Below, piece after piece: positions 1-64,000 of a DNA stretch of 64,000 nucleotides. The DNA is from Escherichia phage EJP2, in the sequence record OQ411014.1; one strand, given 5' to 3'. The position numbers and the translations under genes are program-made. How positions within the stretch are numbered: the first letter of the stretch is position 1; every line of letters starts with the position of its first letter. The notes beneath the pieces are model-generated. The model had not been told where the DNA came from, did not search any database, and saw nothing but the letters and a program-made list of their open reading frames with translations.

Positions 1-165
1 TACTCATATGTGTTTGTACAAAAGGGATAACATCATTGACCAAAAGTTCTTTGATGTTATCAACAATTAATATTATAAAAACACTAACAAATATACACGC
101 TAGTGATGTTATAAATCGAATGATTTTTTGTTTTTTATCTATATGCCCTTGCATGTCACACCTCA

Positions 166-915
<750 letters not shown>

Positions 916-949
916 TTATTATGTAATATTATTTACTAAAAAATGCATA

Positions 950-982
950 AAAATGAGACAGTACGGAGATTTGTGATATAAT
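950..982 (+). promoter_or_regulatory. sigma70-type extended -10 promoter (TGTGATATAAT at 972-982)
   Basis: exact TGTGATATAAT about 25 nt upstream of the 1007 start; same 11-mer recurs before other operons. Confidence 0.55.
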
Positions 983-1006
983 ATTCAAAACATACCGGAG
1001 CAAAAC

Positions 1007-1371
1007 ATGAATTTTATCGTTACGTATGCACAAATACTTGGACTCAACATCATGCTGATTATAATCGCATGTACATCACCAACTGCTGCATTTAGCACTT
1101 ACTTGGTACTATGTATAGTTTCACTCGTGATTGCTATAGTGTACCGTACCCTCTTCACCAGAGCATTAGGTGGTGAGCTTGATATTCCACATGAATGGAA
1201 GTTCATACCACATACATTCCCTAAAGAAAACAAAGTAACATACATTTGTAGTACTATCATTCATATGGGATTGAGTATTTTTATTCTACATTCGTTTGTA
1301 CTTCCAATCATGATGCTTGTGATTTTGGTAGTTCGAATTTATAATTGTAATTTATTTGAGAAGATTCTTTT

Positions 1372-1384
<13 letters not shown>
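1007..1384 (+). CDS. small hydrophobic membrane protein
   Basis: 125-aa ORF, mostly hydrophobic; first gene after promoter. Confidence 0.55.
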
Positions 1385-2309
<925 letters not shown>

Positions 2310-2346
2310 TCACACGAAGTGACAGGAACACATAAAGGGAATTATA

Positions 2347-3693
2347 ATGAGTAATATTACGCTTACGGAAAAGCAACAAAGTACTTTTGATGATTTTATC
2401 GAACGTGTGCATAACTACCCAGGACGCTCTATCTGTGTTCTTGTCGGATATGCTGGTACAGGTAAAACAACATTAGTATCTGAGATAGTACGGAACTTAC
2501 ATTCCGAGTACAACATTGCAGTAACATCACCAACGCATAAGGCGAACTCTGTTATTCGCAATATGCTAATCAATAACGTAGGTCTAAAGAAAGATGATGC
2601 ACAGGTTAGTACTATTCACTCTTTCTTAGGATTGAAGTTAGTATATGAAAAGAACCATCAAGTACTGAAGCATGACCCACAATCTAAGAATAGTAACTCC
2701 TATGTTGATATTCTGATTGTTGATGAATGTTCCATGATTTCCGAAGAGATGTACAATCACATCATGAACCAGATTCACCGTGTTCGACGTGCAATTCTTT
2801 TCATCGGTGACTCATGTCAGCTACCACCAGTTGAAGCTGAAGGTACTATTGGTGAAACCAAACTAAGTCCAACGTTTGATGTACCAGTGAAGTACGAACT
2901 ACAAGAAGTTCTGCGTCAAGCAATGGATAACCCAATCATCAAAGTTGCAACTGCAATTCGTGAATGTATTGGTACTAAGAACAACCCGATGGATATCCTC
3001 AATGCGATTGATGGTTATGATACAATCACACCAATCACTGACGAGGCTTTATTTTTGGACGTGTATAAAGCATATATTTGTGAGAACATTGGTTCAGCGA
3101 AGAAGATTTTTGATTTCGTACAAGAAAACAAAATCATTGCTTATACAAACTACAGAGTGAACTATGCAAACATGTTCATTCGGAGTGAAGTATTCCCTGA
3201 ACACAAAGAAACCGAGTTCGTCAAGGGTGAACCAATTGTCTTTGAATCCGTAACAGAAAACTGTTCATACACTGTACAGCAAATGATTCAATGTCCTGAA
3301 GTTCGTGAAGAACAATTCTTGGGTATTGATTGTTGGCAGTTCAAACTTCCAAACGGAAACTATATCTTAGGTGTAGGGCCATATAGTCGTTTAGCTCTAG
3401 AAGACCATCTTGATAAGTTAGTGAAGAAGATTGAAAAGAAAGAGATGAACCCACTAACACAGAAGCCATATGGTTGGCAAGATTATTACATTATCAAGAA
3501 CAAGATAAACATAATCAACTACCCGTATGCAACAACGGCACATAAGTCTCAAGGTAGCACGTTCAACAATATCTGGTTCGATACTGATTTTATTGATCGT
3601 ATTGCCAATAACGATACTAAATGTCGTATCATGTACACAGCGATGACTCGCCCACGTTATAGTGTTCTACTACGTAAGAACGCGAGTTGGTAA
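2347..3693 (+). CDS. dda: Dda-like SF1B DNA helicase
   Basis: Walker A GYAGTGKTT, Walker B ILIVDECSM, C-terminal TTAHKSQGSTF and AMTRPRYSV motifs; about 448 aa as for T4 Dda. Confidence 0.8.
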   Translation: MSNITLTEKQQSTFDDFIERVHNYPGRSICVLVGYAGTGKTTLVSEIVRNLHSEYNIAVTSPTHKANSVIRNMLINNVGLKKDDAQVSTIHSFLGLKLVYEKNHQVLKHDPQSKNSNSYVDILIVDECSMISEEMYNHIMNQIHRVRRAILFIGDSCQLPPVEAEGTIGETKLSPTFDVPVKYELQEVLRQAMDNPIIKVATAIRECIGTKNNPMDILNAIDGYDTITPITDEALFLDVYKAYICENIGSAKKIFDFVQENKIIAYTNYRVNYANMFIRSEVFPEHKETEFVKGEPIVFESVTENCSYTVQQMIQCPEVREEQFLGIDCWQFKLPNGNYILGVGPYSRLALEDHLDKLVKKIEKKEMNPLTQKPYGWQDYYIIKNKINIINYPYATTAHKSQGSTFNNIWFDTDFIDRIANNDTKCRIMYTAMTRPRYSVLLRKNASW

Positions 3694-3770
3694 ATAAGTA
3701 CTGTGGCGTAATGTCACAGTACTGTTATCGTACAATAAATAATAAAAAGATATTGTTTCGGAGATATAAA

Positions 3771-4322
3771 ATGAACAATCTATTTCAACCTTTTAGTATC
3801 GAGATTCCAGGCCAGCTTTTGGATGACAAACGTTTTTACGAGTATGAAGACTTTGATGGTGACAACTACACTGTCCCAACTGATGCAAACGTACTTGACA
3901 AAGCAAAAGCATATATTCGTATGCAACAACTCAAGCGTAAGCTATCTGAGTGTACCGTACCATTGTACTGCACTGTAGAGTTCACCACTCCAGGTACATG
4001 TAGTACTGTCCCAACTGGTGCAAAAATCACTGTAGGGTACTTGAGTTTCGAACCATTTATTAGCACACTAGACCCAATCCCAGTATATGCTGATGAAGCT
4101 GCTGCTGGTGCAGGTGCTGCTGGTGTTATTCAGAAAATTGTTGACGAAGTTCTTGCATCTGACATTGATCAAGAGTATGCTGTACTACAGAAGTTATACC
4201 AACAAGAAAACAACCCAATTGACAAAGTAGTATATCCTTACCGTGAAATCTATATGGATTACATTGATGTAGCGAAAGCTGATCCAGCGGTAAACAGTAC
4301 TGTAACTTACGTCAAACTATAA
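3771..4322 (+). CDS. hypothetical protein
   Basis: ORF in + array; start moved to ATG 3771 with GGAG RBS (track ORF begins 3687). Confidence 0.55.
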   Translation: MNNLFQPFSIEIPGQLLDDKRFYEYEDFDGDNYTVPTDANVLDKAKAYIRMQQLKRKLSECTVPLYCTVEFTTPGTCSTVPTGAKITVGYLSFEPFISTLDPIPVYADEAAAGAGAAGVIQKIVDEVLASDIDQEYAVLQKLYQQENNPIDKVVYPYREIYMDYIDVAKADPAVNSTVTYVKL

Positions 4323-4346
4323 TTTATTACACAGGAGCTATTGACA

Positions 4347-4538
4347 ATGGAAGGTCAAACTTTTTATAATCGCATTCTTGAAGACAAAGCAACGTTCGAC
4401 CGCACGATTTATGATCTTGAACTAATGATTCAAGATGCTCCTAATCCACGCATTCGTACACAAGCTGAACTCGCAAAGAATTATCTAGTACAAGTACAAC
4501 TGATTTGCGATGCACTAAAAAAACATAATAATGATTGA
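4347..4538 (+). CDS. small hypothetical protein
   Basis: 63-codon ORF, AGGAG 8 nt upstream of ATG 4347. Confidence 0.45.
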   Translation: MEGQTFYNRILEDKATFDRTIYDLELMIQDAPNPRIRTQAELAKNYLVQVQLICDALKKHNND

Positions 4539-4563
4539 CAGTTAGAAAGAAAGACATTATTAT
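4535..4563 (+). promoter_or_regulatory. sigma70-like promoter (TTGACA-17-TATTAT)
   Basis: TTGACA 4535-4540, 17-nt spacer, TATTAT 4558-4563, upstream of 4643 gene. Confidence 0.5.
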
Positions 4564-4642
4564 ACACACATGCACTACAAAGTGGGATGGAAAAGCTATC
4601 CCACTAAAAATTCAAAAACACTATCTGGAGATGTGAATTTAT

Positions 4643-5143
4643 ATGAAATCTATTATTGCCAACAACGAAATTACTGCAACTTCCGTTCGTCTAGTTACTG
4701 AAGGGTCAAGTGAAGTACTGGCAATTGATAAAGCGTTAGCTAAAGCTCGCAATGAAGGTTTGGATCTAATCCAAGTAACTGAACATGATGTTCCGGTTGT
4801 GAAGATTGCTGACCTGAACAAGTTCAAATACGAGCAAAAACAAGCTGAGAAAGCTGCACAGAAGAAGCAACGTGCTAACATCATTCAGACTAAAGAAATC
4901 CAATTCGCTTCAAATACTCAAGAGAATGATCTTGCAGTAAAAGCAAAGAATGCTCGTAAGTTTATCGAAGAAGGTAAACAAGTACATATCGTAATGAAAG
5001 CTGCTGGTCGTTTAGGCACACAAACTGACTCCAACATTGAAACACTAGGGGCGTTTGTTGAACGTCTAGGTGAGAATGTTGAGTTCGTTCAGAAAGTAGA
5101 AGTTCAGGGTAAAAACATCACTTGCACTGTGAAAGCCAAATAA
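4643..5143 (+). CDS. translation initiation factor IF-3-like protein
   Basis: IRL..EG...V....AL..A...GLDL..V.....PVVKI.D..KFKYEQ...K.....Q..KE..F pattern parallels bacterial IF3; about 166 aa. Confidence 0.7.
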   Translation: MKSIIANNEITATSVRLVTEGSSEVLAIDKALAKARNEGLDLIQVTEHDVPVVKIADLNKFKYEQKQAEKAAQKKQRANIIQTKEIQFASNTQENDLAVKAKNARKFIEEGKQVHIVMKAAGRLGTQTDSNIETLGAFVERLGENVEFVQKVEVQGKNITCTVKAK

Positions 5144-5162
5144 TAAAAAGGATTGAGTTAGA

Positions 5163-5699
5163 ATGAAAAATGAAATCGAGCAACAGATTTTTCAAACGAA
5201 TCCTCTGCCAGTAGTAAAAACTACTTATAAGGATTCAGTATATTACGTCGCGGGTAAGCATGACCTTACTCGTTATGTCGAAAATGTTTCAGCGGCAAAG
5301 AGTGAAGAGTTTCGTGTTGAAGCAGCACTAAAACATCTCATCAATGATCGCCCTGAAGTGAATAAGTTGAATGTTCCAATGTTTGACTTTATTCTTCTCG
5401 ACGACCCAAAAACCACGGCAAACTTCGTTTCAATGTATTGCTATGATGTTCTACATTTTGATGATGACCGTTGTAACGAAGTAATTGAAGCACTGAATAC
5501 AGTAGGTTCTTACTATGTTGGTACTTACAGTGATGAACTCACTCTAACTCTAGCACACCTACTAGAAGAAGCTAACTCCCAACTGGACCAAAATCTAGGT
5601 TGGAATAAGATGGAACGTCAACCAGCAGATGATGCATTAGTTGATGCAATGGTTCTTCTAGAAAAACTAATCGAGCGTGATTACCCGCAAGATCTATAA
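5163..5699 (+). CDS. hypothetical protein
   Basis: 178-aa ORF, AG-rich RBS, followed by strong terminator. Confidence 0.6.
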   Translation: MKNEIEQQIFQTNPLPVVKTTYKDSVYYVAGKHDLTRYVENVSAAKSEEFRVEAALKHLINDRPEVNKLNVPMFDFILLDDPKTTANFVSMYCYDVLHFDDDRCNEVIEALNTVGSYYVGTYSDELTLTLAHLLEEANSQLDQNLGWNKMERQPADDALVDAMVLLEKLIERDYPQDL

Positions 5700-5707
5700 C
5701 AATAACT

Positions 5708-7234
<1,527 letters not shown>

Positions 7235-7240
7235 ATATCA

Positions 7241-7270
7241 GGGAGCGTCTATGACGTTCCCAATTTTTTT
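7241..7270 (+). terminator. intrinsic terminator
   Basis: GGGAGCGTC / GACGTTCCC stem followed by AATTTTTTT. Confidence 0.6.
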
Positions 7271-7298
7271 GAGATAACCAAATTATTTGTGATATAAT
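7270..7298 (+). promoter_or_regulatory. extended -10 promoter (TGTGATATAAT at 7288-7298)
   Basis: exact recurring 11-mer about 35 nt upstream of the topoisomerase gene. Confidence 0.55.
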
Positions 7299-7333
7299 AC
7301 AGAAGCTAAGAGACAACATAAAGGAAAATACAA

Positions 7334-9304
7334 ATGGCAAAGAAACAATCATCTGTCATGGAAGAACATGGAATCCAACAACTAACCGAATATGAACACG
7401 CCCGAATCAGGACAGAAATGTATCTTGGTTCACGTTCTGTGCATGAACAGATGGCTCTTATCTTTGGTGAAACAGGCTATGCAGTACTGAACACTGCTTG
7501 GGTTCCAGCACTACTAACATCTATTCGTGAAGTTCTTGATAACTCCCTTGACGAATTCGTGAAAGCAATGGTGAAAGACCCTGAACTACGCGTGACGTAT
7601 GATGAAGGAACTCTAAGCATCGTGGTTTCCGACAACGGTCGCGGTATTCCAATTGACTACGTACCAGATACGCAAAAGAACTTGTGTACTATGGTAATGA
7701 CTGAAATGAAAACTGGTCGTAACTTCAATGATGACGAACGTGAAAACGTCATTGGTATGAACGGTCTTGGTGGTTCAGTTGTAATGATTGTTAGTGAAAC
7801 TGCTGAACTGGAAATCCATCGTGCTGGTCGTCCATACAAAACCACAAGCAGTAATGATGGTTATGATGGAATGTACAAATTTACACAGAAATTCAGCGAA
7901 GGAACTCACATGTTCCCTGACCTACAAATCAATGAACCAACGATTCGTAAAGTCAAAGCTGATAAGACTGGTACTACAATTCGTTTCAAACTAAGCCCAG
8001 CAGTATTCCCGAACCTAGTACTACCAACTGAACTAATCTATAGTATCCTAAAAGAGATTAGTGCTGCGAACCCTACCTACAAAATCTTCCTGAACGACAA
8101 ACGTATTCAGTCTAAAGGTGGAGTAGAGAAAGGTCTATTTGGTAAAGCTAAACTAATGACCCTAAGTGTGAAAGACCCAGGCTTTGACAGTACTTTTTAC
8201 ATCGTTCCTGATTCAGTAGAAGGACAAAGTACTAATTTCCACATGCATGGTCTAGTAAACAACGCCCCAGCGTTAGAAGGTGGCACTCACCTAGAAACAT
8301 TCAAGAAGTTCTTTGCATTAGGTATTGGGACTTCTCTTGAGAAAGAAGCTAAGCGTCGTAAAGTAAAACTAAAACCCAACCGTTCTGATATTGAAGAAGG
8401 TCTATTGATTTACAATATCACACGTATGAACTCTCCATCGTTCAACTCACAGACTAAGACTAAACTAACGAATGAAAATGTTATTCGTCCTGTACAGCAA
8501 GCTATGAGTACTGAATGGTTTGATGAGTTAGTGAAGAAAAATAAGGAGTGGGTGGATTCAATCTTTACTCGTTGTGCTGAACGTACGAACAAGAAAGATG
8601 CAGATGAAGATCGTCGTCTAGCAAAGAAACTACTAAAAGGTAAAGTAGCTAAACTCCGTGATGCAACTGGTACTGACCGTTCCAAATGTATCCTACTAAT
8701 CGCAGAAGGTGATTCCGCAATTAGTAACATGTCCGGTGCTCGTGATTCTGCGATTCATGGTATTCTTCCGTTGCGTGGTAAAATCATGAACGTGAACGGT
8801 ACTGAGAAAACTAAAGATCTAATGGATAGTGATTCTCTACGTGACATTATGGCATCAATCAACCTAATCCCAGGACAAAAAGCTGTACGTTCAGAACTGA
8901 ACTATGGTAAGCTATATATCTGTGCGGATGAGGATGAGGATGGTAAGAACATTGGTGCACTAGTGTGTAACTTCCTATTCAAATTCTGGCCTGAACTATT
9001 CCAAGACCCAGAAAATCCGTTTGTTTACATCTTCAAAACTCCATTTATTATTTTGGAGAAAGGTAAAGAAAGTCGTTATTTCTATGGTCATAACGTGCAT
9101 GAATTCAACCCTGACGAATGGAAAGGATGGAAAGCAACTCGTGCAAAAGGACTAGGAACACTAGAGAAATCCAACTTCCGTGATGCACTAACCGATGGCG
9201 TAGCAATCGCAATCACTGATGACGGTAACTTAGGTGCAACATTAGACCTCATCTTCAATAAAGGTCGTTCCGATGACCGTAAAGAATGGATGAAGGACGA
9301 GTAA
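7334..9304 (+). CDS. DNA topoisomerase II large subunit (GyrB-like ATPase plus Toprim; T4 gp39/gp60 equivalent as one ORF)
   Basis: N-terminal GHKL ATPase motifs (DNGRGIP, GMNGLGGS) and C-terminal Toprim (LLIAEGDSA); 656 aa. Confidence 0.9.
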   Translation: MAKKQSSVMEEHGIQQLTEYEHARIRTEMYLGSRSVHEQMALIFGETGYAVLNTAWVPALLTSIREVLDNSLDEFVKAMVKDPELRVTYDEGTLSIVVSDNGRGIPIDYVPDTQKNLCTMVMTEMKTGRNFNDDERENVIGMNGLGGSVVMIVSETAELEIHRAGRPYKTTSSNDGYDGMYKFTQKFSEGTHMFPDLQINEPTIRKVKADKTGTTIRFKLSPAVFPNLVLPTELIYSILKEISAANPTYKIFLNDKRIQSKGGVEKGLFGKAKLMTLSVKDPGFDSTFYIVPDSVEGQSTNFHMHGLVNNAPALEGGTHLETFKKFFALGIGTSLEKEAKRRKVKLKPNRSDIEEGLLIYNITRMNSPSFNSQTKTKLTNENVIRPVQQAMSTEWFDELVKKNKEWVDSIFTRCAERTNKKDADEDRRLAKKLLKGKVAKLRDATGTDRSKCILLIAEGDSAISNMSGARDSAIHGILPLRGKIMNVNGTEKTKDLMDSDSLRDIMASINLIPGQKAVRSELNYGKLYICADEDEDGKNIGALVCNFLFKFWPELFQDPENPFVYIFKTPFIILEKGKESRYFYGHNVHEFNPDEWKGWKATRAKGLGTLEKSNFRDALTDGVAIAITDDGNLGATLDLIFNKGRSDDRKEWMKDE

Positions 9305-9377
9305 TTCAGTACTGAACTGTGAGGGGTAAATATCCCTCACAACAGATAGGATATCAAGAAACAAAGAGGCAAAGGAT

Positions 9378-10781
9378 ATGGCTAAAAAGCAAAACGAGAG
9401 TATTTCTAACGCAACCCTAACACTACTGGACTATGTGAGTTCAGAGTACATCAACCAATCATCACTGGAATATGCAATCAGTACTCTAGACCGTGCAATT
9501 CCAGGTATTGATGGACTAAAAGCATCACAACGTAAAGCAATCTTCACTATCAGTAAAGTTAGTGGTGAAATCAAAACTGTATCAGCAGCAGGACGTATGA
9601 TCAGTGATGGCATTTATCTACACGGTGACGCATCTGCATCTGGTACTTTACAGAACCTAGCATCACCAGTAGTGAATAACTACCCACTAATTGGCAAACG
9701 TGGTGGTTTCGGGAACCAAGCGAACCCTGAGCCAGCAAGTGCACGTTATACATATGTAAAGAAAACCAAAGTCACTGAAGCTCTAGTACTGCGTGATATG
9801 GATGTAGTTCCAATGCAAGAGAACTACGATGGTACAACTATGGAACCACGTCACTTCTTACCTATTATTCCTTTGTGTCTATTCGGTAACGATAGTATGT
9901 CTGTAGGTTACAAAAGTATTATTATGCCGTACAAATTAGAAGATATTATTGACAACTGTATTCGAGTAATTGACAATAAGAAGTTAGTTGATATGATGCC
10001 GTACTATGTAAGTGTAGGTGCATCACCGAACGTAACTAAACTTGAAGAACTAAAGTACGAGTTCTATGGTAAAGCTGAAGTTATCGATGCAAGTACTGTA
10101 CGTATCACTGGTTTACCTCCTTATCGTAAGCTAGAAACTTTCGTTGAGAAACTAATCTCTATGTCCGATGATGGTTCTATTCGTGATTATGACGATAACA
10201 GTACTGACTTAGTGAACATTACAGTGAAGCTCCCACGTGGTACTTCTGCAAAATGGACTGAAAAAGATGTAATTGAATATTTTGGCCTATCCAAGAAAGT
10301 AACTGAAAAACTAAACGTTCTAGGTGAAAATGGATTGGTCAAATCGTACACCAATACTTTGGACATTATTCGTGACTTCGTTGATTTCCGTTTCAAGTAC
10401 TATGTAAAACGTTATGAGAAGAAACTGGAAGCAGCAGCCGCAGAAGTTCGATACAAAGCTCTAGTACAGGAATGTTTCCATAATGATATGATTGGTAAAA
10501 TCAAAGGCTTCCAGAACCGTGCTGAACTAGTTGCATTCGTTGAATCACTAAACACTGAAATTGAAGCATCTGATGAAAACATTCAGAGCATTGTGAACTA
10601 TCCATCTTACCGTTGGACTCAAGAGAACTATCAGAAAGTTCTTGAAGAAATCCAACACGCTTTAGGTCTAATGGATGAGTACAATGATTTACTTTCCAAT
10701 CACGATAAGATTTGGGCGATTTACAAAAATGAACTACTAGAACTACGGGCTATGGACTGCACTCCTAAGTCAGAGGACTAA
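9378..10781 (+). CDS. DNA topoisomerase II medium subunit (GyrA-like; T4 gp52 equivalent)
   Basis: AIPGIDGLKASQRK and FLPIIPLCLFGN motifs parallel T4 gp52 / GyrA N-terminal region; 467 aa. Confidence 0.85.
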   Translation: MAKKQNESISNATLTLLDYVSSEYINQSSLEYAISTLDRAIPGIDGLKASQRKAIFTISKVSGEIKTVSAAGRMISDGIYLHGDASASGTLQNLASPVVNNYPLIGKRGGFGNQANPEPASARYTYVKKTKVTEALVLRDMDVVPMQENYDGTTMEPRHFLPIIPLCLFGNDSMSVGYKSIIMPYKLEDIIDNCIRVIDNKKLVDMMPYYVSVGASPNVTKLEELKYEFYGKAEVIDASTVRITGLPPYRKLETFVEKLISMSDDGSIRDYDDNSTDLVNITVKLPRGTSAKWTEKDVIEYFGLSKKVTEKLNVLGENGLVKSYTNTLDIIRDFVDFRFKYYVKRYEKKLEAAAAEVRYKALVQECFHNDMIGKIKGFQNRAELVAFVESLNTEIEASDENIQSIVNYPSYRWTQENYQKVLEEIQHALGLMDEYNDLLSNHDKIWAIYKNELLELRAMDCTPKSED

Positions 10782-10787
10782 TACACT

Positions 10788-10816
10788 AAAGGACGCACTA
10801 TGCGTCCTTTGTTATT
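10788..10816 (+). terminator. intrinsic terminator
   Basis: AAAGGACGCA / TGCGTCCTTT perfect 10-bp stem, then T-rich tract. Confidence 0.6.
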
Positions 10817-10854
10817 ATAAATACTCCGTAGCTTTTAATTAATTGGAGAAACAT

Positions 10855-13236
10855 ATGGCACAATTCATACCACGTTGGGATTTGAAGGCTGACACAAATA
10901 TTATTACTGAAGGTGGTACTACCTATGTGCGTATAAACATCAACAGGGATAAAATTAGTGATCCTTCATTATATGAGATTGAAGATAATCAATATTTAGA
11001 ATTAACATACCGCATTACTGGTACAGGTGAAACATTAGAAGAACGAGATTTTGAGTTATCAGTAGGTGAAGATTTAAATAATTTAAAGCCAATCAGTGAA
11101 ACCAGCACTTATCGTAATATGTTAGGAACACACACTGTTAAATTGGATACCAAATCATTCGAATTGGGAAATAATCTCTCAAAAACAGCTTATTACTTGA
11201 AACTTTATTGCGTAGTTGATGGTGTGTGGGATGGTCCTGAAACATTAGAATTCATTCTAGACACAATGAACATTGTCACTATTACCGAAGGACAAATTTC
11301 AAATGAAGAAGCGTCGGGTAGTATTGGTACAAATACGGCTAAGATTGCATACAATGACAGTACTGAAATATGGGTAACACCATCACTAACAGTACGTGAT
11401 GAAATGTACAGTATTTGTGAAATGCACTATGGTTCGAATAGTCGTGCTTTCGTACAAGCATTTGGTAGATGTAAACCTTACTCTGGTCCTATTGTAGAAG
11501 ATTCATCTAATCGTGTATTCTATCCTATGTATCAAATGGTAAATCTAGCACCGTCAGCAATACCCAGCACTAACAGGACTGGTCATGGTACAGTACTGAA
11601 TCCTGATCCTACTGCAACATTCCCACCTAGTGGTGAAGAAATGCCAGTGGTAATTCGGGATGAGTTAGGGAACAACATTGAAACTGGTTTGAGCTTAAAT
11701 GGTAATGGTCAATTACTCGGAACCTTTCTCTACGATTCTGATCCAATAGATGGTTACTTTAGAGTTAAAATTGTTGCACCAACTGCATATTATACAACTG
11801 AGCGTGATGCATTTTATATCGGTAAGCGTTTTAAAGCGTATCAAATGTGGGTATGTCCACAAGATACATCTTACATCAAAGGTTCACCAACACCAGGCCA
11901 CCTTTACCAATTAAAGAACACTGTAATTTATCCTTATGTTATCAAGGACTTCACGGAGAACTCAATTCACTATCCAATCTTTGAAGAAAATGACTGGATT
12001 GATTTGGGATATTATGATGTGAGTTTGGGTTCTGGTATTATTGGACAAGAAAGAACTTTCCGTATGATTATCAATGGTAACACCGGAGATGGCATTAGTT
12101 TTATCACTGATACTGATTTAGGTTCCATCCATGTGGGTGAGTATTTTGGTCACACGGTATATCCGTCGATTCAAGCCTCTGGTACATTAGTAACTTATAA
12201 GATTCTTGAATCATCAAGAGATGACATTACTAAGTACAACATTGATTTAACCGCAGATGGGATTATGGTCGGTACTGCTTATGCACAAAGTACTGATTTT
12301 AGTGCTAATGACGAAATACACTTAGAGTTTGATGTACAAGCAACAGACAAGAGTGGTGCTAGTGTAACTGCAACATTCAAGATTAGAATTACCCGTGGCT
12401 TCGGTCAGAACTTCCTAAGTGCATTTGTAAAACCACATATGCCATTTGAACGTAAGTGGTTTAAAATGATCAGTACTTCTAATTTTGTGAACCAAGAGTA
12501 CTATAGAACATCTGATGATCGTTATGGGTTACAGAAGTTTCCTAAGATGCTATTGAAAGAGAACTTTGTCAGTACTACTTATATGTACGAATCATTACAA
12601 GCAATGAAGAATACATTACGAGATAACTTAGTGAAGCCTGATACTGGAGCACCAGTACCGACAGGGACGTTTGGTTTTAGTTTAGGTAACTATAAAATTC
12701 GTTCAGCACTTGACAGTTTAGGCAACGTACTGTATGATGTACTATATCGTGAAATCCATCCTAAAGGTACTAGTGTTCCTATCTCTATGGAACCGTTGAA
12801 GTACACTACTCAAGACAATGGATTCTTGGCTGAGTTCTTTGGATTGCGTGAGAACATTGTCAGTACTGTAGGTGAAGACACCACGAACTTGCTATCTGAC
12901 CCGACTGATTTACAGAACCGTGGTTTGTATGTAGATGCAATTACTGGAATCTCGAAGGAAATGTTAGACACAGTTCCACGATACATGAACCATCCATATA
13001 CTGGTGATGGAGTTAAGGCTGGATTTTTGCCTGTAATTCCTGTAGCATACTTTAAGCCAGGTCAAGCTGAAGCATTCTTTAACACACTAATCCGTTCCAA
13101 TGAGTATCAGGAATTGGTGAATGAAGAGTTTGAGATTACATACGTTGAGTTCCAATACTTCTTTTTGCAGTACGCTAAATACGTTCAAGAGAACTATACT
13201 GTACAAATTAAAGAACAAAGTTTATTGGGAGGGTAA
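10855..13236 (+). CDS. large hypothetical protein (793 aa)
   Basis: long uninterrupted ORF; start moved to ATG 10855 with GGAG RBS; no motif recognised. Confidence 0.6.
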   Translation: MAQFIPRWDLKADTNIITEGGTTYVRININRDKISDPSLYEIEDNQYLELTYRITGTGETLEERDFELSVGEDLNNLKPISETSTYRNMLGTHTVKLDTKSFELGNNLSKTAYYLKLYCVVDGVWDGPETLEFILDTMNIVTITEGQISNEEASGSIGTNTAKIAYNDSTEIWVTPSLTVRDEMYSICEMHYGSNSRAFVQAFGRCKPYSGPIVEDSSNRVFYPMYQMVNLAPSAIPSTNRTGHGTVLNPDPTATFPPSGEEMPVVIRDELGNNIETGLSLNGNGQLLGTFLYDSDPIDGYFRVKIVAPTAYYTTERDAFYIGKRFKAYQMWVCPQDTSYIKGSPTPGHLYQLKNTVIYPYVIKDFTENSIHYPIFEENDWIDLGYYDVSLGSGIIGQERTFRMIINGNTGDGISFITDTDLGSIHVGEYFGHTVYPSIQASGTLVTYKILESSRDDITKYNIDLTADGIMVGTAYAQSTDFSANDEIHLEFDVQATDKSGASVTATFKIRITRGFGQNFLSAFVKPHMPFERKWFKMISTSNFVNQEYYRTSDDRYGLQKFPKMLLKENFVSTTYMYESLQAMKNTLRDNLVKPDTGAPVPTGTFGFSLGNYKIRSALDSLGNVLYDVLYREIHPKGTSVPISMEPLKYTTQDNGFLAEFFGLRENIVSTVGEDTTNLLSDPTDLQNRGLYVDAITGISKEMLDTVPRYMNHPYTGDGVKAGFLPVIPVAYFKPGQAEAFFNTLIRSNEYQELVNEEFEITYVEFQYFFLQYAKYVQENYTVQIKEQSLLGG

Positions 13237-13240
13237 TAGT

Positions 13241-13549
13241 ATGTTTAATCCATTTTTCAATCCACAAAACATGACTGACAAAGAACTTAATCAGAAAATC
13301 ATTGACATGAGCACTCGCATCACGAATGCTCGTGCTGGTGGTGCAAGTTCTGAAATTATTGGTAATATGTATGCAATCTTAGATGCGTGTGAAGAAGAAA
13401 ACTATATTCGTTATTCATCAAAAGAGGCTGAATCTTGGCGTGATGACGGTGCTTGTATGTTTGATCTAAATGACTACTTAGATTCAGAAGAGGATAATAA
13501 GAAACCACATGAAAGTTCAAGGAAACAGATCTATAAGCCAGGATGGTGA
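13241..13549 (+). CDS. hypothetical protein
   Basis: ATG 13241 preceded by GGGAGGG RBS; 102 aa. Confidence 0.5.
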   Translation: MFNPFFNPQNMTDKELNQKIIDMSTRITNARAGGASSEIIGNMYAILDACEEENYIRYSSKEAESWRDDGACMFDLNDYLDSEEDNKKPHESSRKQIYKPGW

Positions 13550-14027
13550 TGTACGTTGTAATCTTAACGCAGTAGTTTATGCTATGAACTGCGGTCAAGA
13601 CATACAGTACATTCAACTGGATGATATATCGGAATTTGAGCGAGAGAAGTTCAACACTAACTGTAAGAACTTCGGGTTATCCCAACGTATGCTGGATTAT
13701 ACTATAGAGCATGATAAGAACCATGAGCTATGGCGTTATGATCCAGTATACGACAAGATCAACTTGCTTGATTTTTTCTTAGAAAAGTGTACTACCGAAG
13801 AAGGTAGAGAACGTGTTCGATACGAAATTGGTTTGTACGAACACTACAACATGACCAAACTACTACGTTGTATGATTTGGTTAGTTGACTATATGGAAGA
13901 TAAAGAAATCTTCTGGGGATTAGGTCGTGGTAGCTCCGTTGCGAGTTATTGTCTATTCCTGTTAGGGTTGCATCTGGTGGATTCTGTGAAATATTCACTC
14001 GATGTGAACGAATTTTTGAAATGGTAA
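13509..14027 (+). CDS. DnaE-like (DNA polymerase III alpha) palm-motif fragment protein
   Basis: contains FWGLGRGSSVASYCLFLLGLHLVD...FL, matching the conserved [23 protein letters not shown] region of Pol III alpha; only 172 aa. Confidence 0.45.
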   Translation: MKVQGNRSISQDGDVRCNLNAVVYAMNCGQDIQYIQLDDISEFEREKFNTNCKNFGLSQRMLDYTIEHDKNHELWRYDPVYDKINLLDFFLEKCTTEEGRERVRYEIGLYEHYNMTKLLRCMIWLVDYMEDKEIFWGLGRGSSVASYCLFLLGLHLVDSVKYSLDVNEFLKW

Positions 14028-14044
14028 AGAAAAATGTGATATAA
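14010..14044 (+). promoter_or_regulatory. extended -10 promoter (TGTGATATAAT at 14034-14044)
   Basis: exact recurring 11-mer. Confidence 0.55.
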
Positions 14045-14076
14045 TAGATATCACATAAACAAGAAAAGGATTTTTT

Positions 14077-14454
14077 ATGGGTAAGAAACACACATCTTAT
14101 CGTGGTGTTGCCATCGATATGGAAATGTTGAAGTTCCAAAACCAAACTGCAACTGCACTAGGTAACGCTAATATGAACGCTCGCGGCGATAAAATCGGTC
14201 GTGGTGGTTCTATAATCAAAACACGCGAAGAGCTACTCGCTGAACGTGAGCGTGAAATGCAACTACCTGATATCATGCCTGAACACACCAGTCACAGTAC
14301 TGCACCTGCTATCGATGATGGTTTTGATGACAGTATGTTTGAAATTGCTGAAGTTGAACCAGTGCAAGAAGTACAAGCTGAAGAAGCTGCTGCACCTAAG
14401 AAAGCACCAGTGAAACGTGCTAAGACTAAAGAAGACACTGATAATCAGGAGTAA
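14077..14454 (+). CDS. hypothetical protein
   Basis: 125-aa ORF with AAGGA RBS; acidic, alanine-rich C-terminus. Confidence 0.55.
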   Translation: MGKKHTSYRGVAIDMEMLKFQNQTATALGNANMNARGDKIGRGGSIIKTREELLAEREREMQLPDIMPEHTSHSTAPAIDDGFDDSMFEIAEVEPVQEVQAEEAAAPKKAPVKRAKTKEDTDNQE

Positions 14455-14458
14455 TATA

Positions 14459-14779
14459 ATGGAATCTAAAGTGATGAAAGCTGGGGTTGGTAAAGTTGTT
14501 GTTACTAACCTAGACCGTGGTGAGCAAGTCTCTGAAGCTGGTATCGTTCTTCGTGACGATGACGGTACTTTACGTGGTATTCACCCACGCTGGGGTCAAG
14601 TTTATTCTGTAGGTGATGATGTTACTGACGTAAATGTCGGTGATTGGGTTCTAGTGGTACATGGTCGTTGGTCACGTACTATTGAAGTTGATGGTGTCGA
14701 ACTAAACCTCGTGGACTATCCAGAGAACGTAATGATTGCATCTCCTACTCGTCCTAAAGATCTTTTTATTGGTTACTAA
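14459..14779 (+). CDS. hypothetical protein, possibly GroES-like co-chaperonin fold
   Basis: AGIVL...G.V.SVGDDV..V.VGDWVLV pattern loosely parallels GroES; start moved to ATG 14459 with AGGAG RBS. Confidence 0.4.
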   Translation: MESKVMKAGVGKVVVTNLDRGEQVSEAGIVLRDDDGTLRGIHPRWGQVYSVGDDVTDVNVGDWVLVVHGRWSRTIEVDGVELNLVDYPENVMIASPTRPKDLFIGY

Positions 14780-14790
14780 AATGTATAATC

Positions 14791-14819
14791 GCCCAGAAAA
14801 TATTTCTGGGCTTCTTTTT
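14791..14819 (+). terminator. intrinsic terminator
   Basis: GCCCAGAAA / TTTCTGGGC 9-bp stem then CTTCTTTTT. Confidence 0.65.
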
Positions 14820-14830
14820 GAAGGTGTGTT

Positions 14831-15109
14831 ATGATATCAGAAGATGGAAAGTACTTCATATTTGAAGACGCAAAATTAGTTCCTAAGAAGGGAAAGTTCT
14901 ACTTGGAATATCCCACGAATAAACGTAAAGTGTTCGAAGTTAGCGAATCAACATTCAAAATGACTATTGTTAACGCAGCATCTGCACGGGCTTCGGGTTG
15001 GGAACTTCCTGGAGCAGCAAATAACATTGATTATCTTCTTGACCAACTAGAAATGTCAGAAGACTTATTCTCTGCGATGCTTTTTGATTACACCGAATGG
15101 AAATACTAA
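14831..15109 (+). CDS. hypothetical protein
   Basis: 92-aa ORF directly upstream of clamp-loader gene. Confidence 0.55.
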   Translation: MISEDGKYFIFEDAKLVPKKGKFYLEYPTNKRKVFEVSESTFKMTIVNAASARASGWELPGAANNIDYLLDQLEMSEDLFSAMLFDYTEWKY

Positions 15110-15123
15110 GAGGAATATAAAAT

Positions 15124-16080
15124 ATGGCTATTACCCTATGGACTGAAAAATACCGCCCACGTACTCTAGCTGATTATGTTTTCAAAAACCCAGCTTTCCG
15201 TCAGAAGATGGAAGAGTGGATTCGTACTGGTGAGATTCCTCATATTGGTTTCTTCGGTCCAGCAGGTACAGGTAAAACCTCAGCACTACAAGTTCTAATC
15301 AATGGGCTTATTGAGAATGGTTTTATCGATCCTAGCGATGTGACAGTACTGAACATGTCCGATGAAGGTATGGATGCAGTACGTGATAAAATCGACGCAG
15401 CCGCACGTCTAGCTTGCTTTGGTTCTTATCGTATCTTCGTACTAGAAGAAATGGAACAGATGCACCAGAAAGCACAGGGTTCTCTGAAGCGTATCATGGA
15501 GGATTACCATGAGAATGCTCGTTTCATCCTAACTTCTAACGAACCACACAAAATCCTAAAACCAATCCTATCTCGTGTACAATCCATTATGATTGAAAAA
15601 CACGATATGGAACAGTTCATGGAGAAAGTATGCACAGTACTACTCGCTGAAGGTGTAGAACTAGAAACTGAAGAAAGTATCAATCTTGTCCAGAAGTACA
15701 TCAAGAAAACTTTCCCTGATTTCCGTAAAACTCTAAACCTTCTACAGTGTTCCGTTGTAGACAACAAGCTAGTCCAAGTTGAAGAATCAATTGACGGTAC
15801 TGCGTCTTATCGTGATAGTATTGTTGCAGCGTTACAAGCTGGTAACATTCGTCAGATGCGTGAAGAGATTGTTCAGAACATTCCTGAAGATGAAATTGAC
15901 AGTTTCTTCTCCTTCCTGTATCGTAATGTTGATATGTTCACAACTGATGAAGTGAATGTAATGAAAATCAAGGTGAAAATCCGTGATGCAGTTGTGAAAC
16001 AAGCATCTGTATCTGACCGTGAAATGAACCTATCCGCACTCTTGTGTGAAATTGACCTAATTTGTTCTGGGGAAATGTAA
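15124..16080 (+). CDS. sliding-clamp loader subunit (AAA+; T4 gp44-like)
   Basis: EKYRP...FFGPAGTGKTS Walker A, SRV sensor region, KKTFPDFRKT matching T4 gp44 KNFPDFRKT. Confidence 0.85.
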   Translation: MAITLWTEKYRPRTLADYVFKNPAFRQKMEEWIRTGEIPHIGFFGPAGTGKTSALQVLINGLIENGFIDPSDVTVLNMSDEGMDAVRDKIDAAARLACFGSYRIFVLEEMEQMHQKAQGSLKRIMEDYHENARFILTSNEPHKILKPILSRVQSIMIEKHDMEQFMEKVCTVLLAEGVELETEESINLVQKYIKKTFPDFRKTLNLLQCSVVDNKLVQVEESIDGTASYRDSIVAALQAGNIRQMREEIVQNIPEDEIDSFFSFLYRNVDMFTTDEVNVMKIKVKIRDAVVKQASVSDREMNLSALLCEIDLICSGEM

Positions 16081-16706
16081 TGAAGAAACGTGTATGTATT
16101 TTTGATGTTGATGAAGTACTGTTAGACTGGATGGAAGGTTTACGTTCATTTGTTGAAAAACATTATGATATCCATCCAGTAGGACTACCATCTGATTTCT
16201 CGTTAGTAGAGTGGTTGGGTGTTGAGTCCAGTGATGTTCGTGATATCATCAAACATTTCAATGAACGTGCATATGAATTCGGCCTTCTTGGTCGAGTTGA
16301 AGATGATGCTTACGAGTACTTACGAGTACTACGTAAGAACTTCCCAGATGTTGGATTTATCGCTCTAACCAAGAGCGGTACTGGTGGTCATGGTAAAGTA
16401 CTGCGTCAAGTGAACTTAGAGAACCAGTACCCTGGCATCTTCGATGAAGTTCATATTGTTGAGATGTATGAATCTAAACGTACTGCTCTGCATAAGCTAC
16501 AGGTGCAGTATGATGTGCAACTCTTTGTTGATGATTACTTAGCTAACATCACGACTGCCAAGGACTTAGGTATTCGTTCTATCATGTTCGCTTCTAGCCA
16601 TAACTATCAATACAAAGATAGTACTGATTTCGAGTACATCCCGAACTGGTATCAATTACAACGCACAATTTCGTATTCCCTTTTACAAGGTAGTCACAAA
16701 AAATAA
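16080..16706 (+). CDS. HAD-superfamily 5'(3')-deoxyribonucleotidase-like protein
   Basis: N-terminal IFDVDEVLLDW (DxD nucleophile motif); ATG overlaps preceding stop. Confidence 0.55.
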   Translation: MKKRVCIFDVDEVLLDWMEGLRSFVEKHYDIHPVGLPSDFSLVEWLGVESSDVRDIIKHFNERAYEFGLLGRVEDDAYEYLRVLRKNFPDVGFIALTKSGTGGHGKVLRQVNLENQYPGIFDEVHIVEMYESKRTALHKLQVQYDVQLFVDDYLANITTAKDLGIRSIMFASSHNYQYKDSTDFEYIPNWYQLQRTISYSLLQGSHKK

Positions 16707-16747
16707 GTAGTAAATAGGTATATATAAATTACGAAAAGGATTTTATA

Positions 16748-17317
16748 ATGAGTAATACTAGTTCTTCACCAGTACAGACATTATATGATCAAGACGGTCT
16801 TCTCGACATCCTTTTGGGTGTTGAGAAGTATTTTGATGATATGGATTTGTACGCTTATAAGAATTGGATTTACGGTGAACTTGTTGAGGGGCCAATAACC
16901 TCGAAGTACTGGGTTGAAGTAACCTTTAAGTACGATCACGACACATTCCCTGATCCAATCGCTACCCAAATGTTTGAAAAACAAGGGACTAAAGTCTTTG
17001 TAAAAAATGACTTCGAAATAAAACCCATTTCTCACCCTAGAAAATTAGGTGATATGGAAACAGTAGCTGCACAGGGTGCTGGGCTAAGTTTACCTGCTGA
17101 TGAGAAAAAACCAATTATATTATATCGTTTCCAAATTCCACGCCGCATCGTGAACCCTGAAAGTTTCGATGAGTACAAACTAATGACTTCAGTATTCAAT
17201 AGTAATGACGAAGACGAAGTTGCACCAATGATGGATATGGATAGCGAAGATGACGTTGCTGAAATGGATGCACAATTCGGTGATGAACAACCACAGCAAC
17301 AACAAGGGGGTCTATAA
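16748..17317 (+). CDS. hypothetical protein with highly acidic C-terminal tail
   Basis: 189-aa ORF ending DEDEVAPMMDMDSEDDVAEMDAQFGDEQPQQQQ. Confidence 0.6.
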   Translation: MSNTSSSPVQTLYDQDGLLDILLGVEKYFDDMDLYAYKNWIYGELVEGPITSKYWVEVTFKYDHDTFPDPIATQMFEKQGTKVFVKNDFEIKPISHPRKLGDMETVAAQGAGLSLPADEKKPIILYRFQIPRRIVNPESFDEYKLMTSVFNSNDEDEVAPMMDMDSEDDVAEMDAQFGDEQPQQQQGGL

Positions 17318-17997
17318 TGTCCGAATTGAATGAACATGCACTAAGACCTTCAGTACTGAAAGATTTAGTTTACGAGATTATCAGTGTAGATGAATACACT
17401 CCTAAAGTCGGTGAAGGTAATATTGTTGTTGCTTTTCAGGTAAAAGACAACTATGATGCTGCTTATGACTTGAGTTCTTTTATTGAGAAATCACCACTAG
17501 GTGTAGTCGATACTGAAGCTAATGAAACTCCTAACGTTGATGGACGCTACATTGTTTTCGCTGAATTTGAACGTGATGGTGAGTTTCCTAAGAAGCTACT
17601 AACTCTTCTAAAGACAATTGAAAATCTATGTCCAAATCCAGGTTGGAAGTTACAACTATACGGAGTAAACGATCCAATTGATGTTGATTTTGATGTAGTG
17701 AGTACTCGTATTGATTTGACTCACCCTGAAGATTTGACTGAGTTCTTTGACCCAGCGTGTGTGAAAGCTGTAGTACTAGAGAATACAATCTGTTTAGAAA
17801 CTGCTTATGGTGACTTGCATTATACGAAAGGAAGTGCTAAAGTATCTGAGAAGTTTGTAGAAACAGTACTGAAAGAAGGTGCTTATGACCTTGATGACAC
17901 CAGACTAAGTTCTATCTTAGGTTCTGGCTATGATGTAGTGAAAGCTGGCAACCAGTACATCGTAGGACATAAAGGAAAGTATTTCATACTACGTTAA
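17317..17997 (+). CDS. hypothetical protein
   Basis: 226-aa ORF, translationally coupled to upstream gene. Confidence 0.6.
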   Translation: MSELNEHALRPSVLKDLVYEIISVDEYTPKVGEGNIVVAFQVKDNYDAAYDLSSFIEKSPLGVVDTEANETPNVDGRYIVFAEFERDGEFPKKLLTLLKTIENLCPNPGWKLQLYGVNDPIDVDFDVVSTRIDLTHPEDLTEFFDPACVKAVVLENTICLETAYGDLHYTKGSAKVSEKFVETVLKEGAYDLDDTRLSSILGSGYDVVKAGNQYIVGHKGKYFILR

Positions 17998-17999
17998 CC

Positions 18000-18797
18000 A
18001 TGCGTGTATTGAATAAACTTATTGCTTTACATGAGCGTACAAGAATTGAAACCCAATCTTCAGGTAGGGTTGGGTTGAGTAAACGTATGTTCGTAAGAAC
18101 GTACGAAATTAATAGAATTGGAAGAAATTACGACGATTGTACGCGAGACGATGTAAGTACTGAACTTATTTTAAGAACGTACCTAGCCCGTAAGGTCTTT
18201 ATAAATGAAAAGAAATTACGTGGTAAGTACTATATTGAAGAGTTTTACGAACGAGAGAACGAATTTACACTAGGATTATGGGTAATCTTTTGTAATGAAG
18301 TTTTCGGTGAGTACATGCCAGAATTACCAGTACCAACCACGTACGCAGAACTTGAGCGTATCTTTATGAGCAAAGCTATGCATATGAATTTCTCATTGCA
18401 TAAGTGCGTTAAAGATGCAGTTATTCACAACCAAATCAAAGATTCACAGTACTGTAAGAGTATGAAGGATTTTGATTTATTTTGTTCATTACCGGGCGAA
18501 CCTGGATGGACAGCATTTCAAAATGGTGCTATACTAGCTGAACCTGGTAGAACAGAACCACCGCAACGTTTGTTGCAAGCAACATTAGGGATGTACAAGC
18601 TGGAGCACTTAGGAGCACCAGAACCGTACAAACACTTTTGGAAGGAACAAGCAACACTTTCTATGAAGAAAGCTATTGCTATTATGGAAAAGCATTATAT
18701 AGTGCGATTCCGAAACGCAGCGATGTACGACTTACCGTTCATGCCAGAAAGGTTTGAACCTGTCAGTACTTTCGTCTGGAATGTAAAAAGGGCGTAA
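18000..18797 (+). CDS. hypothetical protein
   Basis: 265-aa ORF. Confidence 0.55.
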   Translation: MRVLNKLIALHERTRIETQSSGRVGLSKRMFVRTYEINRIGRNYDDCTRDDVSTELILRTYLARKVFINEKKLRGKYYIEEFYERENEFTLGLWVIFCNEVFGEYMPELPVPTTYAELERIFMSKAMHMNFSLHKCVKDAVIHNQIKDSQYCKSMKDFDLFCSLPGEPGWTAFQNGAILAEPGRTEPPQRLLQATLGMYKLEHLGAPEPYKHFWKEQATLSMKKAIAIMEKHYIVRFRNAAMYDLPFMPERFEPVSTFVWNVKRA

Positions 18798-18815
18798 ATC
18801 AAACGTCCTTTTTCT
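18787..18815 (+). terminator. intrinsic terminator
   Basis: AGGGCGT / ACGTCCT stem (one G-U) followed by TTTTTCTTT. Confidence 0.5.
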
Positions 18816-18826
18816 TTGAAAATATA

Positions 18827-18855
18827 TTGACACACCGATTAGTCTTAGATATAAT
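18827..18855 (+). promoter_or_regulatory. consensus sigma70 promoter (TTGACA-17-TATAAT)
   Basis: TTGACA 18827-18832, 17-nt spacer, TATAAT 18850-18855. Confidence 0.65.
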
Positions 18856-18887
18856 ACAAATTCCAAAACTACATAAGGATTCAAAAT

Positions 18888-19379
18888 ATGAAAATTCAAT
18901 TCTTCTACACCTCTGGTCATTCCTTTACTGCAACTAACGTAGTTTCTTATGGTGAAGCGGAAGATGATTCAGGTATCATTGTTTATAAAACTGAATCATA
19001 TCGTGGTGATATTTGTACAGTTGCAGAACACCAAGTACCTACTTTTGACCTACTGTTTGCTATCGTATCACCACAGCATGGTGAACTACCAGAAGAAGGT
19101 GAAATTCATACTACTACCATTATTCATGGTCGTGCTTCTAAATTTGATATTGCTGTAGCAGTAGCACAGATGAAAGAAATCATCGGTGAAGCACATCAAG
19201 AAGCAATCATTGAAGAAAAACGCCGTGTATTCCGTGAAGAAGAACATGCGAAATATCGTGCACGTCGCAAAGAAGCACGGCAAAAAGCTATCCAGATTCA
19301 AGACAATGAGTTTGTTCGCAGTGCGGCGGCAGCAGCTAAAATGATTGACGAAGTTATTCAATGCCAGCCTAAAAAATAA
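18888..19379 (+). CDS. hypothetical protein
   Basis: 163-aa ORF after consensus promoter; AAGGA RBS. Confidence 0.6.
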   Translation: MKIQFFYTSGHSFTATNVVSYGEAEDDSGIIVYKTESYRGDICTVAEHQVPTFDLLFAIVSPQHGELPEEGEIHTTTIIHGRASKFDIAVAVAQMKEIIGEAHQEAIIEEKRRVFREEEHAKYRARRKEARQKAIQIQDNEFVRSAAAAAKMIDEVIQCQPKK

Positions 19380-19404
19380 GTTGACTTAGTTATGTCAGTA
19401 CTGT

Positions 19405-19448
19405 AAACTAAGTTCATTCAATAGGGAGATTCTTTTGAATTTCCCTCT
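19405..19448 (+). terminator. possible terminator (weak hairpin plus T-run)
   Basis: hairpins in GACTTAGTT...AACTAAGTT and GGGA...TCCC followed by TCTTTTTTT. Confidence 0.4.
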
Positions 19449-19471
19449 TTTTTTAACTAGGAGAAAAACAA

Positions 19472-20707
19472 ATGAAAGGTAAGTATTTTTTTGTTGAAAA
19501 CGGTAAAGAAATCGAAATCCAAGAATTCAATTACGAGTACTATCGTAACTCCCTGCTGCGTAATTGGGATAAACTTAAAAACTCCAATTTTAAGTTCTAT
19601 CTGAATCTGGTAATTTCTAAAACAGTACTGTCTAATGGTGAACTCGAATTTGATGTTCGTAAACTACCATTGGATGAAATTTACTATAGCTCACGTCGTC
19701 TTCGCATCCAGAAATTGATTATGGATGACATTATGTTTGACCGTTCGTTGCGTGTTCAGGATCTTCCTTTACCTAAACTGACTCGTGAATACAATGAATG
19801 GAAGGAACAACAAGAAGCTAAAGCTAAAATGCCATTGCCTGCACCAACGGTTAACGTTCCAGTATATAAATCTGCTGAACGTGTAGAAGTTGATAAAACG
19901 GATGCTCGCATTCCTGATATTATTCAGTTCAGTACTGCATATACTGGTTTGCAGAATTTTGATATCCAGGGTAACGTACTGCAAGTACTGGACTGGATTG
20001 TGAACTACGATGTTTGTAACCGCGAGTTGGCTGTTCAATCGCAGGGTATTTCTGAAAAGAAAATCACACTATCCAGTGCTATCAATGATAATAGTAAGTA
20101 CCTTGAAAGTGTGTTCGATAAACTTCGCGTAACAATGGAAGAACTATTCCCATTGAAACCATCTTTACTGAAACGTATGTTCGGTAAGAACGATGGCCTA
20201 GAAGTGAAAGAAAAGGACATGAGTAAAGTACTGTCAACTCTTCAAAGTGCGGTGAAGTTTGATTATACTCGCTTTGAAGGTATCAAAACTCTGTTTGATG
20301 AAATCAATGCAGATATTGAAACGTTACAGAAGAACATCGATTGTGGTCAAACGGCTTGTCAGTTCCAGGTTTCAGTACTGGAAGATAAGTTCGAATGGGA
20401 ACTCGGTGCTGCTCGTTTAGAAAAGGTTGGTGTAGCTACTGATATTATGTTAGCATCACTTATCAGTACTCGTCAGGAGTTCATGGTGAACTTCAACCGT
20501 ATGAACGAAGTGCAAACCATCCTGATTCCGCTGGTGGTTGATCGTCTTCAGAGTCAAGTTGGTTCTAAGATTGATGCACAAACTGAAAAGACAATCCGTG
20601 CATTAGCATATGGTGCATCTTCTAGTCCTGCTGAAGAGGAAGAGAAAGCGAACCACATCACTATTGATGAAGAACCTAGTCGCGGTGTCGCTTTTCGTAA
20701 GCAATAA
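19472..20707 (+). CDS. hypothetical protein (411 aa)
   Basis: long ORF with GGAG RBS; predicted helical, no motif recognised. Confidence 0.6.
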   Translation: MKGKYFFVENGKEIEIQEFNYEYYRNSLLRNWDKLKNSNFKFYLNLVISKTVLSNGELEFDVRKLPLDEIYYSSRRLRIQKLIMDDIMFDRSLRVQDLPLPKLTREYNEWKEQQEAKAKMPLPAPTVNVPVYKSAERVEVDKTDARIPDIIQFSTAYTGLQNFDIQGNVLQVLDWIVNYDVCNRELAVQSQGISEKKITLSSAINDNSKYLESVFDKLRVTMEELFPLKPSLLKRMFGKNDGLEVKEKDMSKVLSTLQSAVKFDYTRFEGIKTLFDEINADIETLQKNIDCGQTACQFQVSVLEDKFEWELGAARLEKVGVATDIMLASLISTRQEFMVNFNRMNEVQTILIPLVVDRLQSQVGSKIDAQTEKTIRALAYGASSSPAEEEEKANHITIDEEPSRGVAFRKQ

Positions 20708-20725
20708 AAAAGATTCAAAAAAGAT

Positions 20726-20754
20726 GTTGACAGGGAGTATGTAGGAACCTATAA
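20726..20754 (+). promoter_or_regulatory. consensus sigma70 promoter (TTGACA-17-TATAAT)
   Basis: TTGACA 20726-20731, 17-nt spacer, TATAAT 20749-20754. Confidence 0.6.
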
Positions 20755-20804
20755 TACTCCCATACCAAACGAGATGTACTTAAACAACCCATAAGGAACA
20801 CAAA

Positions 20805-21950
20805 ATGTCCGAGAAAGAAATCAACCCAAAAGCAATCGTAAAAACAAAAGCAAAAGCAAAAGCAAAAAAAGCAGCTACTGTATCTCGTACGATTGATGAA
20901 ACTATTGATTTTGTTGATGTTGAAACCAAGAATCTTCCTGCTGCTCCAGTACTGAAAGATTCTAAAGGTGGTACTCTAGCTCTGACCATCGAGAATATCA
21001 ACACTCTAGGTACTGATGTTGGTACTGGTATTGGTAAACTCTCTGATGATATTCTTCGTCAGGTGAACGTAGCGAACGACAATACCGAATTTGGTAAGTC
21101 CGTAAGTACTATTCTGACTCTAACCCGTAAGGTTGATATTGAGTCCCTGAACGGTGAGCAGACTGGTCTTCTGGCTAAGTTCCGTAACATGTTCAAAGAT
21201 GTGAAACATCGTGTATCTGACCAGTTGACTAACAGCCACGAACAGATCCAAGAAGTTGTCGCTACTCTGGAAACTGGTATCAACCGTATGCGTGGTGAAG
21301 CTGAATGGCTGAAACAAACTTACGATGCGAACATTGTATATCTGAAAGAACTCGAAGAAGTAGTACTGAACATTCAAGAAGTACGTGAAGTTGAAGATGC
21401 GAAACTCAAAGAACTTCTCGCTGATGACAGTACTGAAATGCACATTCTTGATGCACAAAAGATGATTTCTGAAGCTCTGTCCAAGCAAGAAGATAAAGTA
21501 AACCGTCTGATTCACCTGTGTCGTCTGAACGCACCACAAATCATGGCTATGCGTGGTGTGAACATCAACACAATTGATAAGTTCGAATCTCTGAAAACTG
21601 TAGTAATTCCAGCTTGGAAATCTAAGATTGCTCAAGGTCTGATTACTGATCGTCAGCGTCGTGATAACGAACTGGGTGAAATGATGGACAACGAAACTAA
21701 CCGTCTGTTCCTTGAAAGTGCTAAACAAACCAGTACTAACATGGTAACAGCAGCTAAATCCGCACAACGAGGGGTAGTAGATATCAAAACTCTACGTGAA
21801 GTACAGAAGATTACCACACAGGGTATCAAAGAAACTATCGCAGTACAGAAAGCAGGTGAAGCAGAACGTGAAGCAGCAAAACGTGAACTAGCTAACATGC
21901 GTATCGAACTTCGTGATACTCTACGCGATATCAAAAACGAATCTCGCTAA
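20805..21950 (+). CDS. coiled-coil protein, possibly TelA-like
   Basis: 381 aa, KAKAKAK repeat at N-terminus, long helical heptad-like stretches; TelA assignment is a guess from size and composition. Confidence 0.55.
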   Translation: MSEKEINPKAIVKTKAKAKAKKAATVSRTIDETIDFVDVETKNLPAAPVLKDSKGGTLALTIENINTLGTDVGTGIGKLSDDILRQVNVANDNTEFGKSVSTILTLTRKVDIESLNGEQTGLLAKFRNMFKDVKHRVSDQLTNSHEQIQEVVATLETGINRMRGEAEWLKQTYDANIVYLKELEEVVLNIQEVREVEDAKLKELLADDSTEMHILDAQKMISEALSKQEDKVNRLIHLCRLNAPQIMAMRGVNINTIDKFESLKTVVIPAWKSKIAQGLITDRQRRDNELGEMMDNETNRLFLESAKQTSTNMVTAAKSAQRGVVDIKTLREVQKITTQGIKETIAVQKAGEAEREAAKRELANMRIELRDTLRDIKNESR

Positions 21951-21957
21951 GACATAC

Positions 21958-21985
21958 AGTGCCACTTTATGTGGCACTTTTTTTA
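21958..21985 (+). terminator. intrinsic terminator
   Basis: AGTGCCAC / GTGGCACT perfect stem then TTTTTTT. Confidence 0.7.
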
Positions 21986-22001
21986 ATTCAATGGAGGATA
22001 T

Positions 22002-22685
22002 ATGACCCGTAGAAGTGCATTAGATATTGAAACGTTATCTACTCCTGAACATTCAGGTTATAGCATTGTTGTCCCGAACTTTGCATTCGTAACCATTCCT
22101 GAAGGGGATGAAGAACTAGAGTGGATGTACGTGAAGTGTCCTATCCAGGATCAACTTGACGCTGGACTAAAACTCAGTACTCATGGTATGGATTTCTGGT
22201 ATAACCTTTGTGCTAAAGAATACCAACACGCACATAAAGAAGTACTTGATTGTAACTCTCTCAGTACTGTTCAGATTTACACGAATGCAAAATATGCAAA
22301 CACCAACACTCAGAACCTGCCGTTGTCAATTCGTCAATTCGTTTACGGTAACAGTACTGGTGAACAGTTAGAGTTTGATAATGCACCAGAAGTGTTCGGT
22401 AACGGGTGTAATTTCGATTGCTCGATTCTTCAACAAAACATCCTAACTATGTACGGCACTGGTGAACTATGGCACTACAGTTCTCCACAGAATGCCCGTA
22501 CTCTAAAGAATCGCATCAATCCTGATGAACGTGATCGTATGGATAAGTACGTCAGTACTAAATTGGAAGAGTTCTGTGCTTCTCTACCACCGGAAGTTGG
22601 CACTATGCAATTACACCATCCACTGTATGATGCAGCCCGTGAAGCACTACAGATGAAATGTTGCTTAGATATCTTGACATTCTAA
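22002..22685 (+). CDS. DEDDh 3'-5' exonuclease (DnaQ/RNase T-like; T4 DexA-like)
   Basis: Exo I motif ALDIETLS and Exo III motif HHPLYDA. Confidence 0.75.
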   Translation: MTRRSALDIETLSTPEHSGYSIVVPNFAFVTIPEGDEELEWMYVKCPIQDQLDAGLKLSTHGMDFWYNLCAKEYQHAHKEVLDCNSLSTVQIYTNAKYANTNTQNLPLSIRQFVYGNSTGEQLEFDNAPEVFGNGCNFDCSILQQNILTMYGTGELWHYSSPQNARTLKNRINPDERDRMDKYVSTKLEEFCASLPPEVGTMQLHHPLYDAAREALQMKCCLDILTF

Positions 22686-22699
22686 TATATGTACGTATA

Positions 22700-22727
22700 A
22701 TGGGTATCAACAGTGATGCCCTTTTTA
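22700..22727 (+). terminator. possible intrinsic terminator
   Basis: GGGTATCA / TGATGCCC imperfect stem followed by TTTTT. Confidence 0.45.
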
Positions 22728-22740
22728 ACAGGAGAACAAG

Positions 22741-32047: not shown

Positions 32048-32605
32048 ATGCTACAAGAAATCCAAACACTAATTACACAAATTGAAAACTTCCTACAAGA
32101 AAAAGAAGGTTTCAGTGCAGAAGTCCACACTGCTGGTGCAGTACTGAAAGTTCATGAACCATCTGGTAATGAAGTACAGTACGATGGGTATGAACTACTC
32201 CTTTACACTCTAGCTTCACGTAAACTCGGTCATGAGATCAAACTAAGCGTAGTGAAAGATGAAAAAGGTAATGATACGTTCCGTATCAATTCAGGTGCTA
32301 ATTATGACCTTGATAAATATATTGCAGAAGTAAACAGTACAGTACTGTCTAAAGTGAAAGCTAAAGATGTACACGCAGTAGTAATGAGCCGTCAAACTGG
32401 TTCAGTAGAATTCCCGTACTGTATCAATACATTCTTTGAAGGTGGTTCTTGGTTGCGTTATGACGTAACTATGCCTGAAATGCTATATGCAGCTATTCAT
32501 GAACTACCAGTAGAAGAACAGTCTGACAAGTCATTCGCGTTTACTAAACTACGTAACATCACTGAAACTCTACGCGTAGAGATTGAAGAATTTCTCAAAA
32601 AATAA
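32048..32605 (+). CDS. hypothetical protein
   Basis: 185-aa ORF. Confidence 0.6.
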   Translation: MLQEIQTLITQIENFLQEKEGFSAEVHTAGAVLKVHEPSGNEVQYDGYELLLYTLASRKLGHEIKLSVVKDEKGNDTFRINSGANYDLDKYIAEVNSTVLSKVKAKDVHAVVMSRQTGSVEFPYCINTFFEGGSWLRYDVTMPEMLYAAIHELPVEEQSDKSFAFTKLRNITETLRVEIEEFLKK

Positions 32606-32609
32606 ATAA

Positions 32610-32643
32610 ATTTTTGAACATTTCAGAAAAAATGTGATATAAT
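32610..32643 (+). promoter_or_regulatory. extended -10 promoter (TGTGATATAAT at 32633-32643)
   Basis: exact recurring 11-mer, upstream of tRNA. Confidence 0.55.
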
Positions 32644-32681
32644 ATAAGTACAGGAGATGAGAGTTCTCCTGTAACAAATTA

Positions 32682-32754
32682 GCTTGAATAGCTCAGTAGG
32701 TAGAGCAGCGTACTTGTAATACGAAGGTCGTGGGTTCAATTCCTGCTTCAAGCA
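32682..32754 (+). tRNA. tRNA-Thr (anticodon UGU)
   Basis: manual cloverleaf: acceptor GCTTGAA/TTCAAGC, D-arm TAGCTCAGTAGGTAGAGC, anticodon loop CTTGTAA, T-loop GGTTCAATTCC; no encoded CCA. Confidence 0.8.
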
Positions 32755-32803
32755 TTTATTCATACGATGATAATAAAAAATAAATATAGTCCTTGACAAT
32801 CTT

Positions 32804-32833
32804 ACCCAGAATTTGTATTCTGGGTTTTCTTTT
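32804..32833 (+). terminator. intrinsic terminator
   Basis: ACCCAGAAT / ATTCTGGGT perfect stem then TTTTCTTTT. Confidence 0.7.
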
Positions 32834-32855
32834 AACTAATCAAAAGGTAAATCCT

Positions 32856-33362
32856 ATGCAAATGACTTACGAAGATACAATGACTCATCTCAGTACTATT
32901 GATATTGAAAAGTTCACTCTAGAAGTCACTACTGGCGACCGCAACAAGAAGATGTGGTACAGTGAATATGAAAATCAAGATGACCTGTATGTTGTGGTTT
33001 CTGATAACAGTTCTTGGGGATTGGTATCAATCACAGTATTCACACCAAATGCTGACAGGACAGTTTTGCATCGCTTCAACCGTTCTATCCATCCTAAGCA
33101 CGAACTGGACGTGATGAAGATTGAATCAATTATGTTCGACTTTGGTGGAAATCGAGATGATAAAGCGGACATTCCAGCAGTGTGCATTCAAAACCTAAGT
33201 ACACTGAAGTCCGAGTCTGATTTCTTCAGTTATATCCTAATGAACAACATCAATGATATCACACATCAGAATATCGTTGACTTCATTGAATTCACTGATA
33301 AACTGTACAGTAAATGGGTAGAACAGTTCGGTGAACCATCTCTAGGAGACGAAGATGAGTGA
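32856..33362 (+). CDS. hypothetical protein
   Basis: start moved to ATG 32856 with AAAAGG RBS. Confidence 0.55.
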   Translation: MQMTYEDTMTHLSTIDIEKFTLEVTTGDRNKKMWYSEYENQDDLYVVVSDNSSWGLVSITVFTPNADRTVLHRFNRSIHPKHELDVMKIESIMFDFGGNRDDKADIPAVCIQNLSTLKSESDFFSYILMNNINDITHQNIVDFIEFTDKLYSKWVEQFGEPSLGDEDE

Positions 33363-33753
33363 AATTCAATCCAGATGTTATATAGTACTGAACAAAGAAC
33401 TCCAGATGCCTGTCGGTAAAGCTGCTGTACAGGTTGGTCATGCGATGGATCAGGTTTGGGGAGCTTTCTGTAATATGACTTCACAACCTACCATGTCTTT
33501 GTTGGGTAACCTGAAGTACATGGAAGACTTTTCCAAATGGAAAGATGAAGGCCGTAAGAAAGTAACACTAGGTGCTAAGAACGACGCTGAAGTTCAGAAA
33601 TATAAAGACAAACTCCTTGATGCGGGTTATACTGTGTTTGATATCGTTGACTACGGAATCAATTTCTTTGATGGTGTAACCAGGACTGGTATTGTAGTCT
33701 TTCCAGTACTGAATGCTATCCCTGAACTAAAACGTTTACAGGTATTCAAATGA
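33355..33753 (+). CDS. peptidyl-tRNA hydrolase, PTH2 family-like
   Basis: VGKAAVQVGHA and C-terminal GVTRTGIVVFPV parallel the PTH2 GKGKVAAQCSHA ... T..GIGP pattern. Confidence 0.65.
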   Translation: MSEIQSRCYIVLNKELQMPVGKAAVQVGHAMDQVWGAFCNMTSQPTMSLLGNLKYMEDFSKWKDEGRKKVTLGAKNDAEVQKYKDKLLDAGYTVFDIVDYGINFFDGVTRTGIVVFPVLNAIPELKRLQVFK

Positions 33754-34172
33754 AAGAATTCAACCGTGCAGAAGCTATAGCAGAGGCTTATGAGAAAATA
33801 AAAAACAATGAACTACGTCTAAAGGATGTATCTCAATCGAATAAGCATCGTGAAACTGACGAATACGTATTGTATTTCAACCCATATGCTGGTATGTTCA
33901 TCTTACGAATGAACTTGGAATGTATCCTAGATACAAACCAGAATCGGACGTTATTATTTTATTCGACCGATGAACCAGATGAAGCATTAGTACCAGTACA
34001 GAACGGTATTGGTAGTATAATTGTACACCCTTATAAATCTGAAGCTGAACAGTTCCAGCGTACTTTGGTCGAAGAAGATTATCCTGACGTTGAAACTATG
34101 AAACAGATTCAATATATTGTTGAGTATATCAAAAGTACACATTTCGGAGGCGTTGATGCAGTACAAGAATAG
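33750..34172 (+). CDS. hypothetical protein
   Basis: 140-aa ORF. Confidence 0.55.
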   Translation: MKEFNRAEAIAEAYEKIKNNELRLKDVSQSNKHRETDEYVLYFNPYAGMFILRMNLECILDTNQNRTLLFYSTDEPDEALVPVQNGIGSIIVHPYKSEAEQFQRTLVEEDYPDVETMKQIQYIVEYIKSTHFGGVDAVQE

Positions 34173-34521
34173 TTATGCAGTCCAACTCGGTACTATGCTG
34201 GCTTTTACTTTCCTGAACGGTTTGTTTGCGTTCTTTTCTCCTAGTACTCCAGAAGTACCAGCACAGGGTCAAGAGAAAGTACTCAAGATTGAAACCATCC
34301 GTCAGGACGTAACTTCATACACTCAAGTACTGAAAAAAGCCGATACGTGTGAAAAGGTAACTGATAAAGAAGAAAATGATTTCTATAGTTGTCCTGACAG
34401 TACTACTATTTCTATGGTACACTGGACTCGTAGCCCAGACCGTAAAGGTGTGGTAACAAAATACTATGACAAGGATAAGAACCTGTTGATGATCTATGGT
34501 CATCCAGATGATGTTTACTAA
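34156..34521 (+). CDS. hypothetical protein with signal-peptide-like N-terminus
   Basis: start moved to ATG 34156 with GGAGG RBS; hydrophobic N-terminus. Confidence 0.5.
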   Translation: MQYKNSYAVQLGTMLAFTFLNGLFAFFSPSTPEVPAQGQEKVLKIETIRQDVTSYTQVLKKADTCEKVTDKEENDFYSCPDSTTISMVHWTRSPDRKGVVTKYYDKDKNLLMIYGHPDDVY

Positions 34522-34530
34522 GGATATATA

Positions 34531-34968
34531 ATGCAATCGTACTTCTCCATAATTACCGATGTACTCGCAGAATATACCAAACCAGAACAGTGGACACCAA
34601 TCAAATCAGACGTAGGAGAACGCTACCGTTCAGTACTGGATGGTAGTGTCCTGTCCGTATCTAAAGCATTGATTGGTTTCATTTACAATGGAGACAAAGC
34701 ACCAGTCCAGGAATTGACTGTGAACATTTTTGCTAACTCGAAGTATTTTGTATTTGTAGACCGAAATACCAACAAGGTAAGAATAAAGACCAGTGTAGGC
34801 AGTACTGGTATTATGACGAGTAAGGTACTTTCTACTTTAGTTCCAGAAGATGAGTATTTTCATTTGATGTTATCATCTGATGAGTATCAGATATCCTATG
34901 AAGAGCAGAAAATATTGCTCAAGTTCATAGAACTCGCAAAGTGGGTACACAGGAAAAATAATCGTTGA
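34531..34968 (+). CDS. hypothetical protein
   Basis: 145-aa ORF. Confidence 0.55.
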   Translation: MQSYFSIITDVLAEYTKPEQWTPIKSDVGERYRSVLDGSVLSVSKALIGFIYNGDKAPVQELTVNIFANSKYFVFVDRNTNKVRIKTSVGSTGIMTSKVLSTLVPEDEYFHLMLSSDEYQISYEEQKILLKFIELAKWVHRKNNR

Positions 34969-34993
34969 CAGTACTGCTAGGTGTGCGTATAAT
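34965..34993 (+). promoter_or_regulatory. consensus sigma70 promoter (TTGACA-17-TATAAT), spacer contains CAGTACTG
   Basis: TTGACA 34965-34970, TATAAT 34988-34993. Confidence 0.6.
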
Positions 34994-35033
34994 CACTTCA
35001 TAACGAAATGACTTAAACACTAAGGATAACAAA

Positions 35034-35291
35034 ATGGCTAACGTAATTCGCTCTCGAAAAATGATTTCTGGTAATGACCTTCGCTATCTGAACAACTATC
35101 GTCATCTTTTCCAACAGTTGGGTAAAGGTGTAAAAATGACAGTTATTACTGATACCATTCAGGAACCAGAAGACATTTTTGGTGTATACCATAGCGTTTT
35201 CAATCTATACATCAAACGTGGTCTGTTGGACGTAAAAACCATTACTGAAATTGATGACGATGAAGAGATGGAGAATTTCCTGTTCCTATGA
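35034..35291 (+). CDS. hypothetical protein
   Basis: 85-aa ORF with AAGGA RBS. Confidence 0.55.
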   Translation: MANVIRSRKMISGNDLRYLNNYRHLFQQLGKGVKMTVITDTIQEPEDIFGVYHSVFNLYIKRGLLDVKTITEIDDDEEMENFLFL

Positions 35292-35434
35292 ATAATGAAT
35301 ACTACAATGCTTGGTCGTACGCGATTGAGTTTTGTCGAAAGTACGACATATGCACGAGTACTAAAAAATGGAAACCGTGGGAGAAGAAATTCTTCTTCTA
35401 CATTTATAACCTAAAATTAGGACGTGAGGTGTAA
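35288..35434 (+). CDS. small ORF (48 aa), unlisted in ORF track
   Basis: ATG overlaps upstream stop (ATGA); in-frame to TAA at 35432-35434; speculative. Confidence 0.3.
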   Translation: MNNEYYNAWSYAIEFCRKYDICTSTKKWKPWEKKFFFYIYNLKLGREV

Positions 35435-35454
35435 CATGCCAGAACCATTAGATC

Positions 35455-35973
35455 GTGATGATGATTTCATGGATGAACGCTATGGTGATAAGGATGAGTA
35501 GATTCCTTACACTAGCTGATGTAATCAAGGAGGCTAATGATTATCTTGACAGTAAACCAGTGTTCAATGATAATGCAAAGGATACAAGAACATCTTTCGT
35601 CCCGAATTTGATTAACACTGCGTACGCTAATATTATTGACGTATTCGTGTGTCCACGCTATGCTATTTTCAAATTCCGTGATGTTGAGAATCTCGTGGAG
35701 TATCAACTATCAGTTCTTCCGTGGCGTAGTGGATTTTCGTTTATGTCATGGGATGATAGTTATATTGATGACGGTGAAGACATGCGGCATCTTTCAATGG
35801 GGTTTATTACATCAGAAGAACAGTTCTTCCAAGAATCGTTGAAACGTGATTTGTCATGGGTAGAATTGGTTGACGTTATCAATGCCAAGAAACTTCATGA
35901 CCGCATCTTTGAGTACTATGGTATTACACCATGTGATGATGAGCAGGACCAACTAGGTGACGTATACAAATGA
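35455..35973 (+). CDS. hypothetical protein, paralog family A (C-terminal SEEQFFQESL)
   Basis: family motif near C-terminus; true start may be ATG 35494. Confidence 0.55.
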   Translation: MMMISWMNAMVIRMSRFLTLADVIKEANDYLDSKPVFNDNAKDTRTSFVPNLINTAYANIIDVFVCPRYAIFKFRDVENLVEYQLSVLPWRSGFSFMSWDDSYIDDGEDMRHLSMGFITSEEQFFQESLKRDLSWVELVDVINAKKLHDRIFEYYGITPCDDEQDQLGDVYK

Positions 35974-36488
35974 AAGTAGAACCGTTCAGTACTGAATTTA
36001 TGCTGGTGGACGTATCACTCTCCAATTTCAAGCGTACTATGCGAAATTCTGGAGTGCACTATTATCGTTTTAAGAATAAACGATTAGTGCATGATACGAT
36101 TCATAACACTGTAAAACTTGTATGTGAATATCAGATTGATGAAGATACTCACACAAACCAAGTTCTGCACTTCAATTACAAAACTAACGAGTTGACTGCA
36201 CTCTTTACTGTAGTTCACAATAAAGTCAAGGAAAAATTCGTAGGTAAATATAAGTTCACGCTAGACGAATGTGAGTACTTCTTACTAAGTTTATCTGCGG
36301 AGAAATATTTTCCTAGTCTACAAGATTTAGTTCAAATCAATTCAGTAGTTCAAGAATTGAAAGAAGATGTGAAGTCTTGGGATGAAGAGATGACCGCTGC
36401 CGCATATAAGCGTCGTGTTGAGAGTTTTCATAAATGGGAAATGAAAACAGGTCGGAAGTTATTTCATTATAATAGTAAGGCAAAATAA
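35970..36488 (+). CDS. hypothetical protein
   Basis: 172-aa ORF. Confidence 0.55.
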   Translation: MKVEPFSTEFMLVDVSLSNFKRTMRNSGVHYYRFKNKRLVHDTIHNTVKLVCEYQIDEDTHTNQVLHFNYKTNELTALFTVVHNKVKEKFVGKYKFTLDECEYFLLSLSAEKYFPSLQDLVQINSVVQELKEDVKSWDEEMTAAAYKRRVESFHKWEMKTGRKLFHYNSKAK

Positions 36489-36742
36489 TGAGTGAATATT
36501 CAAACGTATTGAAAGCAATCATTGCTGATTTGGGCGAAGATTGTGCTAATGTTTCCGAAGAAGAATACCAGTTGTGGAAGATGAACTATGAAAGTCTCCC
36601 AGAGCATGATAAAGTATTCAATCTTCTAGGTGCAATGTCACAGTACTTGACTTGTGCATCTAAAGCTAGTGCAAGTATCTTAGCTACTGCGGTAGTTTGC
36701 ACAGAACGTTGGTGTAACGAAAAAGATTTGGAGAATTTCTAA
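36488..36742 (+). CDS. hypothetical protein
   Basis: 84-aa ORF. Confidence 0.5.
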   Translation: MSEYSNVLKAIIADLGEDCANVSEEEYQLWKMNYESLPEHDKVFNLLGAMSQYLTCASKASASILATAVVCTERWCNEKDLENF

Positions 36743-36760
36743 TATATAAAAGGATTTTAT

Positions 36761-37618
36761 ATGCAACCAATAACAGTACTTAGTCTGTTCAATGGAATGT
36801 CAGGCGGGATGCTTGCTTTAAACGAAGCACAAATACCCGTACATAAGTACTATTCATCTGAGATAGATAAGTTCGCAAACGCTGAGTCCCAAGCGAATTT
36901 CCCTGATATAGTCCAGTTGGGTGATGTTACCAAGTGGAAGGAATGGGATATTGAATGGGACAAAATAGATCTACTCATGGGTGGATTTCCATGCCAGGCA
37001 TGGTCTGTGGCTGGTAAACAGGGTGGAACGAACGATCCACGTGGAATGCTATTCCATACTATGGTTGATATCTATCATCATATTAAGGCGTTGAATCCGA
37101 ACTTGAAAGTACTGTTCGAGAACGTCAAGATGAAAGAAGACTTCAAGCAATACATTGATGGTATCTTAGGAATGACACCTAAGATGATCAACTCTCAAAA
37201 CTACACTGCTCACTATCGCCAGCGATATTACTGGTACTCATCTGATAAGTACTTTATCCCGCCTCCTATCATGTCTTCCCCTTCACTGCAATCAATTCTT
37301 GATAGTGATTACACTGATAGAGAGAAATCGTACTGTATAGATGCGAACTATTGGAAGGGTGGAGATCCTAACCAGTACTTCAACAAGTCCAGGCGGCAGA
37401 TGGTGTTCATGGACCCTGATATTGATAGAGAGTACCTTATTGAAAAGGGTATAAACAAGATTGACTATCGTAAGCTAAGTGTAGTAGAATGTTGTCGTTG
37501 TCAGGGAGTGCCGGATGATTACTTTAAAGTGTCCAGCAATACCCAAGCGTACAAGATGTTAGGTAACGGGTGGACTATCCCAGTCATCGCTCACTTATTA
37601 CGTGATATATTCTTTTGA
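36761..37618 (+). CDS. DNA (cytosine-5)-methyltransferase, orphan
   Basis: motif I LFNGMSGG, motif IV GFPCQAWSVAG, motif VI ENV; no adjacent restriction endonuclease candidate. Confidence 0.85.
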   Translation: MQPITVLSLFNGMSGGMLALNEAQIPVHKYYSSEIDKFANAESQANFPDIVQLGDVTKWKEWDIEWDKIDLLMGGFPCQAWSVAGKQGGTNDPRGMLFHTMVDIYHHIKALNPNLKVLFENVKMKEDFKQYIDGILGMTPKMINSQNYTAHYRQRYYWYSSDKYFIPPPIMSSPSLQSILDSDYTDREKSYCIDANYWKGGDPNQYFNKSRRQMVFMDPDIDREYLIEKGINKIDYRKLSVVECCRCQGVPDDYFKVSSNTQAYKMLGNGWTIPVIAHLLRDIFF

Positions 37619-37648
37619 TATAATACTATGACTTACAAAGGAGAGCAT

Positions 37649-38218
37649 ATGAACTTTATCAAGTTCAATACATCTGAGTCAGAAGCATACTTTGATACAA
37701 ATAATAAATTCAATATTATTCTAAAAGACGGAACAGTTATTATCGGAGTATCATTACTATCATTTGATGGTGAAAACCGCAAAACTGTTTATAAATTCAC
37801 CAATCTTGATGGTGATTACTGGGATACATCAGATGTATCTAAAATTTGCACACATTATGTATTTGAATCAATTGAAGTTGGTGATGGATGGGCGTTGACT
37901 TGTAATGGTAATAAAGTATTTTCTGGTAACATATTTGGGGTAATCACCGAAAAGGAAATAGTAGACCATCATCTTCATGTCCTCAATGATACTGCTAACA
38001 CTTATACACCTGATAATATCAACCTTCGCGATATTGTAACATATACTGATTGTAATGGTTTCAGTCATAAAGCAATCGTAACTGAAGTCAAAAAACCAAG
38101 AAATTATTTCGACCACGGTGTAATTGAAGTATATATGGTAGATGTTGATAAACAATACTTTGAACATTTCACTTATACTGGTTGGGATAAATTCCTAACC
38201 GTTATTGAAGAATATTAG
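37649..38218 (+). CDS. hypothetical protein
   Basis: start moved to ATG 37649 with AGGAGAG RBS. Confidence 0.55.
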   Translation: MNFIKFNTSESEAYFDTNNKFNIILKDGTVIIGVSLLSFDGENRKTVYKFTNLDGDYWDTSDVSKICTHYVFESIEVGDGWALTCNGNKVFSGNIFGVITEKEIVDHHLHVLNDTANTYTPDNINLRDIVTYTDCNGFSHKAIVTEVKKPRNYFDHGVIEVYMVDVDKQYFEHFTYTGWDKFLTVIEEY

Positions 38219-38272
38219 GATTACTCGTGTTCTTGATACATTTTTTACTAATTCAATGAGGTTTTTTATAGT

Positions 38273-38791
38273 ATGCCAAATACAAACAATTACAATATTC
38301 CGTCACTTGCTACTGCCAAATCAGACCGCATTAGTGAACAAAAAGAATATGTGAAACGCCGTACGGATGGTGGTTTTTGTCCAGAAAAGGGTGACCGCGT
38401 ATTCTTCCAAACAACCGACCGTGATGGTAATATTGGTCGCAGTGGTTATGGTAAAGTTAGTGGTAAACATCAGTACAGTTCAAAACACTACATGTACTTT
38501 ATAGACTGTGATGATGCTACAATAGAGAATGTTGTTGTTGGACATCCTAGTGGTTTCTATCCAAAGGACTTTATCCAGTTGGAATCAATGTATAATAAAG
38601 ATAAAGAACTCAAACCTGAAGTTGTACCAAAAGAATACTTTGGTCTATATGACTTCAGAACTCAACGAGTTGAACTTGGAAGTCTATTCACATACCGTTC
38701 TGATACGTTTGAGTATGCAACATCGAAGTACGGAAACCCATTACCACATAATTTAACGATTCGTGCATTCATCATACACGAAAAGTTATAA
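38273..38791 (+). CDS. hypothetical protein
   Basis: 172-aa ORF followed by terminator. Confidence 0.55.
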   Translation: MPNTNNYNIPSLATAKSDRISEQKEYVKRRTDGGFCPEKGDRVFFQTTDRDGNIGRSGYGKVSGKHQYSSKHYMYFIDCDDATIENVVVGHPSGFYPKDFIQLESMYNKDKELKPEVVPKEYFGLYDFRTQRVELGSLFTYRSDTFEYATSKYGNPLPHNLTIRAFIIHEKL

Positions 38792-38798
38792 ATCATAC

Positions 38799-38823
38799 GG
38801 AGTCTTTTTTTAGACTCCTTTTA
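38799..38823 (+). terminator. intrinsic terminator
   Basis: GGAGTCT / AGACTCC stem, T6 loop, then TTTT. Confidence 0.65.
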
Positions 38824-38850
38824 AATTGAATATCCACACTAGGAGTTGTA

Positions 38851-39231
38851 ATGAATCAATTAGATTGGCTAGACAAAGCTCTTGAAAAGATGCGAGCCGA
38901 AGATCCTGAAGTCCTGCACAGAAAGTTATTCGGATTTAGTGCCGCCGAATTTGAACAGTACTGCAACGATTTGACATTCTTTGATGAAGCCAAAACTGTT
39001 CTTGACTTTATGAAGAGCAAAGACTACACGATCATTAACATCTATGATACTGATGATTTTGAGTTACCTTCTCGGATGTTCTTACATTATTTCGAATCTT
39101 ACTGTACTGAAGGATACGATGAATCCTTTTGGAGTGGGTATGGTGCACATACATTGACACATGATGAATTGCAGTTACAATATCTTTTCGTTAATGGTCA
39201 GGGGACTGAACATTTCTTTCGGATTATCTAA
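38851..39231 (+). CDS. hypothetical protein
   Basis: 126-aa ORF with AGGAG RBS. Confidence 0.55.
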   Translation: MNQLDWLDKALEKMRAEDPEVLHRKLFGFSAAEFEQYCNDLTFFDEAKTVLDFMKSKDYTIINIYDTDDFELPSRMFLHYFESYCTEGYDESFWSGYGAHTLTHDELQLQYLFVNGQGTEHFFRII

Positions 39232-39233
39232 CT

Positions 39234-39602
39234 ATGTATGAAGATTACAAAGTAGTACTGGAACCTAAACATCTTGTAAAAATAAAACAAATTTATAAAA
39301 GAGCACATGAGTCCAATGAACCACATTCTTACATTGTAAATAACACAATGTTTTATCTGTGTAAGGGTTTTGCAACAATGACTCGTTCTGGTGGTAATTT
39401 TTATGTAATTTCACAAATGCATAATGACCACATAGAAATCTTCAAAATGAGTTCAATGGGAAAAATTACACATAGCCATACACTCAAATATTGTAATGAT
39501 GAAGACTATTTGTTTCAACTTTCCCTTGTGTGTGATTTTGATTTGACATTAGACGATATGAATCTTATGATTGGTATCCGAGACAATATAGTAAAGGAAT
39601 AA
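39234..39602 (+). CDS. hypothetical protein
   Basis: 122-aa ORF. Confidence 0.55.
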   Translation: MYEDYKVVLEPKHLVKIKQIYKRAHESNEPHSYIVNNTMFYLCKGFATMTRSGGNFYVISQMHNDHIEIFKMSSMGKITHSHTLKYCNDEDYLFQLSLVCDFDLTLDDMNLMIGIRDNIVKE

Positions 39603-39603
39603 A

Positions 39604-39816
39604 ATGAAATACCTAATAAAAGAAGTGTTTGCATTTCTGTATGTGTTGCTGTTGAGTATAGGCTCAATTACGTTAGCTCTTACTCCTTCAATTGTGTACC
39701 AATTCATTTGTGTATCAAATGATTATAACTTCGATGAAACGATCCATTTCACATTACGTGTTTTTGGCTTCATTGTGTGGTTATGTGCATTTAGTTATTT
39801 TATGAACAGGAAATAA
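39604..39816 (+). CDS. small membrane protein
   Basis: 70 aa, two hydrophobic segments. Confidence 0.5.
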   Translation: MKYLIKEVFAFLYVLLLSIGSITLALTPSIVYQFICVSNDYNFDETIHFTLRVFGFIVWLCAFSYFMNRK

Positions 39817-39817
39817 T

Positions 39818-40117
39818 ATGAACAAGCACGAAGTAATTATCTTTGACCGGAAAGTATTCGTACCAACCGAGAACAGTACTGAATCGTACTATCTCATCAA
39901 TGAGATCATGTCCGCAACTAGTACTAGCTGTGAGCAGAAACCAGGTGAGTACATCTTCAGTCAGACCATTGGGTATTATCGTTACAAAGAAAAAGAACAT
40001 TTTGACATTGATTCTGAAAAAATCATTGCAGTACTGAAAGAATGTGGCTATAATGAATGTATTGAAAACGACACTACCTTACCAGTTGTCGTGTTTACAC
40101 TAAACCCAACCATCTAG
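39818..40117 (+). CDS. hypothetical protein
   Basis: 99-aa ORF. Confidence 0.55.
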   Translation: MNKHEVIIFDRKVFVPTENSTESYYLINEIMSATSTSCEQKPGEYIFSQTIGYYRYKEKEHFDIDSEKIIAVLKECGYNECIENDTTLPVVVFTLNPTI

Positions 40118-40126
40118 GATAACATT

Positions 40127-40405
40127 ATGCATTTCGAAAAATTCAACGCAAACCGTAACACACGTATTGAAATGTTGTTTGAAACTCAAGATACTATCAG
40201 TATTTGTACTAAGAGTGGTGATGTTTACCATGAATGTACTATTGAGTGGGAACAAGGCCGAACACGTTCTGTTGAGTTTGACAACTACCATTTCAAACAA
40301 GGCGACCGCAAGATCTGGCCTGAACTGGTAGAAAGCATTGCATATGAAGATGAAGATAAAGAATCTTTTATCAAAGAAAATCCAGAAAATGATGAAGATT
40401 TTTGA
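40127..40405 (+). CDS. hypothetical protein
   Basis: 92-aa ORF. Confidence 0.55.
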   Translation: MHFEKFNANRNTRIEMLFETQDTISICTKSGDVYHECTIEWEQGRTRSVEFDNYHFKQGDRKIWPELVESIAYEDEDKESFIKENPENDEDF

Positions 40406-40431
40406 GCATTTTGAAGAAAATGTGATATAAT
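40400..40431 (+). promoter_or_regulatory. extended -10 promoter (TGTGATATAAT at 40421-40431)
   Basis: exact recurring 11-mer upstream of tRNA pair. Confidence 0.55.
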
Positions 40432-40485
40432 ATAATTAAGAAAGGGACAACATGATGTTCTTTTCTTGTTAATAAATAGAATACA

Positions 40486-40576
<91 letters not shown>

Positions 40577-40689
40577 GTTTTCAAAAGGTAGCCGAAAGGC
40601 AAGTTTATAGGATTTACGGATAGTTATAAATCTGAATTGACAGCAACTCCTAACAGAGTTACTATCCGCTCCTATCTTTTCTTAATCCA

Positions 40690-40764
40690 CGGGGTATAGC
40701 TTAATGGATAAAGCAGTAACCTTCTAAGTTATTGATCTAAGTTCGATTCTTAGTATCCCGACCA
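40690..40764 (+). tRNA. tRNA-Arg (anticodon UCU)
   Basis: acceptor CGGGGTA/TATCCCG, anticodon stem GTAAC/GTTAT with loop CTTCTAA, T-arm CTAAG-TTCGATT-CTTAG, encoded CCA. Confidence 0.8.
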
Positions 40765-40779
40765 AATAAGAGACACAAC

Positions 40780-41286
40780 ATGAACTCCAGAATCTATAAA
40801 GAACTAACTAATATAATGTATGAATTTATGGATTTTGAAGTCCAGCTTGGTGTCATATGGGGTCACACCCAACCCCGTGCCACAGATTTGTTTGAAAACT
40901 GTGGCTATTTTGTTTCTGATTGGTCATGGTATGATGGTCACATTGTATCATTACTTTCTAAACAGTACCCAAATATTGAAATTGACTACGCTGCTTGTGC
41001 TGATTCTTATACATTTAGCAGTACTGAATTTCCTGGTTTGGCAATATGTATAGAAGAAGTTCCTAAGATAAGGACAGAGCCATCAGATCATATCTTTAAT
41101 AGAGTTCCAATTTATAAGGTACTTGAAAATAGGTCAGAAGAAGTACGTATTACTAATCCAACTCCAGAGTTCAGTGAGTTCGTACAAGAATTATGTCAGT
41201 GGGTGATGACATTTGACAAGTCAGAAGAACTTGATTATACTGTCAGTATATATGTACAAGAAAACATTGAGGTCACTGAACTATGA
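40780..41286 (+). CDS. hypothetical protein
   Basis: 168-aa ORF. Confidence 0.55.
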   Translation: MNSRIYKELTNIMYEFMDFEVQLGVIWGHTQPRATDLFENCGYFVSDWSWYDGHIVSLLSKQYPNIEIDYAACADSYTFSSTEFPGLAICIEEVPKIRTEPSDHIFNRVPIYKVLENRSEEVRITNPTPEFSEFVQELCQWVMTFDKSEELDYTVSIYVQENIEVTEL

Positions 41287-41720
41287 TCAATTATGAAGCA
41301 GTACTGAAATCATTTATACACTGGTTGAACGACGATATCGTATACAAAACCATTGTGCGTACTAGAAATGATGAATACATTCCTATTCAGTATTTGGATA
41401 AGAATGAAGATATCTTCTTAGATAATGAAAACCTACATTACAGTTATCAACACTGGGAATTGAACACAACTACCCAAGCTGAAAGCCTGACTTCGTACTT
41501 TGGTATTGATATAAATCGTGATGGTTCTATTGTTATATTATATAATCCATCAGGAAGTGTACGTGATAAAACTCCACCTGCACGATTTAATATTAGTACT
41601 ACAGAAGAGGAATTATTCCAACTTAGTACTATCCAAGAGGATTATGACGTAACGATGGAAGTACTGAAAGAGTTTGCTAAACTGCACGAGAAATATTTTG
41701 GGAACCTAGACGATGTGTAA
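41283..41720 (+). CDS. hypothetical protein, paralog family A (TEEELFQLST)
   Basis: family motif near C-terminus. Confidence 0.55.
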   Translation: MINYEAVLKSFIHWLNDDIVYKTIVRTRNDEYIPIQYLDKNEDIFLDNENLHYSYQHWELNTTTQAESLTSYFGIDINRDGSIVILYNPSGSVRDKTPPARFNISTTEEELFQLSTIQEDYDVTMEVLKEFAKLHEKYFGNLDDV

Positions 41721-42159
41721 TAGATATAACATAAAGATGATCCAACGTGGATTTGATGTGTTTAAAAATATCATTGCAGCTTATAGGTTCTTGATGGAAG
41801 TTGATAATCTTTCTGAACTTGACTTATGTAATGATTTCTGTATAATTGATGATGCTGGTAATCGCAATACTGCATCAGCCACTATAGACGATGATAGAAT
41901 AATTTTCTCATTTGACGCTGCTGGTGTTATAGTTGATAACAATGAACTGATTTACACGGAATGTCTATATGATGATTCTGGACATAAAATCAAGTTCATC
42001 GTGAAGAATCCGAAATTCATTGTAAATGAAGAAACATTCTTCCAAGCGAGTATGTTGTATGATTTGTCTGATGTGAAAAGTTACGAATGGTTTGTAACTA
42101 TTATGCAAACATATGATTTCGTTATGGATTTCATGAAAATGGATTTTGAACAATACTAG
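41713..42159 (+). CDS. hypothetical protein, paralog family A (NEETFFQASM); tandem duplicate of next gene
   Basis: shares FIVNEETFFQAS..DLS.V..YEW.V.IMQ with 42168..42572. Confidence 0.6.
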   Translation: MCNRYNIKMIQRGFDVFKNIIAAYRFLMEVDNLSELDLCNDFCIIDDAGNRNTASATIDDDRIIFSFDAAGVIVDNNELIYTECLYDDSGHKIKFIVKNPKFIVNEETFFQASMLYDLSDVKSYEWFVTIMQTYDFVMDFMKMDFEQY

Positions 42160-42167
42160 GACTTAAA

Positions 42168-42572
42168 ATGATTGATCTTCAGAAACTGCTAATGGTTCAG
42201 TATGGTTTTGATGTGTTGTCGAGTAGTGATTTATCGAACGTGAATTTGAAAGATTTTGAATTCATTATCAGAGATGCAAACAATAACAGTACTGATGCTT
42301 ATGCGTCAATTCATAACGAAAGCGTTGATTTCACATTCAATGATTGTTCTGTGTATGTTGATGCTACAGAAATCGAAATCGTTTACCGTGTATATAGTGA
42401 AAACTACGCGGACGATATCGAATATATCCTTTGTATTGAAAATCCAACTTATATAGTGAATGAAGAAACTTTCTTCCAGGCTAGTACACTTCAAGATTTA
42501 TCAGAAGTTCCTGGGTATGAGTGGATTGTTTCTATTATGCAAATGTACAAAAATATTATTACTAAGGTATAA
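42168..42572 (+). CDS. hypothetical protein, paralog family A (NEETFFQAST); tandem duplicate
   Basis: near-identical C-terminal 40 aa to previous gene. Confidence 0.6.
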   Translation: MIDLQKLLMVQYGFDVLSSSDLSNVNLKDFEFIIRDANNNSTDAYASIHNESVDFTFNDCSVYVDATEIEIVYRVYSENYADDIEYILCIENPTYIVNEETFFQASTLQDLSEVPGYEWIVSIMQMYKNIITKV

Positions 42573-42573
42573 T

Positions 42574-43092
42574 ATGAAAGAGCTTATTGAACGTGTAGAT
42601 TTCTTTGAACTGATTGCATTGGAATTTGATCCAGAATGTACTGATATTCTTTCAGATGTACCAATCTTCCCTATTGAAAACGATGATGGTACTTCATCGT
42701 ACTTAGAAGATTACGAAGATTATTTGCGTAGCTTCTGTCCAACATCAAACGATAAAGTGCATCTCTTTACTGAAATTATTCATGTACAATACAATACAAA
42801 TAATAAAGAAATTGTATTATGTGCAATGGATACATTCAACAGTACTGAAGCTGGTATTGCACGTGAGTATGCTAAACTATATCTCATTGATACAGGTGAG
42901 TATTGTAAACTTACCATCAAGGAAAATTCATTTATATTCAATAACAAAGAATATAAGCTAGGTACTACTGAAGAAGAGAACTTCCAGATTTCATGTACTG
43001 ACATGGGTTACTTCAATAATGTAGTAAATGAAGTAAAGAAATTTATTCTTCAAGATATTGACAAGAATGGATTACCTGAGTATAATAAATAA
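42574..43092 (+). CDS. hypothetical protein, paralog family A (TEEENFQISC)
   Basis: start moved to ATG 42574 (track ORF begins 42460). Confidence 0.55.
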   Translation: MKELIERVDFFELIALEFDPECTDILSDVPIFPIENDDGTSSYLEDYEDYLRSFCPTSNDKVHLFTEIIHVQYNTNNKEIVLCAMDTFNSTEAGIAREYAKLYLIDTGEYCKLTIKENSFIFNNKEYKLGTTEEENFQISCTDMGYFNNVVNEVKKFILQDIDKNGLPEYNK

Positions 43093-43101
43093 CAGAATTA
43101 C

Positions 43102-43191
43102 AGAAGGTTGGCAGAGCGGCTAAATGCACTCGCCTACTAAGCGAGCACTCGCTCCGGCGAGTCGAGGGTTCGAATCCCCCACCTTCTGCCA
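43102..43191 (+). tRNA. type II tRNA with apparent ACU anticodon (Ser-like, unusual)
   Basis: acceptor AGAAGGT/ACCTTCT, anticodon stem CTCGC/GCGAG with loop CTACTAA, long variable arm, T-loop GGTTCGAATCC, encoded CCA; anticodon read by hand. Confidence 0.6.
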
Positions 43192-43204
43192 TATTAGGAT
43201 TTCA

Positions 43205-43594
43205 ATGATGACAATGCATGTGTACGATGAGTATGAAGAACGTATAAAACATGAAATCCAAAGTTATTTGGATGGTGTCAATAAAAAATTGAAATACAGT
43301 TCGGGTAAACGTTTTCAATCATTCACCCTAGAATACATGGATTGTGATGATTATAAACAACGCAGAATAACTATAAAAATTGCAGTTGATCCGAAGTTTA
43401 GTTGTGTGCATTCATCTTTACAGATAGATTCCACTTTTGGTGAAGATGAAGATCAATACTGGAGTGGTTTTTCCTATATACCAGAAAGTGAAGAAAAGCA
43501 CTTTCAAGAAACGTTACTCAATAAACAGATTTTAAGCTGGGATTTATTGCAGTACTTGATTGTTTTCTTCACTAAAATGCAAAATAAAGATTGA
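43205..43594 (+). CDS. hypothetical protein, paralog family A (SEEKHFQETL)
   Basis: start moved to ATG 43205 to clear the tRNA (track ORF begins 43124). Confidence 0.55.
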   Translation: MMTMHVYDEYEERIKHEIQSYLDGVNKKLKYSSGKRFQSFTLEYMDCDDYKQRRITIKIAVDPKFSCVHSSLQIDSTFGEDEDQYWSGFSYIPESEEKHFQETLLNKQILSWDLLQYLIVFFTKMQNKD

Positions 43595-43641
43595 CTGTAC
43601 TGTAATGAACTAGTATTATATTACTTAGAGGATATAAAAAC

Positions 43642-44001
43642 ATGGCAGTTCAGGATTTTTCAAAATATGAAAAGTTTCTTAGAACATTTTTGAATTCCAA
43701 ATTAACATCTTACGATGCAGCACATAGTGAAGATAAACCAGCACGTCGCATTGTAAATGAAAATCAAGATTCATTTATTATTACTAATGATGAAATTATT
43801 TTTGAATCATTTGAAGATATAAAAAGACCTGCAAAACCAACTTTACAAGATATCGTAAATAGCTTAAATGCTAGATACATTACCTTTCAGTTGTGTAATG
43901 ATGAAGAAGATGAATTTCAGAAAAGTACAGTATATGAGAATATCTTTCCACATGAATTAAATTCTGTTATACTTGATATACTGAATAGTACTGAACAGTA
44001 G
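43642..44001 (+). CDS. hypothetical protein, family A-like (EEDEFQKST)
   Basis: degenerate family motif. Confidence 0.5.
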   Translation: MAVQDFSKYEKFLRTFLNSKLTSYDAAHSEDKPARRIVNENQDSFIITNDEIIFESFEDIKRPAKPTLQDIVNSLNARYITFQLCNDEEDEFQKSTVYENIFPHELNSVILDILNSTEQ

Positions 44002-44028
44002 ATATCAGTACTGATAAAAGGGTAACAC

Positions 44029-44238
44029 ATGAAAGCACGAGAACTTGCTAAAATTCTGATGGATAATCCCGAAGCTGAAGTTGTTTTGAATGATAATGAA
44101 TCAAATTATCAATTTTCACATATTGCCTGTACTGAAACTTTTTATAAAGATTCGTATGCTGAATCTTGGCAAAACGATGATAACAAAACTATTTCAGAAA
44201 ATGAAAAATTCAAAGTTGATGTAATAGTTTTGTACTGA
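44029..44238 (+). CDS. hypothetical protein, paralog family B
   Basis: N-terminus MKARELAKILMDNPEAEVV. Confidence 0.55.
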   Translation: MKARELAKILMDNPEAEVVLNDNESNYQFSHIACTETFYKDSYAESWQNDDNKTISENEKFKVDVIVLY

Positions 44239-44244
44239 TATAAT
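44225..44244 (+). promoter_or_regulatory. possible extended -10 promoter (TGATATAAT 44236-44244)
   Basis: TGnTATAAT overlapping upstream stop; would transcribe a 200-nt leader and the tRNA-Ser. Confidence 0.35.
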
Positions 44245-44445
44245 GAATTCCACAATCAGACGTATATGGTGTAAGTTACGTCGATGTAATCCAGAACAAG
44301 ATCTCTGGTACTCTAGGAAGTGGTGAATGTTAACCTAGACGGGTTTGATAATTGGACGATAGGCAATTATTACTTGACTAGCAGGTTTAAACTAGAGGTG
44401 ACAGTCCTTCACCAAACTGGAAAACCGGATGGACTTTTTAATTTA

Positions 44446-44540
<95 letters not shown>

Positions 44541-44607
44541 TATTGTTCCGAAAAGAATCGAGTTCTAAGATTTGTGATAACTTGTCTTAGTATAAGATTT
44601 TGTGTAA

Positions 44608-44686
<79 letters not shown>

Positions 44687-44695
44687 TCCAAATTC

Positions 44696-44769
44696 GGCCC
44701 TTTAGCTCAGTTGGTTAGAGCAGAGAACTCATAATTCTTTGGTCACTGGTTCGAGTCCAGTAGGGGCCA
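44696..44769 (+). tRNA. tRNA with CAU anticodon (Met or lysidine-type Ile2)
   Basis: acceptor GGCCCTT/AGGGGCC, D-arm TAGCTCAGTTGGTTAGAGC, anticodon loop CTCATAA, T-arm ACTGG-TTCGAGT-CCAGT; no CCA. Confidence 0.8.
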
Positions 44770-44785
44770 TTAACAAGGAAACAAA

Positions 44786-44971
44786 ATGCAACTTTTCATT
44801 CTTTCTGTATTGTATATTATGATAATGATTCCATTATCAATACGTCTAATTGCAGTAGAGGGATTTTTATCGAAACATGGACATAGATCTATGATCTTAG
44901 TTCCTATTGGTTTGATACTGTTTGGTATTGTTGCATTTATCATGGGAATTAAAGCTGCATTCTTTTCATAG
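44786..44971 (+). CDS. small membrane protein
   Basis: 61 aa, two hydrophobic helices. Confidence 0.5.
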   Translation: MQLFILSVLYIMIMIPLSIRLIAVEGFLSKHGHRSMILVPIGLILFGIVAFIMGIKAAFFS

Positions 44972-44980
44972 GAAACAACA

Positions 44981-45238
44981 ATGACATATTTCTTGATTCA
45001 AAGCGATGCGGATGATGAAGTAATCGCAAAAACTAAAATCGATATTGATAACTACCGTACAGTACTGGAAGCTATTCACTACTATGATGTGCGTTTACCA
45101 AGCAATGTCAACGAAATCAAAAACTGGATTGAACTGGGTGAATACAAAATTGAATCTTTATCCATTTCAGGTGATGAGTTAGAAGAAGATGGTTTCCTTA
45201 CAGAAACTATGTACTTGACTATTGAAAACGAGTTCTAA
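44981..45238 (+). CDS. hypothetical protein
   Basis: 85-aa ORF. Confidence 0.5.
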   Translation: MTYFLIQSDADDEVIAKTKIDIDNYRTVLEAIHYYDVRLPSNVNEIKNWIELGEYKIESLSISGDELEEDGFLTETMYLTIENEF

Positions 45239-45255
45239 CTCACGGGGAATAACGA

Positions 45256-45507
45256 ATGTTATCAGTATATGTTGTAATATCAATGTCGATTGTCATTTCA
45301 CTTATTCTCATGGTTATCATTTACGATACACTGGTAACACTTAACATCGTTGATGGTACACGTATCAGTACTGGACTATTCGGTTGGCATGTGTTAGCAT
45401 TCATGCTTTCATTTCTACCATTTATCAATCTAGTATGGTTGATGGTTATTATCGTCCATATCCGAAACATGCGTAAAGACACTGGGAAATCAAATGAAAA
45501 AGAATGA
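45256..45507 (+). CDS. small membrane protein
   Basis: 83 aa, hydrophobic. Confidence 0.5.
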   Translation: MLSVYVVISMSIVISLILMVIIYDTLVTLNIVDGTRISTGLFGWHVLAFMLSFLPFINLVWLMVIIVHIRNMRKDTGKSNEKE

Positions 45508-45895
45508 CTTGATCAAAATGCTCCAAGAGATTGACGGCAATCCAGAGATTGTTATTTGGAATGGCTATGTCGATGATTATATGAACATCGAAAAAGGCTT
45601 GACTAAAATCACTCTAGTCAAAGAAACTGAACAGTTCCTTCTGAACGCATTAGAACACGAATGGTGCGAACGTAACAAGACATTCGACATACCAGAAGAC
45701 CAACGAACTAAGATTGCTGAACGGGCAAAAGAACTTCATAAGAAACGTGAATACGATTTCCAGAACCCATATGTTACTGAAGAAGAATTCAATCACTGGT
45801 ACGGAAAGAAAAAGTTGACAAAGTATGTCCTTTCACCTAAACTACGTGGTAAGACTTCACTTGGTGTATTCAACGCTTCTGACTTGGACTACTAA
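45494..45895 (+). CDS. hypothetical protein, paralog family B
   Basis: N-terminus MKKNDLIKMLQEIDGNPEIVI. Confidence 0.55.
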   Translation: MKKNDLIKMLQEIDGNPEIVIWNGYVDDYMNIEKGLTKITLVKETEQFLLNALEHEWCERNKTFDIPEDQRTKIAERAKELHKKREYDFQNPYVTEEEFNHWYGKKKLTKYVLSPKLRGKTSLGVFNASDLDY

Positions 45896-45906
45896 GGAAA
45901 AATAAA

Positions 45907-46227
45907 ATGATGTGGTATTCTAACGTACCGTGTGAACCTAAATATATTCAGATTTCACATAATGCACTGAAAGCGTTCTGTGATAATTGCAGTACTAAAG
46001 ATTATCACTTCGAAGACTTCAGAACGTTGATTTATGACCATCACTGTCAGCCAGCAACCAAAGATGGTATGTTTGTAATTGAACAATTCTTTCATGGTAA
46101 AGTATTGCAAATTGTTGCTGATTATCTGAAAGCAATGGGATATATTATCAAAGATGATTATCTTGATTTGGAAGGTGAATGCATTGTTGATGGTTATGAT
46201 GGTGTACTGATGAATTGGACATGGTGA
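45907..46227 (+). CDS. hypothetical protein
   Basis: 106-aa ORF. Confidence 0.5.
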   Translation: MMWYSNVPCEPKYIQISHNALKAFCDNCSTKDYHFEDFRTLIYDHHCQPATKDGMFVIEQFFHGKVLQIVADYLKAMGYIIKDDYLDLEGECIVDGYDGVLMNWTW

Positions 46228-46231
46228 TGAA

Positions 46232-46534
46232 ATGATTGCAACAATGATGATTGTACTTATCCCAATAGTACTAGTAATTCTAGTTACTTCATATGGTGCA
46301 ACCACAACTATTGAAGATCTAAAAACACATTACGCTATCGTCTTTAGTGAAGCACATGAAGACTTTGGTACAGTACTGACCGATAAGACTTATATTGCAA
46401 CTAAATGTAAGTACTACCGATTCTGGGAACGTTCTGACAAATACCACTACAGAGATGAGAAAGGCGTGAATCAGTACTTAGACGTACTGGATGCATTCTT
46501 GAAACCTTACTATACAGTAACCGAGGTAAAATAA
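46232..46534 (+). CDS. hypothetical protein (N-terminal TM)
   Basis: 100-aa ORF. Confidence 0.5.
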   Translation: MIATMMIVLIPIVLVILVTSYGATTTIEDLKTHYAIVFSEAHEDFGTVLTDKTYIATKCKYYRFWERSDKYHYRDEKGVNQYLDVLDAFLKPYYTVTEVK

Positions 46535-46535
46535 C

Positions 46536-46751
46536 GTGAAAGCTAAAGATTTGATTTCAATTTTACAGAAAAACCCAGAAGCAGATATTCTTATTCATGC
46601 TTCGCCTTATGATGACTATGCGATTGGTAGTTGCGAAACTGCTCATTCATATCAAGCAGGGGACACCGCTGTTGAAGAGTCTGGTGAAGATTTTTCGGAT
46701 TCATTTGATGAAGATGGAAAACTCTTAGTACCAGTCATCATCCTCTCATAA
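46536..46751 (+). CDS. hypothetical protein, paralog family B
   Basis: GTG start; N-terminus MKAKDLISILQKNPEADILI. Confidence 0.5.
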   Translation: MKAKDLISILQKNPEADILIHASPYDDYAIGSCETAHSYQAGDTAVEESGEDFSDSFDEDGKLLVPVIILS

Positions 46752-46840
46752 AAGAACGAAATGTAGACGGTCGTATTCAGTACTGAGTCACCAGGGGAGG
46801 TTGTGATTCCCGATTCAGTAGCTTATAAAGCAGTTCCGTG

Positions 46841-47163
<323 letters not shown>

Positions 47164-47232
47164 TACAGTAAGATAACCTCCCCTCAATGCGAAAGAGTAT
47201 GGAGACTTGTTGGTTATCTTACTTCCTAAATA

Positions 47233-47294
47233 GCCGTTTAGCTCAGTTGGTAGAGCAAACACCTAGGTCGTCTGTTCGAGTCAGATAAACTGCA
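47233..47294 (+). other. tRNA-like element lacking an anticodon arm (possible tRNA remnant)
   Basis: acceptor GCCGTTT/AAACTGC, canonical D-arm TAGCTCAGTTGGTAGAGC and T-arm GTCTG-TTCGAGT-CAGAT, but only about 13 nt between them. Confidence 0.4.
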
Positions 47295-47311
47295 CAAAAT
47301 AAAGGTACAAT

Positions 47312-47728
47312 ATGGAATACAACATTGTTAAAATGGTGAACTACGTATTAAAAAACAACACATGGTCACTCTATGATGTACAAATAGAAGATATTGGTGA
47401 AGTTAGAGTATTTTGTTATGATCCAGATTTGTATGAAACCACAGATTTGAGTAAATGTTTTAATATTTTTCTTGGTTATGAAATCAATAATCATTTTTAT
47501 TCATTTGATGTGTATTTTGAACGAGTTATAATCAGAATTACTAATGTAGATAATGATTATTTTGACACTGAAATTATATTGAATTTTAACGATATTGATA
47601 CAGAAGAAAAATTCTTCCAGTACTCTTTAGTTAACGACACAATGGGATTGTCATTTGAGGACATTGAAGCTATACTTAAAGTTCAAAGTTCAATTTCAGA
47701 AGAGGTTCTAAATCCGTTAAATGTCTAG
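47312..47728 (+). CDS. hypothetical protein, paralog family A (TEEKFFQYSL)
   Basis: family motif near C-terminus. Confidence 0.55.
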   Translation: MEYNIVKMVNYVLKNNTWSLYDVQIEDIGEVRVFCYDPDLYETTDLSKCFNIFLGYEINNHFYSFDVYFERVIIRITNVDNDYFDTEIILNFNDIDTEEKFFQYSLVNDTMGLSFEDIEAILKVQSSISEEVLNPLNV

Positions 47729-47933
47729 AACAGTTTACAAGCACAATGGTGTAGTTTACATTACTGACAATGCTGGAACGTGGATTGTTAATAAAGGTAA
47801 TGCACCAAACCCGTACTCAATTGGTAGTGAGTTTTTATTGAAAAGGACATGGATTGCCACAGACAATATGTGCAAGTGCGGTGAGTACAGTACATATGAA
47901 GAAGCAATGAACCGTGTTCGTTCTATTATGTAA
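47721..47933 (+). CDS. hypothetical protein
   Basis: 70-aa ORF. Confidence 0.5.
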   Translation: MSRTVYKHNGVVYITDNAGTWIVNKGNAPNPYSIGSEFLLKRTWIATDNMCKCGEYSTYEEAMNRVRSIM

Positions 47934-47944
47934 TAGGAGATTTT

Positions 47945-48136
47945 ATGATTTGGAATTTAGCATGTTTATTTGGTCGTACATTCGTACTGGCAATTATCCA
48001 CACTCCTGGTATTCGTAATTTCGTTTCGTATGAATTCAAAGAAGCATACCATAACAACACTGAGCCTCGTCTTATTCGTATGAGTAAAGACTTTAACGTT
48101 CCTGTACAAAAATTCAAAAAGTACAGCGACGAATAA
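47945..48136 (+). CDS. hypothetical protein
   Basis: 63-aa ORF with GGAG RBS. Confidence 0.45.
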   Translation: MIWNLACLFGRTFVLAIIHTPGIRNFVSYEFKEAYHNNTEPRLIRMSKDFNVPVQKFKKYSDE

Positions 48137-48292
48137 TATAACAAATTTGAACAATTCAATCCGAACTAGTACTGATAGAACAAGCACTTACGGCTGTAAA
48201 CTGGGGTTCAGTACAAACCCCTTCAGGTACAGAGTGCAACAGATTGATGACAAAAGGTATCCTTCGTCACGTTCAACCCATAAGGACAACCC

Positions 48293-48658
48293 ATGAATGT
48301 AAAAGACCTCATGGCGATTTTAACTCGCCTTGACCCTGAAACTGAAGTAGTTATTGACGTTCAGGTTCCATATGACTCAATCGGTCCTACACCTAGTGTA
48401 GCTATCAAACACGCAGTAAAAGGATTTGATTGGGATAATGGTACAGTACGTTTATGTACTGAGCAGAAGTTAGTACTGTTCAATGAAGAGCAATATAAAC
48501 ATTTCTGTGTAATGAAGACTGAAGCTCGTAAAGAACGTTCAGATGCATGGAATAAACTAAACATCAGGAGTATGTCCTATGAAGAGTCCATTGAAGTTTC
48601 TAAGGACATTGATAAAAATGTACACCCTCTATTCAAAGGTTCTTACAATGAAAGATAA
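48293..48658 (+). CDS. hypothetical protein, paralog family B
   Basis: N-terminus MNVKDLMAILTRLDPETEVVI. Confidence 0.55.
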   Translation: MNVKDLMAILTRLDPETEVVIDVQVPYDSIGPTPSVAIKHAVKGFDWDNGTVRLCTEQKLVLFNEEQYKHFCVMKTEARKERSDAWNKLNIRSMSYEESIEVSKDIDKNVHPLFKGSYNER

Positions 48659-48877
48659 GAAATTCAATACAAAACGGTTTATCAGTCCAGAAGTAAAAGC
48701 TCGTCTAATCGAGATGTTGAAAAAGAAATAATCAATAATACCTATCATCTAATATCAGTACTACCAGGCGAGGTTCTACGTTTGCAGTACTGACAGGATA
48801 CCTCGTTCGCCAGTGGTGGGTTCGGGGGATGTACGTAAAGTCGTACTGGGTATGCCAAATGTGATATGGAGAGAAAC

Positions 48878-49357
48878 ATGGAATTAAGTTTAAAGCACCA
48901 GAATGCTCTGAAACGAGTAATGGACCATATCAAAACGAACAAGTCACTTTCTATGAGTACGTATGATTCCTTCCACAAAACAACACAAGTGTGGGCGAGT
49001 GATTCATTCGATAACTCGAAAGATAAAAGTAATTCTTGTATAGAAGATACTGATGGTGTAATATATGTAAATCTAAAGTACTCAAATTTTGAAGAAATGT
49101 ATATGTATATCGACATCAGAGATATGGTGGTTAACATTTCATATGCATATGATGAAGACATTGCTGCATTGAAACATGAATCGGAGATAACAAATGATTA
49201 TTGGTATGCTGATTTCACTGTTCCGATATTTGAAAAAGAAGAAGAATATTTCCAGTACTTAACTACTGAAGAGAATCCTTTGTCTATAGAAGAAAACAAA
49301 ATGTTTATTGATTTTGTTGTTGAATTTTATAAAAGAAAAGAAAAACATATTCGTTGA
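48878..49357 (+). CDS. hypothetical protein, paralog family A (KEEEYFQYLT)
   Basis: start moved to ATG 48878 with GGAGAG RBS. Confidence 0.55.
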   Translation: MELSLKHQNALKRVMDHIKTNKSLSMSTYDSFHKTTQVWASDSFDNSKDKSNSCIEDTDGVIYVNLKYSNFEEMYMYIDIRDMVVNISYAYDEDIAALKHESEITNDYWYADFTVPIFEKEEEYFQYLTTEENPLSIEENKMFIDFVVEFYKRKEKHIR

Positions 49358-49382
49358 CACATGACCTGTACTTGAGTATAAT
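49354..49382 (+). promoter_or_regulatory. consensus sigma70 promoter (TTGACA-17-TATAAT)
   Basis: TTGACA 49354-49359, TATAAT 49377-49382. Confidence 0.55.
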
Positions 49383-49417
49383 CAGTACAGGTTTTTTTAT
49401 TGTCAAAAGGTGAAGAC

Positions 49418-49885
49418 ATGACAGCCCAAACTATAGCAAAGCACTTTCAACAGGAATGTGAAACGTTCAGGACATTTAAAATTGACAACTGGTTAGGTCC
49501 AGATGGTAAGCCAACTGTAGATTTCAATGCTAGTGGTGAAGGAATTACTAATTACTACGCCCCGAACTATAAACCATCTGTAGGTTTAGCACAGACTATA
49601 TACATCGGCAATTATGCAACATCTATTGGTGTAGTTGGTGGTGATGGAACAGGTGATATTGAACTGGATTTGAGTTATTATTACGAAACCAGTACTCTGA
49701 AGATTCACTACAGTTATACTAACGCCAATGACTACGGTCAGATTGAAACGAAAATTAGCGGTACTGAAGAAGATTACTTTCAACAAAGTACAATTCATGA
49801 GAAGCTATTCTCGCTGGAGTTCGAAAAAGAAATGTACGAATTCTTTCAAGAAGTCAAGAAACATTTCGCATATAAATCTAGGTGA
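49418..49885 (+). CDS. hypothetical protein, paralog family A (TEEDYFQQST)
   Basis: start moved to ATG 49418 with AAAGGTGAAG RBS. Confidence 0.55.
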   Translation: MTAQTIAKHFQQECETFRTFKIDNWLGPDGKPTVDFNASGEGITNYYAPNYKPSVGLAQTIYIGNYATSIGVVGGDGTGDIELDLSYYYETSTLKIHYSYTNANDYGQIETKISGTEEDYFQQSTIHEKLFSLEFEKEMYEFFQEVKKHFAYKSR

Positions 49886-49888
49886 CAT

Positions 49889-50302
49889 ATGAGTAAGTTA
49901 TTTGAAGAGTTATTAGACATGCTCGTTCAAGGGGCATATGATTTGGGTACGTTCTCTGCTGAAGAACATGCACGGAAATTCCGCTACGGCCTGACTAGTT
50001 CTTCTATGATCGTCGGGACGTACGCAGTGTTTGCACCTGATTCGTCCTTTAGTCTCAAAAGTGAAGCATATACTATTGACAAAGACGTATTGAAACTACC
50101 TAACGGTACTAAGATTCCACACAAAGAGTGCCAAACAGAAGAACAGTACTTCCAATTTAGTTTATTAGAGAATACTCTGGACCTGGAGTACCATGAATAC
50201 GCGTACGTTGTGAAGAAATATAAAACTCTACAATTCACTGCGAATCGCAAGATTTATCATTACAACAATTTATCACATAACAGTTTAGTTGCGAGGTACT
50301 AA
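49889..50302 (+). CDS. hypothetical protein, paralog family A (TEEQYFQFSL)
   Basis: family motif. Confidence 0.55.
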   Translation: MSKLFEELLDMLVQGAYDLGTFSAEEHARKFRYGLTSSSMIVGTYAVFAPDSSFSLKSEAYTIDKDVLKLPNGTKIPHKECQTEEQYFQFSLLENTLDLEYHEYAYVVKKYKTLQFTANRKIYHYNNLSHNSLVARY

Positions 50303-50700
50303 TGATGTGGACTATCAATGTAAAATATCAAACTGGGGATAGCTTTGGTTCTTCTGAATCTGAAGATACTATCCCTGTTGTGTGGGAAAACTTGGCATTA
50401 GCTAAAGAAGCACTACAGGCGATCCGTAATCACAACACAGCGGCGAATGAAATCGATAACGCAAGAAACCGTGAAGCAAAAATTGCATCCATGATGAAAT
50501 ACAATGCTGAGTACTGGTTCCTTCCATCAGAGAACCTGACAGGCCAGCACTGGGACTACAACTTAGCAGTACTGAACGATGATCGAATCCCTACTATTAT
50601 TCATGCTTTCTGGCGTGGATACTTTGAGCGTATTATTTGTGCTAAGATTGTGAAGTACACTGAAGATGATGAAGATGATGGTATGGAAATTTATTTCTAG
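50302..50700 (+). CDS. hypothetical protein
   Basis: 132-aa ORF, acidic C-terminus. Confidence 0.5.
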   Translation: MMWTINVKYQTGDSFGSSESEDTIPVVWENLALAKEALQAIRNHNTAANEIDNARNREAKIASMMKYNAEYWFLPSENLTGQHWDYNLAVLNDDRIPTIIHAFWRGYFERIICAKIVKYTEDDEDDGMEIYF

Positions 50701-50728
50701 TTGACAACGCATTCAGTACTGATATAAT
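50701..50728 (+). promoter_or_regulatory. sigma70 promoter (TTGACA-16-TATAAT), spacer contains TTCAGTACTGA
   Basis: TTGACA 50701-50706, TATAAT 50723-50728. Confidence 0.5.
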
Positions 50729-50759
50729 GTCAGTACTTTAACCAACTAAGGGTAATGAA

Positions 50760-50939
50760 ATGCAAAAGCAACGTATAGTGAACGTTCCAAAGGCGAATGA
50801 ACCTAATAACCGTGTGTTAGGGTTCGTGGTCGATTCTTCTAAAATTCCAGTAATGGGTTTATTCGAAGAAGAGTTCGAAGAAGAGTGCATTAACTATCTT
50901 CGTTCTAAGGGTTATGTTATTCAGTCCATAGGGGAATGA
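50760..50939 (+). CDS. small ORF (59 aa), unlisted in ORF track
   Basis: ATG 50760 with AAGGG RBS downstream of promoter; TGA at 50937-50939. Confidence 0.4.
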   Translation: MQKQRIVNVPKANEPNNRVLGFVVDSSKIPVMGLFEEEFEEECINYLRSKGYVIQSIGE

Positions 50940-50940
50940 T

Positions 50941-51456
50941 ATGTTTTCAATTATGTACAAAGATGAGAATAATCAGCCACAGTACTTAGAGAGTTCCAGA
51001 TTTTACTCTTGGACTGATGATCTCGACGATGCTGCAAAGTTCGCACAAGAGAAGACAGCAGAAAAAGAAGTCAAGAAGATGTACAAAAATGGCTTCGATG
51101 AACAACTCTACGTAGTCTCTGTGAAGTGTGTTGCTATGTCTTTGAATACTGTAAAAATGCCCCCTATGAAGAATGGGTATACTTTCTGGTTGTCTGTTAC
51201 TGAAGAGTTCTATCGTGGTCCTAAGAAAAACTTCGGATTCAGTTCTTTCAGTACTGCGGTAAGTGCATGTACTATATTCAAAACAGAAGAAGAAGCTGAA
51301 AAAACAATGCAAGAATATATTCAGTTCTTGCAGGATTGTTATAATATGTATAAAACAACTTCACCTTCGTATAAAGTATATAAAGATACATATGATAAAG
51401 AATCAGTACAGCTTCGTGTTGTGAAAATTGTTGATGGGAAAATGCACAATGCGTAA
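50941..51456 (+). CDS. hypothetical protein
   Basis: 171-aa ORF. Confidence 0.55.
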   Translation: MFSIMYKDENNQPQYLESSRFYSWTDDLDDAAKFAQEKTAEKEVKKMYKNGFDEQLYVVSVKCVAMSLNTVKMPPMKNGYTFWLSVTEEFYRGPKKNFGFSSFSTAVSACTIFKTEEEAEKTMQEYIQFLQDCYNMYKTTSPSYKVYKDTYDKESVQLRVVKIVDGKMHNA

Positions 51457-51937
51457 AATTCATCACAAGATGAAACCCTTCTGGAAAGAAGTTGATGGGC
51501 TGGTGGAGTACTTAGTGTACTACCATGCATTTGGTTCCGTCTATGAACGACAAGGCTTGAAGGACCGTTCCATCTGTATCAATAAATCCAAATCGTACTT
51601 CATTTCATTTCAGTACGATAACTTATTGTACATGATTCTTTACAGCCTGAAGAACCCGAATGTGTTTTCTATTGAGATTGCAGATACATGGGACAAAACA
51701 TCATATTCTACACTATATGATTTCACTGTACCAGTACTGCTAACTGAAGAAGAACTGTTCAGTAAAGCATTGACGCAAGACATTGCGGAGTATAGTATTG
51801 AATTGCATAAGGAAGTATATAATTACTTCATGTACGTTCACACTATGCTTGGGGTTGGTCAGTTGAAAGATATGGACCCAATCACACCGCACATCCAGTC
51901 AGTACTGGATTCTGTAAAAGATTTGAAGAAGTGTTGA
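51431..51937 (+). CDS. hypothetical protein, paralog family A (TEEELFSKAL)
   Basis: family motif; start ambiguous (ATG 51431 or 51449). Confidence 0.5.
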   Translation: MMGKCTMRKIHHKMKPFWKEVDGLVEYLVYYHAFGSVYERQGLKDRSICINKSKSYFISFQYDNLLYMILYSLKNPNVFSIEIADTWDKTSYSTLYDFTVPVLLTEEELFSKALTQDIAEYSIELHKEVYNYFMYVHTMLGVGQLKDMDPITPHIQSVLDSVKDLKKC

Positions 51938-51962
51938 CATAGGGGGAATCTTCCCCTATAAT
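51934..51962 (+). promoter_or_regulatory. consensus sigma70 promoter with palindromic spacer
   Basis: TTGACA 51934-51939, spacer contains AGGGGGAATCTTCCCCT, TATAAT 51957-51962. Confidence 0.55.
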
Positions 51963-51989
51963 TAATTCATACAAAACGCAGAGGTTAAC

Positions 51990-52691
51990 ATGGACATTAC
52001 TGATTCTTTAATTGTGGTATTACGTAATCACATACAAAAGCACTTCAATAGGACTGAAATTAGAAATTTCAATTATGAACTATCTGAATGCACCAAGCTG
52101 CAATTTGTACACGAAGAACCATTTAAGGTTATTAGTGTAGCATTTGTTTCCGAAGGTGGGTGTACACAGCATCCGTTCTTTGAGTTCGAGGACAAATACT
52201 TAAAGAGTGCATTTAGCTATGAAGATACTATTTCAATTGAAACATCAAGGATTGCACCAATTCATATAGAAACGATTCCGTGGAGTCGATTACTTGATGC
52301 ACCTGCAATTCAATGCGAACCTGACTGGGTGGGACTTAGTATTGAAGTAATATCGTACATTCAATATCCTACGTCAGACGATTATGGATTTGCTCTTGAT
52401 GCGTACCTATTACAATGTACTGATTTGAAGATGAAAACAGTACTGAAGACTTCCAGAAAGCGAACTGACCTGATATACTATAAGGATGAGATTATAGCTA
52501 TCATGTCCGGTACTGGATCATATGGGATGCGTTATACAGTACTCAGTACTGATAGAGATAAGTTCACTGAAATGATACATACAATCATTACAGAATCCAA
52601 AGCTGAAGATTACAAAATTCCAATTGAACATACGAAAGTGATTGACTTCACCCAAGACCCTGATGTATACTTTCATGTACCAGGTTTATAA
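51990..52691 (+). CDS. hypothetical protein (233 aa)
   Basis: ORF with GAGG RBS. Confidence 0.55.
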   Translation: MDITDSLIVVLRNHIQKHFNRTEIRNFNYELSECTKLQFVHEEPFKVISVAFVSEGGCTQHPFFEFEDKYLKSAFSYEDTISIETSRIAPIHIETIPWSRLLDAPAIQCEPDWVGLSIEVISYIQYPTSDDYGFALDAYLLQCTDLKMKTVLKTSRKRTDLIYYKDEIIAIMSGTGSYGMRYTVLSTDRDKFTEMIHTIITESKAEDYKIPIEHTKVIDFTQDPDVYFHVPGL

Positions 52692-52710
52692 ACAAACATA
52701 GGAACAGAAA

Positions 52711-52905
52711 ATGAAATTTTTTGAACGTATCGTCGCATCAATCAAAGCATATCTTGGTAACAACAACACAGGCCCAGGTGAGCTAGAGTGCTGGCGTGAT
52801 TGGGATAAACGTATGGATAGTATTGTTCCAGCGGCACATCCTAAGACGTATGACCGTTACGACCCGAAGTACAATCTTCATGAAAAAATTGAAAAAGATT
52901 CATAA
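52711..52905 (+). CDS. hypothetical protein
   Basis: 64-aa ORF. Confidence 0.5.
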   Translation: MKFFERIVASIKAYLGNNNTGPGELECWRDWDKRMDSIVPAAHPKTYDRYDPKYNLHEKIEKDS

Positions 52906-52939
52906 AAAAATGAGACAAACTGGAAAATTGTGATATAAT
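52905..52939 (+). promoter_or_regulatory. extended -10 promoter (TGTGATATAAT at 52929-52939)
   Basis: exact recurring 11-mer. Confidence 0.55.
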
Positions 52940-53036
52940 ATAATTATCCAAACATCGTCGGATGTAAAACGAAAAACTCACAGCGTTCAATCATTTGAAC
53001 GCAATTCTATAGAAAAGTAATAAAAGGATTTATAAA

Positions 53037-53258
53037 ATGGCTAACGAACTAAACCAAACCGCAGTAATCGCTGACATTTCCGATGTAGAACGTACCATGA
53101 ACTACATTCAATTCCAACTAAGTCAAGCAGATGCTGAATTGGCTACCTTTGCTGGTACAGATGCTAAGAAAATCTGTTATGTTCACCTACTTGCTTGGAA
53201 GCAAGAGCTACAAACTGAACTACATGAACTACGCAAAGCTCTAAAGCGTAAAGCATAA
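53037..53258 (+). CDS. hypothetical protein
   Basis: 73-aa ORF with AAAGGA RBS. Confidence 0.5.
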   Translation: MANELNQTAVIADISDVERTMNYIQFQLSQADAELATFAGTDAKKICYVHLLAWKQELQTELHELRKALKRKA

Positions 53259-53272
53259 GTTCATAATGAATG

Positions 53273-53299
53273 CCATCCACATGGGTGGCATTTTTAAAC
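53273..53299 (+). terminator. intrinsic terminator
   Basis: AATGCCATCC / GGGTGGCATT stem then TTTTT. Confidence 0.65.
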
Positions 53300-53319
53300 T
53301 TACCTATTTGGAGATTATA

Positions 53320-53568
53320 ATGAAACAAGGCGATTTGGAGCAACAAGTCAAACATCTACACAAACGTATTGAGCAGATGAAAGCCCAACGTACAGAAGCG
53401 TGGAGTAAATGGCAAGAACTACAAAACGTACAAGCAACTCGTGAAATTCAAAAAGAAATTTCTTCTCTTTCTGGATTGATTTGTTCTCTGAACTATAGTA
53501 TTATGGGTACTCAGAAGACGTACAAAGAAGCGTGTTCCGAATTGATTTCATTCATCACTAAAGGGTAA
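53320..53568 (+). CDS. hypothetical coiled-coil protein
   Basis: start moved to ATG 53320 with GGAG RBS. Confidence 0.5.
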   Translation: MKQGDLEQQVKHLHKRIEQMKAQRTEAWSKWQELQNVQATREIQKEISSLSGLICSLNYSIMGTQKTYKEACSELISFITKG

Positions 53569-53573
53569 TAACA

Positions 53574-54101
53574 ATGTCAATTGAAATGATTTTTCTGTTC
53601 TCATGTTTAGCTTTCCTGGGTGCGTTCATTGTACTGCTAACTATCAGTACTGCGGTAATTGGTTCTAACAAAGCACTTCGTTTGCAATACATGATGAGTG
53701 CTCTGAAGAAAGATAAGAACGTTACTGATATCGTTGAGCATATCTTAGCTAAAGAAGAAGTAGGTCTTCTTGAAGTTTCACTATCTGGTAATCGCTTACG
53801 TTTTTATGAAGTAGGTGAAGTTCCAAATGATGGTCTTTCCTGGAGCAACCGTAACTCACATAGTGTTTCTATTTGGATTGGTAATCGTTATTCTAACTAT
53901 GGTTATATCGAGAAGTACTATTCCGAAGATGATTCACAGTTCGACGGTAAGTGTCCAGCATATAAGACTTGGTTGAAACTGATTGCACTTGAACAAAGGA
54001 TTGCAAACAAAGAAACTGGTATCAATACCGACAAGACCAAAGCTAAGAAAGAAACTACTTACAAAGCTGAAAAGAACAAAGTAACAGAAATCGAATTATA
54101 A
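53574..54101 (+). CDS. membrane-anchored hypothetical protein
   Basis: hydrophobic N-terminus; 175 aa. Confidence 0.55.
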   Translation: MSIEMIFLFSCLAFLGAFIVLLTISTAVIGSNKALRLQYMMSALKKDKNVTDIVEHILAKEEVGLLEVSLSGNRLRFYEVGEVPNDGLSWSNRNSHSVSIWIGNRYSNYGYIEKYYSEDDSQFDGKCPAYKTWLKLIALEQRIANKETGINTDKTKAKKETTYKAEKNKVTEIEL

Positions 54102-54103
54102 TC

Positions 54104-54127
54104 AAAAGGGGTCTTGTGCCCCTTTTT
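54104..54127 (+). terminator. intrinsic terminator
   Basis: AAAAGGGG / CCCCTTTT stem, loop TCTTGTG, T-run. Confidence 0.7.
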
Positions 54128-54138
54128 CGTGTAAGGAA

Positions 54139-54444
54139 ATGAATATGAGTATTCACCAAACTATTGTTGATAAACTCCAAGAAGTTCTCGATGAAGTTCA
54201 AGAACTTCCTGCTGGATATCAGTACAAGATTCGTGAGTTATGTTCTTGTATTGAAACTGTTGTTAGCATGTATGAAGATGTTCAGAAGGGTATCATCCCT
54301 GAAGTTTTCAAAAAGAATACGGCACAGCATGTAGATGCAGCAGAACATGAAGTTCAGGATGAACCACAGCCTGTTCAAGAAGTAAAAGAAGAAGTAAAGC
54401 CCATAAAGAATGATGTGTTGAATATCCCTAACATCGAGCTATAA
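54139..54444 (+). CDS. hypothetical protein
   Basis: 101-aa ORF. Confidence 0.5.
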   Translation: MNMSIHQTIVDKLQEVLDEVQELPAGYQYKIRELCSCIETVVSMYEDVQKGIIPEVFKKNTAQHVDAAEHEVQDEPQPVQEVKEEVKPIKNDVLNIPNIEL

Positions 54445-54446
54445 TT

Positions 54447-54947
54447 ATGATAAACCCAAAGGTACTCAAAACTATAAAAGACGAATTGACAGTACTGCAA
54501 AGTACTATCCCAATGACTCGTAATAGTGGTGTACACAATTCAACAAAGAAGACTACCGTATTCATACCCATTGATGGTGTTAGTGGTGAAGATATAAATC
54601 TCACAGTGAACACGTATCATAATGGAGAGACATTCTTTGATGGTAAGTGTAGTAACATTCATATACTCGTTGTGGGTAGAAATGATGATGTTGATGCAGC
54701 GGGGAATCGATATTCTTCATTTTTCGAGATTGACATATATCGAGATAGATTGTTCATGCCTGGAATGAATGGTGAAGGATCTATCGATTTCAGTATGTTC
54801 TCTGACGATTATGAAATTAGTGAAAAAGAATTGTTTGAATTTTTCCTAGTTACTGATACAATGGGTTTACCAGATGACCTCATGTTGACTATCATCGAAG
54901 TTACACGAGTATTACAAGATACTGATACGTTTTCACCCATATTCTAA
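54447..54947 (+). CDS. hypothetical protein, paralog family A (SEKELFEFFL)
   Basis: family motif variant. Confidence 0.55.
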   Translation: MINPKVLKTIKDELTVLQSTIPMTRNSGVHNSTKKTTVFIPIDGVSGEDINLTVNTYHNGETFFDGKCSNIHILVVGRNDDVDAAGNRYSSFFEIDIYRDRLFMPGMNGEGSIDFSMFSDDYEISEKELFEFFLVTDTMGLPDDLMLTIIEVTRVLQDTDTFSPIF

Positions 54948-54956
54948 GGAACAACA

Positions 54957-55229
54957 ATGCAAAATTTAGATGGCTTCAAACCTTTCTTCACTTTCTATGA
55001 CTTTGGTATTCGCAAAGAAGATGCTAAAGGTTTCTTACAATTTGGTGCTACTGTAGCAGGTTCCCCAAACAGTGGATATCATGTGTTCATTGCAGCACTA
55101 GGGAAACGTTCTAAAGTACTGGCAGACTTGGAACTCTTCCATAAGCTACATGTTGCGTTAGAAGATAATCAAGAGTTTTATGATTTGTGTGTTCAAATTG
55201 TAACAGAAAATCCAGAACGTAATAAATAA
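54957..55229 (+). CDS. hypothetical protein
   Basis: 90-aa ORF. Confidence 0.5.
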   Translation: MQNLDGFKPFFTFYDFGIRKEDAKGFLQFGATVAGSPNSGYHVFIAALGKRSKVLADLELFHKLHVALEDNQEFYDLCVQIVTENPERNK

Positions 55230-55365
55230 TAATACCAAAAGAAGAATAACATAATTATATCCCTCCCCTACCTATGGGATTTGGTGTACTAGTACTGCAA
55301 TAGTACTGTACATCCCGTTGGTAGACAACTTGTGTATCTCCTGCACATATAAACATCCGCAAACT

Positions 55366-55395
55366 GTCCAGCTTTATGCTGGACTTTTTGTTTTT
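55366..55395 (+). terminator. intrinsic terminator
   Basis: GTCCAGC / GCTGGAC stem then TTTTTGTTTTT. Confidence 0.75.
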
Positions 55396-55397
55396 AT

Positions 55398-55408
55398 GCT
55401 GTTATAAT
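55398..55408 (+). promoter_or_regulatory. extended -10 element (TGTTATAAT)
   Basis: TGnTATAAT at 55400-55408 directly after terminator. Confidence 0.45.
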
Positions 55409-55438
55409 TTAAGTATTAACAACCATAAAGAGATAATC

Positions 55439-55828
55439 ATGAAAGCTGAACTATATGATTTATTGTTACAATCATTGAAGACTGAATTTGTATTTGACTT
55501 CAAGAACCCAACTGGCTCAATTGTATTCACGAACAAGATCGTTTATGCCAAAGCTGAAGGCGGGGCATCTGTAATCTACGTACCGTATGAAGGTCAATCA
55601 TTTTATGTGTGTATCTATCCTGACACAACAGATTACGTTACAGTAATGTACATGTCAGGTGATGATTTTGAAGAAAAAGAGGGCAGTACTGAATCTTTTG
55701 GTACATTCAAAATGATCAGTACTGAAGAAGAGTTCTTCATGAAGAGTACTATCAACGATATGAATCATTCTTTTGAATTGATCAGTACTCTTCATGAACT
55801 CCAGAAAGAACTTGACCAGTATTTGTAA
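55439..55828 (+). CDS. hypothetical protein, paralog family A (TEEEFFMKST)
   Basis: start moved to ATG 55439 with AAGAGA RBS. Confidence 0.55.
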   Translation: MKAELYDLLLQSLKTEFVFDFKNPTGSIVFTNKIVYAKAEGGASVIYVPYEGQSFYVCIYPDTTDYVTVMYMSGDDFEEKEGSTESFGTFKMISTEEEFFMKSTINDMNHSFELISTLHELQKELDQYL

Positions 55829-55834
55829 GGACAG

Positions 55835-56170
55835 ATGATGTTAGAACTACTAGAAACAATCCTGTACGCAGCTAGAGCAGAACGATATGATAAACTCGAT
55901 GCACTAGCACCTAAAGTGTTTTATGGTCGAGAAGGTGATGCGATATTGTCCTTTACTATCATGACAGAAGAAAACTTTTCTATCATGATTAGGGCAACAC
56001 ACGTCATTGACTGTCGTTGTAAAAACTGGTCTGACGCAACATTGAAGTACGGTTACAAGGAAGATGAATTCTTCTTAGAATCACTCAAGCGTGAAATACA
56101 TTTTTCCTATGAAGAATATCTACTTGCACAAAAAATTTCAGAAGTTCTAAAAAGACTCGCATATAAATGA
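55835..56170 (+). CDS. hypothetical protein, paralog family A (KEDEFFLESL)
   Basis: family motif. Confidence 0.55.
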   Translation: MMLELLETILYAARAERYDKLDALAPKVFYGREGDAILSFTIMTEENFSIMIRATHVIDCRCKNWSDATLKYGYKEDEFFLESLKREIHFSYEEYLLAQKISEVLKRLAYK

Positions 56171-56196
56171 GAAATTTAGGATAAATGTGATATAAT
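56162..56196 (+). promoter_or_regulatory. extended -10 promoter (TGTGATATAAT at 56186-56196)
   Basis: exact recurring 11-mer. Confidence 0.55.
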
Positions 56197-56199
56197 ATA

Positions 56200-56335
56200 A
56201 TTATTAGGGACATTCGTCCCAACCGCCCTCACTGAAGCATGGTCAGACTCAGTGAGCACACTACGGGTGCTCTGACTGGTAAATGGAGGCTACCATAGAT
56301 GTAGCCTCCAATTTATCCTTAAACAAAAGGAGAGC
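56200..56335 (+). other. structured 5' leader / possible small RNA
   Basis: hairpins GGGACATTCGTCCC and GGAGGCTACCATAGATGTAGCCTCC between promoter and next start codon. Confidence 0.3.
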
Positions 56336-56338
56336 AAA

Positions 56339-56785
56339 ATGAAATTCAACAAAATTCAGTTAGTGTTTGAAAACTGTGAAACTTTAGTTATTAATGCATC
56401 TGATATTGTTACATTGAAGACTTCACCAGCCCAAACTTCTTATCACAAGAACTACGGTAACAGTATCATTGAAGAACATGAAATCAAACACATCTTCCTG
56501 GCAGTGAAGAATGGCACTAAGGCTGATCCTGATTCTGTGTCATGGGACGATGACAGTACTGTGCGATTCCGTAATGACGTTACGAACATTACCTTCATTA
56601 GTGATAATGAAAGTAAAAACTACGTAGTTCGTTGGGAAGAGAGTAATACTAATAATTACTCATCTGCGTATCAGCGTTGCACAACCACTCTAGATGGTCA
56701 TCAAGTCTGGATCAACTCATCTGATGTTATTATGGATTTGCAAATTTCTGACGTTGATGAGTTAGCATCGTTTATGAATATCTAA
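56339..56785 (+). CDS. hypothetical protein
   Basis: 148-aa ORF with AAGGAGAG RBS. Confidence 0.55.
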   Translation: MKFNKIQLVFENCETLVINASDIVTLKTSPAQTSYHKNYGNSIIEEHEIKHIFLAVKNGTKADPDSVSWDDDSTVRFRNDVTNITFISDNESKNYVVRWEESNTNNYSSAYQRCTTTLDGHQVWINSSDVIMDLQISDVDELASFMNI

Positions 56786-56794
56786 GGAAATCAA

Positions 56795-57157
56795 ATGACA
56801 AAGCACCGTACATTACATAATGCAATAAAACATGTTCATACTAATATCAGTACTATCATGTCTAACCAGCCATATATATGCGGTGCTTTGGAATTCACAT
56901 CTCTAGGACACCAAACTGTCCACGCATACGAACTCTTCTGGAACACCCACAGAGCCATTACTATTGATATGTATGAGAATCACATGGCCTTCAAATCATG
57001 GAACGTTGATACGTACCGATGGATGGATGTGTGCAAGATAAGTTATGACATCACCAGGGAAGAGTTCGATCAGTTGTTGTTCGTTCATGACTTACGTACT
57101 TTGGAGTTCAAATCATTCAAGTACCTAAAGCTCATCAAAGAACACATTTTCAGTTGA
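56795..57157 (+). CDS. hypothetical protein
   Basis: 120-aa ORF. Confidence 0.55.
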   Translation: MTKHRTLHNAIKHVHTNISTIMSNQPYICGALEFTSLGHQTVHAYELFWNTHRAITIDMYENHMAFKSWNVDTYRWMDVCKISYDITREEFDQLLFVHDLRTLEFKSFKYLKLIKEHIFS

Positions 57158-57181
57158 CAATGATTTGTTATGATGTATAAT
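57154..57181 (+). promoter_or_regulatory. sigma70 promoter (TTGACA-16-TATAAT)
   Basis: TTGACA 57154-57159, TATAAT 57176-57181. Confidence 0.55.
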
Positions 57182-57210
57182 ACTAACAAATAACACAGAG
57201 GATTGAAAAC

Positions 57211-57639
57211 ATGTCATTAGAAGCTAAAGTACATTTCAAAGATACGTGGATTGACTTAACCACCAATACAGTACTGAACAATGAATTCAGTACACAAACT
57301 CTTTCTGCTGATACAGTAGAAGAACTAACCAAAGATGTTAAGCAACTCATCTCATCACGTGTTGGCTCTGACGTATACAACGCTCAACGCCATATTACTG
57401 AATTGTTAGGTGTAGATGGTATTGAATACCAGATGCAGTACAAAATGAGCAAAGAAGAGATGTTTGACTTCATTTTGACTAACAATGTAGAAATCACACG
57501 AGATGGTGCTGTTTGGACTAAAACTGACGGTCGTAAAGTTCGTGTGAAATATTCTGTCAAGATCAATGATTTGAACTTAGCTGGATATGATTTAGAAGAA
57601 GCTATTCAGTACTATCACGATACGAGAGGTTCACGATGA
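57211..57639 (+). CDS. hypothetical protein, family A-like (SKEEMFDFIL)
   Basis: degenerate family motif. Confidence 0.55.
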   Translation: MSLEAKVHFKDTWIDLTTNTVLNNEFSTQTLSADTVEELTKDVKQLISSRVGSDVYNAQRHITELLGVDGIEYQMQYKMSKEEMFDFILTNNVEITRDGAVWTKTDGRKVRVKYSVKINDLNLAGYDLEEAIQYYHDTRGSR

Positions 57640-58028
57640 TTGTAGTTGCAGTATTACTTGGATTTGCTATAATGGCTATAACGTTACGTCTTAACGGTTA
57701 CTACAGAGACGAACGATTTCGCATTGAGCGAGAGAAAGAACGTGACTTGCACAAAGAAATATATAAAGCACATGAGCCAGTAAAATCACCATATGAAGTT
57801 CGATTGTCTTTGAGTAAGGACAAGAAGTTGGGTTATGCAGTGTATGACCACAGTGTGGGGCATTTTGCGAACTCAAATGGTGTTTTTATGTGGTTTCCTG
57901 ATTCGAAAAGTGCTATGATATTTCAAACAACACTGGAAGTGATTGGTTCATATCCACTAACGTACAAAGAATATCTAGATGTAATTCTTCCTGAAGTACT
58001 AAACCAAGAGAAAACTGAGGAAAAATAA
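57636..58028 (+). CDS. membrane-anchored protein; paralog of next gene
   Basis: N-terminal TM; shares GYAVYD / FANSNG-type motifs with 58029..58379. Confidence 0.5.
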   Translation: MIVVAVLLGFAIMAITLRLNGYYRDERFRIEREKERDLHKEIYKAHEPVKSPYEVRLSLSKDKKLGYAVYDHSVGHFANSNGVFMWFPDSKSAMIFQTTLEVIGSYPLTYKEYLDVILPEVLNQEKTEEK

Positions 58029-58379
58029 ATGTTAGCTGCAATCATCTGTACTGTTATCTTTTCTGCAACGTATTATATTTGCCAGAAGAAACGTACTGAA
58101 GCGTTTGAAACAGCACAAGCTAATCAACTAGAACTTGAGCGTTCTATGTTGATACAGGAGTCCAATGAGGGTAAAGAAGATTCCCCATTCCTCATTAAAC
58201 GTGTAGAATGTAATGGTCGCTGGGGTTATGCAATTTGGGATAAACGTATTTCTGATTATGCTAACATCTCTGACCAAAAGATTGAATTCTTCAGGACATT
58301 GGCTGCGGTTTATTGTATTATGAACGAAATAGAAACTTTTGAGAACTTTAAAGTTACTAAACCTATGCATACATTATAA
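58029..58379 (+). CDS. membrane-anchored protein; paralog of previous gene
   Basis: N-terminal TM; GYAIWD...YANISD. Confidence 0.5.
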   Translation: MLAAIICTVIFSATYYICQKKRTEAFETAQANQLELERSMLIQESNEGKEDSPFLIKRVECNGRWGYAIWDKRISDYANISDQKIEFFRTLAAVYCIMNEIETFENFKVTKPMHTL

Positions 58380-58390
58380 GGAGATATAAG

Positions 58391-58537
58391 ATGATTACTG
58401 TACAACTAAATGGTGTAGAACTAGAACTATCTGTCAAGGATGCAGAGAAACTAGTAGAAGAACTGAACTTCAAAATCAACGAGTACTATTACAGTACTAC
58501 TAACGTTCCTGACTCGGAAATCCTATACCGCGAGTAA
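58391..58537 (+). CDS. small ORF (48 aa), unlisted in ORF track
   Basis: ATG 58391 with strong TAAGGAG RBS; TAA at 58535-58537. Confidence 0.4.
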   Translation: MITVQLNGVELELSVKDAEKLVEELNFKINEYYYSTTNVPDSEILYRE

Positions 58538-58540
58538 ATC

Positions 58541-58942
58541 ATGCAAGAAGAAGATATTGTCGATATACTGAAGGGTGTAGTCAAAGAAATCAGAGATAAT
58601 GGTGAATGCAAACAATGTAGGTTCACCATCAATGATGGTAATGGTTCTGATGGCTCATTTCTTATGCAGTTTGAGAATATGACACTTACCATTTACCCGA
58701 CTTCAGTTATAACAAATCAGTTCGAAACAAATTCAGTGAATTACTTTCGGCGGCATCCAAACGATACAGAAGAACAGTACTTCGCTAGAATGCTAACAGG
58801 CACTGAGAGTATAATTTCTCCCAGTACTGAATTAGTACTACAAAGATTCTTTTTCGTTGTCATTACATTCATTCGTGATGGTCTATCCATGTTTCACGAT
58901 ACAGTCTGGACTGGCAATGCATACTACGATGACCAATTATAA
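58541..58942 (+). CDS. hypothetical protein, paralog family A (TEEQYFARML)
   Basis: family motif. Confidence 0.55.
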   Translation: MQEEDIVDILKGVVKEIRDNGECKQCRFTINDGNGSDGSFLMQFENMTLTIYPTSVITNQFETNSVNYFRRHPNDTEEQYFARMLTGTESIISPSTELVLQRFFFVVITFIRDGLSMFHDTVWTGNAYYDDQL

Positions 58943-58956
58943 GTTAGGAGATATAT

Positions 58957-59754
58957 ATGATTTTTGATAAAGTTAGTTTTCCTGCACATGCCTTCACTCA
59001 TGCGATTGTAGAAGACACAACTCTGTACGTGTACCTTAGTACTGGTAAGTGTATTGATATTGAATACGATAGCAATGACGCAGCAGAATACGCACTACTA
59101 CGCATTGATGCAGCCGTTTCACAATCCAATCCAGCACAAGAAGTTGTGTACGATGTGAAAGGTAAGATCACTGACATTGTGGGTTCTCTGAAAGAAAAAG
59201 TACTAGACGTTGCTAAAGATAAGGTCAAGAAAACTGCTCAAGAGAAAATCCAAGACACCATTGAAGAACGTGCACAGAAAATGTACGATGACCTACAGAA
59301 TGCACTAACTAACACCAAAGGTGTAGTTCAGAAGGTAGATGATATTTTCAGTACTATCTTTAGTGTTGGTGCACCCACTGAAGAAGAAAAACCTAAAGCA
59401 AAACCAGAAGTGAAACCTTCCCAACCTAAGAAGAAAACATACAAGCATTTTGGTGAAGATTTTTACAGTACTGTAAAAGTAACTGACCAACCGCGTGATC
59501 TAGACGGTCATCAACTACTCAATACTAAAGTATCTGATTTGACCCTGGATGAACTACGTACTGCTGTTGGTTTTGGTATTGATGATGCAATTTCTAACAA
59601 TCCAAATGTTAGTGAAAGTATCAAGATGATTGTGAAAACATTTGGTGCACAAGAAACTGAAGAAGCAATGACTTATCTAAAAGACCTGATTGTGGATTAT
59701 GCACAATCACAACCGAACGCAACCGTTCGACAAGCAATCGCTAAATTCTTGTAA
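58957..59754 (+). CDS. hypothetical protein (265 aa)
   Basis: ORF with AGGAG RBS; last + strand gene before convergent terminator. Confidence 0.55.
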   Translation: MIFDKVSFPAHAFTHAIVEDTTLYVYLSTGKCIDIEYDSNDAAEYALLRIDAAVSQSNPAQEVVYDVKGKITDIVGSLKEKVLDVAKDKVKKTAQEKIQDTIEERAQKMYDDLQNALTNTKGVVQKVDDIFSTIFSVGAPTEEEKPKAKPEVKPSQPKKKTYKHFGEDFYSTVKVTDQPRDLDGHQLLNTKVSDLTLDELRTAVGFGIDDAISNNPNVSESIKMIVKTFGAQETEEAMTYLKDLIVDYAQSQPNATVRQAIAKFL

Positions 59755-59788
59755 TAAAAAAGGCTCCTATAAAGGAGCCTTTTGTTTT
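59755..59788. terminator. bidirectional intrinsic terminator between convergent genes
   Basis: A-run, GGCTCCT / AGGAGCC stem, T-run; sits between + gene end (59754) and minus gene end (59787). Confidence 0.75.
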
Positions 59789-60930
59789 AATCTTTTCCAG
59801 CAATTACGATAGAACCAGCAAACCCATCGAGGGCTGTTAGTACTATATCATCTGCGTCATTAACCTGAACCTGAACAGTACAAACTGATGTACCATCATA
59901 TACAGTATATGACATATTGGATTTACCATGTTGTGCTTTGGTAATAGAAGCACTTGAGGAACCATCACCATTTGGTGTCCATGATAGAGCAGAACGGAAT
60001 GGAACACTTTGAGATGTTTTACCAATAATAACAACAACAGCGGCAGACGCAGCACTTTGTGTAACAGTAATGTTACCACTTGCATCTACGTCTACAGTAC
60101 TGAATTGTACTGCGTCATCTTGAGGTTCATGTAACTGAACAACCAGGTCCGCACCACGTCCGTGAATGATAGCAGGAACAGTAGCTTTGTACTGACCATC
60201 TGATTGTATTGCAAAATCAGCAGGAGCAATGTTGATTGAAGTTACATAGTCAGAATCAGCACCATCTGCATATACAGGGAATTGTACTTGAATTTCATTG
60301 TAATTCGGTGAAGTAATTGTTATAGTAGCTGTACCAGTTTGGGAGATAACCACTGGAGAAATACTGAATGTTCCATCTGGATTAACAGTACCTTCATATT
60401 CAGAACCATCTGGTAGAACAATTTTAACAACCATATCAGTAACGTCTAGAGCACCCGAACTAGAGGTGATAGCACCACTAATTTCAGTATCATTAACGTG
60501 AACTGGATTGATTACGATGTTGTCAATATCTGGTAGAGGGATAGTACATGTAGGTGTGTACATATCATAAAGCGTTTTACCAGTACTGAGAATTATTTTG
60601 TTCAATAGGAAACGAATGACGAAACCTTCCTTGGTCTTTTGATCATTGTAACCCCTTACAAAGAAGGTATTGCGTGGAATCTTAGCCAAGATTTGATCGT
60701 TATTTTCTAGATAATCCAGAACTCTACCCTCGGTGTCATAACCAGTGAGTAGTACTTTTTGATAAATTGTGTTTGTCGCAGGATCAATAAGGTCGAACAT
60801 TACATCAGAACGTTGTTTGTATATACGTAACATCTTTTTCTTTGTAAAGTCTCGCAGATATGCCCCATCAACTACAAATCCACAAACCCCATAAGGATAA
60901 TCCCCAACCCCAGCTATCGGTTTAGCCATA
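59787..60930 (-). CDS. hypothetical protein with repeated beta-rich (Ig-like?) segments
   Basis: minus-strand ORF; start placed at ATG 60930 with AAGGAG RBS; Thr/Ser/Val-rich repeats; fold guess only. Confidence 0.55.
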
Positions 60931-60974
60931 GATAAACTCCTTTTTTTGTTTTTCATTATGAACGTATTTACCCC

Positions 60975-61003
60975 TTGACATGTGATTATGCTTGTATTAT
61001 GAT
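60975..61003 (+). promoter_or_regulatory. possible promoter (TTGACA-17-TATGAT) in divergent control region
   Basis: TTGACA 60975-60980, TATGAT 60998-61003. Confidence 0.4.
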
Positions 61004-61049
61004 ACATGCATTGATTGACGCACATGTAATAAAGAACATTAAATGTGTG

Positions 61050-61078
61050 TTGACAGTACTGAATGACTGCTCTATAAT
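61050..61078 (+). promoter_or_regulatory. consensus sigma70 promoter (TTGACA-17-TATAAT), spacer contains CAGTACTGAA
   Basis: TTGACA 61050-61055, TATAAT 61073-61078. Confidence 0.55.
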
Positions 61079-61123
61079 ACTTACATCAACTACGAACTTA
61101 AAGAAACCATAAGGAATACTAAA

Positions 61124-61702
61124 ATGACTACTCGCTTAAAAATCGTTGACAACAAAATGTCCATCAGCCTGTTCAAAGACGAAGCTGATTCTTACATGGC
61201 TAAAGCAATGGCTAAATCACAGCGTTATAACAACATGCTGAATGGTCGTAAAGCTCCTTACGGTCAGAACCACCCACACAGCCACTACGTTGGTATGGTT
61301 GCTGAACACGCTACTTTAGTACTGATGGAAGAAATCGAACAGCTTCTGAACATTGATATGAAAATCGATGCAGTGTTCCTGGACGACAAGCGTGACAAAG
61401 AATGTGATATCGTTGTGAATGGTCTGCGTATTGAAGTAAAATGCATCAAGTACGGTTCATGGGTAAAATTCGGCCCTTGCATTACTGCCGCTCAACGTAA
61501 GAACATTGAACGCAAAGCTGATGTAGTACTGTGGGCTGTATACAACGAACGTAAACAATCCTTTACGTTTGAAGGTTTCAACCGTGTAGAAGACATTGCT
61601 AACATCCCAACTGAAATGACTGGTGTCCAAGGTCGTGAGAAGATCGAAAACCATCCAGTAATGAGTATCATCAAACCTTTACAGGAGATGCAATTTTGCT
61701 AA
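61124..61702 (+). CDS. hypothetical protein, possible PD-(D/E)xK nuclease-like
   Basis: D...ECDIVVNGLRIEVKC arrangement resembles a D-x(n)-E-x-K motif; weak. Confidence 0.5.
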   Translation: MTTRLKIVDNKMSISLFKDEADSYMAKAMAKSQRYNNMLNGRKAPYGQNHPHSHYVGMVAEHATLVLMEEIEQLLNIDMKIDAVFLDDKRDKECDIVVNGLRIEVKCIKYGSWVKFGPCITAAQRKNIERKADVVLWAVYNERKQSFTFEGFNRVEDIANIPTEMTGVQGREKIENHPVMSIIKPLQEMQFC

Positions 61703-61905
61703 AATATTTCTTACACTTCGAAGATGATGATGAGTTTATTGTGGTACGTGAATTTACATTACCACATAAACCACAGAAAGGTGATTTCATTACAATTGGA
61801 ACTGAATACCATTCAGTACAATATGTAGTTCAAGAAGTCGATACGTTCCTTGATATTGAAAGTGCAGCGTATAGTGTGAATGTTCATTTGGAAAAACGAA
61901 AATAA
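61696..61905 (+). CDS. hypothetical protein
   Basis: 69-aa ORF. Confidence 0.45.
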   Translation: MLKYFLHFEDDDEFIVVREFTLPHKPQKGDFITIGTEYHSVQYVVQEVDTFLDIESAAYSVNVHLEKRK

Positions 61906-62252
61906 TGAAAATTGTATCAGTACTGGCTGGGTTGATTTTATGTAGTACTCAAGTATTGGCTAGTACAGTCGATACTGATGTGAATTATAAGAAAGAGTAC
62001 AAGACTGGTATTGCATCTGACCCATCATATTGTATTGGTTATGCGGATGCAAAGATGTTCCAGACAGGGAATCAGCAGTACTACGAATGGATGAAACAAT
62101 GGTACGAGGATCAAACTAGTAATACTGATTTGGTCATGAAGCCATTCAATCATCGTTCGTACGTTAACGGTACTGAAATGAATAATAACGATTTGACCGT
62201 TGAATGTGTAATGGAATTTGATTTCATTATCACTGACGAGGTACAACAGTGA
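61905..62252 (+). CDS. putative secreted protein
   Basis: N-terminal signal-peptide-like MKIVSVLAGLILCSTQVLAS. Confidence 0.5.
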   Translation: MKIVSVLAGLILCSTQVLASTVDTDVNYKKEYKTGIASDPSYCIGYADAKMFQTGNQQYYEWMKQWYEDQTSNTDLVMKPFNHRSYVNGTEMNNNDLTVECVMEFDFIITDEVQQ

Positions 62253-62258
62253 GGCTCT

Positions 62259-62723
62259 ATGAGTGTATTTGATTTGGTATCTAGTATTTCGTGGATTGAA
62301 GTAATAATCTTTATTGTACTTAGTGCAGTACTGTTCATGTTCATGTTCAACGATGATTACACGTACTGTAAAAAGATTCATAAAGCATGTGCAGAACCAG
62401 TATGGAAATCATTTTGGTATATGCAGTTCATCCCGAATAAGTTCATACGACCGTTTGAAAGCTGGTGTGATGTTTCAACCAGAACAGTCCCCACGATTGA
62501 AACGATTTTATCTCTCTATGAAGATAATCGAGATTCGTTGATTATCAAACTTATACCTACATTAGATGATGATACAATCGAATTCATATGCAAGAGATTA
62601 CCATCCGTATCAATTAGGGTTAGTAACAAAATGGTTGTGAACTACAGGACTGAGCATGTGATTCCACCACGAGTTCTTGTGGGTTTGTTGAATATGTACG
62701 AAATAGAACGAAAGAAAATCTAG
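62259..62723 (+). CDS. membrane-anchored hypothetical protein
   Basis: N-terminal TM; 154 aa. Confidence 0.5.
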   Translation: MSVFDLVSSISWIEVIIFIVLSAVLFMFMFNDDYTYCKKIHKACAEPVWKSFWYMQFIPNKFIRPFESWCDVSTRTVPTIETILSLYEDNRDSLIIKLIPTLDDDTIEFICKRLPSVSIRVSNKMVVNYRTEHVIPPRVLVGLLNMYEIERKKI

Positions 62724-62724
62724 A

Positions 62725-62748
62725 CATATACTTTGAGTGTGTTATAAT
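62725..62748 (+). promoter_or_regulatory. extended -10 promoter (TGTGTTATAAT at 62738-62748)
   Basis: variant of recurring 11-mer. Confidence 0.45.
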
Positions 62749-62780
62749 ACAGTCATCAAATAACAAGAAGAGAGGTTTAT

Positions 62781-63230
62781 ATGAACGTACTAGGAACGAA
62801 GTTCAGTACTGCAATGGGTGCACGTAATGGTTGGTTTACTATCAATGAAGTACTGGACGATACTTTCAAACATTACACGTTCAATCAGTGCCTAAAACTC
62901 AAAGTAACTCCAGAAACTAAAGATGACATGAACTTCATCGAGTGGGTTATGTATTGGGAAGGTTCACCCGTTGCAGTGCATTTACACGTTCTAACTACAG
63001 TATTGAGTACTGGTTATGTGAAAGCAACTGTCATCTCTAAGCGTCATGTATTCACTGATGAAATTGGTGAATTCCCAGGTAAACAAGCAATCATTGATGG
63101 TTACATGATTGATGGGAAATTCATGGATAAGAAGGGTGCAGAGGCATATCATACTCGTAAGCTAATGAACGGGAACTTCCGTCCAGCAGCTAAGATCCCT
63201 GATGCAGTCATTCAACCTAAACGTAAGTAA
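62781..63230 (+). CDS. hypothetical protein
   Basis: 149-aa ORF with AGAGAGG RBS. Confidence 0.55.
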   Translation: MNVLGTKFSTAMGARNGWFTINEVLDDTFKHYTFNQCLKLKVTPETKDDMNFIEWVMYWEGSPVAVHLHVLTTVLSTGYVKATVISKRHVFTDEIGEFPGKQAIIDGYMIDGKFMDKKGAEAYHTRKLMNGNFRPAAKIPDAVIQPKRK

Positions 63231-63279
63231 TGTAGTCCCTCCTTAACTGGGGGGATTTAAACACATAAGGACAAAATAA

Positions 63280-63705
63280 ATGTTCAAATATTGTTTCCGT
63301 ACGTATGTAGTACTGTTCTTAGTACCAGCACTGTACTTGATTACTGCACAACTTAGTAAAATCTTCGAAAGTCTTAGCTTTTTGAATTTTACTGCACCAG
63401 AACAGTACAAAATTCTATTGACAATAATGTACGTTTTTTCTTTCATATTGTCAGTACTGATCATTTTCAATTCAGGATGTGACTACCGAGAGTTTCATAT
63501 TTTCAGAAACTTCAAGAACGTAACGTACTCAAAGTTCTGGAGTTATATACTCGCAGTCCCTGTTGTATTGAATTTCCATATTGAGGGCTTCTCGTTCACA
63601 ACTTTTATGCTCTTCATTGAACCAATTGCAATCTATATGTACATCCATCAACATAACCGATTCGTATTGAGTCATAATCTAGTCCACGTAGAGGAACAAC
63701 CATGA
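63280..63705 (+). CDS. polytopic membrane protein
   Basis: several hydrophobic segments. Confidence 0.5.
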   Translation: MFKYCFRTYVVLFLVPALYLITAQLSKIFESLSFLNFTAPEQYKILLTIMYVFSFILSVLIIFNSGCDYREFHIFRNFKNVTYSKFWSYILAVPVVLNFHIEGFSFTTFMLFIEPIAIYMYIHQHNRFVLSHNLVHVEEQP

Positions 63706-64000
63706 ATACGTATATCAGTGGGTTTTACAAGTACTACCTATCGTTCATAACTATATTTGCTATTCTGTTATTGAATGAAACAGAACAATTTGGATCAAAA
63801 TTCCTATCAGAAGGACTAGGAATCTTCCTTCAGGTTATCTTTGCACTGATGGCTGCTATATCAATGCCAGTACTGATCTATGGTATTCATCTTGTTGCGA
63901 GCGATGACCAGGATAGTAAGGACTCGTGTATCCGTGAGTACTGCCAAGCAGCAAAATACAGTACTATAAGTTCTATGATACCGTTTAGTCTAATTATTGT
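63702..64000 (+). CDS. membrane protein, 3'-truncated by window edge
   Basis: ATG 63702, open to end of window; hydrophobic. Confidence 0.45.
   Translation, partial: MNTYISGFYKYYLSFITIFAILLLNETEQFGSKFLSEGLGIFLQVIFALMAAISMPVLIYGIHLVASDDQDSKDSCIREYCQAAKYSTISSMIPFSLII

Follow-up and report, generated by a model that had tools for sequence, protein, structure and literature searches.

The wobble position of bacterial-type tRNAs is rarely an adenosine, a point that the preliminary description of the locus studied here had made and with which the literature agrees (PMC8007984; bioRxiv 10.64898/2026.05.15.725136). In the box shared by serine and arginine, A34 has even been described as "universally missing" in a 2021 review, which adds that the tRNA genes missing from bacteria are also missing from phages (PMC8007984), and a 2026 preprint called the fifteen ANN anticodons other than ACG absent across bacteria (bioRxiv 10.64898/2026.05.15.725136). 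The stretch of phage DNA that we analysed (64 kb; hereafter the window) appears to break this rule, because it contains a serine-type tRNA gene that reads ACU in its anticodon. This raises the question of whether the gene and its anticodon are real, whether such genes recur in other phages, and how a tRNA of this kind would be charged, would decode and could be of use to the phage that carries it.

The window has a GC content of 37.4%, and 108 of its 110 ORFs lie on the + strand. The largest ORF encodes a virion structural protein that shares 70% identity with Erwinia phage Hallingskeid; with the Salmonella phages 7t3 and Munch the figure is 56%, and with GAP32, CBB and the 121Q-type phages of E. 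coli it is about 50%. Among the products of other ORFs, Pfam identified topoisomerase II subunits, as well as an SF1 helicase, a clamp loader and a TelA-like protein. Judged by its sequence, the window is a new member of the Enterobacterales jumbo myoviruses of about 350 kb, and the 50-70% amino-acid identity to jumbo phages of Erwinia, Salmonella and E. coli points to an Enterobacterales host. The tRNA genes found by ARAGORN are Thr(UGU), Ser(UGA), Arg(UCU), Ser(ACU), Ser(GCU) and Met(CAU), so that the other two serine tRNA genes mentioned in the preliminary description, at 40487 and 44451, are indeed present. The Ser(GCU) segment is 94-98% identical to Asteriusvirus and RaK2-type phages, and Ser(GCU) and Met form a recently acquired module 1.3 kb downstream of the Ser(ACU) gene. 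Pfam searches with the 10 largest ORFs and with 10 ORFs around the tRNAs returned only replication proteins, TelA and hypothetical proteins.

Several lines of evidence support the gene call. Firstly, ARAGORN returned a 90-nt tRNA-Ser with anticodon (act) on the + strand of the window, with the very boundaries proposed before (43102-43191). Secondly, Rfam cmscan matched RF00005 to positions 43102-43188 with 47.9 bits (gathering score 29, E = 1e-7), and in the resulting alignment the anticodon loop of seven nucleotides is CUACUAA. Thirdly, the parts expected of an RF00005 cloverleaf are all there, namely a 7-bp acceptor stem, a D arm, a 5-bp anticodon stem and a T arm with a GTTCGAATC-type loop, and the long variable arm has its own helix, as is characteristic of type II tRNAs (Table 1). 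The stem of this variable arm repeats the sequence of the anticodon stem. All stems are perfectly paired except for an A50.C64 mismatch in the T stem, not mentioned in the preliminary description, where only two of 68 ACU tRNAs in a family alignment (described below) are unpaired. This mismatch accounts for the lower Rfam score in comparison with the other two serine tRNAs (58.9 and 60.2 bits), a score that is also the lowest among the six tRNAs of the window. A tRNA can remain functional with one A.C mismatch. Minimum free energy folding of the single sequence recovered the anticodon and variable arms and missed the full cloverleaf (z = -1.4), which is usual for tRNAs; the cloverleaf is established by the comparative evidence, which supersedes this fold.

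Table 1. Features of the tRNA-Ser(ACU) locus and its surroundings, in positions of the window
Feature	Position	Strand	Remarks and source
tRNA-Ser(UGA)	40487-40576	+	Similar to the Ser(ACU) tRNA in its D arm and G30-C40
Sigma-70 consensus promoter, TTGACA-17 nt-TATAAT	43058-43086	+	Inside the 3' end of the upstream ORF
tRNA-Ser(ACU) gene	43102-43191	+	Type II, 90 nt, G73, CCA encoded; ARAGORN, RF00005 and family covariation
Acceptor stem, AGAAGGU/ACCUUCU	43102-43108/43181-43187	+	Sequence reading
D stem, GCA/UGC		+	3 bp; sequence reading
Anticodon arm	43129-43145	+	Stem CUCGC/GCGAG (43129-43133/43141-43145), loop CUACUAA; sequence reading and Rfam
Anticodon loop, C32-U33-A34-C35-U36-A37-A38	43134-43140	+	Sequence reading, Rfam
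Anticodon, A34-C35-U36	43136-43138	+	Complement of codon AGU; ARAGORN, Rfam
Long variable arm	43147-43162	+	16 nt; 6-bp stem ACUCGC/GCGAGU, 4-nt loop
T arm, GAGGG-UUCGAAU-CCCCC	43164-43180	+	A50.C64 mismatch (43165/43179); non-canonical pair flagged by cmscan
Discriminator G73 and encoded CCA	43188; 43189-43191	+	Sequence reading
ORF of 129 aa, phrog_34619	43205-43594	+	AGGA ribosome-binding site at 43196-43199
tRNA-Ser(GCU), conventional AGY reader	44451-44540	+	ARAGORN, Rfam

The preliminary description had obtained the ACU reading of the loop CTACTAA by manual folding, and had allowed for a mis-folded call that automated finders would replace by a conventional anticodon in a different fold. 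No such fold appeared with ARAGORN, and a misfolding is refuted: ARAGORN, the Rfam model and the covariation within the family all place ACU at positions 34-36. An amber-suppressor reading (CUA) was discarded as well, as this triplet occupies positions 32-34 of a 7-nt loop that is closed by a covarying 5-bp stem; none of the triplets CUA, UCA and UUA, which would indicate a suppressor or recoding tRNA, is found at 34-36. On sequence grounds, then, this is a real tRNA-Ser gene of a phage, and its ACU anticodon is encoded in the genome.

The gene is also not confined to this phage. ARAGORN found Ser(act) genes in the jumbo phages 121Q, Turkey3, Munch and Hallingskeid, and in the case of 121Q the gene is already labelled tRNA-Ser(act) in GenBank. 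In a five-way alignment of these genes with that of the window, CUACUAA is invariant while the anticodon stem changes in a compensatory manner (CUCGC/GCGAG vs ACGGU/ACCGU); the variable arm and the T stem also differ by compensatory changes, and between the window and 121Q the acceptor stem shows A1-U72 vs G1-C72 and U7-A66 vs G7-C66. Like the gene of the window, those of 121Q and Asteriusvirus and of Munch, 7t3 and Hallingskeid are of type II, contain CUACUAA, have their own upstream promoter of the sigma-70 type and lie in a tRNA region among small hypothetical ORFs. The sequence of the window gene, on the other hand, is only about 69-70% identical to the copies in 121Q or in the Munch/7t3/Hallingskeid group. 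It looks mosaic: its 5' half shares 91% identity with 121Q, its 3' half has strongly diverged from that phage, and its T arm and acceptor stem are nearer to Hallingskeid. It also differs from the genes of 121Q and the Hallingskeid group by its own variable arm and T-stem mismatch. A megablast search with a composite query, built so that every seed must cross the loop, identified 25 cultured records with an identical ACU arm: 18 E. coli Asteriusvirus phages, six phages of the Hallingskeid/Munch group, and Fusobacterium phage phiPaco (43 kb). The ACU anticodon arm of the window itself gave no match in 50,697 cultured phage records. A host origin of the tRNA was rejected, since no match was present in 5,426 complete E. 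coli genomes.

The relatives also share a promoter signal. The perfect sigma-70 consensus upstream of the gene, whose -10 box ends 15 nt before the mature 5' end of the tRNA, is the sole 12/12 promoter match between positions 40000 and 45500, and 121Q, Turkey3, Munch and Hallingskeid have a -10 box in the corresponding position. In the entire window there are 12 perfect matches to TTGACA-17-TATAAT, all of them on the + (coding) strand, vs 0.16 expected by chance; these perfect-consensus promoters evidently represent the class of phage promoters that is read by the host polymerase. The ORF assigned to phrog_34619 begins 14 nt past the CCA of the tRNA, and no terminator-like site was found between the two. 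This arrangement, together with the AGGA motif in front of the ORF, makes it likely that Ser(ACU) and the phrog_34619 ORF are transcribed together, and a tRNA-mRNA co-transcript is thus probably produced.

It could be argued that the gene is a decaying or neutral copy, that is, a weakly functional or non-functional remnant, as the phage Ser(GCU) and the tRNAs of the host would cover the AGY codons. The T-stem mismatch, so unusual in the family, and the lowest Rfam score of the window fit such a remnant, as does the divergence of the 3' half from 121Q (about 69% identity overall), given that the Ser(UGA) tRNA of the window is 98% identical to that of 121Q. In addition, the duplication of the anticodon-stem sequence in the variable-arm stem could promote misfolding, and the Ser(GCU)-Met module nearby was acquired recently. 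Set against this are the perfect pairing of the remaining stems, the compensatory nature of the acceptor-stem changes relative to 121Q, the intact loop, G73 and CCA, and the consensus promoter that has been kept directly upstream. We therefore consider decay quite unlikely.

How widespread such genes are was estimated from pattern scans of IMG/VR. The patterns combined the D arm or the T loop with CTACTAA and yielded at least 85 viral loci at which ARAGORN independently called a type II tRNA-Ser(act). The search patterns themselves contained the loop, whose invariance in this set of viral contigs is therefore built in; unbiased evidence for its conservation is provided by the cultured relatives, since these came from BLAST searches with the entire tRNA. 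Among the matches listed for the CTACTAA pattern, 63 of 120 were true Ser(ACU) genes, and an equivalent scan with CTGCTAA gave 81 true Ser(GCU) genes among the 120 matches listed. A scan that was blind to the anticodon provided a small sample of serine tRNAs (52 UGA, 14 GCU, 3 ACU and 1 CGA), in which the ratio of ACU to GCU was 1 to 13 when only newly fetched loci were counted. Very roughly, ACU tRNAs are therefore a sizeable minority of the AGY-box tRNAs of phages, at between about 1:13 and 1:2 relative to GCU, the latter figure being suggested by the odds of true matches in the two pattern scans. Both types are seldom found in one locus (6/85 and 1/81 of the loci listed); the window and Turkey3, in which both occur, belong to this minority. 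When the same ACU pattern was applied to cellular genomes, only eight of the 120 matches listed were true Ser(ACU) genes, and a rough estimate makes Ser(ACU) some tenfold rarer per base there than in phages. These eight genes rule out that the class is exclusive to phages. Some cellular copies lie in phage-like tRNA arrays, and the Polynucleobacter copies have a chromosomal context beside an integrase.

An alignment of 68 distinct ACU tRNAs confirmed the fold. Overall, 95.2% of the cells in paired columns are paired, and both partners have changed in 25 of the 26 pairs. The alignment has a covariation score of 0.876, whereas shuffled alignments score 0.219 (0/500 attain the real score) and slid controls 0.10-0.17. 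All five pairs of the anticodon stem covary, and the helix of the variable arm (helix 4) is paired in 84%, with changes on both sides at all six pairs. At 80% identity the ACU tRNAs fall into 42 clusters, and the identity between an ACU and a GCU tRNA is never above 82%; the ACU tRNAs are thus long-lived lineages. Their anticodon stems resemble those of Ser(UGA) tRNAs and not those of GCU tRNAs: G30-C40 is present in 88% of ACU, 5% of GCU and 100% of UGA tRNAs, and U31-A39 in 63%, 1% and 89%, respectively. The difference between ACU and GCU stems persists when clusters are counted (24/32 vs 4/31, Fisher p = 7e-7). The gene of the window combines G30-C40 with C31-G39, a minority form seen in 22 of 67 ACU tRNAs, and its D arm is almost identical to that of the Ser(UGA) tRNA of the window. 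The UGA-like stem may have been inherited from UGA-type bodies, or the anticodon arm may have been tuned to its function.

These results bear on the remaining interpretations given in the preliminary description, namely a mutated paralog or a third serine-like isoacceptor with altered decoding. The UGA-like stem of the ACU class argues against a mutated GCU paralog, as do the lack of close ACU/GCU pairs, the number of clusters among the viral contigs and the retention of the loop in five diverged jumbo phages despite compensatory changes in their stems. A recent G34A mutation of the neighbouring Ser(GCU) gene, in particular, was rejected on account of the 68% identity between the two, their different stem classes and the conservation in relatives. 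The isoacceptor interpretation, on the contrary, is borne out in substance by a conserved tRNA of serine type with a promoter, with the altered decoding, predicted to be limited to AGU, coming from published data. A broader claim can be formulated, according to which Ser(ACU) is a distinct, ancient and phage-enriched isoacceptor with a UGA-like stem signature, selected as a decoder of the single codon AGU, so that phages would systematically break the "universal" exclusion of A34 from the Ser/Arg box. We regard this as quite possible and put it forward tentatively. In a still stronger version, A34 may carry an undescribed modification or have a role in nuclease resistance.

Charging with serine can be predicted from the identity elements of the E. 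coli seryl-tRNA synthetase (SerRS), which are the long variable arm, being the chief feature, G73, G2-C71, A3-U70, C11-G24 and a 3-bp D stem. The anticodon is not read by SerRS and is not an identity element. The tRNA of the window has all of these elements, with A1-U72 in place of the commoner G1-C72, and among the CCA-encoding ACU tRNAs of the family 41 of 45 have G73. It would thus be expected to be charged with serine. The indifference of SerRS towards position 34 would at the same time explain why an ACU anticodon is tolerated, together with the fact that the host (and, here, also the phage Ser(GCU)) still reads AGC. At the same phage loci, A34 hardly occurs in split boxes other than Ser/Arg (7/312, of which several are dubious calls), as expected if synthetases that read the anticodon block the G34A change elsewhere.

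The conventional counterpart of Ser(ACU) is Ser(GCU), of the E. coli serV type, which serves the same amino acid and codon box and has the same type II architecture. Their loops, CUACUAA and CUGCUAA, differ at position 34 alone and have U36-A37, the context for t6A37, in common. With A34 instead of G34, AGC is predicted to be left unread. The other encoded wobble adenosines of bacteria, found in Arg(ACG), which TadA converts to ICG, and more rarely in Leu(AAG) and Thr(AGU) of some Firmicutes and Mollicutes, serve four-codon boxes, mostly as inosine, whereas Ser(ACU) serves a box that is split between Ser AGY and Arg AGR. In such a box inosine or superwobble would miscode, and the UACG motif is missing from Ser(ACU).

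What becomes of A34 is central to decoding. If it were converted to inosine, by host TadA or by an enzyme that the phage encodes elsewhere than in the window, the result would be a broad reader of AGY that also reads AGA weakly. The loop is indeed only one base, at position 36, from that of the TadA substrate Arg(ACG), CUACGAA, and some bacteria edit more than one A34 tRNA (PMC11066159, PMC8007984). Moreover, the split-box tRNA Phe-AAA carries partial I34 in E. coli (bioRxiv 10.64898/2026.05.15.725136), which means that editing of loops without UACG is not impossible. Against this, the sites edited by E. coli TadA all lie in UACG (PMC13170351), and the loop of the window reads UACU, with U36 in place of the G36 of the substrate motif U33-A34-C35-G36. 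Furthermore, an orthogonal tRNA with an ACU anticodon, which by our reading has the same CUACUAA loop, as can be gathered from the description of its ACG variant, contained no detectable inosine in E. coli; it read AGU at 9.4% and AGG at 0.36%, with AGC and AGA below detection, values that refer to an archaeal tRNA-Tyr body (M. jannaschii) and not to a serine tRNA (PMC11066159). An inosine would also be costly, as it would read Arg AGA, used 90 times in the ORFs of the window, as serine, and a separate phage Ser(GCU) is kept for AGC. Lastly, the zinc motif of deaminases was found neither in the ORFs nor in the six frames of the 64-kb window, in a genome of about 350 kb. Taken together, we consider an inosine-bearing tRNA very unlikely.

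Overexpression of Ser-tRNA(ACU) raised the growth of E. coli, unlike that of most split-box ANN tRNAs, and its predicted load of mistranslation is low (bioRxiv 10.64898/2026.05.15.725136). The M. jannaschii orthogonal tRNA(ACU) and the plasmid-borne Ser-tRNA(ACU) have the same anticodon as the gene of the window, and all data on the behaviour of such a tRNA come from them: in E. coli they have an unmodified A34, read AGU only and impose no growth cost or are even beneficial. Both were constructed in the laboratory, with other tRNA bodies or with E. coli serine backbones, in contrast to the gene of the window, which is natural and has been maintained in evolution.

The codon usage of the window provides a demand for such a tRNA. 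In its 110 ORFs (18,799 codons), AGT occurs 372 times and AGC 66 times, the other serine codons being TCT (290), TCA (295), TCC (118) and TCG (70). AGT is thus the most used serine codon (19.8 per 1000), and it is at least as frequent as AGC in 104 of the 110 ORFs. The preference for T is not specific to AGY, at 0.85 vs 0.84 for CGY, 0.89 for GGY, 0.80 for TGY and 0.87 for GCY. A comparison of 66 and 67 phage loci carrying ACU and GCU tRNAs, respectively, showed no excess of AGT over the general NNT preference in the former (p = 0.94); the GC content of ACU loci was slightly lower (0.379 vs 0.397 in GCU loci, p = 0.005). An AGU excess specific to ACU carriers was dropped as support on the basis of this p value and of a bias equal to that of the other NGY/NCY pairs. 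The proposed mechanism therefore rests on the absolute demand for AGU and not on co-adaptation: the demand is real, and a co-adaptation of codons and tRNA may exist. As a separate observation, the Ser(GCU) of the window already reads AGU, which makes Ser(ACU) partly redundant.

This redundancy leads to an explanation in which codon supply is secondary and the A34 variant serves mainly to escape the anticodon nucleases of the host, or to replace their targets. Two genes, ACU and GCU, for a single codon box seem redundant if codon supply is the only purpose, and the lack of an ACU-specific AGU excess leaves room for a force other than codon usage. Nucleases cleave serine and other tRNAs during infection, and the set of the window consists of Thr, three Ser, Arg and Met. 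It has further been proposed that altered anticodon loops of phage tRNAs evade tRNA-targeting defences, and the Ser(GCU) of mycobacteriophages is said to compensate for cleaved serine tRNAs that read UCN (PMC10264068). On the other hand, the literature that we searched reports no nuclease that attacks tRNA-Ser(GCU) at G34 or close to it, the rest of the loop (C32 U33 ... U36 A37 A38) is the same as in the GCU type, so that one base differs, and genes for tRNA repair or nuclease inhibition were not recognised beside the tRNA. In addition, the phage tRNAs that co-occur with it are the usual readers of codons ending in A or U, as codon compensation predicts. Evasion of defence is plausible in general, and at this locus we regard it as unlikely.

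Considering all of this, the reading that we favour, with a probability of roughly two in three, is that Ser(ACU) is a functional, early-expressed and serine-charged tRNA that decodes AGU with an unmodified A34. For this reading, the gene, its fold and conservation, the promoter motif and the codon demand come from the present analysis, and the lack of inosine and the AGU-only decoding from literature on E. coli; expression, serylation, t6A37 and a benefit to the phage are what we infer. The host RNA polymerase would transcribe Ser(ACU) from the sigma-70 consensus promoter, probably at an early stage and with the downstream ORF in the same transcript, and the RNA would be matured by host RNase P and 3' nucleases, the CCA end being encoded. 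Host SerRS would then add serine by means of the long variable arm and of elements in the acceptor and D stems, and not of the anticodon. A34 would be left unmodified, because the enterobacterial TadA needs UACG and the loop reads UACU, and the tRNA would read AGU through three Watson-Crick pairs and essentially no other codon. In this manner it would supplement the tRNA-Ser(GCU) of the host, which reads AGU only by a G:U wobble. The phage could keep ACU because its tRNA only supplements the set of the host, so that leaving AGC unread costs nothing, and because misreading of AGA and AGG by ACU is very low.

With respect to earlier views on the Ser-Arg box, the recurrence of Ser(ACU) contradicts the phage part of the statement that A34 is universally missing, and perhaps the bacterial part has to be qualified too, through the Polynucleobacter copies. 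In the literature searched we found no discussion or study of phage Ser(ACU) genes, although a GenBank annotation exists, in 121Q. That the ACU anticodon recurs and is stable in nature would be a surprise to specialists in tRNA. One practical consequence is that annotation pipelines and surveys should not drop ACU calls as artefacts.

For the window alone the meaning is modest: an accessory tRNA that probably provides conventional codon supply in an AT-rich genome. Beyond it, the finding bears on the debate over whether phage tRNAs serve codon supply or the evasion of defence. Ser(ACU) is recurrent, structurally sound and equipped with a promoter in phages, and the window offers a concrete counter-example to the exclusion of A34 from split boxes that textbooks and reviews describe. 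It is a case from nature on which to test the proposed explanations of the ANN taboo, i.e. mistranslation through superwobble or inosine, synthetase identity, and the need for a complete decoding set, as the exception falls exactly where SerRS ignores the anticodon, where misreading is lowest and where the carrier needs no complete set. If Ser(ACU) does form a distinct class, or if its A34 does have the special role considered above, these phages would provide a natural system in which to study why cells forbid ANN anticodons.

Alignment of the Ser tRNAs from viral loci L004-L267 showed that the phage Ser(ACU) and Ser(UGA) tRNAs have an anticodon-stem signature in common, consisting of G30-C40 and U31-A39, whereas the signature of Ser(GCU) is C30-G40 and C31-G39 (Ser(ACU) versus Ser(GCU), cluster-level Fisher p = 7e-7). 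In the case of the window's own Ser(ACU) gene, the 8-mer GCACTCGC is present twice, and thus the stem of the variable arm (ACUCGC/GCGAGU) repeats the sequence of the anticodon stem (CUCGC/GCGAG). This repeat is absent from the relatives in the tRNA alignment. Judged from the sequence, the repeated stem could permit alternative pairing within the tRNA, and it may be a record of how the variable arm was rebuilt.

The occurrence of Ser(ACU) extends beyond both jumbo phages and Proteobacteria, because the Fusobacterium phage phiPaco (OR492274.1) encodes a tRNA-Ser whose ACU anticodon arm is identical to that of the metagenomic locus L135. Unlike the jumbo-phage carriers, phiPaco is a small phage (43 kb), and its host is an anaerobe of a different phylum, Fusobacteriota.

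Ser(ACU) genes were also found in cellular genomes. Those of Polynucleobacter spp. and of a betaproteobacterial MAG are solitary and near-identical to one another; their neighbours encode a restriction enzyme, a phasin and an AcrB efflux pump, and their context is apparently chromosomal. In one of them (L317), the tRNA gene is directly followed by a phage-type tyrosine integrase. The gene may be a bona fide bacterial Ser(ACU) gene or, alternatively, an island attachment site. The remaining cellular Ser(ACU) genes among the matches listed are located within dense tRNA arrays, such as that of L357 with seven tRNAs in about 800 bp, or adjoin a Ser(GCU) gene, directly so in L337. These contigs look like prophages, or phage contigs binned into MAGs.

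Coordinates of the features (L-numbers, loci from the pattern scans)
Feature	Location	Strand	Remark
8-mer repeat in Ser(ACU)	window 43126-43133; 43145-43152
Ser(UGA)	window 40487-40576	+
Ser(GCU)-Met segment	window 44223-44757
tRNA called Met(CAU)	window 44696-44769
ORF with full-length TelA domain	window 20805-21950		E = 6e-37
Perfect sigma-70 promoters	window 4341, 18827, 20727, 22674, 34965, 43058	+	TTGACA-N16-18-TATAAT match
Perfect sigma-70 promoters	window 47030, 49354, 50701, 51934, 57154, 61050	+	TTGACA-N16-18-TATAAT match
phiPaco ACU anticodon arm	OR492274.1 39869-39908
Solitary tRNA-Ser(ACU)	L317:3195-3284; L325:1494-1584; L334:1789-1878		Polynucleobacter spp. and betaproteobacterial MAG
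Other cellular Ser(ACU) loci	L357:960-1760; L337:3780-3993; L289; L356		contigs from cellular genomes and MAGs
tRNA-Pyl(cta) and tRNA-Cys(aca)	L155 (around 11228); two further tRNAs in viral loci; L469		unusual ARAGORN calls

ARAGORN also reported tRNA-Pyl(cta) genes in some viral contigs, which are likely amber-suppressor tRNAs, and an odd type II "tRNA-Cys(aca)" of 85 nt with a Ser-like D arm. For the window's tRNA called Met(CAU), two identities are possible, elongator Met tRNA and a lysidine-modified, AUA-reading tRNA-Ile2; the AUA codon is used 203 times across the window's ORFs. An ORF with a TelA (toxic anion resistance) domain sits in the replication-gene neighbourhood of the phage. 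Perfect sigma-70 consensus promoters number 12 in the window, against 0.16 expected by chance, and all 12 lie on the coding strand. By their sequence, they look like the phage's promoter class for the host RNA polymerase, and this class is probably early.

The Ser(GCU)-Met segment shares 94-98% DNA identity with Asteriusvirus phages of E. coli and RaK2-type phages of Klebsiella, and Ser(UGA) is 98% identical to its 121Q counterpart. In phage Turkey3, the Ser(GCU) and Ser(ACU) genes have an HNH homing endonuclease between them. Comparison of a single virion protein, the product of the window's largest ORF, gave only about 50-70% identity to its counterparts in those phages with near-identical tRNA segments. 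This difference between tRNA segments (94-98%) and virion protein suggests that the tRNA modules have recently been exchanged horizontally.

Follow-up and report, generated by a model that had tools for sequence, protein, structure and literature searches.

Predicted tRNA pseudogenes have been reported in the tRNA clusters of phages, including "Pseudo" calls in T4-like phages (PMC1524935). The tRNA regions of phages also undergo turnover driven by homing endonucleases, as described for SegB of T4 and T6, and T4 SegB shows that a homing endonuclease can act within a tRNA cluster (PMC2330249, PMC13096335). Two tRNA-Thr genes are part of the published description of the phage fEgEco12 (PMC13070987), one of the relatives considered below. 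We analysed a stretch of 64,000 nt from Escherichia phage EJP2 (OQ411014.1), hereafter called the window, in which a tRNA-like element without an anticodon arm lies on the plus strand at positions 47233–47294. Its comparison with the same locus in related phages indicates that the element is very probably a pseudogene that has lost its function and descends from a phage tRNA-Thr(UGU) gene, namely from the allele that we call type B.

The sequence of the element is GCCGTTT A GCTC AGTTGGTA GAGC A AACAC CT AGGTC GTCTG TTCGAGT CAGAT AAACTGC A, and the parts of a tRNA can be assigned along it on the plus strand from end to end. The 5′ strand of the acceptor stem (47233–47239) is followed, after a linker of 1 nt (A47240) instead of 2 nt, by a canonical D arm (GCTC-AGTTGGTA-GAGC, 47241–47256) and by A26 (47257). 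The segment AACAC (47258–47262) is the orphan 5′ half of an anticodon stem, C32-U33 occupies 47263–47264, and the variable loop AGGTC occupies 47265–47269. A canonical T arm (GTCTG-TTCGAGT-CAGAT, 47270–47286), the 3′ strand of the acceptor stem (47287–47293), and a discriminator A (47294) complete the element. The gap between the D arm and the T arm is exactly 13 nt (47257–47269), compared with approximately 23 nt in a normal tRNA (17 nt for the anticodon arm, 5 nt for the variable loop, and position 26). These results confirm the initial annotation, which had described acceptor, D, and T arms without an anticodon arm, only about 13 nt between the D and T arms, and a position in a tRNA cluster among small ORFs; the parts lie where it had placed them, and the ARAGORN tRNA calls and a survey of the ORFs agree with the position. 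The acceptor stem, which had been said to pair around the two arms, forms six of its seven pairs, with C3 (47235) facing U70 (47291).

Compared with a functional tRNA (RF00005), the D and T arms are complete, and the elbow nucleotides G18 and G19 and U54, U55, and C56 are all present. The 5-bp stem and the 7-nt loop with its anticodon are missing, with only the 5′ half of the stem and C32-U33 left, and in place of a 7-bp acceptor stem with a 2-nt linker (U8, N9) five or six of the seven pairs are formed, depending on which T is counted as lost. The Rfam tRNA model (RF00005) covered 47233–47294 end to end with 31.3 bits (gathering score, 29; E = 0.0047), and 5 nt replaced 15 model positions of the anticodon arm in this alignment. 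The match was obtained in a permissive scan of 22 kb of the window (30–52 kb); Rfam with its default filters did not list the element over the whole window, and ARAGORN made no call for it, even at 80% of its thresholds. Nevertheless, the element is more than a chance resemblance, because the Rfam model aligns to it end to end and because it can be aligned base for base with the intact tRNA-Thr genes found at the same locus in the relatives. The score of 31.3 bits compares with 48–71 bits for the six real tRNAs of the window, and 14 of the 21 cloverleaf pairs are formed, compared with 19–21 in those intact copies that fit a 73-nt frame. The minimum-energy fold of the element (−12.9 kcal/mol, against −12.5 kcal/mol for shuffled sequences; z = −0.15) is not a cloverleaf and does not contain the acceptor stem. 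Judged by its minimum free energy against shuffled sequence, the element therefore lacks the stable fold expected of a selected tRNA mimic.

We also considered that the element could be a functional tRNA of an atypical kind, with a complete alternative fold such as a T-armless "Pro(AGG)" that uses CCTAGGT as its anticodon loop. ARAGORN in the metazoan-mitochondrial mode does propose an mtRNA-Pro(agg) at 47233–47295. However, this mode is at noise level, with eight "genes" called on the two strands of 321 nt, and the bacterial mode was empty, again even at 80% of the thresholds. Moreover, homology identifies the segment used for the alternative stem as the true T arm, and to our knowledge T-armless tRNAs are not used by bacterial EF-Tu and ribosomes. 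The intron mode gave an "intron-containing Cys" with a 69-nt intron, which was at noise level and was rejected. A complete alternative fold had been named in the initial annotation as the finding that would speak against it; such a fold was rejected after the bacterial (default, -ps, and -ps80), intron, and mitochondrial modes of ARAGORN had been run, and none was found under the bacterial tRNA criteria. We assign almost no probability to a functional atypical tRNA.

The 1.1 kb around the element matched 36 phage records with 81–92% identity. They all represent the 121Q/PBECO4 group, as jumbo coliphages or as Salmonella phages, and the fully classified ones belong to the genus Asteriusvirus. 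The window appears to be a mosaic relative of the Asteriusvirus-type phages, because only about a fifth of a 12-kb stretch of it matches at the megablast level. All of the 25 relatives in which the syntenic position was compared carry one or two intact tRNA-Thr(UGU) genes there, as called by ARAGORN, and the genes have a hairpin upstream and a gp141-like ORF downstream that correspond to those of the element. The comparison with homologous loci, which had been proposed together with the initial annotation, thus gave a complete tRNA-Thr(UGU) in 25 of 25 cases, and the element aligns to these syntenic genes. The intact tRNA-Thr genes scored 53–74 bits with the Rfam model in the four relatives scored.

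The locus holds at least five sequence types of tRNA-Thr (A, B, B′, C, and the type of UE-S1) as single or tandem copies. Type A begins with GCCGACTTAGCTCAGTAGG. Type B, which runs from GCCGTTTTAGCTCAGTTGG to ATCTGTTCGAGTCAGATAAACGGCA, is the second tandem copy in Turkey3, Ecwhy_1, CMSTMSU, fEgEco12, and BF17; its intact copies score 72–74 bits, and its closest matches in E. coli are plasmid-borne tRNA-Thr genes with 86% identity. Type B′ occurs in JNE01 and Turkey5, where it is the first copy. Type C, a strongly diverged tRNA-Thr(UGU) allele with 52.8 bits in TH47, was found in TH47, EC.P1, vB_Ec-M-J, and WPEC5 (L008, L009, L014, and L015), and a further type was found in UE-S1. The type-A gene of Ecwhy_1 (L004:946-1018) and the first copies of CMSTMSU, fEgEco12, and BF17 match the chromosomal tRNA-Thr(UGU) of E. 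coli at all of their 73 nt (100% identity); of 5426 complete E. coli genomes, 5421 have this tRNA. At the level of sequence, this identity points to a recent capture from the host or to gene conversion with it. In the other variants of type A the anticodon stem has diverged, and in JP4 and Turkey3 it contains an A27·A43 mismatch; an A52·C62 mismatch in the T stem occurs in all type-A copies.

The window has neither a type-A copy nor the 37-aa gp139-like ORF, both of which are carried by relatives. This ORF (114 nt; gp139 of 121Q, labelled "acetyltransferase" in Turkey3; L002:956-1069) lies in the relatives between the promoter-proximal ORF and the hairpin and is absent at 47056–47163 of the window. 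In SD-15_S21, a different deletion fuses the −35 region directly to the 37-aa ORF. The tRNA-Thr locus is one of general decay and turnover.

The element is identical to type B at 58 of 62 aligned bases and is separated from it by two gaps of 1 nt and 10 nt, so that 11 nt are missing in all, including the whole anticodon. Alignment with the second copies of Turkey3, Ecwhy_1, CMSTMSU, fEgEco12, and BF17 places the junction of the 10-nt deletion on the plus strand between 47264 and 47265, which abut each other. The deleted segment is TGTAAGCGAT or, equivalently, TTGTAAGCGA (tRNA positions 34–43); it contained U34-G35-U36, A37, and A38 as well as the entire 3′ strand of the anticodon stem. The microhomology at the junction is only 1 nt, and the deletion created the palindrome ACCTAGGT. 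The 1-nt gap falls in the TTTT run of tRNA positions 5–8, where the element has GTTT (plus strand, 47236–47239) and intact type B has GTTTT; one T of position 7 or 8, at the junction of the acceptor stem and the D arm, has been lost. The base at tRNA position 70 is T (plus strand, 47291) instead of the G of all type-A, B, and B′ alleles, and this change gives the C3·U70 mismatch. The orphan half of the anticodon stem differs from type B by two substitutions (ATCGC to AACAC), and the sole change in the T stem, A49 to G, keeps the pairing as G·U. The D arm and the T loop are identical to those of type B. Types B and B′ share the other state at all four substituted positions, which indicates that the four substitutions arose in the lineage of the window.

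The changes that distinguish the intact alleles from each other preserve pairing. A C-G pair of the anticodon stem is replaced by G-C, C51 to U gives G·U, and the acceptor pairs 4-69 and 6-67 are altered on both sides between B and B′. In contrast, the G70-to-T change of the window breaks pair 3-70. The element thus combines a deleted anticodon, a broken acceptor pair, and a lost junction nucleotide, as expected of a pseudogene. The substitution level against type B is 6.5–8.1%, compared with 6.8–9.6% in the adjacent non-coding leader and 10.6–12% in the downstream ORF. A level similar to that of the leader and below that of the ORF is, taken alone and with four substitutions only, weak support for decay.

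These lesions would be errors of sequencing or assembly if the phage truly had an intact type-B tRNA-Thr, and the loss of 1 nt does affect a run of T (TTTT to TTT), and such homopolymers are typical sites of these errors. A clean 10-nt deletion accompanied by four substitutions, including the pair-breaking G70-to-T, is nevertheless untypical of consensus errors. The neighbouring sequence is also normal, and the gp141-like ORF aligns with those of the relatives essentially without gaps. We therefore regard an artefact as exceedingly unlikely.

The number of alleles at the locus raises a further possibility regarding the origin of the deletion, namely that a homing endonuclease cut the tRNA-Thr allele during a co-infection, that imprecise repair lost 10 nt, and that the resulting cleavage-resistant allele persisted thanks to a second tRNA-Thr. 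This proposal is compatible with a pseudogene and concerns how it arose. The at least five sequence types speak for it, as does an ORF of approximately 130 aa that directly follows type C in EC.P1, vB_Ec-M-J, and WPEC5 and is annotated as an HNH endonuclease in vB_Ec-M-J and WPEC5. The latter association suggests that allele replacement at the tRNA-Thr locus is driven by homing endonucleases, and turnover of this kind could explain the many alleles and the tandem copies. However, no endonuclease gene adjoins the element in the window, and the link depends on a putative cleavage at tRNA-Thr by an Asteriusvirus HNH enzyme; the 1-nt microhomology at the junction says nothing either way. To read the 10-nt deletion as a repair scar is speculation, and such an origin seems very unlikely to us.

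ARAGORN identified six tRNAs in the window: Thr-UGU at 32682, Ser-UGA at 40487, Arg-UCU at 40690, Ser-ACU at 43102, Ser-GCU at 44451, and Met at 44696. No further tRNA remnant was found in the window at the Rfam gathering threshold or between 30 and 52 kb in the permissive scan. The tRNA-Ser at 43102–43191 (47.9 bits, one mismatched pair in the T stem) has the unusual anticodon ACU (A34), which is also annotated in 121Q (gene 131) and would need A34-to-I editing or unusual decoding.

The tRNA-Thr(UGU) at 32682–32754 (plus strand, 66.5 bits with the Rfam model) is intact, belongs to a different sequence type, and lies 14.5 kb upstream of the element. It forms a self-contained unit with an extended −10 promoter-like site (32614–32643), a short hairpin (32649–32673), and an intrinsic-terminator-like hairpin with a T run (32804–32833). 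No Asteriusvirus record matched its flanks, and only the tRNA body matches the tRNA-Thr of unrelated phages; for the region 32614–32833, the closest partial match is Klebsiella phage fENko-Kae01 with 73%. Phage 121Q has no tRNA-Thr other than that of the syntenic locus in the 48 kb around the cluster. The loss of the gene at 47233–47294 would be tolerated because this self-contained tRNA-Thr(UGU) and that of the host are both available; a tRNA-Thr at the decayed locus is dispensable when an intact copy lies in the window and another on nearly every E. coli chromosome.

The sequence upstream of the element contains a sigma-70 promoter-like site on the plus strand (47030–47057) that agrees with the consensus at 12 of 12 positions (TTGACA, 16 nt, TATAAT) and lies 176 nt upstream of the element. 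This site, which is also conserved in the relatives Turkey3, Ecwhy_1, EC.P1, and slurp01, probably gives rise to a transcript through the element. No terminator was found between the element and the next ORF (47312). The element is probably still transcribed, because it lies downstream of a conserved consensus promoter without a terminator before that ORF. The ATG of a 35-aa reading frame of the window overlaps the −10 hexamer of this site, so that a transcript from the promoter would exclude this ATG.

A long hairpin with a perfect outer stem of 12 bp (AGTAAGATAACC/GGTTATCTTACT) lies on the plus strand at 47167–47223, 9 nt upstream of the element. It occupies the same place in 15 relatives in one alignment and in 19 relative sequences in another, whichever tRNA-Thr allele follows. 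Changes in the hairpin among the aligned relatives were one-sided, without compensatory pairs. The hairpin is not a canonical terminator because it has no T tail, and it may serve in the processing or the stability of the tRNA precursor. The downstream ORF (plus strand, 47312–47728, 138 aa), a homologue of 121Q gp141 in PHROG 17453, starts 18 nt after the element. The neighbouring ORFs had no match in Pfam, and their PHROGs matches were all to families of unknown function.

The segment 46925–47160 is approximately 99% identical in Turkey3, Ecwhy_1, EC.P1, and slurp01, whereas its flanks differ by approximately 10%. It contains an extended −10-like sequence (TGGTACAAT, 46927–46935) and, upstream of the promoter at 47030–47057, a segment of approximately 90 nt that folds better than shuffled sequences (z = −2.37) and includes a T run. 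A 22-bp near-perfect palindrome with one mismatch (GGATATTGTTGCAACAGTATCC, 46993–47014) lies within this 90-nt segment. The equivalent of 46925–47160 is annotated in the relatives as an ORF of 71 aa; the conservation at the nucleotide level suggests instead a small RNA or a regulatory region (operator and promoter).

The arrangement of promoter, element, and ORF would also suit a tRNA mimic, in which the anticodon arm was lost and selection keeps the module of acceptor stem, T arm, and D arm. As a site for RNase P and RNase Z (or RNase E), such a mimic would separate the leader from the mRNA of the downstream gp141-like ORF; as a decoy, it would bind tRNA-binding host factors. Bacterial RNase P needs essentially the helix formed by the acceptor stem and the T arm, and tRNA-like processing signals such as mascRNA exist. 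Consistent with such a role, both arms are intact, including G18 and G19 and U54, U55, and C56, six of the seven acceptor pairs remain, and the element lies between a consensus promoter conserved in the relatives and the next ORF without a terminator.

We searched for the truncated form elsewhere. It was absent from 50,697 phage records (blastn of a 76-nt element), from IMG/VR (exact 32-mer and degenerate 38-mer), and from the JGI metagenome contigs (degenerate pattern). Among the data searched, the truncated architecture is limited to a single genome. A selected mimic would be expected to be conserved, whereas the phage records, IMG/VR, and the metagenomes do not contain the truncated form and the tRNAs of all 25 relatives are complete. 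The acceptor stem, which is the main need of RNase P, is damaged by C3·U70 and by the shortened 7/8/9 junction, and the predicted fold is no better than that of shuffled sequences and has no acceptor stem in its minimum-energy structure. In addition, the intact tRNA of the relatives already gives any processing function, so that no new selection is needed for what survives. A mimic maintained by selection is thus unlikely. A joint reading is that a transcribed remnant is still seen by RNase P or tRNA-binding factors and has been co-opted to process or stabilise the transcript of the gp141-like operon, or as a decoy, to which we give only a slender chance. In its decoy version, the remnant could not be inactivated by a defence nuclease that cleaves the anticodon or the variable loop. 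If this joint reading were true, the locus would represent a phage tRNA in transit to a non-decoding role.

Of the two readings offered in the initial annotation, that of a decaying tRNA pseudogene is borne out by the intact homologues in 25 relatives, the three independent structure-damaging lesions, the absence of the truncated form elsewhere in the data searched, and the back-up tRNA-Thr. The reading as a retained mimic or RNase P/Z signal gained no positive support: conservation of the truncated form is lacking, the acceptor stem has suffered damage of its own, and shuffled sequence folds equally well. In the order of events that we infer for the pseudogene, an ancestor carried a type-B tRNA-Thr(UGU) at this position, like the intact copies of Turkey3, Ecwhy_1, CMSTMSU, fEgEco12, and BF17. 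The 10-nt deletion in the lineage of the window would then have taken out the anticodon along with the 3′ strand of its stem, which would leave the RNA unable to decode. Threonine identity is determined by acceptor-stem pairs and anticodon nucleotides (PMC9976931), and with the anticodon lost the remnant would not be charged efficiently. The loss of the T at position 7/8 and the G70-to-T change that breaks pair 3-70 may have followed as further damage, as would be expected under relaxed selection. In the simplest history, the lineage acquired or kept a separate tRNA-Thr(UGU), and the old locus became redundant and decayed. RNase P might incidentally cleave the remnant, of which the T arm, the D arm, and most of the acceptor stem survive; any such cleavage would be a leftover property and not a selected function.

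Two observations run against a pseudogene. The D arm and the T loop are untouched, whereas approximately 2–3 substitutions are expected over 33 nt at a neutral divergence of 7–10%, and the element, which lies downstream of a perfectly conserved consensus promoter, is predicted to be expressed. The shortfall of substitutions over the D arm, T loop, and T stem is not significant; it fits a recent deletion equally well and is also compatible with constraint.

The decay of one tRNA gene is of small general importance, although it forms a clean and well-documented case in a jumbo phage. In practical terms, a genome annotation should list a tRNA-Thr pseudogene here, and neither a gene nor empty spacer; ARAGORN and Rfam with default filters miss it. 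The tRNA-Thr locus of Asteriusvirus has an unusually fast turnover, the signs of which are its at least five types, one of them identical to the host gene and one linked to HNH, and is useful for studying the gain, duplication, and loss of phage tRNAs.

The element can finally be placed among the known kinds of reduced tRNAs. Like the armless mitochondrial tRNAs of nematodes and mites, which are shortened to approximately 55–62 nt, it is a short molecule. However, in those tRNAs it is the D or the T arm that is lost, and the anticodon arm is always retained; the element is the reverse and therefore cannot decode, and its membership in this group was rejected on that ground. It resembles mascRNA/MALAT1-type elements, RNase P minihelix substrates, and viral tRNA-like structures in that the anticodon arm is reduced or absent while the acceptor stem and T arm are kept, and in its position inside a longer transcript (predicted here) upstream of a functional sequence. 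These systems are distinguished by conservation across lineages and by demonstrated processing, whereas the element occurs in one genome, has a damaged acceptor stem, and is known from its sequence; assignment to the selected tRNA-like processing elements was rejected for lack of conservation. The closest intact counterpart is the type-B tRNA-Thr(UGU) of Asteriusvirus, with which the element shares the locus, the flanks, 58 of 62 bases, and an identical D arm and T loop, and from which it differs by the 11 missing nucleotides, C3·U70, a score of 31 instead of 72–74 bits, and the absence of an ARAGORN call. Like the tRNA pseudogenes reported in phage clusters (PMC1524935), it has a partial cloverleaf, a score far below those of functional genes, and an intact counterpart in relatives. 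It differs from them in that its lesion is exactly defined against 25 syntenic loci: instead of a diffuse degeneration, the anticodon was cut out cleanly and the D and T arms were left intact.
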